From a virus (taxonomy: Duplodnaviria; Heunggongvirae; Uroviricota; Caudoviricetes), in the IMG/VR virus record IMGVR_UViG_2711768040_000003: a stretch of DNA of 4,142 nucleotides. One strand, given 5' to 3'. The notes beneath the pieces are model-generated. The model had not been told where the DNA came from, did no database searches, and saw only the letters and a program-made list of their open reading frames with translations. This document shows positions 1 through 4,142 of this stretch, one piece after another. Each line of letters starts with the position of its first letter. Positions within the stretch are counted from its first letter, which is position 1. The translations under genes and the position numbers were made by a program.

Positions 1-292
1 CTGAGCTATGACTGCGCATTCGGGCCACCAGCAGAGGTGGCATTGCTTTTTCGATAGCTGGTAACAACGCCTGAATTTTTTTAACCGCATCAGGGGTGTC
101 TTTCTCCACCCAGCGGAAAATTTTCTGAGTATTGCGAGCCAGGGCTTCCGGATGGCTGTCGTCATACAGTTCCGGGAACGTCATTCCCAGCTCGAAATAC
201 GCTTTGGTAATTTTCGCAGCCGGTACTTTTTCGCCGTCCGGATGCGCCCAGGCATTCATCGCCATGCGGATGTGTTCATGCTTGATTTTCAT
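1..292 (-). CDS. ydaT: YdaT-like prophage protein (CII-position gene), N-terminal ~97 codons only; the C-terminus runs off the left edge
   Basis: Reverse-complement of 241-292 reads ATG AAA ATC AAG CAT GAA CAC = MKIKHEH..., which I recall as the YdaT N-terminus. No stop before position 1, so it is absent from the ORF track. It lies directly downstream of the YdaS-like gene on the same strand, as in Rac. Family assignment is from recall, not a search. Confidence 0.6.
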   Translation of the reverse strand, partial: MKIKHEHIRMAMNAWAHPDGEKVPAAKITKAYFELGMTFPELYDDSHPEALARNTQKIFRWVEKDTPDAVKKIQALLPAIEKAMPPLLVARMRSHSS

Positions 293-557
293 GAATCAAG
301 CTCCTAGAAAGTGGTTTTGTTAACGTTTTGGTATCTTCCAGCTCGGGCCAAATATTCATCCAATCAAAAGGCCTTAGTTGCTGACGTGTAACTTCACCAT
401 TACTGGCTCGCTCAATAAGGACACATAACGATGCCCCTAACACTTGACCTTTACTCAACGCCTTTCTTAGATAACCGATGCTGGTACCACACTCGCATGC
501 AAACATACGCTGTTCATCTGACGAAAGAGAATTGAGAAATATTCTTAATTCTTCCAT
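276..557 (-). CDS. ydaS: YdaS-like Cro/CI-type HTH regulator (Cro position of the switch)
   Basis: 93-aa ORF in the track. Motif ...GTSIGYLRKAL...IERASNGEVTRQQLRPFDWMNIWPEL matches my recollection of the YdaS/Cro-like family pattern. Strong SD: reverse-complement of 558-570 is CTAAGGAGTAGCT immediately before the ATG (minus strand, 557-555). Divergent from the repressor gene. Confidence 0.7.
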   Translation of the reverse strand: MEELRIFLNSLSSDEQRMFACECGTSIGYLRKALSKGQVLGASLCVLIERASNGEVTRQQLRPFDWMNIWPELEDTKTLTKPLSRSLIHENQA

Positions 558-582
558 AGCTACTCCTTAGTAAACACAGCAA

Positions 583-664
583 AGAATACCTACAGGTAAA
601 CAAAAGTCAATACCCACAGGTTGTTTACCTTGCAGTAATCGCATCTATTATTTACCTATGGACA
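583..664. promoter_or_regulatory. OR-like divergent operator/promoter region: three 12-bp sites TACCTACAGGTA (587-598), TACCCACAGGTT (611-622), TACCTATGGACA (653-664)
   Basis: Seen directly: repeated imperfect palindromes with consensus TACCyAyrGGTA, centres 24 bp apart for the first two. Candidate leftward promoter on the minus strand, TTGACT (complement of 605-610), 16-bp spacer, TATTCT (complement of 583-588), overlapping the sites. Candidate rightward -10 TATTAT (646-651) lies 6 nt before the repressor ATG. Confidence 0.55.
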
Positions 665-1077
665 AATATGAATTTAGACGACAGCAACTCATCAAAATTC
701 GTGATGAGAAATGCGATGGTAAAGCGGTTAACGTGGCCAGAAAGATCGGGCGCGAGCCTTCTTATGTATCAAGAATGTTGTACCCAGAGGGGAAAAAGGG
801 AAAAAAACGGATCGCTGATGATATGGTGGAGATTATCGAAGAGTCCTTTGGGTTACCCCGGGGATGGATGGATGGTATCGTTTCATCATCAACGAACACA
901 GCCTCCAGTTATGAAACAAGGGTTCTAACGCCACGACAACGTATTTTTTTAGATCTCTTAGACGAACTGCCAGAAAGTGAAGCGGATAACTTATTAAAAA
1001 CTCTTGAAGAGAAAAAACAGTATTACAATATGATCTACGAAGAAATCCGTAAAAAGAAAGCACAAAACGCATCATAG
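658..1077 (+). CDS. Prophage immunity repressor, XRE-family HTH, DicA/RacR-like
   Basis: 139-aa ORF. N-terminal HTH-like segment AVNVARKIGREPSYVSRML. C-terminal LTPRQRIFLDLLDELPESEADNLLKTLEEK resembles my recollection of the DicA C-terminus (...LELLELFNALPESEQDTQL...). Divergent from the Cro-like gene and flanked on both sides by the same operator motif. No SD upstream of the ATG. Confidence 0.75.
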   Translation: MDKYEFRRQQLIKIRDEKCDGKAVNVARKIGREPSYVSRMLYPEGKKGKKRIADDMVEIIEESFGLPRGWMDGIVSSSTNTASSYETRVLTPRQRIFLDLLDELPESEADNLLKTLEEKKQYYNMIYEEIRKKKAQNAS

Positions 1078-1119
1078 CTCACCAAACAACTAGTCACCAG
1101 TTAAGATACCGCAAAAAGT

Positions 1120-1160
1120 TACCCATGGGTATTTACTTTTTAAATACCTATGGGTATCCT
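1120..1160. promoter_or_regulatory. OL-like operator pair TACCCATGGGTA (1120-1131, perfect palindrome) and TACCTATGGGTA (1145-1156), with a candidate early-left promoter
   Basis: Same TACCyAyrGGTA consensus as the sites at 587-664, centres 25 bp apart. Candidate -35 TTTACT (1132-1137), 17-bp spacer, -10 TATCCT (1155-1160) on the plus strand, oriented toward ydfA. Confidence 0.5.
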
Positions 1161-1342
1161 TCTTTTCATACCAACCCACCCCGCCCCACAGAATGCAGGG
1201 CAATACTTCGAGTTACCAGGCAGTGGTCAGGGGTTAAGTAGCCAGCCCTAGGCGTAAGAACATGACGGCAGGGTTCAACTTTAATAACTATGCAGCAGGT
1301 TTTTGTTCCGCTACCCCGGCGTTAAGGGGAAATGAGGTCAAC

Positions 1343-1498
1343 ATGGATACTATCGATCTTGGCAACAACGAATCTCTGGTGTACGGCGTGTTTCCCAACC
1401 AGGACGGCACATTCACCGCGATGACGTATACCAAAAGCAAAATGTTTAAAACCGAAAATGGTGCCCGTCGCTGGCTGGAAAGAAACTCAGGTGAGTGA
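1343..1498 (+). CDS. ydfA: YdfA/YdaF-like small prophage protein (DUF1391 family), 51 aa
   Basis: MDTIDLGNNESLVYGVFPNQDGTFTAMTYTKSK...ARRWLERNSGE is near-identical to my recollection of Qin YdfA. GAGG at 1334-1337 sits 5 nt upstream of the ATG. The longer track ORF from 1262 is an in-frame upstream extension with no good RBS. Confidence 0.8.
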   Translation: MDTIDLGNNESLVYGVFPNQDGTFTAMTYTKSKMFKTENGARRWLERNSGE

Positions 1499-1499
1499 T

Positions 1500-1628
1500 A
1501 TGGATTTCGACACAATCATGAAAAAGGCTTACGAAGAATACTTCGAAGGCCTTGCCGAAGGCGAAGAAGCTCTCAGCTTCAGTGAGTTTAAACAGGCGCT
1601 TTCCAGCTCGGCAAAATCTAACGGCTGA
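1500..1628 (+). CDS. ydfB: YdfB-like small protein, 42 aa (below the ORF-track length cutoff)
   Basis: My translation: MDFDTIMKKAYEEYFEGLAEGEEALSFSEFKQALSSSAKSNG. The ATG at 1500 follows the ydfA stop (TGA 1496-1498) with a 1-nt gap, the tight ydfA-ydfB arrangement I recall from Qin. Confidence 0.65.
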   Translation: MDFDTIMKKAYEEYFEGLAEGEEALSFSEFKQALSSSAKSNG

Positions 1629-1657
1629 TAAGCGAAGCAGCACCGCGAGGAATCAGT

Positions 1658-1876
1658 ATGCAGAAACGAGAACCCGTCATCATCGCGCCAGACTATACCG
1701 ATGATGAACTTTATGAGTGGATGCGCCAGAAAATTAATGCAGCGCAGGATCTGAAATGGGCCAATGAAGCCAGGGCTAAGCAGGCTGAAAATCTGTCCGC
1801 TCTGGAGCAGGATATCACCAGGCTGGAAAAAGCAGCGGCATTAAGCATTGCCAGAATGATTACATACCCGCGTTAA
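1658..1876 (+). CDS. ydfC: YdfC-like prophage protein, 72 aa
   Basis: 72-aa ORF in the track, MQKREPVIIAPDYTDDELYEWMRQKINAAQDLKWANEARAK...; length and position match Qin ydfC. GAGGAA at 1646-1651 sits about 7 nt upstream of the ATG. Confidence 0.75.
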   Translation: MQKREPVIIAPDYTDDELYEWMRQKINAAQDLKWANEARAKQAENLSALEQDITRLEKAAALSIARMITYPR

Positions 1877-1898
1877 TAGCTAACCAACGAGGCTAATA

Positions 1899-2219
1899 AT
1901 GGAATTTAAAGATTTACCAATGCAATTCCAGGAAATGGCAGCGAATATAGTTCGTTCCCAACTGGCGACTCTTGACCTGAGTACCGTAGAAAAAGAAACC
2001 ATCGATACTATATCCGGTAACGTGCGTCGTGCCTTTATCGGTCTGTACGAAGAGAAGCAGCTCTCTGATAACCAGGATTTACATGAAAAATACCTCCTGG
2101 ATCTAATGGATATCATTGATAAGGGGTTTGGCTTGTTAATGAAAAAGAAAGGGATTCGAATAGAACTCCTTGAAAATTACTTTGCAACAAAAAGCATTAA
2201 TTCTTTTGATTCAAAATAA
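1899..2219 (+). CDS. Hypothetical acidic protein, 106 aa, no recognised family; first gene of the AT-rich inserted segment
   Basis: 106-aa ORF in the track with a good SD (GAGG at 1889-1892, 6 nt before the ATG). Co-directional with the operon, starting 23 nt after the ydfC stop. AT-rich relative to flanking DNA. I recognise no motif. Confidence 0.6.
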   Translation: MEFKDLPMQFQEMAANIVRSQLATLDLSTVEKETIDTISGNVRRAFIGLYEEKQLSDNQDLHEKYLLDLMDIIDKGFGLLMKKKGIRIELLENYFATKSINSFDSK

Positions 2220-2472
2220 GAGAATTAATTACAGACTTAACATGCTCTTTCTCATGATTGAAGCTCTCATGATTGAAAGTGCCGGGTTGAAGCGAGTCGA
2301 TATAATCAACAAGACTCTGTCGTACGACTTCATTTTTATCCATAACAGATGCAAGAAATGAAATTGCTAAAAGAGTTATATCACTACGCGCCGCAGCATG
2401 CTGCAATGCTTTATCAAAATTATTAATCTGGCGTATCAGGGAGTTAATGATTTCATCATTTTCAGTCGACAT
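2197..2472 (-). CDS. Hypothetical 91-aa protein, convergent with and overlapping the 3' end of the 106-aa ORF by 23 bp
   Basis: ATG-initiated portion of the 202-aa minus-strand track ORF: MSTENDEIINSLIRQINNFDKALQHAAARSDITLLAISFLASVMDKNEVVRQSLVDYIDSLQPGTFNHESFNHEKEHVKSVINSLILNQKN. Plausible helical composition and an AAGGG SD-like sequence upstream. The track's extension to 2805 starts at TTG and is arginine-rich across the GC-rich region, so I trimmed it. Confidence 0.4.
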   Translation of the reverse strand: MSTENDEIINSLIRQINNFDKALQHAAARSDITLLAISFLASVMDKNEVVRQSLVDYIDSLQPGTFNHESFNHEKEHVKSVINSLILNQKN

Positions 2473-2806
2473 TTCACCCTTCTGAGGGTTGGTGATTAAG
2501 GAGTTCTCCACGGGTGAGGTGGAGTGCGTGCGCCGGACACGGGTGAGCATCCGGCACTGACAGTTTACTGAAAGGATATTTCCCTGAAAAGTCAGACCAT
2601 AACGCGAAAGCGCACGGCGAGGTAGCTGGTTCATAGATAGCCTGTCGTTAAATTTTCGTCGACCGTGCACTTCCGGTTGTGGCAACCCGCGAAATGGCGC
2701 GGCGGTAAGTATGGCGGGGTTATTCCTTCCCCGTTGAGGACACCGGGTTGTCAGGTTGACCATACGCTTAAGTGACAACCCCGCTGCAACGCCATCTGTT
2801 ATCAAT

Positions 2807-2864
2807 TTTCTGGTGACTTTTGGCGGTATCAGTTTTACTCCGTGACTGCTCTGCCGCCCTTTTT
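2807..2864 (+). ncRNA. dicF: DicF small regulatory RNA (cell-division inhibitor sRNA), including its 3' stem-loop and U-tract
   Basis: tttctggtgacttttggcggtatcagttttactccgtgactgctctgccgccc followed by ttttt matches my recollection of E. coli DicF (UUUCUGGUGACGUUUGGCGGUAUCAGUUUUACUCCGUGACUGCUCUGCCGCCC) with about one mismatch. It sits between ydfC and dicB as in Qin. Confidence 0.85.
2822..2864 (+). terminator. Intrinsic-terminator-like 3' end of DicF (GC-rich stem GGCGG...CCGCC followed by TTTTT)
   Basis: GGCGG (2822-2826) and CCGCC (2854-2858) flank an internally structured loop, followed by the T-run 2860-2864. DicF 3' ends are known to arise partly by termination. Confidence 0.5.
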
Positions 2865-2868
2865 AAAG

Positions 2869-3030
2869 TGAATTTTGTGATGCGGTGAATGCGGCTGAGC
2901 GCACGCGGAACAGTTAAAAAGGCCAGTTGACTTCCGTATTGGTTCTTATGGGTGGGTTCTCTGTATCCGGCGTTAATTGTTAACTGGTTAACGTCACCTG
3001 GAGGCACCAGGCACCGCATCACAAAATTCA
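2869..3030 (+). repeat. Perfect 19-bp inverted repeat (TGAATTTTGTGATGCGGTG at 2869-2887; CACCGCATCACAAAATTCA at 3012-3030) enclosing 124 bp between DicF and dicB
   Basis: Exact reverse-complement arms read from the sequence. In RNA this gives a 19-bp duplex starting 5 nt after the DicF U-tract and ending 17 nt before the dicB ATG. Confidence 0.7.
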
Positions 3031-3047
3031 TTGTTGAGGACGCGATA

Positions 3048-3236
3048 ATGGAAACGTTATTACCAAACGTTAATACGTCTGAAGGTTGCTTTGAAATTGG
3101 TGTCAAAATCAGTAACCCTGTATTTACTGAAGATGCCATTAACAAAAGAAAACACGAACGGGAGTTATTAAATAAAGTATGCATTGTTTCAATGCTGGCC
3201 CGTTTACGTCTGATGCAAAAAGGATACTGGCAATGA
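3048..3236 (+). CDS. dicB: DicB cell-division inhibitor, 62 aa
   Basis: METLLPNVNTSEGCFEIGVKISNPVFTEDAINKRKHERELLNKVCIVSMLARLRLMQKGYWQ is near-identical to my recollection of K-12 DicB. In frame with track ORF 2952..3236. Confidence 0.9.
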   Translation: METLLPNVNTSEGCFEIGVKISNPVFTEDAINKRKHERELLNKVCIVSMLARLRLMQKGYWQ

Positions 3237-3436
3237 ATACATCATTTGCACTCGTTCTGACGGTTTTTCTTAATACGGGCGAGCCGCTTGACCTTATTGT
3301 TGACATACGTGATTCAATGGAAGAATGCATGGCTGCCGCAGCGGAACAGAAAATTCCCGGCAACTGTTATCCGGTTGATAAAGTTATTCACATGGACAAT
3401 AACGAAATCCCGGCGGGACTTAAAACAGCACCGTAA
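3233..3436 (+). CDS. ydfD: YdfD-like prophage lysis protein, 67 aa, with an N-terminal hydrophobic segment
   Basis: MNTSFALVLTVFLNTGEPLDLIVDIRDSMEECMAAAAEQKIPGNCYPVDKVIH...; start overlaps the dicB stop (ATGA, 3233-3236) as in Qin dicB-ydfD. In frame with track ORF 3179..3436. Confidence 0.8.
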   Translation: MNTSFALVLTVFLNTGEPLDLIVDIRDSMEECMAAAAEQKIPGNCYPVDKVIHMDNNEIPAGLKTAP

Positions 3437-3516
3437 TTAATATCCGGTTTCATTTTTATATGCCAGCAATGGCAGGGATTTGTTCACCCTTAAATCTGTA
3501 ATGAGGTTAAAACAAA

Positions 3517-4142
3517 ATGAGTAAAGTCTTTATTTGCGCCGCCATTCCGGACGAACAGGCAATAAAGGAAGAAGGTGCAGTTGCTGTAGCCACTGCCATC
3601 GAAGCCGGTGACGAACGCCGCGCCCGTGCCAAATTTACCTGGCAATTCCTGGAGCAATATCCGGCTGCTCAGGACTGCGCTTATAAATTTCTTGTCTGCG
3701 AGGATAAACCCGGTATACCCCGCCCTGCCCTCGATTCCTGGGATGCTGAATATATGCAGGAAAACCGCTGGGATGAGGCGTCTGCTTCCTTTGTCCCGGT
3801 CGAGACTGAATCCGATCCGATGAACGTCACTTTTGACAACCTAGCCCCTGAAGTACAGAACGCTGTCATGGTTAAGTTCGACACATGTGAAAACATCACC
3901 GTTGATATGGTTATTAGCGCACAGGAATTGTTGCAGGAAGACATGGCAACATTCGACGGACATATCGTTGAAGCGTTGATGAAAATGCCAGAAGTTAACG
4001 CCATGTATCCGGAGCTTAAGTTGCACGCCATTGGGTGGGTTAAGCATAAATGTATTCCTGGTGCTAAATGGCCCGAAATTCAGGCAGAGATGCGCATCTG
4101 GAAAAAACGTCGCGAAGGTGAACGCAAGGAAACCGGAAAATA
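3517..4142 (+). CDS. Prophage early-left-operon protein, partial (no stop within window); possibly YdfE-like
   Basis: Open frame from ATG 3517 (MSKVFICAAIPDEQAIKEEGAVAVATAIEAGDERRARAKF...) to the window end, about 208 codons. GAGG at 3503-3506 upstream. Missing from the track because it has no stop. Position after ydfD matches Qin ydfE, but I cannot confirm the family from memory. Confidence 0.65.
   Translation, partial: MSKVFICAAIPDEQAIKEEGAVAVATAIEAGDERRARAKFTWQFLEQYPAAQDCAYKFLVCEDKPGIPRPALDSWDAEYMQENRWDEASASFVPVETESDPMNVTFDNLAPEVQNAVMVKFDTCENITVDMVISAQELLQEDMATFDGHIVEALMKMPEVNAMYPELKLHAIGWVKHKCIPGAKWPEIQAEMRIWKKRREGERKETGK

Follow-up and report, generated by a model that had tools for sequence, protein, structure and literature searches.

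A probable lambdoid immunity cassette with putative operators on both sides of a DicA-tailed repressor gene

Genes at the locus

We analyzed a 4,142-nt stretch of DNA from a virus of the class Caudoviricetes (IMG/VR record IMGVR_UViG_2711768040_000003), which we refer to as the window. At its left end, on the minus strand, lies the 5' part of ydaT (2-292), which continues past the end of the window. The product is a CII-like regulator: it matches YdaT_toxin in Pfam (E = 2.2e-9) and PHROG 163, "CII-like transcriptional activator" (E = 1.6e-40), and its counterpart in H1 is annotated as a YdaT family protein. Next on the minus strand is a 93-aa open reading frame (276-557) for a Cro-like or YdaS-like protein (PHROG 35, E = 8e-23, with a weak match to YdaS in Pfam). 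A gene for a 139-aa repressor follows on the plus strand (658-1077; PHROG 5736, E = 4e-70). The Cro-like gene and the repressor gene are divergent and are separated by a gap of 100 bp, and this arrangement is repeated in relatives.

Downstream of the repressor gene, and of the predicted promoter PL described below, the plus strand carries a Qin-type dicBF operon (1343-3436), with Pfam matches to DUF1391, DicB, and DUF1482. It comprises ydfA (1343-1498), ydfB (1500-1628), ydfC (1658-1876), an open reading frame of 106 aa (1899-2219), the DicF RNA (2808-2859; 75.8 bits to the Rfam model for DicF), dicB (3048-3236), and ydfD (3233-3436), all on the plus strand. The DNA is 97% identical to the Qin prophage of E. 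coli K-12 over 1305-1896 and 92% identical over 2487-4142.

At the junction of ydaS and ydaT, there is an exact inverted repeat, TTGATT-N6-AATCAA (282-299; 0.04 expected). It falls within an island of 30 bp (269-298) with 96.7% identity to the Rac prophage of K-12. The footprinted OM site of YdaT from the prophage CP-933P has the same sequence and the same location (PMC9986795). The repeat is a candidate binding site for YdaT, acting as a CII analog, at a PRE-like promoter.

A repeated motif on both sides of the repressor gene

The motif TACC-N4-GGTA recurs around the repressor gene. The initial annotation had listed five strings, at 587, 611, 653, 1120, and 1145, and all of them are found there. 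It had also called for a motif search, and across the window, the motif turned out to be real and far above chance. We found three exact copies of TACCNNNNGGTA (0.04 expected), and none of 200 shuffled sequences had as many. With up to one mismatch allowed, there were seven copies (0.91 expected), and again 0 of 200 shuffles equaled this number. An independent repeat finder recovered identical copies (families D1 and D7). The spacing within each cluster is also as claimed, with 24 bp between the sites at 587 and 611 and 25 bp between those at 1120 and 1145. The division of five sites into clusters of three and two is right as a count, but one member was misidentified, because a site at 626-637, which had been overlooked, replaces the one at 653-664.

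The sites at 587-598, 611-622, 1120-1131, and 1145-1156 are kept in position in every informative relative and appear to be conserved operators; we refer to these putative operators as OR1, OR2, OL2, and OL1, respectively. As far as the sequences indicate, each operator is a symmetric 12-bp site with the consensus tTACC-YRYR-GGTAa.

Placement of the sites in the predicted promoters

OR1 (TACCTACAGGTA, 587-598) is an exact match to the motif. It lies within the spacer of a PR-like promoter that was predicted by a promoter scan for the cro/ydaT operon (583-610, minus strand), and its 'TA' overlaps the -10. The hexamers of PR are TTGACT (-35, 610-605) and TATTCT (-10, 588-583), with a spacer of 16 nt. 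(The predicted start of PR is at about position 576 on the minus strand.) The register between PR and the sites is repeated in 46 unique related OR regions, and the sixth position of the -10 is T in 96% of these. In relatives, OR1 is kept at -73/-71 from the ATG of the repressor gene; its outer TACC and GGTA are constant and its central 4 bp vary.

OR2 (TACCCACAGGTT, 611-622) has one mismatch. It adjoins the -35 of PR on one side and the -35 of a predicted PRM-like promoter on the other, and its center is at about -41.5 relative to the predicted start of PRM. It is kept at -48/-47 in relatives, and most of those that retain OR2 have GGTT as its right half. OR3 (TACCTTGCAGTA, 626-637) also has one mismatch (AGTA instead of GGTA) and overlaps the -35 of PRM. 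Most relatives have a perfect site in this position, at -33/-32, and these include close relatives, with TACCTATTGGTA and TACCTTATGGTA. By this comparison, the true third OR site is 626-637. From center to center, just 15 bp separate OR2 from OR3, versus 23 bp in lambda, so it is uncertain whether both sites can be occupied simultaneously and whether there is lambda-like cooperativity.

PRM was also found by the promoter scan (624-651, plus strand; -35 TTTACC, 16-nt spacer, -10 TATTAT). Its predicted start is at about 658, which is the A of the repressor's ATG. The -10 ends 6 nt upstream of the ATG, there is no Shine-Dalgarno sequence before the ATG, and related loci also have a -10-like hexamer about 6 nt upstream of the ATG. 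The repressor's mRNA is predicted to be leaderless. For paaR2, the analogous repressor gene of CP-933P, leaderless expression has been established experimentally (PMC8630535).

On the other side of the repressor gene, OL2 (TACCCATGGGTA, 1120-1131) and OL1 (TACCTATGGGTA, 1145-1156) are both exact matches. OL2 is directly upstream of the -35 of a predicted PL-like promoter for the ydfA-dicF-dicB operon (1132-1160, plus strand; start at about 1167), and OL1 lies in the spacer of PL, with its 'TA' overlapping the -10. The hexamers of PL are TTTACT (-35, 1132-1137) and TATCCT (-10, 1155-1160), with a spacer of 17 nt. (They score 8/12, which is below the cut-off of the promoter scan, so PL was not called.) Among 70 unique versions of OL, the 6 nt that directly follow OL2 are -35-like, the spacer is 17-18 nt, and the sixth position of the -10 is T in 98.6%. 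OL1 is conserved as the partner of OL2: downstream of the repressor gene, one or more exact sites are present in every related locus that we examined, and nearly all of these loci have two sites at a distance of 25-26 bp. We see just two OL sites here, whereas lambda has three.

The repressor

The 139-aa protein is a chimera of a DNA-binding domain like that of phage mEp043's cI and a helical tail like that of DicA. Residues 1-73 form the helix-turn-helix (HTH) DNA-binding domain. This domain (residues 1-74) is 70-82% identical to the corresponding domains of S24/LexA-type repressors of 221-242 aa. It fits the pattern MDKYE..RR..L..IRD..C.GKA..AR.I.REPSYVSRMLYPEGKKGKKRIADDM, and the recognition helix is nearly invariant among the homologs. 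Residues ~89-138 form the DicA-type C-terminal domain, which in alignments stands where the homologs of the DNA-binding domain carry an S24 domain. Direct comparison shows that residues 89-134 are 33% identical to residues 84-129 of DicA (E = 6e-7), and that the C-terminal domain also matches CI of phage Tritos. When the C-terminal 64 aa were used as the query against a word-indexed database, we found only fragments of the same protein. A Pfam search with the 139-aa protein gave no match, including none to the S24 peptidase domain (PF00717), and a sequence search of the PDB gave insignificant matches only.

The AlphaFold model of the repressor (pLDDT 86.8) has helices at residues 3-18, 23-30, 34-40, 54-63, 92-103, and 106-138. 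The best match to this model from Foldseek is Rep from the Salmonella phage SPC32H (5d50), and it is weak (E = 1.3e-3, TM 0.47). Rep is a short, antirepressor-controlled repressor (5d50 and 5d4z); like the window's repressor, it starts with an HTH, ends in a helical domain, and lacks a peptidase domain, but the identity between them is low (16-21%). No antirepressor was identified in the window.

Co-inheritance of the sites, the repressor, and Cro

Homologs of the DNA-binding domain, with the motif at fixed offsets, are found in 23-24 loci from other genera and in the viable phage mEp043. (The genome loci are from Yersinia, Arsenophonus, Edwardsiella, Klebsiella, Brenneria, Pantoea, Leclercia, Atlantibacter, Aeromonas, Ferrovum, Orbus, and others.) In most of these loci, all three OR sites are present (-73, -48, and -33 relative to the repressor's ATG), together with a downstream pair of sites 25-26 bp apart; in the window, the offsets are -71, -47, -32, +462, and +487. 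The exceptions are five Klebsiella loci, in which OR2 is missing, and the loci from Izhakiella (L024) and Orbus (L025), which deviate. Across 188 kb, 80 exact sites are in the OR or OL positions, and just 5 are elsewhere (2.9 expected). Close relatives show a signature of selection: the outer TACC and GGTA are the same in all of them, and it is the central 4 bp that differ. A homologous Cro usually accompanies the repressor: of the 25 related loci that we compared, 17 have a divergent gene whose product is 42-73% identical to the Cro-like protein. Also, the search works in reverse. Among 120 viral contigs that were chosen solely because they contain the paired motif, 91 encode a homolog of the DNA-binding domain or of Cro. 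These comparisons show that the motif, the DNA-binding domain of the repressor, and the Cro homolog travel together across genera.

Mosaic junctions mark the boundaries of this unit. Phage Tritos shares 1-304 and 1174-1915 of the window at 96-97% identity, but its DNA-binding domain and its cro differ. Homology to Rac begins at 1167, exactly at the predicted start of PL (1167-1330 of the window, 87% identical). Between the junctions at ~305 and ~1167 (1166-1174), cro, OR, the repressor gene, and OL make up a single immunity cassette that is exchanged as a unit, and this cassette is placed ahead of the Qin-type dicBF operon.

Other explanations for the repeats

Could the repeats be compositional or random, without a function? 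The motif is short, with just 8 specified bases, and we found nothing else in favor of this idea, to which we give almost no weight: as described above, 0 of 200 shuffles matched the observed counts, the positions of the sites are conserved across genera, and a search that starts from the motif returns the same family of proteins. Positional conservation and the motif-first search effectively refute it. A different question is which of the sites are operators. The initial annotation had placed a third OR site, like lambda's OR3, over the start of the repressor gene (TACCTATGGACA, 653-664), and this site might replace or join 626-637 as a functional operator. Its left half (TACC) and its center (TATG) fit the consensus, the string is kept in the two closest relatives (L029 and L030), and an operator at +1 could in principle block PRM. 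However, it has two mismatches, both of them in one half-site (GACA), and chance alone would give about 12 equally good matches in the window. Its right half is also constrained because it encodes Met-Asp-Lys. TACC is missing at that offset in all distant relatives, and the copy in Salmonella is more degraded (TACTTATGGATA). We rejected 653-664 as an operator, as its quality is at the level of chance and it is not conserved, and we consider it unlikely that the site acts as one; the equivalent of OR3 appears to be 626-637, over the -35 of PRM. It is less likely still that the whole cassette has decayed, with the 139-aa protein being a truncated and nonfunctional S24-type cI and the sites being fossils or serving Cro only. 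Most homologs of the DNA-binding domain do carry the S24 domain that is missing here, the databases include frameshifted versions of the gene (P0015 and P0018), and the host element is similar to Qin, Rac, and other cryptic prophages. But the C-terminus is a distinct domain that is confidently predicted to fold into helices and is homologous to DicA and to CI of Tritos, so it is not a truncation. Furthermore, short repressors of this type are found in Salmonella, Yersinia, Serratia, and Arsenophonus, 822 of 5426 complete E. coli genomes carry the cassette at almost its full length, and the half-sites are intact while the central bases drift.

The most credible alternative concerns the OL pair (1120-1156), which might primarily or additionally form a hairpin in RNA, as an intrinsic terminator or a 3' stabilizer of the repressor's transcript. 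Such a hairpin would keep transcripts that start at PRM from extending into the toxic dicBF operon. We view this as possible, but we would not bet on it. OL2 and OL1 can pair in a 16-bp stem with a 5-nt loop, followed by a T-rich tail, TCCTTCTTTT (1120-1166, plus strand); this was a terminator-like match in our scan, and its predicted free energy is -22.9 kcal/mol (z = -4.0; 0 of 200 shuffles were as stable). The interval from the stop codon (1077) to PL contains no other hairpin. In the clade of 139-aa repressors, all four central pairs are kept in 7 of the 8 unique variants, including four fully Watson-Crick combinations (CATA/TATG, CACA/TGTG, CACG/CGTG, and CATG/CATG); full pairing would be expected in ~38% of cross-locus combinations within the short class and in 10-13% family-wide. 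Most variants in this clade also have the T-rich tail. On the other hand, the complementarity of OL2 and OL1 is not in excess across the family (2.33 vs. 2.24) or among the long repressors (2.18 vs. 2.08), so we rejected family-wide selection for the hairpin; the signal is limited to the 139-aa clade. When we looked for the T-tract after OL1 in relatives, it was not conserved beyond the closest ones; it is weak in L029 and L030 and absent in L028. The base of the stem is AT-rich and C residues interrupt the tail. Complementary changes could also arise by mutation templated by a quasipalindrome, rather than by selection, and operator function fully accounts for the placement of the sites relative to the -35 and -10 of PL. 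The hairpin is compatible with operator function, so the pair could have a dual role.

A probable lambda-type switch

We are fairly confident that ~305-1166 is the immunity cassette of a lambdoid prophage, with a Cro-like gene, a tripartite OR, the gene for the 139-aa repressor, and a bipartite OL. On the basis of the comparisons above, the TACC-N4-GGTA repeats are very probably the binding sites for the repressor and the Cro-like protein and govern three early promoters. The initial annotation had proposed a lambda-type OR/OL logic in which one repressor acts on both flanks. This logic is strongly supported by the comparative evidence (co-inheritance, the fixed register with the promoters, and the cassette), except that OR3 had been misplaced.

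In such a switch, a dimer of the repressor presumably reads each operator via its HTH (residues ~23-40). In both PR and PL, repressor bound to OR1 and OL1 would cover the -10 and the spacer. The partner sites OR2 and OL2, which are 24-25 bp away, adjoin the -35 hexamers, and the pairs would jointly silence both early operons (cro/ydaT-replication on one side and ydfABC-dicF-dicB-ydfD on the other). OR2, which is placed like lambda's OR2, could activate synthesis of the repressor. Occupancy of OR3, over the -35 of PRM, would lead to negative autoregulation, and OR3 is likely to be the first target of Cro. YdaT, as a CII-like protein, would probably provide an input for establishment via TTGATT-N6-AATCAA (282-299). 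Given that the repressor has a DicA-type tail in place of the S24 domain, derepression is probably independent of RecA-mediated cleavage and might occur by bistable switching or via an antirepressor. (The motif, its enrichment and conserved positions, its co-inheritance with the DNA-binding domain and Cro, and the extent of the cassette are seen in the sequences; we infer that the sites are bound, that binding is cooperative and activates PRM, that the repressor's mRNA has no leader, and how the prophage is induced.) By analogy, all of the toxic genes may hang on this single switch, which is consistent with experiments on DicA and dicBp from Qin and on PaaR2 from CP-933P (PMC10448788, PMC8630535). 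The Qin and CP-933P systems have additional layers: the CII-like input from YdaT, antirepressors, and RNA processing.

Comparison to known systems

As in lambda, the repressor gene and cro are divergent, three OR sites are common to PR and PRM, and a second cluster of operators is found at PL, beyond the repressor gene, with PL transcribed in the same direction as the repressor gene. Other similarities are the 24-25 bp spacing of the promoter-proximal pair, the OR2-like site at about -42 of PRM, the leaderless mRNA for the repressor (predicted here), and the CII-like input at the junction of cro and cII. However, there is no sequence relationship to lambda. Besides the closer spacing of OR2 and OR3 and the smaller number of evident OL sites, the window has 12-bp TACC-N4-GGTA sites instead of lambda's 17-bp sites, its repressor lacks the self-cleaving S24 domain, the analogs of Cro and CII are of the YdaS/YdaT type, and PL drives a dicBF-type operon instead of N.

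The phage mEp043 (PV340537, NC_019706) is a closer comparison. Its repressor's DNA-binding domain is 76% identical to the window's, its Cro, of this group's 76-aa type, is 73% identical, and it has TACC-N4-GGTA at -72, -47, and -32 as well as a downstream pair 25 bp apart. To judge from these similarities, the two cassettes most probably have the same operator specificity. They differ in that mEp043's cI is a 228-aa protein with an S24 peptidase domain, its cassette is accompanied by lambda-type cII and N, and an extra ORF separates cI from OL; the repressor of the window has the DicA-type tail, and the cassette is flanked by YdaT and dicBF. The cI/cro region of mEp043 appears to have had no experimental characterization so far. 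We searched the literature for mEp043, for the RefSeq accession, and for the operator strings, and we found nothing relevant on this cassette or its family.

The Qin prophage of K-12 has the same downstream operon (ydfABC-dicF-dicB-ydfD, 92-97% identical) and a short repressor that is not cleavable and whose C-terminal domain is homologous to the window's. In Qin, too, operators are found at two promoters, the one on the cro side and that of the dicB operon (PMC10448788, citing Bejar et al. 1988). In contrast, the DNA-binding domain, the Cro protein (DicC in Qin), and the operators are different. DicA's domain is classified as XRE by Pfam, whereas the window's domain has no match in Pfam, and direct comparison of the N-terminal halves of the two repressors showed no similarity. 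We found no TACC-N4-GGTA sites in Qin and no Qin operators in the window.

CP-933P (Sp12 of E. coli O157:H7) has a similar arrangement, with an intergenic region of ~100 bp, back-to-back PR and PRM, a PL-like promoter downstream with matching operators, YdaS as Cro, and YdaT as CII (PMC8630535, PMC9986795). CP-933P's type of operator, GTTTAGTAA, is not enriched in the window (3 unclustered matches with one mismatch vs. 1.0 expected). There is no paaA2-parE2 after the window's repressor gene; instead, OL begins 42 bp past the stop codon, with no ORFs in between. Sequence similarity between the window's repressor and PaaR2 was not established.

The Rac prophage of K-12 has the same gene order (RacR/YdaS/YdaT) and shares the 30-bp island at the start of ydaT as well as the homology that begins at the predicted start of PL. 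But RacR is unrelated to the window's repressor, YdaS is only weakly similar (E = 7e-6), and the downstream genes in Rac are kilR and sieB rather than dicBF. We had considered whether the DNA-binding domain might be of the Qin or Rac type; direct comparison showed no such homology.

Implications

The conceptual surprise is small, because the logic is that of textbook lambda and has experimental precedents in Qin (DicA, DicC, and dicBp; PMC10448788) and CP-933P (PaaR2, YdaS, and YdaT; PMC8630535). Although the design is ordinary, the repressor and its operator specificity appear to be undescribed so far. What the analysis adds is a testable operator consensus, tTACC-YRYR-GGTAa, and maps of the promoters.

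We tentatively suggest a broader reading, with less than even confidence, in which a single immunity specificity (one kind of DNA-binding domain, Cro, and TACC-N4-GGTA operators) is combined with either of two swappable C-terminal modules, and the OL pair of the 139-aa clade doubles as a hairpin that acts as a terminator or a 3' stabilizer. The S24 module would be the one in mEp043 and in many prophages of Enterobacterales, and the DicA-type module would be the one in the window's cassette. If so, then prophages that are homoimmune could differ in whether they are inducible by the SOS response, and the OL hairpin of the 139-aa clade would be kept by compensatory changes and would shield the toxic dicBF operon from read-through from PRM. 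The S24-type cI of mEp043 and the DicA-tailed repressor would be a natural pair for studying how the mode of induction evolves apart from immunity specificity. This type of immunity is found in ~15% of complete E. coli genomes (822/5426), as well as in prophages of many Enterobacterales and beyond.

The early regulatory region and its gene content

The window comprises a lambdoid prophage's early regulatory region. As judged from an ORF listing and from Pfam, PHROG and Rfam, the minus strand carries the 5' part of the CII-like ydaT (2-292) and a Cro/YdaS-like gene (276-557). The plus strand carries a 139-aa ORF in the repressor position (658-1077), ydfA (1343-1498), ydfB (1500-1628), ydfC (1658-1876), a 106-aa ORF (1899-2219), the DicF RNA (2808-2859), dicB (3048-3236), ydfD (3233-3436) and, at about 3518, the beginning of a gene for exonuclease VIII. 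Among complete genomes, the best match is an ompW-integrated prophage, which is 95.9% identical over the entire window. The 985-bp stretch from cro to OL is nearly full-length in 822 of 5,426 complete E. coli genomes, with at most 99.4% identity.

Operator sites are conserved across related loci

The initial annotation proposed five TACC-N4-GGTA sites, and each string is present where it was placed. There are three exact copies of TACCNNNNGGTA (587, 1120, and 1145) versus 0.04 expected, and none of 200 shuffles reached three. If one mismatch is allowed, there are 7 matches versus 0.91 expected, including 611-622 (with GGTT) and 626-637 (TACCTTGCAGTA), which had been overlooked. A repeat finder that was blind to the motif also recovered copies at 585-597, 609-621, and 1143-1155, as well as the pair at 1120/1145.

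We then scanned one genome per species and obtained 23 loci with a homologous DNA-binding domain. These are from Yersinia, Arsenophonus, Edwardsiella, Klebsiella, Brenneria, Pantoea, Leclercia, Dryocola, Atlantibacter, Aeromonas, Izhakiella, Orbus, and the betaproteobacteria (Ferrovum and one Hydrogenophilaceae MAG). In most of them, the motif lies at about -73, -48, and -33 relative to the repressor's ATG, and a pair 25-26 bp apart lies downstream of the repressor gene. (The window's own offsets are -71, -47, -32, +462, and +487.) Most loci that retain the -48 site have GGTT there. Departures from this layout are five Klebsiella loci without OR2, and Izhakiella and Orbus, which deviate. The consensus operator is tTACC-[CT][AG][CT][AG]-GGTAa. 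When 25 related loci were compared, 17 had a Cro homologue (42-73% identity) opposite the repressor.

That the repeats arose by pure chance is unlikely. The 188 kb of sequence around these loci contain 80 exact sites in OR or OL positions and 5 elsewhere (versus 2.9 by chance); four of those 5 are OL sites with a degenerate partner. Conversely, we chose 120 viral contigs solely because they hold two copies of the motif 12-14 bp apart. In 91 of them, the fetched stretch encodes a DNA-binding-domain or Cro homologue, and several of the others resemble this architecture truncated at a contig end. Because of the conserved positions, the count of 80 versus 5, and this reverse test, the motif is clearly not spread at similar density through unrelated DNA, a pattern that, by the initial annotation's own standard, would have spoken against operators. 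We consider this comparative sequence evidence decisive for the motif. It is also unlikely that the cassette is a fossil. The layout recurs in a viable phage, mEp043, around its annotated cI (228 aa) and its cro, cII, and N genes.

The initial annotation placed the third OR site at 653-664. With two mismatches, as in this sequence, about 12 chance matches are expected in the window. We take 653-664 as a chance resemblance, and unlikely to be a functional operator, because no distant relative compared has a site-like sequence at -5 from the ATG, its right half consists of coding triplets (ATG-GAC-AAA), and degradation has gone further in the Salmonella copy. Close relatives, with 84-91% protein identity, keep the outer TACC/GGTA of OR1, OL1, and OL2 invariant while the central four bases vary. 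In these relatives, 626-637 matches the motif perfectly (TACCTATTGGTA or TACCTTATGGTA), so the version with AGTA in the window is a slightly weakened copy of a conserved OR3.

The five Klebsiella loci (L006, L008, L010, L011, and L012) are a variant architecture within the same DNA-binding-domain family. Every one of the five retains the site at -73 as well as the OL pair; the site at -33 is retained in three. All five have TTTGCTATATTTT in place of OR2 (positions about 3928-3980) and lack a recognisable divergent Cro homologue.

Predicted promoters

A consensus promoter scan of 500-1400 found exactly two promoters: PR on the minus strand (-35 TTGACT at 610-605, 16 nt, -10 TATTCT at 588-583) and PRM on the plus strand (-35 TTTACC at 624-629, 16 nt, -10 TATTAT at 646-651). 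OR1 (587-598) occupies the PR spacer and shares its final TA with the -10, OR2 (611-622) sits between the two -35 hexamers, and OR3 (626-637) overlaps the -35 of PRM.

The PRM -10 ends 6 nt from the ATG and no Shine-Dalgarno sequence precedes that ATG, so we predict that the repressor mRNA is leaderless. The lambda cI mRNA is leaderless, and lambda CI activates PRM from about -41.5. The centre of OR2 is about 41.5 bp upstream of the predicted PRM start; by analogy, OR2 would be placed as an activator site for PRM. By experiment, the paaR2 mRNA is leaderless (PMC8630535).

The third promoter, PL (plus strand; -35 TTTACT at 1132-1137, 17 nt, -10 TATCCT at 1155-1160), scored 8/12 and was not called by the consensus scan. 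Its conservation indicates that it is real. In 70 unique versions of OL, the six bases 3' of OL2 are -35-like (TTGACx, TAGACA, or TTTACT) and the spacer measures 17-18 nt. The hexamer made up of the final TA of OL1 and the next four bases ends in T (position 6) in 98.6%. PR has the mirror arrangement (46 versions, T at position 6 in 96%).

Directly 5' of OL2 is a conserved A-run (1111-1118; GCAAAAAG, CAAAAAA, or similar in most related loci), at about -50 to -58 of the predicted PL, which may be an UP-element-like feature. The predicted PL leader (1167-1340, about 175 nt) precedes ydfA, is G+C-rich (CCCACCCCGCCCCAC...), and is conserved among prophages with different immunity cassettes. It is 87% identical to K-12 Rac over 1167-1330 and 97% identical to phage Tritos from 1174; homology with Qin does not start until 1305.

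A chimeric repressor

The 139-aa protein has no Pfam domain. Residues 1-73 are 70-82% identical to the N-termini of hundreds of LexA/S24-type prophage repressors of 221-242 aa (S24/LexA-type cI proteins, mEp043's among them, share this DNA-binding domain) and are also similar to short proteins of the same kind (135-140 aa). An AlphaFold model (pLDDT 86.8) has N-terminal helices at 3-18, 23-30, 34-40, and 54-63, resembling XRE-type HTH proteins; a disordered linker at 77-87; and a helical hairpin (92-103 and 106-138). The top overall structural match, a weak one (E 1.3e-3, TM 0.47), is Rep of Salmonella phage SPC32H, which is controlled by an antirepressor. The C-terminal domain is homologous to DicA residues 84-129 (E 6e-7) and to Tritos CI, which is also 139 aa and shares the C-terminal helical domain but has an unrelated XRE-type DNA-binding domain. 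The repressor is a domain chimera. The junction is at about 880-920, and DNA similarity to Tritos covers only 961-1076 (76%).

RecA does not cleave the short repressor DicA, whose action is counteracted by the antirepressor Rem (PMC10448788). Given the DicA-type tail, we infer that this repressor is SOS-independent, like DicA. We found no antirepressor in the 4,142-bp window.

The database proteins P0015-P0018 (135-136 aa) begin with MNLDDSNSSKFVM, which is encoded by the overlapping alternative frame (window 668-928, +2 relative to the repressor), and then return to the repressor frame. So, some genomes carry frameshifted copies of the gene, which are probably inactivated.

An exchangeable immunity cassette

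Phage Tritos is 96% identical over 1-304 and 97% identical over 1174-1915, but its cro and DNA-binding domain, between these flanks, differ from the window's. Homology to K-12 Rac begins at 1167, the predicted PL transcription start. These junctions put both operator clusters just inside the exchanged block, as expected for an immunity region. The Qin dicBF operon is 97% identical over 1305-1896 and 92% over 2487-4142. Qin itself has no TACC-N4-GGTA sites.

The block at 1897-2486 (about 590 bp) is missing from K-12 Qin and Tritos, although both flanks match (92-97%). It contains the 106-aa ORF plus, in convergent orientation, a second one of about 91 aa (2194-2469, minus strand; hypothetical in the annotation of genome match H1), and looks like a moron-like insertion within the dicBF operon.

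The logic is the OR/OL logic of lambda, as originally proposed, and it has direct experimental precedents in two elements with the same flanking genes: DicA/DicC/dicBp of Qin (PMC10448788) and PaaR2/YdaS/YdaT of CP-933P (PMC8630535, PMC9986795). For this system, we infer binding, cooperativity, activation, the leaderless start, and induction. What seems to be new is the specificity (DNA-binding domain, Cro, and operator consensus), on which literature searches found no publication, and its joining to a DicA-type tail.

A YdaT-type site and the OL hairpin

An exact inverted repeat, TTGATT-N6-AATCAA (282-299), overlaps both the start codon of ydaT and the 3' end of the cro-like gene, and its sequence is that of the OM site footprinted for YdaT in CP-933P (PMC9986795). 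This is probably the CII-like input of a PRE-type promoter directed towards the repressor gene, and would add a CII/PRE-like arm to the switch. The repeat lies in a 30-bp island (269-298) that is 96.7% identical to K-12 Rac, with diverged flanks.

OL2 (1120-1131) and OL1 (1145-1156) together form a 16-bp hairpin followed by TCCTTCTTTT. In the clade with 139-aa repressors, the OL pair is about 42 bp past the repressor's stop codon, and 7 of 8 unique variants pair fully, including four different Watson-Crick combinations, so the hairpin might have a second role as a terminator or stabiliser of the repressor transcript, which we consider less likely than not. Across the whole family, OL2-OL1 complementarity is not in excess. 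Templated quasipalindrome mutation could yield the same pattern. In this clade (window 1115-1166 compared with loci L028-L030, L043, L048, L087, L095, L114, and L124), each of OL2 and OL1 is the other's reverse complement, beyond being palindromic itself (CACA/TGTG, CACG/CGTG, CATA/TATG). Loci with long S24-type repressors have no such excess. The clade's hairpins are 14-16 bp, usually followed by TCCTTCTTTTCA.

Follow-up and report, generated by a model that had tools for sequence, protein, structure and literature searches.

A predicted leaderless promoter and its operators at the repressor gene of a Qin/DicB-type prophage of Escherichia coli

The locus raises the question of whether a lambdoid prophage repressor is translated from an mRNA beginning at its own AUG and, if so, which operator controls that promoter; a sequence-only reading of the region had proposed a leaderless gene with an operator lying over its start codon. 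The stretch analyzed (4142 nt, hereafter the window) comes from a Qin/DicB-type lambdoid prophage of E. coli, of which it forms the immunity and early-left region, with the gene order ydaT-like, ydaS/cro-like, repressor, ydfA, ydfB, ydfC, DicF RNA, and dicB. The 5' part of the ydaT-like gene, a CII analogue (3-292, minus strand; Pfam YdaT, E = 2e-9), is cut by the window end. The plus strand downstream of the repressor carries ydfA (DUF1391; 1343-1498), ORFs at the positions annotated by PGAP as ydfB and ydfC (1500-1628 and 1658-1876), the DicF sRNA (2808-2859; Rfam, 75.8 bits), dicB (3048-3236), and an exonuclease-like gene 3' of dicB. Among 5426 complete E. coli genomes, 822 carried the segment 270-1200 at no less than 95% identity, O157:H7 and CFT073 being two of them. 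Megablast against phages returned none with this immunity region; Tritos and other phages had the flanks in common but a different repressor and cro module. Between ydfC and dicF, two ORFs without a Pfam family were observed (1899-2219, plus, 106 aa; 2197-2472, minus, 91 aa) in a segment missing from K-12 Qin and phage Tritos, and in their place O157:H7 carries another hypothetical gene. A sub-threshold STnc100 match (36.3 bits vs. a gathering score of 47) was also displayed at 2857-3080, directly after DicF and reaching into dicB.

The repressor gene is a 420-nt ORF (658-1077, plus strand) coding for 139 aa, with A658 as the predicted 5' end of its mRNA. Codon 658-660 is the earliest possible in-frame start, no ATG, GTG, or TTG occurring between the in-frame TAA at 571-573 and position 658, and PGAP placed an identical start for the 139-aa ORF in other genomes under the product name 'hypothetical protein'. 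Among 23 aligned homologues with the N-terminus MDKYE, M1 was invariant and D2-K3-Y4-E5 nearly so, while the extensions placed upstream of M1 by gene callers bore no relation to one another; the start at 658 is therefore well supported. The start codon was ATG in all homologous loci read whose match reaches residue 1, the exceptions being L029 and L032, where the match stops short. Non-AUG starts at an mRNA 5' end work poorly in E. coli. The ATG at 668, which opens an 86-aa ORF in another frame, was rejected as the start since it is used solely by frameshifted alleles. These alleles (P0010-P0018, 135-136 aa) start at the out-of-frame ATG 668 (MNLDDSNSS...) and return to the repressor frame at ...KRIADD, near A-runs at about 794-809; they would be without the helix-turn-helix (HTH), which suggests decay of the repressor in some cryptic prophages.

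The divergent cro-like gene (276-557, minus strand) codes for a 93-aa protein of the YdaS family (Pfam YdaS, E = 9e-6; at 25.8 bits the match is under the 30-bit curated cut-off) that also matched PDB entries 8co2 and 8c7k ('antirepressor protein Cro') with E = 1e-10. It has a canonical Shine-Dalgarno (SD) sequence, AAGGAG (563-568, minus), 5 nt before its ATG at 557, and a PR-like promoter for its operon at 583-610 on the minus strand (-35 TTGACT at 610-605, 16-nt spacer, -10 TATTCT at 588-583; 9/12 matches) with a predicted start near 576. No Rfam match was obtained in the repressor/cro intergenic region.

The two observations on which the proposal of a leaderless transcript had been built were confirmed. 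The 20 nt upstream of ATG 658 (...gcatctattatttacct) contain no SD core, the best anti-SD duplex having a free energy of +1.9 kcal/mol, and a -10 hexamer TATTAT lies at 646-651 on the plus strand, ending 6 nt before A658. A consensus scan paired this hexamer with a -35 TTTACC at 624-629, which is also the left half-site of operator O3, across a 16-nt spacer (9/12 matches; the -35 alone 4/6). TTGTTT (621-626) was rejected as the -35, since its spacer would be 19 nt long and the conserved pairing is that of TTTACC at 16 nt. TTTAC of the -35 was invariant or nearly so in the family alignment (A3), TATTAT was invariant in 12 E. coli/Salmonella alleles, and in the minimum-free-energy fold of the predicted mRNA the first 26 nt are unpaired. 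The missing SD is by itself no proof of a missing leader; the position of the -10 strongly supports a transcript that would start at A658 and thus a leaderless mRNA. The gene accordingly shows the features of lambda cI-PRM-type leaderless genes: an AUG start, no SD, and a -10 ending about 6-7 nt upstream. Searches of the open literature returned no mapped transcription start for this repressor gene and no account of mEp043 regulation.

The palindrome TACCnnnnGGTA occurs in three copies in the 100-nt repressor/cro region (587, 611, and 626) and in two perfect copies downstream (1120 and 1145), and five of the seven matches with at most one mismatch in the window fall within these two regulatory regions. 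Operator cores were taken as 12 nt and numbered with A658 as +1, and 16-nt sites were scored with a weight matrix trained solely on the O1 and O3 sites of distant relatives, none of them from the E. coli/Salmonella clade. O1 (AATACCTACAGGTAAA; 585-600) has no mismatch, scores 18.3 bits, and overlaps the cro-side -10, its core spanning -71 to -60 with the center at -65.5. O2 (AATACCCACAGGTTGT; 609-624; one mismatch; core -47 to -36, center -41.5) adjoins both -35 elements; its right half is degenerate and it scores 0.36 bits as a symmetric site, so that its occupancy would need cooperativity. O3 (TTTACCTTGCAGTAAT; 624-639; 12.8 bits; core -32 to -21) overlaps the repressor -35. In an alignment of 25 loci, TACC and GTA of O1, CAATACC of O2, and TTAC and GGTA of O3 were invariant or nearly so, and the TTG of the cro-side -35 lies within the CAATACC block. 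Polymorphism among the 12 E. coli/Salmonella alleles (A4) was nearly all in the spacers and in the central 4 nt of the operators (for O1, e.g., TACA, TGCA, CGCA, CATA, and CACA), with the half-sites fixed, which argues for real operators under selection. The window itself has A634 in O3 where other E. coli alleles have G, giving a perfect GGTA, and O3 is thus predicted to be weakened in this strain. Taken together, TTTACC-N4-GGTAAA is likely the operator of this repressor family. Operator-like 16-mers were also observed in coding regions, namely ATTACCAAACGTTAAT at 3059-3074, 11 nt into dicB (7.0 bits), and AATACGCTTTGGTAAT at 196-211 in the ydaT-like gene (3.9 bits); both are probably due to chance.

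The two downstream copies form an OL-like region (1118-1160) with perfect operators 25 bp apart (cores 1120-1131 and 1145-1156; 16.4 and 12.8 bits) that are conserved in the close relatives L035-L037. A PL/dicBp-like promoter, bracketed by the two operators, was recognized by eye on the plus strand (-35 TTTACT at 1132-1137, 17-nt spacer, -10 TATCCT at 1155-1160); with 8/12 matches it is below the scan threshold and is regarded as a candidate. The OL operators (1115-1170) are mutual inverted repeats that would form an RNA hairpin of 16 bp (-22.9 kcal/mol, z = -6.2) followed by UCCUUCUUUU. The hairpin resembles an intrinsic terminator of the repressor transcript and may be a by-product of two palindromes; a conserved terminator was rejected, as the U-tract is not kept in L035 or L037. 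The locus therefore has the layout of a lambda-type switch, with divergent repressor and cro-like genes, palindromes over both promoters, and copies at OL.

The promoter geometry was compared across 28 loci, each of a different species and encoding the conserved N-terminal domain, two phages, and six closer relatives. Most loci shared one upstream design that reads, towards the repressor, O1 TTTACCnnnnGGTAAA, about 8 nt, O2 (g)TCAATACCnnnnGG, O3 TTTACCnnnnGGTAA, then 8-10 variable nt, a -10-like hexamer, 6-7 variable nt, and the ATG. The distance from the TACC of O2 to the ATG was 47-48 nt in 30 of the 32 loci bearing this anchor and 49 and 50 nt in the remaining two, over a taxonomic range that includes Enterobacterales, Aeromonas, Burkholderiales, and a Xanthobacteraceae genome. 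A -10-like hexamer, defined by at least 4/6 matches to TATAAT with A2 and T6, was separated from the ATG by 6-7 nt in 20 of 30 distinct upstream sequences compared to 2.9% of 4648 ATGs in the same loci (nominal binomial P of 6e-24, inflated by relatedness since the loci are not independent). The hexamers themselves vary (TATTAT, TAGAAT, TAAAAT, TATGAT, TAGACT, TAAGAT, and others), consistent with conservation of the position and character of the -10 and not of its sequence; about one-third of the distant loci have weak matches there, such as TTGAAT and TGAAAT. A 4-mer SD core was found in 3 of 32 distinct upstream sequences, each time misplaced inside or upstream of the -10. Five Klebsiella loci with S24-type repressors (L006, L009, L010, L012, and L013) have another operator layout, consisting of one perfect ATTACCTnnAGGTAAT and one more site, and retain TAGAAT or TAAAAT 7 nt before the ATG. 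In the heteroimmune phage Tritos, whose repressor has a like C-terminal tail, the repressor ATG is preceded by TATCAT at 7 nt and lacks an SD. A leaderless gene requires a fixed distance from promoter and operators to the ATG and a leadered gene needs none, and this spacing therefore favors the leaderless reading.

The repressor might instead be produced mainly from leadered transcripts that start upstream, at a YdaT-activated PRE-like promoter or others, and are translated through an AU-rich, SD-independent leader, the spacing of TATTAT being incidental. The stretch upstream of the repressor ATG is indeed AU-rich, and lambda cI is also made from PRE at establishment. CP-933P has a YdaT-activated PRE (PMC8630535), a ydaT-like gene being present in the window too, and racR has two additional upstream promoters, three in all, of which the leaderless one is strongest (PMC9638921). 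Against a mainly leadered origin, which we hold to be improbable, the operator-to-ATG distance and the positioned -10 have stayed constant despite sequence turnover, which is hard to explain unless the ATG is the transcript start, and the scan gave no second plus-strand promoter match upstream of the repressor gene within the window. Extra upstream promoters, PRE-like or as in racR, may nevertheless add leadered transcripts. It is far less probable still, and in our view highly unlikely, that the promoter match is a chance feature of a decaying cryptic prophage in which the repressor is no longer expressed under regulation. Promoter-like matches are not enriched in the window (5 found vs. 7.1 expected in shuffles), as a chance reading would have it, and frameshifted repressor alleles do occur in some genomes (P0010-P0018). 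The match rate is about 9e-4 per position and strand, so that a match ending 6-7 nt before a given ATG would arise by chance with a probability of about 2e-3. The regulatory region and the protein are moreover conserved across the 822 genomes, the invariance of the operator half-sites compared to their variable centers points to ongoing selection, and the viable phages mEp043 and CharmingMan share the design. We thus interpret the region, with good confidence, as the start of a lambda-cI-like repressor gene of a Qin/DicB-type prophage together with its maintenance promoter, the gene being predicted to be leaderless and under operator control.

The part of the proposal that fared less well concerns the operator over the start codon. 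The degenerate site exists as described, TACCTATGGACA at 653-664 having two mismatches to TACCnnnnGGTA; the window holds 28 matches to the palindrome at up to two mismatches compared to 12 expected, and the 12-mer alone is therefore unremarkable. Extended to 16 nt (TTTACCTATGGACAAA; 651-666, i.e., -7 to +9), the site scores 7.2 bits and ranks fifth of about 4100 positions, behind O1, the two OL sites, and O3. Its left half-site TTTACC is perfect, while the right half (GACA) is poor. Were it a functional OR3, bound repressor or Cro-like protein would block leaderless initiation. Such a role gains from the perfect extended half-site, from the rank obtained with a matrix built on unrelated loci (about 0.011 hits as good expected per 100 nt, the length of the intergenic region), and from the invariance of the stretch CTATTATTTACCT in 11 E. 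coli alleles; CP-933P likewise has four palindromes in its 97-bp region, and K-12 dicA has an operator-like repeat (TTAGCATTAGCTAA) ending 2 nt before its ATG. The right half GACA nevertheless misses the nearly invariant G and the invariant T of the family motif, and seven of the site's 12 core positions lie in coding sequence set by the conserved Met-Asp-Lys. Across the family there is no conservation in the six or seven nucleotides preceding the ATG, TACC being confined to the E. coli clade and replaced by TACT in Salmonella, and the dicB-internal match at 3059-3074 is non-regulatory and equally good. The site also lies 27 bp from O3, out of helical phase, and the -35 is already covered by the conserved O3.

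A role as OR3 equivalent is accordingly unlikely for the start-codon site, which is most likely a fortuitous or weak half-site of little effect; it is probably not the main autoregulatory operator, and a role as a weak, lineage-specific auxiliary site has a low probability. O3, at 624-639 over the -35, is the more likely OR3 analogue because it is conserved, unlike the start-codon site. Of the PRM/OR3-like arrangement that had been suggested, the leaderless PRM-like promoter is thus well supported, its geometry being kept in about 30 homologous loci, and the assignment of OR3 to the start-codon site is not supported. We attach a low probability to the related idea that the E. coli/Salmonella lineage gained a fourth operator spanning the start codon, in which codons 1-3 combine with a newly arisen TTTACC half-site. 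If true, this operator would block leaderless initiation at +1 under high repressor or Cro-like control and would represent a tier of autoregulation absent from the wider family.

Identification of the gene as a prophage repressor is supported by its divergence from a cro-like gene, the two flanking sets of palindromic operators, and a modelled HTH. In the AlphaFold (AF2) model (pLDDT 84), residues 1-72 form a confidently predicted helical domain with a DNA-binding HTH (helices 23-30 and 34-40), and the C-terminus is a long helical tail. Foldseek ranked Rep of Salmonella phage SPC32H, a repressor controlled by an antirepressor, first among the structural matches to the model and XRE-type HTH proteins next, while the repressor sequence had no significant match in Pfam or the PDB (the best PDB match, ADAR1 Z-alpha at E = 0.08, was taken as chance). 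By sequence comparison the protein is clearly a domain mosaic of an S24-repressor-like N-terminus and a DicA-type tail. Over residues 1-74 it shares 70-82% identity with the N-terminal parts of numerous S24-peptidase 'LexA family' prophage repressors of 221-242 aa, and the N-terminal domain is 76% identical to cI of phage mEp043. Similarity to DicA and to the Tritos 'CI repressor' is seen over the C-terminal approximately 50 residues (BLASTP to DicA, 33% identity over 46 residues), and the gene occupies the DicA-type position upstream of ydfABC-dicF-dicB. The match to NCBIfam DicA (NF007257), at 23.9 bits compared to a cut-off of 101, is confined to residues 86-136 and therefore does not extend over the full length of the model. 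Pfam gave no match to a peptidase S24 domain (PF00717) in the 139-aa repressor, whereas relatives with a like DNA-binding domain have PF00717. The DNA-binding domain MDKYE...GWMDGI (window 658-880; P0031-P0117) was observed to be widespread, fused either to an S24 peptidase or to a DicA-type tail, and it matched no Pfam model or PDB sequence.

The proposed mechanism combines these features. Judging from the geometry, sigma-70 RNA polymerase bound at the -35 (624-629) and -10 (646-651) would initiate at A658, so that the mRNA begins with AUG, and ribosomes would load straight onto this 5'-terminal AUG without an SD. Ribosome loading on a 5'-terminal AUG is known for lambda cI, the classic leaderless case, and has been demonstrated for paaR2. 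Repressor dimers are predicted, from the conservation and position of the sites, to bind TTTACC-N4-GGTAAA. Occupancy of O1 and O2 would silence the divergent cro-like promoter, and occupancy of the two perfect OL sites would turn off the promoter of the dicB operon. From its position at -47 to -36, which is that of lambda OR2 relative to PRM, O2 could also stimulate the repressor promoter, and O3 occupied over the -35 could exert the negative autoregulation typical of an OR3 role. Because the repressor is without an S24 domain, its induction probably needs an antirepressor, by analogy with the antirepressor induction described for the DicA and Gifsy repressors (bioRxiv 10.1101/2023.04.14.536235).

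If confirmed, the locus would extend the rule of leaderless maintenance repressors in prophages by another case and, with it, by an entire widespread family. The leaderless repressor is well supported but ordinary; specialists would expect the arrangement, and no concept is changed by it. The alignment yields a testable operator motif, TTTACC-N4-GGTAAA, and a promoter/operator map for a prophage that about 15% of the complete E. coli genomes carry and that controls the DicF/DicB cell-division inhibitors. It also delimits a domain without a Pfam model that occurs in mEp043 cI, in many S24-type repressors, and in the DicA-tailed form.

Precedents come from several prophages. Among the five leaderless mRNAs detected by dRNA-seq in E. 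coli K-12, three code for the prophage regulators DicA (Qin), RacR (Rac), and YmfK (e14) (PMC4681348). Primer extension showed that the strongest promoter of racR yields a leaderless transcript (PMC9638921), and for paaR2 of CP-933P, divergent from ydaS-ydaT across a 97-bp region, 5' RACE together with N-terminal sequencing and mass spectrometry demonstrated a leaderless mRNA (PMC8630535). The -10 hexamers of K-12 racR (GAATAT) and ymfK (TTTAAT) each end 6 nt before the ATG, the same spacing as in the window repressor. K-12 dicA was dropped as a control for this spacing, having no clear -10 at 6-7 nt, and racR and ymfK were used instead; a consensus promoter for dicA was likewise not seen by Yun et al.

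The window resembles the lambda cI/PRM system in its divergent repressor and cro genes, three operators over back-to-back promoters, and a second (OL) operator set. Lambda cI expressed from PRM has no SD and a -10 ending 6 nt before its ATG, and lambda OR1 and OR2 are centered at about -66 and -42 from PRM, a geometry reproduced by the O1 and O2 centers at about -65.5 and -41.5. In contrast to lambda, to whose cI the DNA-binding domain has no sequence relationship, the predicted operator is TTTACC-N4-GGTAAA, O3 lies 15 bp from O2 and over the -35 rather than over the spacer and -10, and OL has two sites and not three. The window repressor also differs in being without an S24 peptidase, so that RecA-mediated self-cleavage is not expected.

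The PaaR2/YdaS/YdaT system of CP-933P is similar in having a small non-cleavable repressor divergent from ydaS-ydaT, with an intergenic region of 97 bp compared to 100 in the window, a leaderless repressor mRNA (proven there and predicted here), and a second promoter (PL) under the same operators. PaaR2, in contrast, starts with MQKKE and has the published repeat consensus GTTTAGTAA, indicating that the CP-933P system is heteroimmune. CP-933P also has four equally spaced palindromes compared to three conserved operators and one weak site in the window, and the paaA2-parE2 toxin-antitoxin pair comes next after paaR2 where genes of the dicB operon follow the window repressor.

With DicA/DicC of K-12 Qin, the window shares the neighborhood of repressor, ydfA, ydfB, ydfC, dicF, and dicB and a homologous C-terminal region of approximately 50 residues; the K-12 dicA mRNA is leaderless by dRNA-seq, and DicA acts from an operator to activate its own promoter. 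Neither the N-terminal DNA-binding domain nor the operators are related to those of K-12 DicA (operators of the TTAGTCATAACTAA type), and the divergent gene is of the ydaS type and not dicC. Conversely, mEp043 cI and the S24-type 'LexA family' repressors of Enterobacterales share with the window the N-terminal domain (70-82% identity over 74 aa), the O1-O2-O3 layout, and the -10-to-ATG spacing, but these 221-242-aa proteins carry a C-terminal S24 peptidase where the window protein has a DicA-type tail.

Follow-up and report, generated by a model that had tools for sequence, protein, structure and literature searches.

A hypervariable accessory-gene slot just upstream of DicF in Qin/Rac-like prophages, with a predicted SD-pairing leader reused by unrelated small ORFs

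Operons of the dicBF type are present in most E. coli genomes, and the genes they carry exert toxicity and modulate phage resistance. In the locus studied here two small convergent ORFs lie between ydfC and the DicF precursor, which raises the question of whether they form one inserted system, as the original prediction held, or modules that reached the site separately. The window, meaning the whole stretch of 4,142 nucleotides that was analysed, comes from a Qin/Rac-like lambdoid prophage, of which it represents the immunity and early-left region. From the left come a cro-like gene (276-557, minus strand), a repressor-like gene (658-1077, plus strand), ydfA (1343-1498), ydfB (1500-1628) and the 72-aa ORF of ydfC (1658-1876, plus strand), which forms the left flank of the variable interval and is annotated at the same position in RefSeq loci. 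To the right lie DicF, the downstream operon gene dicB (3048-3236, plus strand; Pfam DicB, 7e-39) and, at the end of the window, a ydfD-like gene followed by the start of an exonuclease gene. In E. coli QA-1986 630, a prophage that seems to be complete and adjoins yccA has a near-identical locus (98.8%), and there the RefSeq entries for the two small ORFs (WP_000394534.1 and WP_000102678.1) read hypothetical protein.

The GC-rich right flank is nothing new, since it corresponds to the precursor of DicF, a known species of 190 nt. The 53-nt DicF (2808-2859, plus strand) matches the Rfam covariance model RF00039 at 75.8 bits, above the gathering threshold of 48, and the only other Rfam match in the window, STnc100, is sub-threshold. 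The long form of about 190 nt (2671-2860, plus strand) encloses a conserved core (2687-2783) that is also found in P1 and P7, directly after Pban. A 190-nt DicF species produced via RNase III has been described (PMC10448788), and DicF and DicB are expressed from one promoter upstream of ydfA, with processing by RNase III as well as RNase E (PMC10448788; PMC5069750). DicF therefore belongs to the flank and lies outside the putative cassette.

Between these flanks the layout is as predicted. ORF106 runs on the plus strand from an ATG at 1899 to a stop at 2219, with GAGG 8 nt upstream as the good SD sequence that had been noted; ORF91 runs on the minus strand from an ATG at 2472 to a stop at 2197; and their 3′ coding ends converge and overlap by 23 bp (2197-2219, both strands). 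The distance from ydfC to DicF had been put at about 930 nt, which is accurate (931 nt), whereas the value of roughly 260 nt given for K-12 was too low, as it is 341 nt in K-12-type Qin. The reported AT-rich block and its compositional shift are likewise real, with a GC content of 0.376 in the block versus 0.484 to the left and 0.540 to the right, and GC3 of 0.32-0.39 in the block genes versus 0.52-0.58 for ydfABC, so that the block differs in composition from the flanking phage genes. Alignment against many E. coli genomes, which had been suggested as a check, reveals a true presence/absence polymorphism at this variable early-left position, with exact bounds at 1897-2486. In BLAST comparison with a K-12-type locus (L004) the breakpoints fall at 1896|2487 and the flanks abut, and the 590 bp missing from K-12-type Qin include both ORFs. 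The empty junction is present in 2695 of 5426 complete E. coli genomes (MG1655 is 100% identical), ORF91 DNA in 198 and the full arrangement of the window in 138.

Presence and absence are only part of this variation, because otherwise collinear prophages carry at least five alternative contents at the site. O157:H7 has a 135-aa plus-strand gene and a 77-aa minus-strand gene at the same place, again overlapping by 23 bp; another type (L011) combines a 126-aa plus gene with a 73-aa minus gene and an 11-bp overlap; and further types carry a 124-aa or 119-aa plus gene alone. Short convergent overlaps (0-44 bp) recur with unrelated cargo genes, and the three minus-strand ORFs of 91, 77 and 73 aa have no mutual similarity by eye. 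Homology between O157 and the window covers 1658-2011 and then 2473 onward, and in the 124-aa types it extends up to 2215 and resumes from 2509. Since the breakpoints differ between prophages, the block is not the single inserted two-gene cassette that had been proposed. Instead, the region is a mosaic, hypervariable accessory-gene slot with a recombination hot spot just upstream of DicF.

Judged by its relatives, ORF106 is an ordinary early-left gene whose N-terminal domain, of about 53 aa, is conserved and whose C-terminus is mosaic. All plus genes of the slot start MEFKDLP..., have about 53 N-terminal residues in common and then diverge. This pattern fits the PHROG results, in which residues 1-106 of ORF106 match positions 1-106 of the 124 in phrog_6937 (E 4.4e-67), a full-length profile match from which the last 18 positions are missing, and the N-terminus alone also matches phrog_1363, phrog_2151 and phrog_9419. 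Its homologues, 235 in number, come from Escherichia and Salmonella, and dN/dS is 0.25 relative to a prophage that has no minus-strand ORF (L005). The protein is acidic, hydrophilic and devoid of a transmembrane segment, hence soluble by sequence, and its AF2 model is a helical bundle (pLDDT 69). Scans of ORF106 against Pfam, PADLOC and NCBIfam returned no match, and the PHROG scan assigned it to phrog_6937 only.

ORF91 is a real but rare protein gene and a module separate from ORF106. Conservation of the 91-aa frame, which had been singled out for checking, is borne out by two allele classes in E. coli, with nucleotide identities of at least 98.6% and of 84.5%, that are both open, equal in length and free of indels, by a dN/dS of 0.30, the lowest of the six frames, and by full-length relatives. 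There are 15 close clusters among 5.8 billion and no match in 50,697 phage records, and a HMMER scan of 1.84 billion representatives yielded one true distant relative (92 aa, 36% identity, BLASTP 7e-11) along with two repetitive false positives. A profile search and the locus catalogue added members from Salmonella enterica and S. bongori as well as a third E. coli subfamily (MDKKQ...). The resulting superfamily comprises four subfamilies of 91-92 aa with 26-36% identity between them and 14 invariant positions, including R29, D31 and E74-K75-x-H77. Relatives of ORF91 with this identity (26-36%) and similar length reside in P2-like prophages, as exemplified by a Salmonella prophage and a sequencing-run contig that both have a P2-like immunity region (integrase, HTH repressor, Cox), and at the P2-like loci the relative faces the gene of a 214-aa HTH protein, the two converging and overlapping by 41 bp.

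Profile searches with ORF91 revealed no relative in Pfam, PHROG, NCBIfam or PDB, and PADLOC gave only BrxA at 12.7 bits (E 0.014), with no match for the other cargo ORFs of the slot. The earlier statement that neither protein belongs to a characterised family is therefore upheld: ORF106 matches only phrog_6937, a family of unknown function, and ORF91 matches none. ORF91 is thus the founding member of an uncharacterised superfamily distributed in lambdoid and P2-like prophages, and the two ORFs are independent protein genes under purifying selection. The AF2 model of ORF91 has four helices (pLDDT 69), and the sequence (GRAVY -0.31, pI 5.4, maximum 19-residue Kyte-Doolittle hydropathy 1.43) contains no transmembrane segment. 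A tandem 15-nt duplication within the gene (FNHES/FNHEK; 2250-2277, minus strand) is present as a single copy in some alleles. We set aside the N-terminally extended forms of 117-202 aa found in databases, because their upstream ATG, located in the hairpin 1 loop, has no SD sequence, is missing from the second version of the leader and is out of frame for the 77-aa cargo.

The hairpin just mentioned is the first of three in the 84 nt that precede the ORF91 start codon on the minus strand (2473-2556), a leader that is both conserved and structured. Hairpin 1 spans 2555-2532 and hairpin 2 spans 2524-2506, and in hairpin 3 an anti-SD element, CUCCU (2503-2499), pairs with the SD region (2483-2479). 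RNAfold predicts hairpin 1 in every unique leader, and hairpin 2 and the paired SD in nearly all of them; hairpin 2 occurs in three unrelated sequence versions, and CUCC(U/A) pairs with the SD in nearly all variants. When 15 distinct leaders are aligned, 98.7% of cells pair, compared with 33-52% in slid controls. Three pairs have changed on both sides, a covariation that derives mostly from a few divergent P2-like sequences. The wobble pairs, of which U8.G19 is invariant and G9.U18, U10.G17 and U38.G46 are common, would be mismatches on the other strand and are valid on minus-strand RNA only; the structure is therefore one of the minus-strand RNA, the ORF91 mRNA. An alternative hairpin 3 (ACCCU/AGGGU) was rejected since it pairs less well than the anti-SD version (89% versus 97%).

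The leader is not confined to ORF91. DNA homology of 71-80% connects the P2-like loci to positions 2469-2788 of the window, which cover the leader and the GC-rich region beyond, and one P2-like locus (L016) contains two copies of the leader, the first preceding a 156-aa gene and the second the ORF91 relative. A pattern scan combined with the loci already collected gave 139 copies, of which 72 lack both SD and ORF (the K-12 type and the 124-aa type) and 67 are followed by an ORF at a fixed distance. The ORFs behind these 67 leaders represent about ten unrelated families of 57-94 aa: the ORF91 superfamily (23 copies), proteins of 64 aa (phrog_4987), 77 aa (phrog_10348), 73/74 aa (phrog_7249) and 69 aa (phrog_4274), a zinc-ribbon-like protein of 61/80 aa (phrog_10133), a GhoS-like protein of 94 aa (21.2 bits in Pfam, where the cutoff is 21) and a 57-aa ORF. 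A second kind of leader carries a 66-aa ORF and an 83-aa BssS-family protein (6.5e-17). By all these comparisons, a conserved leader that is predicted to pair with the SD has been reused by unrelated ORFs.

A candidate -10 hexamer for ORF91, TAAACT (2562-2567, minus strand), is situated 5 nt upstream of hairpin 1 and is conserved in most of 33 unique leaders, with TATTAT at a similar position in a P2-like copy. The corresponding candidate promoter, TTTTCA-17-TAAACT, matches at 8 of 12 positions, and a promoter scan of the minus strand upstream of 2472 found no site at the consensus threshold, TAAACT falling below it. The SD of the window copy is weakened (GAAGGG instead of GGAGGG), so that this copy of ORF91 may be poorly translated. 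No convincing terminator for ORF91 was found at its 3′ end; an AT-rich hairpin at the overlap (2196-2229), considered as a bidirectional terminator, is no better than shuffled sequence (z -0.89). The minus-strand transcript hence probably continues antisense into ORF106, and overlapping transcripts are possible, as the convergent frames had led the original prediction to expect.

How the slot came to differ between prophages, and what it is that selection has preserved there, can each be read in more than one way. The original prediction took the block to be a moron-type insertion, and the recent arrival of mobile DNA at a K-12-like site that was empty in the ancestor would agree with the sharp drop in GC (0.376 versus 0.48 and 0.54) and with the empty site being by far the commonest state (2695 genomes). 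However, we found no flanking direct or inverted repeats and no target-site duplication at 1897 or 2486, nor any transposase or recombinase among the window ORFs, and a transposon or MITE insertion was dropped on these grounds. More telling is the empty site itself. In the K-12-type sequence, hairpins 1 and 2 are still present, as is the anti-SD, but the SD and the ORF are gone, the cut falling in the loop of hairpin 3 (2486|2487), although elsewhere the leader always ends in an SD and an ORF; a second decayed form, the 124-aa type, is cut inside hairpin 2 (2508|2509). Retention of a truncated ORF91 leader points to deletion in K-12, and the polarity is thus probably the reverse of that proposed. 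The abundance of the empty state is inflated by vertical inheritance of Qin, a cryptic prophage in which, on the simplest reading, a deletion became fixed. We therefore regard insertion into an empty site as unlikely; by parsimony, K-12 Qin is most likely a deletion derivative and the cargo-bearing forms are ancestral. A different doubt concerns ORF91, since its very narrow distribution (the few close clusters and the lack of phage-record matches given above), the disruption of some alleles and the weakened SD in the window could indicate that an antisense RNA or a DNA sequence, and not a protein, is the conserved entity. Against this, the frame stays open across 16% nucleotide divergence without indels, dN/dS is lowest in that very frame, SD-to-ATG spacing is kept, and full-length protein relatives (26-36%) exist where DNA similarity within the ORF has vanished, which together make a noncoding ORF91 exceedingly improbable.

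If both ORFs are protein genes, they might still constitute one cognate system, a toxin-antitoxin or abortive infection pair whose convergent transcripts regulate each other, which is how the original prediction read them. The 23-bp overlap invites such an interpretation, as does the recurrence of this architecture in O157 and L011, where different ORF pairs overlap by 23 bp and 11 bp, respectively. The C-terminus of ORF106 moreover bears a weak resemblance to that of the P2-like 214-aa protein (hhalign E 3.9e-4, probability 35%; not significant by BLASTP), although this would also fit co-transfer of flanking DNA with the cargo. A cross-tabulation of minus-ORF families against plus-gene C-termini argues otherwise: opposite the ORF106-type C-terminus there is ORF91, the 73-aa ORF or no ORF at all (as in L003 and L005), and the ORF91 subfamilies face at least three different C-termini. 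ORF106 and ORF91 thus recombine independently, which does not support a cognate pair. Nor are they the adjacent, co-transcribed and co-inherited genes of a type II toxin-antitoxin system, being convergent and each found without the other, and searches of PADLOC, Pfam and NCBIfam gave no toxin, antitoxin or defence match and revealed no relationship to any toxin or antitoxin whose fold or family has been described. Given this free reassortment, and with the C-terminal similarity only weak, we rejected the cognate pair, which we consider distinctly unlikely. Alternatively, ORF91 alone could resemble a type I toxin-antitoxin module in the style of hok/sok or ralR/ralA, with an inert structured mRNA, a harmful protein and the early-left transcript as antisense check. 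Sequestration of the SD in a conserved leader, overlap of the ORF91 3′ end with the opposite transcript and the prophage early-left location, which is also that of ralR/ralA, all speak for this idea. However, ORF91, at 91 aa, acidic, hydrophilic and lacking a transmembrane segment, is not a small hydrophobic or membrane toxin, and the cargoes behind the leader are heterogeneous, including BssS-like and GhoS-like proteins. The early-left mRNA would be antisense to the 3′ end of ORF91, yet it is not a dedicated sRNA, and no dedicated antisense sRNA gene or Rfam antitoxin was found in the slot. A hok-like fold-back through a 10-nt 5′/3′ complementarity (2498-2507 with 2162-2171) is private to the window allele and was dismissed as chance. 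On balance, a type I module seems very unlikely.

Comparison with described systems places the locus with the moron-type hot spots. Like lambdoid morons and lysogenic-conversion genes (lambda rexAB, sieB, and those of the HK97 type), the slot holds optional genes in a syntenic operon, whose composition is unlike that of the flanks, which vary among relatives and which are plausibly expressed from the prophage. The suggestion that they might be rexAB- or sieB-type cargo was not supported, as neither ORF resembles rexAB, sieB or any PADLOC model by sequence or by profile. The slot also departs from these systems in that its cargo is a single small, predicted soluble protein, antisense to the operon, which lies behind a conserved SD-sequestering leader and not between a recognisable promoter and terminator of its own. 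Another parallel is offered by the P2 and P4 hot spots, whose anti-phage genes vary (Rousset et al. 2022, PMC9122126), because there, too, unrelated cargo genes replace one another at a fixed position in temperate phages, and ORF91 relatives do occur in P2-like (Cox-type) prophages. Unlike the published P2 or P4 loci, however, those relatives adjoin cox and the early operon, and unlike the hot-spot genes, the slot cargoes are single proteins of 57-94 aa without a known defence domain. With type I toxin-antitoxin mRNAs (hok, tisB, ralR) the ORF91 leader shares the pairing of the SD with an upstream anti-SD and the overlap with an opposite transcript, but ORF91 is neither hydrophobic nor known to be toxic, no cognate antisense sRNA was found, and the leader serves many unrelated ORFs. 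Finally, the window has ydfA, ydfB, ydfC, DicF, dicB and a ydfD-like gene, as does the dicBF operon of Qin (Faubladier 1990; PMC5069750; PMC10448788), whereas in K-12 ydfC is followed by the DicF precursor region with nothing in between. Non-conserved genes appear in the comparative figure of PMC5069750 only in white, without description, and in the literature we found no mention of WP_000394534.1 or WP_000102678.1 and no description of the ORFs or the leader. The site is accordingly a hot spot of the moron kind, distinct by its single small cargo, its antisense placement and an SD-sequestering leader shared between lambdoid and P2-like prophages.

Our preferred account, which we hold to be reasonably probable, is that this slot accommodates two independent modules in an early-left operon of the dicBF type, with ORF91 docked behind a gated leader, and that the K-12 arrangement has decayed. 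The slot would be a moron-type hypervariable accessory site in such operons of Qin/Rac-like lambdoid prophages. ORF106 would close the ydfABC block and share rightward transcription with DicF and dicB, not with ORF91, and its C-terminus would have been reshuffled by recombination at the slot. ORF91, placed behind the three-hairpin leader, would be translated separately from the opposite strand, presumably from a transcript that starts at a weak promoter just upstream of hairpin 1. Because hairpin 3 pairs the anti-SD with the SD, the primary ORF91 transcript should be translationally gated, and translation may occur only once this hairpin opens. ORF91 might be made in the lysogen, where the early-left operon is silent, and convergent transcription would set its expression against induction of the toxic DicF/DicB operon, the two being anticorrelated. 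Its product could be a small soluble four-helix protein that binds a host or phage partner, and hence an effector or regulator expressed opposite to the toxic dicBF operon. In K-12 Qin, a deletion of 590 bp would have removed ORF106, ORF91 and the SD half of the leader.

The presence of the same leader before some ten unrelated small ORFs implies that it acts as a reusable dock for small cargo proteins. A bolder version of this idea, which we put forward only tentatively and think rather doubtful, is that the leader and its exchangeable ORF make up a portable "cargo dock" of lambdoid and P2-like prophages for interchangeable small effectors that are expressed antisense to the early operon and whose output is switched either by convergent early transcription or by an RNase that processes a sense/antisense duplex beside the DicF precursor. 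If this were true, the ORF91 superfamily would represent a new class of prophage effectors, for example in superinfection exclusion, anti-defence or control of host physiology.

Our analysis thus corrects the reference view, in that the K-12 arrangement is most likely a decayed form. Moreover, it defines about ten small prophage proteins, among them the ORF91 superfamily that is absent from Pfam and PHROGs, and a candidate regulatory element in front of them. Should these cargo proteins turn out to serve in exclusion, anti-defence or host control, the sequence of the leader would provide a simple means of finding more of them.

The open frame of ORF91, the minus-strand gene between ydfC and DicF, comprises 202 codons (2197-2805, minus strand) and runs on through the ORF91 leader and the DicF precursor. 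Forms of 117-145 aa in public records are N-terminal over-extensions. The conservation of an "MLTRVRRT" peptide is only apparent, and is nucleotide conservation of hairpin 1 of the leader. The Shine-Dalgarno sequence of the window's copy (2477-2482, minus strand) reads GAAGGG, whereas the other copies carry GGAGG, and it is thus weaker both as a ribosome-binding site and in its pairing to the anti-Shine-Dalgarno strand. The covariation table for 15 distinct leaders contains just four unpaired cells, and this change is among them. Inside ORF91, a 13-nt sequence is repeated directly, without mismatch and at a spacing of 15 nt (2250-2277, minus strand). The repeat encodes FNHES/FNHEK, and its copy number is polymorphic, since some database alleles have a single copy only.

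A strongly conserved core (2687-2783, plus strand) lies 5′ of DicF within its long form of ~190 nt (about 2671-2860), and no family for it exists in Rfam. More than 120 IMG/VR contigs carry this core, which is also found in P2-like prophages without DicF (7745-7899 in the Salmonella Cox-type prophage L014) and in phages P1 and P7, ~40 nt downstream of C1-controlled Pban promoters; the P1 copy overlaps the annotated "dicF-like region" of that phage. Within the core, AACCCCGC is the shared target of two competing, mutually exclusive helices, both of which have a compensated variant among the comparison loci, in the far arm (L051) or in the local arm (L085, L088 and L006). The DicF-dicB spacer is spanned by a match to the Rfam family STnc100 (2857-3080, plus strand) that is sub-threshold, at 36.3 bits against a gathering cutoff of 47 (E = 1.8e-5).

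In contrast to K-12 DicA, a DNA-binding regulator according to its RefSeq annotation, the 139-aa product of the gene at the repressor position (658-1077, plus strand) matches nothing in Pfam at E <= 1. The equivalent position in another comparison locus, L054, holds an identical protein. In P2-like prophages, the same-strand gene 5′ of the ORF91 relative encodes either a 175-aa coiled-coil plus zinc-ribbon protein (L014 7184-7711) or an unrelated 156-aa protein (168-638 in prophage L016). Serratia symbiotica carries a frameshifted relative of the 175-aa gene after its copy of the conserved core. In L014, a C4 antisense RNA scoring 74.1 bits (6338-6425) and a match to isrK that stays below threshold (6536-6602) adjoin a Derepression-family gene, an arrangement that suggests a hybrid P2/P4/P1-style immunity region in this prophage.

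Follow-up and report, generated by a model that had tools for sequence, protein, structure and literature searches.

Positions 2473-2806 of the window (the whole stretch of 4,142 nucleotides that was analyzed) are the untranslated leader, on the + strand, of a Qin-type dicB early-left operon, that is, the 5' part of the DicF precursor. The 3' 200 nt of this segment hold an irregular rod (domain 0) and a pseudoknotted core module, and these covarying domains are the new part relative to the known leader. The core is an autonomous mobile module, found in other phages with unrelated flanks. The best explanation, to which a probability of about 0.4 was assigned, is an untranslated leader with a mobile covarying core that may set read-through of the adjacent terminator, by analogy with the HK022 put RNA.

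Identity and genomic setting of the segment

Bases 2487-2806 (query 15-334) were 97.8% identical to the K-12 ydfC-dicF spacer, the comparison proposed with the original prediction, and collinear with it on the operon sense strand; in K-12-type genomes the segment lies between ydfC and dicF/dicB. This match bears out the claim that the segment is the 5' region of the DicF precursor, a correct reading that was already published. The dicBF operon papers that were consulted (Faubladier 1990; Balasubramanian 2016, PMC5069750) describe a "long untranslated region" of ~320 nt before DicF without defined structure or function, and treat this leader as spacer. The K-12 Qin locus has the same sequence, with its flanking genes also shared and DicF next on the 3' side. 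Unlike that locus, the window has two extra genes inserted after ydfC, ahead of the spacer, and K-12-type homologues aligned from 2487 on only. The features at the edges of the segment were as follows.

2473-2486, - strand: right edge of the two-gene insertion (1899-2486) absent from K-12, from the homologue alignment limits
within 2473-2486, - strand: ribosome-binding region AGAAGGGTGAA of the leftward 91-aa ORF (ATG at 2472), by direct reading
2791-2807, + strand: A/U-rich single-stranded linker GCCAUCUGUUAUCAAUU, from the core to DicF
2808-2859, + strand: DicF sRNA with its intrinsic terminator hairpin (GGCGGUAUCAG...CUGCUCUGCCGCC, then U5), Rfam RF00039

RF00039, a 52-nt covariance model of the 5' seed and terminator hairpin, matched 2808-2859 only (75.8 bits, E = 4e-16), outside 2473-2806, and the segment was therefore rejected as DicF RNA itself and regarded as its precursor leader. 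No Rfam family matched the segment (Rfam 15, E <= 1 on the window), no tRNA-clan match among them, and ARAGORN detected no tRNA or tmRNA in the window. At eight related loci nothing was matched over the segment (Rfam 15, E <= 0.01), the matches elsewhere in those scans being DicF, STnc100, tRNAs, C4, isrK and sok only. The leader has another non-coding module, STnc100 (RF02076), immediately 3' of DicF (2857-3080; 36.3 bits in the window vs. a gathering threshold of 47); it accompanies the core in P1-type and kilR-type loci and does not overlap it.

The segment had been called GC-rich, which is so only relative to the AT-rich prophage flanks (54% GC vs. 45% for the window). The leader is rich in G and poor in C, and therefore a poor Rho substrate. 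At least one match to the segment was present in 80% of complete E. coli genomes, with up to eight in some. Homologues, 75-99% identical, came only from Escherichia, Shigella, Salmonella and Trabulsiella; no more distant ones were detected in genome contigs (14 matches), viral contigs or a BLAST search of phages and plasmids with three variants.

Stem-loops of the 5' half

The segment is a chain of stem-loops, which begins with three hairpins.

2506-2524, + strand: hairpin A, CUCCAC-GGGUGAG-GUGGAG, holding repeat copy 1 (direct reading, string search)
2532-2555, + strand: hairpin B, GCCGGA-12 nt-UCCGGC, with repeat copy 2 in the loop
2557-2595, + strand: hairpin C, CUGAC...GUCAG around a small GGA-UAUU-UCC hairpin, predicted from the minimum-free-energy fold of 2473-2870

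The 10-bp direct repeat reported earlier, CACGGGTGAG, was recovered by string search at both positions (2509-2518 and 2538-2547). Some 10-mer repeat arose in 4% of segment shuffles, which makes the repeat marginal; copy 2 was a 9/10 match in K-12 and had diverged in other homologues. Hairpin A, a perfect stem missing from the hairpins first listed, was kept in most Qin-type homologues and replaced in others, with no evidence of covariation. Hairpin B had been predicted and was found (2532-2537/2550-2555), its stem invariant and its loop variable (CACGGGUGAGCA, CACGGAUAAGAA; CACAGGCAAGC in Salmonella), with zero compensatory changes among homologues. Several homologues carry unrelated sequence in place of the hairpin C region, and mosaic breakpoints are frequent in the 5' half of the segment. 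Folding signals were modest (z = -2.1 for 2473-2870 on the + strand, z = -2.0 for the core alone). Two ideas formed by eye, an SD-like UAAGGAG at 2497-2503 and an anti-Shine-Dalgarno element in the UCCU-rich P3 loop, were dropped, as neither had a consistent partner across lineages.

Domain 0 and the core module

Domain 0 and the core were described by the following elements.

2598-2681, + strand: domain 0, a long irregular rod, its apical hairpin variable and GUUAAAUUU conserved (RNAalifold, 20 pairs)
2612-2620 with 2659-2668, + strand: inner stem S0 of domain 0, GCACGGCGA with UCG-A-CCGUGC
2676-2790, + strand: core RNA module of ~115 nt, a four-way junction with a pseudoknot (single-sequence minimum-free-energy fold, covariation)
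2676-2683/2783-2790, + strand: core helix P1
2687-2691/2698-2702, + strand: core helix P2
2703-2706/2742-2745, + strand: core helix P3a
2715-2719/2729-2733, + strand: core helix P3b, with a variable loop rich in UCCU
2746-2753/2773-2780, + strand: core helix P4, with a nearly invariant 19-nt loop
2709-2714 with 2760-2765, + strand: core pseudoknot, GUAUGG with CCAUAC

Exactly this junction was returned by the single-sequence minimum-free-energy fold of the core. Two hairpins of the original prediction are helices of it: the CCGCG/CGCGG hairpin was located at 2687-2691/2698-2702 (helix P2), and the GGGG-ttattcctt-CCCC hairpin exists as helix P3b, at 2716-2732 and not at the predicted 2723-2739 (7 nt off).

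The core is a pseudoknotted four-helix domain kept by compensatory evolution. In a MAFFT alignment of 48 sequences (A2), 96% of cells were paired and 7 pairs had changed on both sides, a result matched by 0 of 500 shuffles. An alignment of 97 distinct sequences fitted to the model (A5) had 97.2% of cells paired, vs. 32-57% for slid partners, and double-sided changes at 13 pairs (54 cells); 0 of 500 shuffles reached these values on all five measures. This covariation rests on few lineages, because the taxonomic range is narrow and the sequences are 75-99% identical. Helix P1 was wholly resequenced in one lineage (L149, GUGGUUAU/AUAACCAC), and the pseudoknot covaries, being GCAUGG/CCAUGC in sequences of the phage P1 type. 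P3b is backed by compensatory changes and stays helical though its sequence differs between lineages; the nearly invariant P2 is consistent with this structure. On the minus strand the U.G and G.U pairs of helix P1 would become mismatches, so the core structure is strand-specific. The core loops are conserved more strongly than DicF.

The domain 0 rod is likewise maintained by compensatory evolution. Its pairs were kept in 98.2% of cells (alignment A6) vs. 28-43% for slid partners, and all three doubly changed pairs fell within S0, which stays helical though its sequence differs between lineages (CACGG/CCGUG in E. coli, CACUA/UAGUG in Salmonella, CAUUG/CAGUG in L215). At the base of the rod no compensatory change was seen in A6. 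This base (CAUAAC 2598-2603 with GUUGUG 2676-2681) competes with core helix P1; in the minimum-free-energy fold in window context the 5' strand of P1 pairs with the upstream CAUAAC, and the closing helix may therefore not always form.

Folding and covariance analysis over homologues, the check that had been proposed, thus returned conserved covarying structure at 2676-2790 and 2598-2681, stronger than expected when it was suggested that the segment could hold an additional structured RNA element; the opposite outcome, no conserved structure or covariation, was not observed. Literature searches on dicF-like regions, dicF antitermination and the P1 ban operon returned nothing relevant to the core fold, and an earlier description is possible in Faubladier & Bouche 1994, Lobocka 2004, King 2011, Murashko 2017 or Melson 2019. 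Even if its function differs from that proposed below, the core is defined well enough to be a candidate new RNA family.

The core in other phages

In phage P1 the core lies in the Pban leader, ~35 nt downstream of the C1-controlled Pban promoter and directly after P1ban/P2ban and the C1 operators. The P1 'dicF-like region' (misc_feature 68791-68892, NC_005856) marks a copy of the same core module (model R1, 87 bits): it shares P4, the pseudoknot, P2 and P3 with compensatory differences, followed by a terminator. The existing annotation is a similarity note only, which begins mid-module and spans the terminator. Phage P1 has neither DicF seed nor DicF hairpin, and its closing helix P1 differs. 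In lambdoid phages of the cdtI/Stx2c type that carry no annotated N, the core is in the pL leader, ~285 nt past a pL-like promoter. The cdtI phage has an ORF-free leader of ~590 nt in which the core comes after TTGACA-16-CATAAT, downstream of cI, and the first ORF after this leader had PHROG 204 (function unassigned) as its sole match. A Rac-like element carries the core upstream of kilR, and in the isolated phage HannyBb the exonuclease, xis and int genes lie beyond a DicF-type terminator. Neither cdtI nor HannyBb has an annotated N gene. There was one core copy per phage, always co-oriented with early transcription.

The terminator downstream of the core

DicF is among the oldest known bacterial sRNAs, with a role in cell division, metabolism and EHEC virulence. 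Its 5' end is formed by RNase E and its 3' end by the terminator or RNase III (PMC5069750). The start of the Rfam match at 2808, together with this literature, suggests that the RNase E cut making the DicF 5' end would fall at the 3' edge of the linker. The DicF terminator is leaky without any invoked factor, as DicF occurs both as a 53-nt terminated form and as products of full-length transcripts (PMC5069750).

Of about 75 distinct contexts, all except one had an intrinsic terminator 7-58 nt after the core: a hairpin and U tract stood downstream of it in 45/45 contexts of the first set and 30/31 of the second, the exception (L254) having no convincing terminator. At least seven unrelated terminator hairpin sequences occupied this position (-6.7 to -27 kcal/mol); the terminator sequence is thus free to vary, and DicF is one version of it. 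In phage P1 the terminator (GCCCAUCUUCGGGUGGGC-U6) lies between Pban and the tRNA and ban genes, so their expression requires read-through. No convincing further strong terminator was found downstream in the P1 or cdtI operons, and processivity is therefore not demanded.

Proposed function and comparison with antitermination systems

Our best guess, drawn from position and analogy, is that the core controls read-through of the adjacent terminator. It would fold co-transcriptionally just before RNA polymerase arrives at the terminator, and once folded would set how much transcription passes, most likely by acting directly on the elongation complex as put RNA does in HK022. The ratio so set would be that between a short terminated RNA (DicF or DicF-like) and the full-length early-left mRNA, which carries dicB/kilR, exonuclease, xis and int or, in P1, the tRNAs and ban. 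At Qin-type loci a further effect of the stable fold may be to define where RNase E enters to mature DicF, namely at the single-stranded A/U-rich linker. Control of read-through at the DicF terminator would make the core a switch between the sRNA and dicB/kilR, exonuclease, xis and int. It would further account for the way in which lambdoid phages without an annotated N, and likewise the P1 ban operon, get beyond a strong promoter-proximal terminator.

To our knowledge, RNA-mediated antitermination has so far been essentially an HK022 curiosity; if the proposal is right, E. coli prophages could be tested for it as a widespread strategy. The HK022 put RNAs (putL, putR) are cis-acting, protein-independent processive antiterminators of ~70 nt, with two stem-loops and a triplex, present in both pL and pR operons, and their read-through is blocked by mutations in the RNA polymerase beta' zinc-binding domain (PMC9378689). 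The core resembles them in genomic setting, as a structured leader RNA that stands before terminators in an early operon, in a lambdoid phage that has no N. Its location is put-type in the Qin dicB operon, at cdtI pL and at P1 Pban, the next terminator being 7-58 nt away. It differs in size and architecture (~115 nt, four helices and a pseudoknot) and occurs once per phage, in the left operon only. Model R1 gave nothing at E <= 10 against the HK022 immunity region and the put regions, which gene order would place in the pL-nun and cro-cII intervals. Homology of the core to put was rejected, there being no detectable likeness of sequence or architecture. A shared 9-mer (GCGCGGCGG) and a GGGUU..CAGG.UGA likeness to HK022, both noticed by eye, failed: the R1 search was empty and the local hairpin was not conserved in P1-type copies.

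A wider claim, possible but doubtful, is that the core fold founds a second class of protein-independent antiterminator RNAs, structurally unrelated to the first, that modify the elongation complex. Phage P1 (for ban) and the abundant N-less lambdoid prophages of E. coli (Qin, Rac-like, cdtI and Stx2c types) would use it to pass a DicF-type terminator where their early-left operons begin, deciding between a DicF-type sRNA and cell-division inhibitors, recombination genes and int/xis.

Lambda nutL with N, and rrn-type boxA, occupy the same position, from the early-left promoter to the first terminator. A lambda-type nut site was rejected: boxA-like matches were at chance level, and N is annotated in neither cdtI nor HannyBb. 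Lambda 6S RNA is a promoter-proximal terminated phage transcript. So is StxS, an sRNA from pR'-tR' (PMC7547250). In both, as proposed for the core, a promoter-near terminator yields a short RNA and must be read through for operon expression; they differ in belonging to late operons under the Q protein, and are not known to have a conserved pseudoknotted domain.

Alternative explanations

An unlikely but serious competitor leaves polymerase unaffected: the core would be a processing or stability platform, which shields the upstream mRNA fragment at its 3' end and offers the linker to RNase E, thereby setting where DicF-type sRNAs begin, or would form with the terminator a stand-alone phage sRNA of ~150-190 nt, transcribed from the early promoter and working either in trans or as a decoy for a protein. 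The RNase E-dependent 5' end of DicF, 17 nt after helix P1, is consistent with a platform, and the invariant core loops could be protein- or RNA-binding sites. The order in phage P1 (promoter, ~35 nt, core, terminator) resembles an ordinary sRNA gene of ~170-190 nt, and phage leader transcripts that terminate early can serve as functional sRNAs, StxS being an example (PMC7547250). Against both forms, the core always has an early promoter on one side and, on the other, protein or tRNA genes whose transcription must pass through it, and no target or partner can be named. At P1-type and L144-type loci the terminator is a plain UUCG-type hairpin that offers no seed-like single strand, which leaves no DicF-like sRNA to be matured there.

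It is improbable that the core is a riboswitch-like or factor-responsive attenuator sensing a metabolite, ion, tRNA or host protein and thereby turning the adjacent terminator on or off. A compact pseudoknotted junction with nearly invariant unpaired nucleotides, directly before an intrinsic terminator in an untranslated leader, has the look of a conserved sensor-type domain, complete with covariation, and in Qin-type leaders the 5' strand of helix P1 has a competing partner. This upstream pairing is absent from cdtI- and P1-type leaders and has no compensatory change. Mutually exclusive terminator and antiterminator pairing was not found, complementarity of the terminator 5' arm to the element or linker being no better than for shuffled arms (7 representative types), and the core-terminator linker varies from 7 to 58 nt. 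A distribution restricted to Escherichia and close relatives, and no Rfam riboswitch match, also argue against sensing.

Very unlikely, too, is a segment without a function of its own, that is, a spacer or precursor conserved through recent horizontal exchange (a mosaic recombination linker), its hairpins incidental. The high identity within four genera, the mosaic breakpoints and z-scores of only about -2 would suit it, but it is opposed by the 13 pairs doubly changed with pairing kept (resequenced helix P1 and compensated pseudoknot included), by the poor pairing of slid controls, by P3b and S0 staying helical across lineages, and by the strand-specific G.U pairs and the loops conserved beyond DicF.

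Leftward promoter and minus-strand frame

The view of this segment as the likely promoter region of the leftward 91-aa ORF found no support: a scan of 2473-2806 gave no minus-strand promoter-like site at 9/12 or better, and the best candidate by eye (8/12, TTTTCA-17-TAAACT) is also in K-12, which is without the 91-aa ORF gene. The arginine-rich, TTG-initiated minus-strand frame that had been described is present in the window (2197-2805, 202 aa, about 15 Arg in the first 111 residues by our count), and its interpretation as non-coding agreed with the homologues. The frame was open in only 29 of 103 distinct homologues (median 2 stops), and deletions of 1 nt (30 cases), 5 nt (10), 7 nt (6) and 2 nt (4) were common; coding on either strand was rejected. 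A minus-strand protein gene is thus extremely improbable, even though the frame is open in the window and some RefSeq genomes and phage records annotate it: no PHROG matched it, its path would cross DicF in antisense, and a TTG start with an Arg-rich translation is the expectation for GC-rich non-coding sequence. In strain JP538 the NCBI pipeline has called a 214-aa 'hypothetical protein' that spans spacer and DicF, its counterpart in the window being the 202-aa frame, and recognition of the core module would correct such spurious annotations in many genomes.

Layout of the region

The window belongs to a Qin-type lambdoid prophage and represents its immunity and early-left region. Its features, in order, are as follows.

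276-557, minus strand: Cro/DicC-like gene
658-1077: DicA-like repressor gene
ending at 1876: ydfA, ydfB and ydfC
1899-2219, plus strand: small ORF, 106 aa (PHROG 6937, function unassigned)
2197-2472, minus strand: small ORF, 91 aa (no PHROG or Pfam match)
2473-2806: segment in question
2808-2859: DicF (Rfam, 75.8 bits)
2857-3080: STnc100-like stretch (RF02076; sub-threshold, 36.3 vs 47 bits)
3048-3236: dicB
after dicB: ydfD-like gene, then the start of an exonuclease gene

The 106-aa and 91-aa ORFs are convergent with overlapping 3' ends, and lie between ydfC and the K-12-type spacer. They form a two-gene insertion (1899-2486) that is absent from K-12, is present in a minority of homologues, and takes in the first bases of the segment (2473-2486). 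A promoter for the leftward 91-aa ORF had been proposed within the segment; this was unsupported, as a scan of the minus strand of 2473-2806 returned no promoter-like site, and the best candidate (an 8/12 match, by eye) is also found in K-12, which lacks the ORF. Repeated palindrome-like motifs at 1115-1165, between the DicA-like gene and ydfA (TTACCCATGGGTAT ... ATACCTATGGGTAT), probably act as operators and promoter for the dicB operon.

The remainder (2487-2806) was 97.8% identical to the ydfC-dicF spacer of K-12-type genomes, which starts 20 nt past the ydfC stop codon and extends to dicF. Among complete E. coli genomes (5,426 in total), 4,326 matched the segment at least once, some of them up to 8 times. 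The DicF 5' end is made by RNase E, and the 3' end by a Rho-independent terminator (53 nt) or RNase III (72 nt) (PMC5069750, PMC9438474). Given this biogenesis and the spacer identity, the original prediction of a DicF precursor 5' region was correct, and already known.

Conserved structure in the 3' 200 nt

The 10-bp direct repeat and three hairpins noticed initially were all found in the sequence, the third at 2716-2732, which is seven bases to the left of its stated position. G+C content was 54%, vs 45% in the window. The repeat was only marginally unusual (some 10-mer repeat occurred in 4% of shuffles) and unconserved (9/10 in K-12, further diverged in other homologues). Folding energy predicted for the plus strand was approximately 2 standard deviations better than shuffles. 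Thermodynamics was thus insufficient to call the segment highly structured, and it was the comparison of homologues that established structure. The suspected additional RNA element proved to comprise a core fold (2676-2790) and an adjoining domain 0 (2598-2681), both with pairs changed on both sides across homologues.

The core is a four-way junction, and the single-sequence minimum-free-energy fold gave exactly the same junction. Its helices are:

2676-2683/2783-2790: P1, closing helix
2687-2691/2698-2702: P2
2703-2706/2742-2745: P3a
2715-2719/2729-2733: P3b
2746-2753/2773-2780: P4

A pseudoknot is proposed between GUAUGG (2709-2714, 5' side of the P3 internal loop) and CCAUAC (2760-2765, P4 loop). 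When 48 distinct sequences were aligned with MAFFT, blind to structure, 96% of core cells paired, vs 29-53% with slid partners, with double changes at 7 pairs; shuffles matched the core in 0/500 cases on four of five measures and in 2/500 on the fifth. RNAalifold independently recovered P2, P3a, P3b and P4. For 97 distinct sequences aligned by fitting to the model, an alignment biased towards that model, 97.2% of cells paired (32-57% slid), with both-side changes at 13 pairs (54 cells), matched by 0/500 shuffles on every one of the five measures. The lineages that supply this covariation are few and all belong to one bacterial family.

In phage P1-type copies the pseudoknot is GCAUGG/CCAUGC and P4 contains GCCA/UGGC, and P7-type copies carry CGGC/GCCG in P3a. 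P3b occurs as CGGGG/CCCCG, CUGGG/CCCAG, CCCGGG/CCCGGG, GGGU/ACCC and CUGGGG/CUCCAG; the loops of these versions are unrelated, yet UCCU or CUCC is always present. In a Shigella dysenteriae plasmid copy the closing helix is wholly different (GUGGUUAU/AUAACCAC) and P2 is absent, with pseudoknot strands and P4 loop unchanged. The most conserved parts, exceeding DicF in conservation, are the unpaired AAGUAUGG and CAGGUUGACCAUACGCYURAG. In most sequences helix P1 includes U.G and G.U pairs; on the opposite strand these would be A.C mismatches, and the fold therefore belongs to the plus-strand RNA. In Qin-type leaders the 5' strand of helix P1 can alternatively pair with CAUAAC/CACAAC (2598-2603), lengthening the rod of domain 0; this pairing, favoured over helix P1 when the whole leader is folded at minimum free energy, had no compensatory support and was missing in cdtI-type and phage P1-type leaders.

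Domain 0 is a long irregular rod, with an inner stem S0 (2612-2620 with 2659-2668) that contains a conserved bulged A. Lineages differ in both strands of S0 (CACGG/CCGUG, CACUA/UAGUG, CAUUG/CAGUG), and 98.2% of cells in the domain 0 alignment paired, vs 28-43% with slid partners, with double changes at three pairs. At least 2587-2806 was kept upstream of DicF in all but one of 102 distinct sequences from DicF-bearing viral contigs, the exception having an internal deletion. At locus L009 (1626-1757), an 85-nt deletion with its ends in two AACGCGAAA repeats (one at window 2601-2609, the other the similar CCGCGAAA at P2) has removed domain 0 and the P1 5' strand, and the remaining core is retained.

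The 5' half (2487-2597) holds three hairpins:

2506-2524: hairpin A
2532-2555: hairpin B, stem invariant and loop variable, Salmonella copy included
2557-2595: hairpin C

These sit among frequent mosaic breakpoints, homologue alignments beginning at query position 15, 37, 55, 66, 107 or 115 (position 15 being window 2487). No compensatory change was found in them among the homologues compared, and so no claim is made for hairpins A-C.

The core as a mobile module

The core is a mobile module: distant BLAST matches recovered it alone (query 204-322) in unrelated settings. In phage P1 and P1-like plasmids it begins approximately 35 nt past the point where the C1-repressed P1ban/P2ban transcripts are expected to begin, annotated in phage P1 merely as a "dicF-like region", and is followed there by a terminator (GCCCAUCUUCGGGUGGGC-U6), three tRNA genes, tciABC and ban. 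A second setting is shared by phage cdtI, a set of Stx2c phages, and phages Ayreon and 2H10. In cdtI the order is cI, a terminator, TTGACA-16-CATAAT (11/12), a 285-nt ORF-free stretch, the core, a DicF-like terminator (GGCGGUACCAG...CUGGUACCGC-U5) 12 nt past the core, and a first ORF 150 nt further on. The covariance model of the core (R1) found exactly one copy across the entire genome of cdtI; the pR operon had none. The GC-rich 285 nt of this cdtI-type pL leader (L124, 2218-2500), unrelated in sequence to window 2487-2675, may be a further structured domain.

A Rac-like element carries domain 0, core, DicF-like terminator and an STnc100-like stretch directly ahead of kilR and recE, and Salmonella and Trabulsiella prophages also carry the core. 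STnc100-like modules recur 3' of the core in phage P1-type loci, just upstream of tciA (L143, 2786-2901, 50.3 bits); further stretches lie at L123 (3842-3961) and, by eye, ahead of kilR at L146 (approximately 1400-1560), and that of the window sits between DicF and dicB. This shared recurrence indicates that the two modules travel together, ahead of cell-division inhibitor genes.

A pattern scan of one genome per species found the core only in Escherichia, Shigella, Trabulsiella and three MAGs. The MAG copies (L136, L137, L139; labelled Bacillota, Veillonella parvula and Collinsella) are near-identical to E. coli or P1-type sequences, and a BLAST match in 'Actinobacillus phage vB_Apl-pPE4' (H90) has 86% identity; binning contamination or doubtful host assignment is the likely explanation for these copies.

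A terminator as constant partner

In the first locus set (45 distinct downstream contexts), a hairpin with U tract starts 7-58 nt after helix P1. At least 7 unrelated hairpin sequences are involved (DicF, two DicF variants, cdtI, Trabulsiella, Salmonella and phage P1 types), and among 31 further distinct contexts a convincing terminator was absent in one only. As the hairpins vary and a terminator is near-constant, the conserved neighbour of the core is "an intrinsic terminator" and not DicF; DicF is a terminator version that gained trans-acting seeds. In the one exception (L254, 6371-6501, minus strand), a gene with a good ribosome-binding site begins approximately 70 nt downstream, and pairing is lost at the first position of the pseudoknot and the last of P3a.

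In P1-like phage-plasmids (rep_cluster_1704) the core is accompanied by another, distinct structured RNA (L144, 1185-1301; also L147, L148 and L149), without a match in Rfam. It has the same closing-stem sequence (GUUGCGG...CCGCUGCAAC) and its own intrinsic terminator (AAGCCGACU...AGUCGGCUUUU; L144, approximately 1425-1485), and lies approximately 300 nt upstream of the main core, so that a single leader contains two "fold plus terminator" modules in tandem.

Proposed function and alternatives

The position of the core is constant: an untranslated leader, with a repressor-controlled early promoter 5', genes needed after induction 3', and a strong terminator immediately following. HannyBb has its exonuclease, xis and int genes on the far side of the terminator, and no N gene is annotated in the phages examined (cdtI, HannyBb). 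The reading favoured, tentatively (probability approximately 0.4), gives the core control over read-through of the adjoining terminator. Direct action on the elongation complex, as for the HK022 antiterminator put RNA, was graded the most likely route, and the core would then determine how much short terminated RNA is made relative to operon mRNA. The core is unlike put RNA in both sequence and architecture. The leader is G-rich and C-poor, and hence a poor Rho substrate.

No Rfam family matched the core, and identities as a tRNA, tmRNA or nut site were rejected. A classical terminator/antiterminator switch was also rejected, the terminator arms being no more complementary to the core than shuffled arms. 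The core fold with its pseudoknot, its occurrence in the phage P1 Pban leader and in pL leaders of lambdoid phages without N, and its pairing with a terminator were all absent from Rfam 15 and the accessible literature; papers outside that set may mention the extended homology.

The main rival to control of read-through, somewhat unlikely, is that the core is a platform for stability and processing, or an sRNA body; the RNase E cut 17 nt past helix P1 in the Qin-type locus is in its favour. An attenuator responsive to a ligand or factor is improbable, and a functionless spacer slightly more so.

Least credible by far is a coding region. The TTG-initiated, arginine-rich minus-strand frame does exist, but the non-coding reading of it held: it is open in only 29 of 103 distinct homologues, deletions of 1, 2, 5 and 7 nt are common, and its translation had no PHROG family match. 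The other five frames are open in 0/103. A minus-strand "hypothetical protein" is annotated across the spacer, and even across DicF, in some RefSeq and phage records, including a call of approximately 214 aa over the spacer and through DicF in strain JP538 (L002, 2225-2869) and similar calls in several phage records. With the frame interrupted in most homologues, such annotations are probably spurious.

Follow-up and report, generated by a model that had tools for sequence, protein, structure and literature searches.

Does a small RNA that survives intact inside a rearranged prophage keep its whole set of targets when one of its bases changes? The question is raised by a stretch of 4,142 nucleotides of a virus record (IMG/VR IMGVR_UViG_2711768040_000003), which was analysed at its full length and is called the window below. 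DicF was among the first bacterial small RNAs to be described, and the initial annotation of the window had recognised in it an intact, near-canonical copy with about one difference from the K-12 sequence, near position 2818. It has been published that E. coli carries dicF in many different prophage settings, and in multiple copies (PMC7873438, PMC9438474), so a further intact copy adds little, and the feature itself is already known and ordinary. What appears modestly new is a prediction at the level of alleles, concerning the control of xylR by the variant that the window carries.

The identity of the RNA is established by its match to the DicF covariance model (Rfam RF00039), which covers positions 2808-2859 of the plus strand and model positions 1-52 of 52 with 75.8 bits (E 4.1e-16), relative to a gathering score of 48 bits. 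All consensus pairs of the model are standard in the window copy, with no non-canonical pairs. The K-12 reference was the DicF of the K-12 derivative JW5503, which lies in the Qin region (locus L001, 3168-3220), and the alignment of window positions 2807-2859 to this sequence has a sole mismatch, at nucleotide 12, where the G of K-12 is replaced by T at 2818. Hence the approximate count in the initial annotation becomes exactly one, and its description of the copy as intact is borne out by both the model score and the exact alignment (52 of 53 nucleotides): a single base is substituted instead of several, and the change leaves the terminator hairpin as it is in K-12. The interval 2807-2864 consists of the 53-nt RNA followed by its T5 tail (2860-2864), and the RNA qualifies as DicF by its model score, its architecture, its place in the operon and its complementarity to ftsZ. 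These comparisons demonstrate the position of the change and, with near certainty, the identity and intactness of the RNA. Judged by its sequence, such an intact DicF in a mosaic prophage is presumably functional.

A difference of only one base could reflect a sequencing or assembly error in a canonical DicF. However, the identical 73 nt occur in 55 independent complete E. coli records, and DicF with T at position 12 (T12) is also present in 4 IMG/VR contigs, making such an error vanishingly improbable. The frequencies of the alleles at this position were estimated from exact matches of 73-75-nt queries, that for T12 being window positions 2800-2872 (73 nt). G12 was matched exactly in 3044 complete E. 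coli records, A12 in 121 and T12 in 55, with the canonical DicF class as a whole being present in about 3,960-3,980 such records. The T12 records mostly have a single canonical copy, T12 being the sole form in strains such as AVS0536 and CFSAN061761, and several represent clonal AVS isolates. A second sample, of 126 copies retrieved by a degenerate DicF pattern from GTDB genomes and IMG/VR, contained G at position 12 in 108 cases, A in 14 and T in 4, and no other internal position of DicF is as polymorphic; the further recurrent variants in these copies were found only at nucleotides 1, 10, 38, 39 and 53. The 4 IMG/VR contigs with the 53-nt T12 form differ in their prophage backgrounds, and the allele occurs in at least three architectures: in one, DicF lies directly 5' of dicB; in another, a Rha-family gene is inserted ahead of dicB; and in a third, a relBE pair lies upstream. 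T12 is a genuine allele, carried by a minority of copies.

The window is an early-left-type region of a lambdoid prophage (Table 1), in which the operon genes and DicF all lie on the plus strand in the order ydfA-ydfB-ydfC-(590-bp insertion)-DicF-dicB-ydfD, with a 320-nt leader 5' of DicF and a structured 190-nt spacer between DicF and dicB. Comparison with K-12 by blastn limits homology to 1305-1896 (97.3%) and 2487-4142 (92.3%), the latter resuming at position 2848 of L001, and no nucleotide homology to K-12 Qin was found in 1-1304. The protein encoded by the repressor-like gene is related to DicA only in its C-terminal 46 amino acids (33% identity), and the Cro-like protein has no resemblance to DicC when the two are compared. 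The divergence from canonical Qin described by the initial annotation was therefore confirmed on each point, with the altered repressor, a Cro side that is YdaS/YdaT-like instead of Qin-like, and an inserted cassette (1897-2486) all being recovered. Neither of the two open reading frames in the insertion had a Pfam or PADLOC match, and strain E275a is annotated with the same insertion arrangement. The best full-length match to the window among complete E. coli genomes was 95.9% identical, and none of the phage records covered more than 65% of it.

Table 1. Positions of the features of the window, with the basis of each assignment.
Feature	Position	Strand	Basis
YdaT-family gene, N-terminal part	1-292	-	
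YdaS/Cro-like gene	276-557	-	
Repressor-like gene, 139 aa, presumed to regulate the operon promoter	658-1077	+	phrog_5736 transcriptional regulator, E 4e-70
Two palindromic operator-like sites, TACCCATGGGTA and TACCTATGGGTA	1120-1156		5' of ydfA
ydfA	1343-1498	+	DUF1391; RefSeq annotation of homologous loci
ydfB	1500-1628	+	RefSeq annotation of homologous loci
ydfC	1658-1876	+	RefSeq annotation of homologous loci
Insertion of 590 bp absent from K-12, after ydfC and before the DicF leader	1897-2486		blastn breakpoints
Insertion ORF 1, function unassigned	1899-2219	+	phrog_6937 match only
Insertion ORF 2, function unassigned	2200-2472	-	
DicF leader, untranslated operon RNA 5' of the RNase E processing site	2487-2806	+	K-12 homology
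DicF sRNA, 53-nt form, U12 allele	2807-2859	+	Rfam RF00039; 52/53 identical to K-12
5' single-stranded seed, DicF nt 5-17, predicted to pair with xylR +8..+20; contains U12	2811-2823	+	duplex prediction, compensatory pair
Single difference from K-12, DicF nt 12 G to T (U in RNA)	2818	+	pairwise comparison
DicF intrinsic terminator hairpin, nt 16-52	2822-2858	+	minimum-free-energy fold, Rfam consensus structure
Loop and 3' half, nt 25-53, pairing with ftsZ RBS, pykA RBS and manX coding region	2831-2859	+	identical to K-12
T5 run after the hairpin (terminator tail)	2860-2864	+	sequence; identical in K-12
Long-range duplex, 5' arm, probable RNase III site	2867-2887	+	inverted repeat, folds, haplotypes
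Long-range duplex, 3' arm, just 5' of the dicB ribosome-binding site	3012-3032	+	inverted repeat, folds, haplotypes
dicB, 62 aa cell-division inhibitor	3048-3236	+	Pfam PF05358 DicB, E 7e-39, full length
ydfD-like DUF1482 gene	3233-3436	+	Pfam PF07358, E 5.9e-21
Exonuclease gene start	3517 onward		

Control of this operon would fall to the resident repressor. The pattern TACCYAYRGGTW has 6 strand-matches in the window, at four sites (587, 611, 1120 and 1145), when 0.01 would be expected by chance. Two of these operator-like sites, 587-598 and 611-622, lie in the divergent repressor/cro promoter region, and the other two just 5' of ydfA. In K-12, DicA controls both dicC/dicA and the dicB operon. 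As the layout of the operators in the window mirrors this arrangement, we infer that the resident repressor silences the operon, and thus DicF. Rightward transcription would start from a promoter 5' of ydfA, and be blocked by the repressor acting through the four TACC-N4-GGTA operators.

The determinants needed to release DicF from such a transcript appear to be in place, and its expression and processing would follow those of K-12, from which, together with the conserved anatomy of the locus, this account of biogenesis is drawn. Both alleles have the same minimum-free-energy fold, with 15 unpaired 5' nucleotides before the hairpin of nt 16-52 (-15.9 kcal/mol), as in the consensus structure of Rfam. 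A C (2859) and then TTTTT (2860-2864) come after the hairpin, and we take the T5 run to be a likely Hfq-binding 3' U-tail of the kind found in Hfq-dependent sRNAs. U12 also extends the run of U residues before the terminator from 3 to 4, which presumably might slightly favour the binding of Hfq or RNase E. The DicF hairpin was missed by a simple terminator scan, whose rules (a contiguous stem and a loop of 3-8 nt) bar a bulged hairpin with a 9-nt loop. The 12 nt directly 5' of DicF are those of K-12, the sole change nearby being C to A at 2794. The 53-nt form of DicF has been described as the product of Rho-independent termination and 5' processing by RNase E, and a 72-nt form as the product of RNase III cutting the full-length operon RNA (PMC9438474). 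In the window, the shorter RNA would be terminated by its own hairpin and U-tail and cut by RNase E within an unchanged UCAA|UUUC context.

The longer form may be explained by a perfect 19-nt inverted repeat, 2869-2887 and 3012-3030, which flanks the spacer and is extensible to 21 bp. Within 2790-3060 this duplex is present in both the minimum-free-energy and the centroid fold, and the region is more stable than its shuffled versions (z = -4.7, with 0 of 200 shuffles as good). The duplex is kept in 104 distinct haplotypes, across which the changes are mostly wobble-compatible, frequently converting C-G to U-G or G-C to G-U. The duplex of 2867-2887 with 3012-3032 is the probable RNase III site for 72-nt DicF, whose 3' end would lie at about 2878, in the 5' arm, following cleavage within the 21 bp.

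Does selection maintain this RNA? The initial annotation read strong conservation within a mosaic context as evidence that it does, and this conclusion is supported, though on other grounds. The flanks at 2640-2806 and 2860-2920 are about 98% identical between the window and K-12, the same as DicF itself (52 of 53), so this pairwise comparison alone is silent on selection. As loci anchored by pattern are biased towards conserved DicF, conservation was reanalysed in a set of 80 loci for which DicB served as the anchor. In haplotypes of the canonical class, nucleotide diversity was 0.027-0.11 in the leader and spacer on either side and 0.008-0.012 in DicF, as would be expected if purifying selection acted on the RNA; it is this population-level diversity, rather than the similarity of the window to K-12, that favours the original reading.

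Across all DicB-linked loci, by contrast with the canonical class, conservation in the 400 nt 5' of dicB is lowest in the DicF slot, with a mean majority frequency of 0.72 versus 0.96 in the spacer, because several discrete alternative alleles occupy the slot. These alleles, altA-altD (e.g. L156, L146, L137 and L150), share with DicF its position between conserved flanks 5' of dicB and a GGCGG...CCGCC-type terminator stem, followed by an invariant TTTTTAAAGTGAATTTTGTGATGCGG, whereas their 5' tails and loops are unlike those of the canonical class to which the window belongs. They fold at -16 to -21 kcal/mol, and the Rfam DicF model either scores them below its gathering threshold (45.4 and 34.1 bits) or does not match them. 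No above-chance complementarity of these alleles to ftsZ, pykA or manX was detected when whole-molecule duplexes were compared with shuffled sequences, although this measure is so crude that even canonical DicF scores no better than z = -1.7 with ftsZ, and the alleles may have targets.

The pairing of the window's DicF with its known targets was predicted using K-12 target sequences (loci L004-L006) rather than those of the window's host, with duplex energies computed without Hfq or target accessibility. The energies for ftsZ (-27.8 kcal/mol), pykA (-26.9 kcal/mol) and manX (-34.5 kcal/mol) are equal in both alleles. As the initial annotation placed it, the difference is in the 5' half of the RNA, outside the half (nt 25-53) that pairs with these three mRNAs, which in the case of K-12 ftsZ involves positions -29..+1. 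This assignment agrees with the position of the mutations DicF9 (nt 32-34) and DicF23 (G36C), which map within nt 25-53 according to Table S4 of PMC5069750, and with the pairing of manX to the 3' end of DicF (Azam and Vanderpool). As nt 25-53 are those of K-12, the RNA should still repress ftsZ, pykA and manX. Repression of ftsZ, causing filamentation, and of pykA would act at the ribosome-binding sites, and that of manX through the recruitment of Hfq.

Hence, among the leaders for which the initial annotation proposed that pairing be checked, those of ftsZ and pykA should be unaffected, and the consequence of the change is probably confined to xylR. The possibility it raised, that the difference touches a pairing region, is realised at the central pair of the DicF-xylR duplex. 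This duplex is predicted to be a contiguous 13-bp helix of DicF nt 5-17 with xylR +8..+20. In the published genetic analysis (Balasubramanian et al. 2016, PMC5069750), the 5' end of DicF pairs with xylR and the 3' part with ftsZ and pykA, and regulation of wild-type xylR is relieved by DicF11 (G7C) and rescued by xylRcomp11 (C+18G). The positions of these mutations were deduced from the mutagenic oligonucleotides of Table S4, in which DicF3 alters nt 6-8 (GGU to CCA), DicF11 is G7C and xylRcomp11 is C+18G. As the predicted pair G7:C+18 is the published compensatory pair, the register of the helix is anchored experimentally, and in this register G12 pairs with C+13 at the helix centre.

G12U would therefore convert the central G:C of the 13-bp duplex into a U-C mismatch. 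Either U12 or A12 opposite C+13 creates a 1x1 mismatch, and weakens the predicted xylR duplex from -20.3 to -14.5 kcal/mol. The predicted xylR duplex of DicF11, which lost xylR control, is -15.7 kcal/mol; since that of U12 is weaker still, U12 should be at least as defective for xylR. Compensation on the side of the target is unlikely: an Arg codon begins with C+13, and of 5409 E. coli genomes 5374 share an identical (100%) xylR segment from -40 to +51, AVS0536 among them, a strain in which the sole canonical copy of DicF is T12. The prediction is hence that U12 is a naturally occurring separation-of-function allele in which xylR repression is mostly or wholly lost, with the caveat that a 7 + 5 bp duplex with one 1x1 mismatch might still regulate when DicF is abundant. 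That G12U selectively removes the repression of xylR is, on these modelled energies, a little better than an even bet. Taken jointly, the best explanation of the locus is a functional DicF in a dicBF-type operon in which G12U would remove most or all xylR repression, and we consider this probable. Like the window, A12 alleles lack the full 13-bp seed complementarity to xylR found in K-12. The complete seed match is a property of the K-12 allele, and is not defining for the DicF family.

The 5' region may do more than control xylR. In PMC5069750, repression of pykA is lost in DicF3 as well, together with most of the ftsZ-independent toxicity, so the 5' region of DicF has further partners; this behaviour of DicF3 cannot be assumed for U12. 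Direct pairing of the 5' seed with pykA was considered as the cause of the DicF3 defect and rejected, as the predicted energies of -12 to -14 kcal/mol are too weak and the sites are inconsistent, differing between alleles.

How else might the change be read? It could be neutral, with U12 DicF regulating all of the K-12 targets, including xylR, because 12 of 13 pairs and Hfq are enough. The tolerance of G, A and U at position 12 among natural copies resembles that of a weakly constrained site, as does the lower-case (variable) consensus base in Rfam, and the leftover xylR duplex still has a predicted energy of -14.5 kcal/mol. Yet the single G7C change, which in PMC5069750 sufficed to relieve xylR regulation until a compensatory change rescued it, affects the same helix and leaves a stronger predicted duplex than U12, and the central mismatch divides that helix into 7 and 5 bp; we therefore regard neutrality as rather unlikely. 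A different proposal is that U12 retargets the seed, gaining or strengthening pairing with some other mRNA or altering toxicity, such that the G, A and U alleles have different regulons. The requirement of nt 6-8 for pykA repression and ftsZ-independent toxicity, described in PMC5069750, would fit with this, as would a most polymorphic internal site in an otherwise nearly invariant RNA, and the distribution of T12 over several prophage architectures. However, no candidate for a U12-specific target is at hand, and with T12 limited to 55 records, which include several clonal AVS isolates, drift fits equally as well as selection, which leaves retargeting improbable.

A further reading denies the importance of base pairing in trans altogether, and regards the element as mainly cis-acting: a terminator or attenuator, with a processing site, that limits read-through into toxic dicB, any activity in trans being incidental. 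The occupation of the slot in DicB-anchored loci by unrelated hairpin-plus-U-tail sequences that fold as terminators is what this would predict, since the terminator is the common denominator of the slot, and the alternatives have no above-chance complementarity to ftsZ, pykA or manX in the crude test. Under such a role, however, the canonical sequence should drift as the slot does between classes. Instead, its loop and 5' tail are nearly invariant, and these are the parts experimentally shown to pair with targets. As many sequences can terminate transcription in this slot, termination alone fails to explain the near-invariance of the canonical class, which is best explained by a trans-pairing role; a mainly cis-acting element is accordingly given little credence.

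Combining the allelic and the slot-level variation suggests a broader, more tentative interpretation, which we hold at somewhat short of even: position 12 may be a natural specificity switch, at which G12 confers xylR repression and A12 and U12 dispense with it, within a slot for exchangeable terminator-sRNA cassettes. The A12 and U12 alleles would then possibly have shed part of the 5'-dependent, ftsZ-independent toxicity, and kept the control of ftsZ, pykA and manX. Were the switch real, prophages would carry DicF alleles with different regulons, and were the slot truly one for cassettes, canonical DicF would be one of several terminator-sRNA alleles within it. No report of the G/A/U polymorphism at nt 12, or of its place on the central pair with xylR, was found in the literature consulted, nor any of other hairpin alleles that take the place of DicF in its slot; the work of Faubladier and Bouché in 1994 reportedly concerns dicF-like prophage sequences, and may already cover the latter. 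If the prediction for xylR is true, then wild strains already carry separation-of-function alleles like those engineered in the laboratory, and these natural alleles would be useful for establishing which DicF targets face selection, and which cause toxicity.

Comparison with known systems places the window's DicF closest to that of K-12 Qin, with which it has in common 52 of 53 nt, the hairpin, the U-tail, the 5' processing context, and a position on the operon strand between ydfC and dicB. The two loci differ in immunity, as the window has a YdaS/YdaT-like side and a repressor that is DicA-related only at its C-terminus, and at the junction of ydfC with the leader, which in K-12 is without the window's 590-bp, two-ORF insertion. 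Several lambdoid backgrounds similarly carry dicF with dicB in EHEC O157:H7 (CP-933 / Sp prophages), in which the DicF target pchA is specific to the pathotype, according to reviews (PMC7873438 and PMC9438474, on Melson and Kendall 2019).

Outside the DicF family, the structured dicB leader at 2857-3080, including its long outer stem, has a sub-threshold match to STnc100 (RF02076). Membership of that family was rejected, as the score is 36.3 bits relative to a gathering score of 47 (E 1.8e-5), with homologous loci scoring 32-36 bits, and the match concerns the region 3' of DicF rather than DicF.

The closest counterparts of U12 itself are other 5'-seed variants. The A12 allele (e.g. L023 and L071) is altered at the same position, with the same predicted loss of G12:C+13 (-14.5 kcal/mol), and is otherwise canonical. 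The change here is a transition (G to A), that in U12 a transversion. A12 occurs about twice as often, and in some copies is accompanied by A1 or A38. The laboratory changes DicF11 (G7C) and DicF3 (nt 6-8) likewise alter the 5' seed, and in PMC5069750 they leave ftsZ repression intact and lose that of xylR. Hence U12 affects the same helix as these mutations, with a predicted duplex that is equally weak or weaker, but whereas they were engineered and tested, U12 is an allele that occurs in nature.

Among the loci anchored on DicB, conservation of the region upstream of dicB was lowest at the DicF slot, the position occupied by this small RNA in the window. At least four discrete alternative alleles, each comprising a hairpin and a U-tail, were found in this slot with conserved flanks on either side, and the downstream sequence TTTTTAAAGTGAATTTTGTGATGCGG was near-invariant across these loci. 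The Rfam DicF model either scored these alternatives below its threshold or did not match them, and their complementarity to known DicF targets (ftsZ, pykA and manX) did not exceed chance in a crude comparison of duplexes with shuffled sequences. The allele at locus L150 is the DicF 5' seed fused to another hairpin.

The adjacency of DicF and dicB is also not universal. Two E. coli strains carrying T12, the DicF allele with T at nucleotide 12, have a Rha-family regulator gene inserted after DicF. Ahead of this regulator gene lies a short piece of dicB that carries a pseudogene annotation; the gene beyond the insertion is an intact dicB in one strain (L214), and a YdaE-family gene in the other (L215). 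Metagenome-assembled genomes under the labels Veillonella parvula and Collinsella sp. additionally contain exact matches to the DicF pattern; the most likely explanation is mis-binning of prophage contigs from Escherichia, not that these taxa are true hosts.

Coordinates of features in the window and in the compared loci
Feature	Location	Remark
Operator-like sites (four)	window 587-598, 611-622, 1120-1131, 1145-1156	match TACCYAYRGGTW
Repressor-like protein	window 658-1077	
590-bp insertion relative to K-12	window 1897-2486	exactly at ydfC/DicF-leader junction
DicF slot	window 2800-2859; about 1760-1815 in L137, L146, L150, L156, L207	
Long-range duplex arms (21 bp)	window 2867-2887 and 3012-3032	
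Hypervariable/indel zone	window 2921-2950	within dicB leader, conserved elsewhere
Region with the inserted Rha-family gene	L214 4130-5297; L215 4130-5094	after DicF, T12-bearing E. coli
Exact DicF pattern matches	L010 5069-5099; L012 77-107	metagenome-assembled genomes

Downstream of DicF, the 124 nt spacer extending to the dicB ribosome-binding site is enclosed by the long-range duplex, which was kept across 104 haplotypes, with mostly wobble-compatible changes, and is probably the RNase III site that gives the 72-nt DicF. This region also matched the Rfam STnc100 model, at a sub-threshold 36 bits (threshold 47). Nucleotide diversity reached 0.27-0.43 in the leader's variable zone, of which the window and PEC422 have in common a version 13 nt longer than that of K-12.

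Upstream, the insertion encodes two ORFs overlapping tail-to-tail, of 106 aa (+) and 91 aa (-), neither of which matched Pfam or PADLOC. As PEC422, CFSAN061761 and AR_0069 harbour other small cassettes at the same junction, it looks like a hotspot for moron insertion.

The four operator-like sites, where 0.01 were expected by chance, are divided between the divergent cro/repressor promoter region and the region upstream of ydfA, with two in each. Their presence in both regions suggests, from sequence, that this dicBF-type operon is controlled by the resident, non-DicA repressor. The repressor-like protein resembles DicA only across its C-terminal 46 residues (33% identity), whereas its N-terminal part, presumably DNA-binding, is unrelated; this makes it a domain-level mosaic, in keeping with the different operators.

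Follow-up and report, generated by a model that had tools for sequence, protein, structure and literature searches.

A perfect inverted repeat between dicF and dicB probably forms an RNase III-processed helix that closes an STnc100/PasD-related RNA domain

Introduction

The dicBF operon that lies in the Qin prophage of Escherichia coli K-12 offers the nearest described parallel to the locus studied here. A 72-nt form of the sRNA DicF, dependent on RNase III and derived from the full-length dicBF mRNA, goes back to Faubladier et al. 1990, as that work is cited by Balasubramanian et al. 2016 (PMC5069750) and by a 2022 review (PMC9438474). More recently, the operon was found to give rise to a terminated transcript of 1,146 nt and a read-through transcript of 1,608 nt, and the 5' end of a 190-nt DicF species was assigned to a separate RNase III cut upstream of DicF (Ragunathan et al. 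2023, PMC10448788). On dicBF processing, the latter study discusses this upstream cut only and does not mention the 72-nt form.

Two further groups of prophage RNAs bear on the locus. The sRNA KilS was described in 2021, in a paper that does not mention DicF (Bar et al. 2021, PMC8175672). STnc100 and PasD are published as expressed, Hfq-associated sRNAs of a stand-alone kind, and DicF goes unmentioned in a 2026 preprint on Pas/STnc100 RNAs.

RNase III sites are also familiar from the early transcripts of phages. In the leader of lambda N, at a site that lies between nutL and N, and in the T7 early mRNA, at R1.1 and other sites, a long hairpin within an early polycistronic RNA stands just 5' of a ribosome-binding site and is cut by the host RNase III. 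A cut of this type separates the cistrons and alters the translation of the downstream gene.

Here, we analyzed a stretch of 4,142 nt from a virus of the class Caudoviricetes (IMG/VR record IMGVR_UViG_2711768040_000003), which we refer to as the window and which carries a perfect inverted repeat between dicF and dicB. We consider it likely that the two arms pair on the + strand of the read-through RNA as a helix of 19-21 bp, and that this helix closes an STnc100/PasD-like domain and is cut by RNase III, thereby splitting DicF from dicB.

Results

An exact inverted repeat between DicF and dicB

A repeat finder run on the window returned two arms of 19 nt, at 2869-2887 (TGAATTTTGTGATGCGGTG) and 3012-3030 (CACCGCATCACAAAATTCA), which are 100% complementary and have 124 nt between them, exactly as the original prediction had read them from the letters alone. 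When the window was searched for the 19-mer with up to three mismatches, only these two sites were recovered, against a mean of 0.00 matches in 200 dinucleotide-preserving shuffles. By our own rough estimate, which is not a tool output, a perfect 19-mer inverted repeat within 300 nt has a chance of ~5e-6 in 4.1 kb. The inverted repeat is thus real and lies far beyond chance.

The position of the arms, predicted to be just 3' of DicF and 17 nt before the dicB start, is likewise correct according to Rfam and the list of open reading frames (Table 1). The DicF model (RF00039) scores 75.8 bits at 2808-2859, above its gathering score of 48, and the 5' arm starts 9 nt past the end of the 53-nt DicF (2859). 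This end is set by the sRNA's own intrinsic terminator, a GGCGG...CCGCC hairpin followed by a U-tract at 2860-2864. On the other side, the 3' arm is followed by 17 nt (3031-3047) and then by the dicB ATG (3048). A scan of the spacer for intrinsic terminators or promoters found none between 2860 and 3047.

In RNA, the helix grows to 21 bp by the addition of G2868·U3031 and A2867-U3032. When the + strand RNA of 2865-3035 was folded, the arms formed the basal helix that closes a multi-branch domain, with a minimum free energy of -70.7 kcal/mol (z -6.46); the - strand of the same region folds less well (-56.9), and the helix taken alone accounts for -32.1 kcal/mol. The nested motif GTTAACTGGTTAAC that had been noticed in the enclosed segment is present, at 2979-2992 rather than 2977-2990, and it is not a palindrome: it consists of two self-complementary GTTAAC hexamers in tandem with TG between them. 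In the fold, it supplies the loop and the 3' side of the internal hairpin 3.

Table 1. Coordinates of the features of the DicF-dicB region in the window
Feature	Position	Strand	Basis
DicF sRNA, 53-nt form	2807-2859	+	Aligned to annotated K-12 dicF (b1574)
Long helix, 5' strand	2867-2887	+	Perfect arm 2869-2887; extended by A2867 (A-U) and G2868 (G·U)
Putative RNase III cut, 5' strand	2878-2879	+	3' end of 72-nt DicF (2807-2878), mapped from K-12 reports as cited in later papers
Structured core	2888-3011	+	STnc100/PasD-related; 80-sequence family alignment, pair counts
Core: degenerate hairpin 1 (preceded by the GAAU junction)	2892-2908	+	
Core: variable insert	~2909-2962	+	Includes 14 nt (2920-2933) absent from K-12
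Core: hairpin 3	2969-2995	+	Contains GTTAACTGGTTAAC at 2979-2992
Core: hairpin 4, CCUGG-AGGCA-CCAGG	2997-3011	+	
Long helix, 3' strand	3012-3032	+	Perfect arm 3012-3030
Predicted partner RNase III cut	3022-3023	+	Standard geometry with a 2-nt 3' overhang assumed; placed from the 72-nt end
dicB Shine-Dalgarno GAGGA	3036-3040	+	MFE structure
dicB, 62-aa cell-division inhibitor	3048-3236	+	Pfam PF05358 (E 7e-39); NCBIfam NF049927; RefSeq homologue annotation

The spacer was also considered as coding sequence. An open reading frame that starts from GTG at 2952, in frame with dicB, corresponds to a 94-aa DicB annotated in phage mEp460. We take this longer protein to be an artefact of annotation, as the DicB defined by RefSeq, Pfam and NCBIfam alike has 62 aa and covers the full model. 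In the record of phage mEp460_ev081 (LR597641.1; L138 2409-2863), the 94-aa DicB is called from a GTG within the RNA element, and a 51-aa antisense "hypothetical protein" is called over DicF and the 5' arm; both are likely mis-annotations.

The long helix is maintained on the RNA of the + strand

The K-12 Qin prophage carries the orthologous spacer at 95% identity, with the arms equally placed between DicF and dicB. The comparison with K-12 that had been suggested thus recovered the same spacer, but not the same length: that of K-12 is 14 nt shorter, and the window carries an extra AGGCCAGTTGACTT at 2920-2933. Two C-to-T changes in the K-12 arms give two G·U wobbles in the + strand RNA, whereas the arms of the window are Watson-Crick paired throughout.

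We collected homologues from IMG/VR by an internal motif, from GTDB genomes, and by a scan for DicF-type terminators. The resulting long-helix alignment holds 22 distinct variants from E. coli, E. albertii, E. ruysiae, Shigella, Citrobacter and IMG/VR contigs. Across these variants, 98.7% of the helix cells are paired, and pairing falls to 32-45% once the partner strand is shifted by 1-3 columns. Conserved complementarity of the arms had been named as a test of the original prediction, and the homologues do keep it, with compensatory as well as wobble changes. Compensatory double changes occur at two positions (U-A to C-G and A-U to G-C, in L049 and the Citrobacter locus L136), each of them in only two of the 22 sequences; a third (U-A to G-C, in L043) is possible if the adjoining bulge is moved by one base. 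Five helix positions show G·U-compatible variation only. Variation in the long helix is mostly shallow, owing to the close relationship of the homologues.

The innermost part of the helix can be followed further, in an alignment of 80 distinct sequences of the family, every one of which forms the six innermost closing pairs. These pairs covary (GC:40/AU:34/GU:6 and UA:59/CG:14/UG:7), and the CACC that opens the 3' arm is invariant across the family. Ungapped pairing past ~8-10 bp is found in the dicF-type subgroup only.

The wobble variation is informative as to the molecule on which the helix is maintained. On the + strand, 98.7% of the cells pair, compared with 91.0% on the - strand, a difference that stems from 35 G·U cells, and selection therefore acts on the + strand RNA. 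This strand specificity speaks against a role of the inverted repeat as DNA, be it as a protein-binding palindrome or as a recombination site that marks a boundary in the lambdoid mosaic. Homology among the loci with dicB, kilR, rha/ash and ydaE does stop right after the 3' arm, as expected of such a boundary, but selection that keeps a functional RNA module intact explains the boundary equally well. Moreover, an arm separation of 124 nt is atypical for an operator, some variants carry a 1-nt bulge on one arm only, and the helix lies within a covarying RNA structure. Given the strand-specific G·U pattern and the one-sided bulges, we reject the DNA-level palindrome, which we regard as very improbable.

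The same data bear on a MITE-like mobile element inserted between dicF and dicB, the 19-bp arms of which would be its terminal inverted repeats. Perfect terminal inverted repeats round a short non-coding segment fit such an element. The search for further genomic copies that had been proposed as a check did find homologous sequence: E. coli genomes carry a median of 2 such places, with a maximum of 10. The mobile element is nevertheless not favoured by these copies: they represent multiple lambdoid prophages with a fixed synteny, in which a DicF-type terminator lies 4 nt upstream and an open reading frame 15-38 nt downstream. The flanks (TTAAAG versus TTGTTG) show no target-site duplication, and no empty sites were found, since 62 of the 62 unique DicF-type terminators sampled carry the element directly after them; two apparent exceptions (L178 and L212) proved to be unrelated terminators. 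In addition, the arm variation consists mainly of G·U-compatible changes that would leave A·C mismatches in DNA as well as on the opposite strand, and the inner helix belongs to the covarying structure of the RNA family. In view of the missing target-site duplication, empty sites and dispersed contexts, we reject the mobile element and give it next to no chance; the original prediction had already ranked it as the less likely reading, and this ranking is borne out by the constant synteny.

The enclosed core is related to STnc100 and PasD

The Rfam model of STnc100 (RF02076) matches the window at 2857-3080 with 36.3 bits (E 1.8e-5), below its gathering score of 47. In this match, the outer helix of the family coincides with the arms, and only a weak alignment links the 3' part of the model to the beginning of dicB. 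The K-12 Qin spacer scores 34.4 bits (E ~1e-5), and the loci of K-12 Qin, phage mEp460 and the Rac type together span 28-43 bits (E ~1e-5). True STnc100 copies in prophage contigs reach 68-161 bits.

In the 80-sequence alignment, the family plan runs from a closing strand ending in GGUG, through a GAAU(C) junction, hairpin 1 and a variable insert, to CGCGG with a strongly covarying hairpin, an invariant CC(N)GG-AGGCA-CC(N)GG hairpin, and a closing strand starting with CACC. The window shares with STnc100 and PasD the GGUG...CACC closing helix, the GAAU junction, CGCGG with its covarying hairpin, and, right before the 3' closing strand, the CCNGG-AGGCA-CCNGG hairpin, which is invariant save for one compensated pair. 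Like the window element, STnc100 and PasD are found in lambdoid prophages of Enterobacterales.

The differences are equally clear. Hairpin 1 of STnc100 (CCCCU-GUGCGG-AGGGG) is degenerate here and reads CGGCU-GAGCGC-ACGCG, with two non-canonical pairs (cmscan). The closing helix has 19-21 bp, compared with 6-10 bp in the family, and the 3' intrinsic terminator that STnc100 has of its own is absent, with the dicB ATG following 17 nt past the arm. General family members typically come with a terminator of their own, 40-80 nt downstream, and lack an adjacent open reading frame, and thus look like stand-alone sRNAs, in agreement with the published STnc100 and PasD. Members of the long-helix subtype, in contrast, have a DicF-type terminator that ends 4 nt upstream, no downstream terminator, and an open reading frame 15-38 nt downstream. 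STnc100 and PasD stand alone in the late/lysis region, whereas the window element sits within an operon, directly after the terminator of another sRNA. Because the score, hairpin 1 and the terminator all fall short, we do not claim full membership of RF02076. As judged by sequence and predicted structure, the spacer, whose conserved structured domain the original prediction had not recognized, is a relative of STnc100/PasD that has diverged, lies inside an operon, lacks a terminator and has a lengthened closing helix.

Among the true STnc100 copies, some are clustered: four lie in tandem within 1.1 kb in L009 (2265-3380), and a pair lies 484 nt apart in L015 (3121-3798). True copies also adjoin tRNA genes in prophage late regions (L009 and L015, and also L034, L055, L064, L075 and L081).

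RNase III processing of the read-through transcript

Counted from the 5' end of DicF, the 72 nt reported for K-12, as cited in the later papers, end at position 2954 of the K-12 locus (L001) and at 2878 of the window. In both, this is the tenth of the 19 bases of the 5' arm, which in K-12 spans 1649444-1649462, and thus the centre of the duplex. A helix of 21 bp provides the ~20 bp or more of continuous double-stranded RNA (~two helical turns) characteristic of RNase III substrates, and its pairing is kept by selection across the 22 homologous variants. In the texts of two transcriptome-wide RNase III maps of K-12, dicF appears only in citations (PMC6212723, PMC5371410); this absence is uninformative, because the operon is repressed under standard growth.

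The proposal that the arms form an RNA duplex, and that this duplex is an RNase III substrate setting a 3' end of DicF, is therefore supported by the K-12 reports, in the form in which later papers cite them, and by the comparative data, with one restriction. Since the 53-nt DicF stops at its own terminator, the RNase III end concerns read-through transcripts only, and since the read-through transcript is separate from the terminated one, the helix can form in the read-through fraction only. If the second strand is cut at the predicted partner site, dicB mRNA would start at 3023, with a leader of 25 nt, and a core of 144 nt (2879-3022) would be set free.

The folding of the dicB leader points to a further consequence. 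In the read-through RNA, folding predicts weak pairing of the terminator's U-tract (2860-2866) with UUGAGGA (3034-3040), which extends the helix outward over the Shine-Dalgarno sequence. The mean unpaired probability of the Shine-Dalgarno sequence is 0.11-0.16 in the folded read-through RNA versus 0.52 after the predicted cut, and the dicB AUG lies in a small local hairpin both before and after it. Such a modest predicted change in accessibility is no more than suggestive of an effect of cleavage on dicB translation, which the original prediction had expected to be uncoupled.

The stem of the window would work like the phage RNase III sites introduced above, which show neither sequence nor structural homology to it. 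The lambda N and T7 sites are simple hairpins, whereas the helix in the window closes a multi-hairpin domain, and its upstream product is a regulatory sRNA.

The elaborate domain leaves room for a reading in which RNase III cleavage is incidental. The helix might mainly protect or insulate the RNA, as a stable 5' or 3' structure that blocks exonucleases or RNase E, or it might hold an STnc100-like functional domain, for example, an Hfq-associated regulatory RNA. The domain is indeed conserved beyond the needs of a plain RNase III stem, with GGUGAAU, CGCGG, UCACC and AGGCA invariant in its junctions and loops; its stand-alone relatives STnc100 and PasD are expressed and associated with Hfq; and a closing helix of 6-10 bp suffices in most family members. 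The lengthening to 19-21 bp, however, is confined to the intra-operon subtype, where it is kept at full length; it matches what RNase III needs and exceeds what closing the domain takes. An RNase III-dependent end inside the helix is, moreover, on record in the K-12 reports as later papers cite them, and the element has no 3' terminator with the poly-U tail typical of Hfq-dependent sRNAs. We hold a mainly protective or domain-holding role to be unlikely and prefer the RNase III-processed helix.

Upstream of DicF, the window has ~330 nt of non-coding sequence (2480-2806). When this region was folded, the expected 5' end of the 190-nt precursor (~2670) fell in a predicted imperfect long-range duplex; as the z-score is only -1.15, we make no claim on an upstream RNase III site. 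A box GUGC(G/A)C(C/U)UCCGGUUGU (~2666-2680), 5' of DicF, is common to KilS-type loci.

A module shared by dicB, kilR, rha/ash and ydaE loci

Comparison of the homologous loci revealed a constant module, made up of a DicF-type terminated sRNA and the long-helix element, with flanks that change on both sides. The genes downstream of the module are dicB, kilR (NCBIfam NF008465, an FtsZ inhibitor), a Rha/Ash antirepressor gene, or ydaE; the seed upstream in the module is that of DicF or of the "AUUGCUGUGUGUAGUC" type. In L007, L040, L048, L115, L126 and other loci, the sRNA in the position of DicF, ~60 nt upstream of the element, has a different 5' seed, CAUUGCUGUGUGUAGUC. The terminator and the downstream element of these sRNAs are unchanged, and they score 38-43 bits with the DicF model, below its gathering score. 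It seems that the seed was swapped and the 3' module retained.

The Rac prophage of K-12 provides an example (L235 2231-2503, - strand; NC_000913.3 ~1418230-1418502). Here KilS (b4833) occupies the position of DicF, scores 39.1 bits with the DicF model, and shares its terminator, GGCGG...CCGCCCUUUUU, with DicF. The order of the parts is that of the window: a DicF-like terminated sRNA, AAAG, an identical 5' arm, the core and the 3' arm, followed after 31 nt by the FtsZ-inhibitor gene kilR. The core is STnc100-like (28 bits). The two loci differ in the seed of the sRNA, in the 3' arm, which in Rac is bulged by 1 nt and contains a G·U pair, and in the downstream gene, as kilR is unrelated to dicB. 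On sequence grounds, KilS appears to be a paralogue of DicF.

The element is also present in functional phages, including mEp460, Rac-SA53 and Stx/PPompW phages. A copy of the core only (43 bits, model positions 31-147), which lacks the outer helix, occurs in phage P7 (72453-72568; L140 2001-2116) and also in D6. It lies within the ban operon of these P1-like phages, which is controlled by C1, and precedes terB by ~38 nt. The terB of P7/D6 is annotated as similar to one in the cryptic prophage CP-933R.

In L053 (5482-5964) and L136 (5208-5618, - strand), a DicF-like sRNA, an STnc100-like element, isrK (63-68 bits) and the C4 antisense RNA (73-80 bits) lie in a row on a single strand. The open reading frame of the Rha/Ash antirepressor is overlapped in its 5' part by isrK and C4, in an arrangement like that of P1 immI. 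Near-identical E. coli-type DicF/KilS modules (L132 and L134; H47 and H54) turned up in the records of a Veillonella parvula MAG, a Candidatus Nanosynbacter MAG, Aeromonas phage AP1 and Actinobacillus phage vB_Apl-pPE4. These records most likely reflect binning or assembly contamination and not true hosts.

Other differences from the Qin prophage

The window represents another prophage variant than K-12 Qin, with another immunity region and two extra open reading frames between ydfC and dicF. The gap between ydfC and dicF measures ~930 nt in the window (1877-2806) versus ~340 nt in K-12 (L001 2543-2882). The additional DNA holds two convergent hypothetical open reading frames, at 1899-2219 (+, 106 aa) and at ~2194-2469 (-, 91 aa), the latter taken from the RefSeq annotation of a 96%-identical genome. 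A tandem 13-mer, TCTCATGATTGAA, occurs twice at 2250-2277. The immunity region (276-1077) is unlike dicC/dicA of K-12. It encodes a 93-aa regulator (276-557, -), annotated in the closest genome as a "transcriptional regulator" next to a YdaT-family gene, as well as a 139-aa protein (658-1077, +). The C-terminal part of the 139-aa protein, judged by eye, presumably resembles that of DicA.

Discussion

In the mechanism that we favour, transcription would pass the intrinsic terminator of DicF into dicB, and the + strand RNA would then form the helix of 19-21 bp that closes a multi-hairpin domain of ~165 nt. The closing helix, stretched from the usual 6-10 bp of the family to ~two helical turns, would become a substrate of RNase III. 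Cleavage close to the centre of the helix would yield the 72-nt DicF 3' end of the K-12 report and, by extension, a dicB mRNA that starts ~25 nt 5' of the AUG, together with a free core RNA of ~144 nt. Of these elements, the helix with its conservation and covariation, the family relationship and the synteny are borne out by our data, the RNase III-dependent 72-nt end is taken from the K-12 literature, and the partner cut, the fate of the core RNA and the effect on dicB are proposals. In this way, the sRNA would be parted from the toxic cistron downstream. The cut would probably also alter the translation or stability of the dicB mRNA, since folding predicts a partial sequestration of the Shine-Dalgarno sequence beside the helix beforehand.

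The stem matches an RNase III processing site of K-12 that has been in the literature since 1990 and is, in this respect, already known biology. As a cut 3' of DicF has been on record for so long, the inverted repeat itself adds little. What our analysis contributes is modest: the kinship of the spacer with STnc100 and PasD, the selection on the long helix at the RNA level, and the module common to dicB and kilR.

A bolder reading can be built on these observations, which we put forward tentatively and consider possible but doubtful. The spacer might be a third product of dicBF, a stable STnc100/PasD-like RNA of ~130-144 nt that RNase III excises and that has a regulatory or protein-binding role; a two-RNA module, composed of a DicF/KilS-type sRNA and the core, would then have been recruited as a gate before unrelated toxic early genes, namely dicB, kilR and the rha/ash antirepressor gene.

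Both DicF and DicB are encoded by prophages, inhibit division and become toxic on overexpression, and the splitting of their co-transcript therefore matters for the control that cryptic prophages exert on host division. The same RNA module stands ahead of dicB and of kilR, which encode two unrelated FtsZ-directed inhibitors. Together, the STnc100/PasD kinship, the shared module and the apparent paralogy of KilS and DicF suggest a testable model, in which a common post-transcriptional gate would act on the toxic early-left genes of lambdoid prophages.
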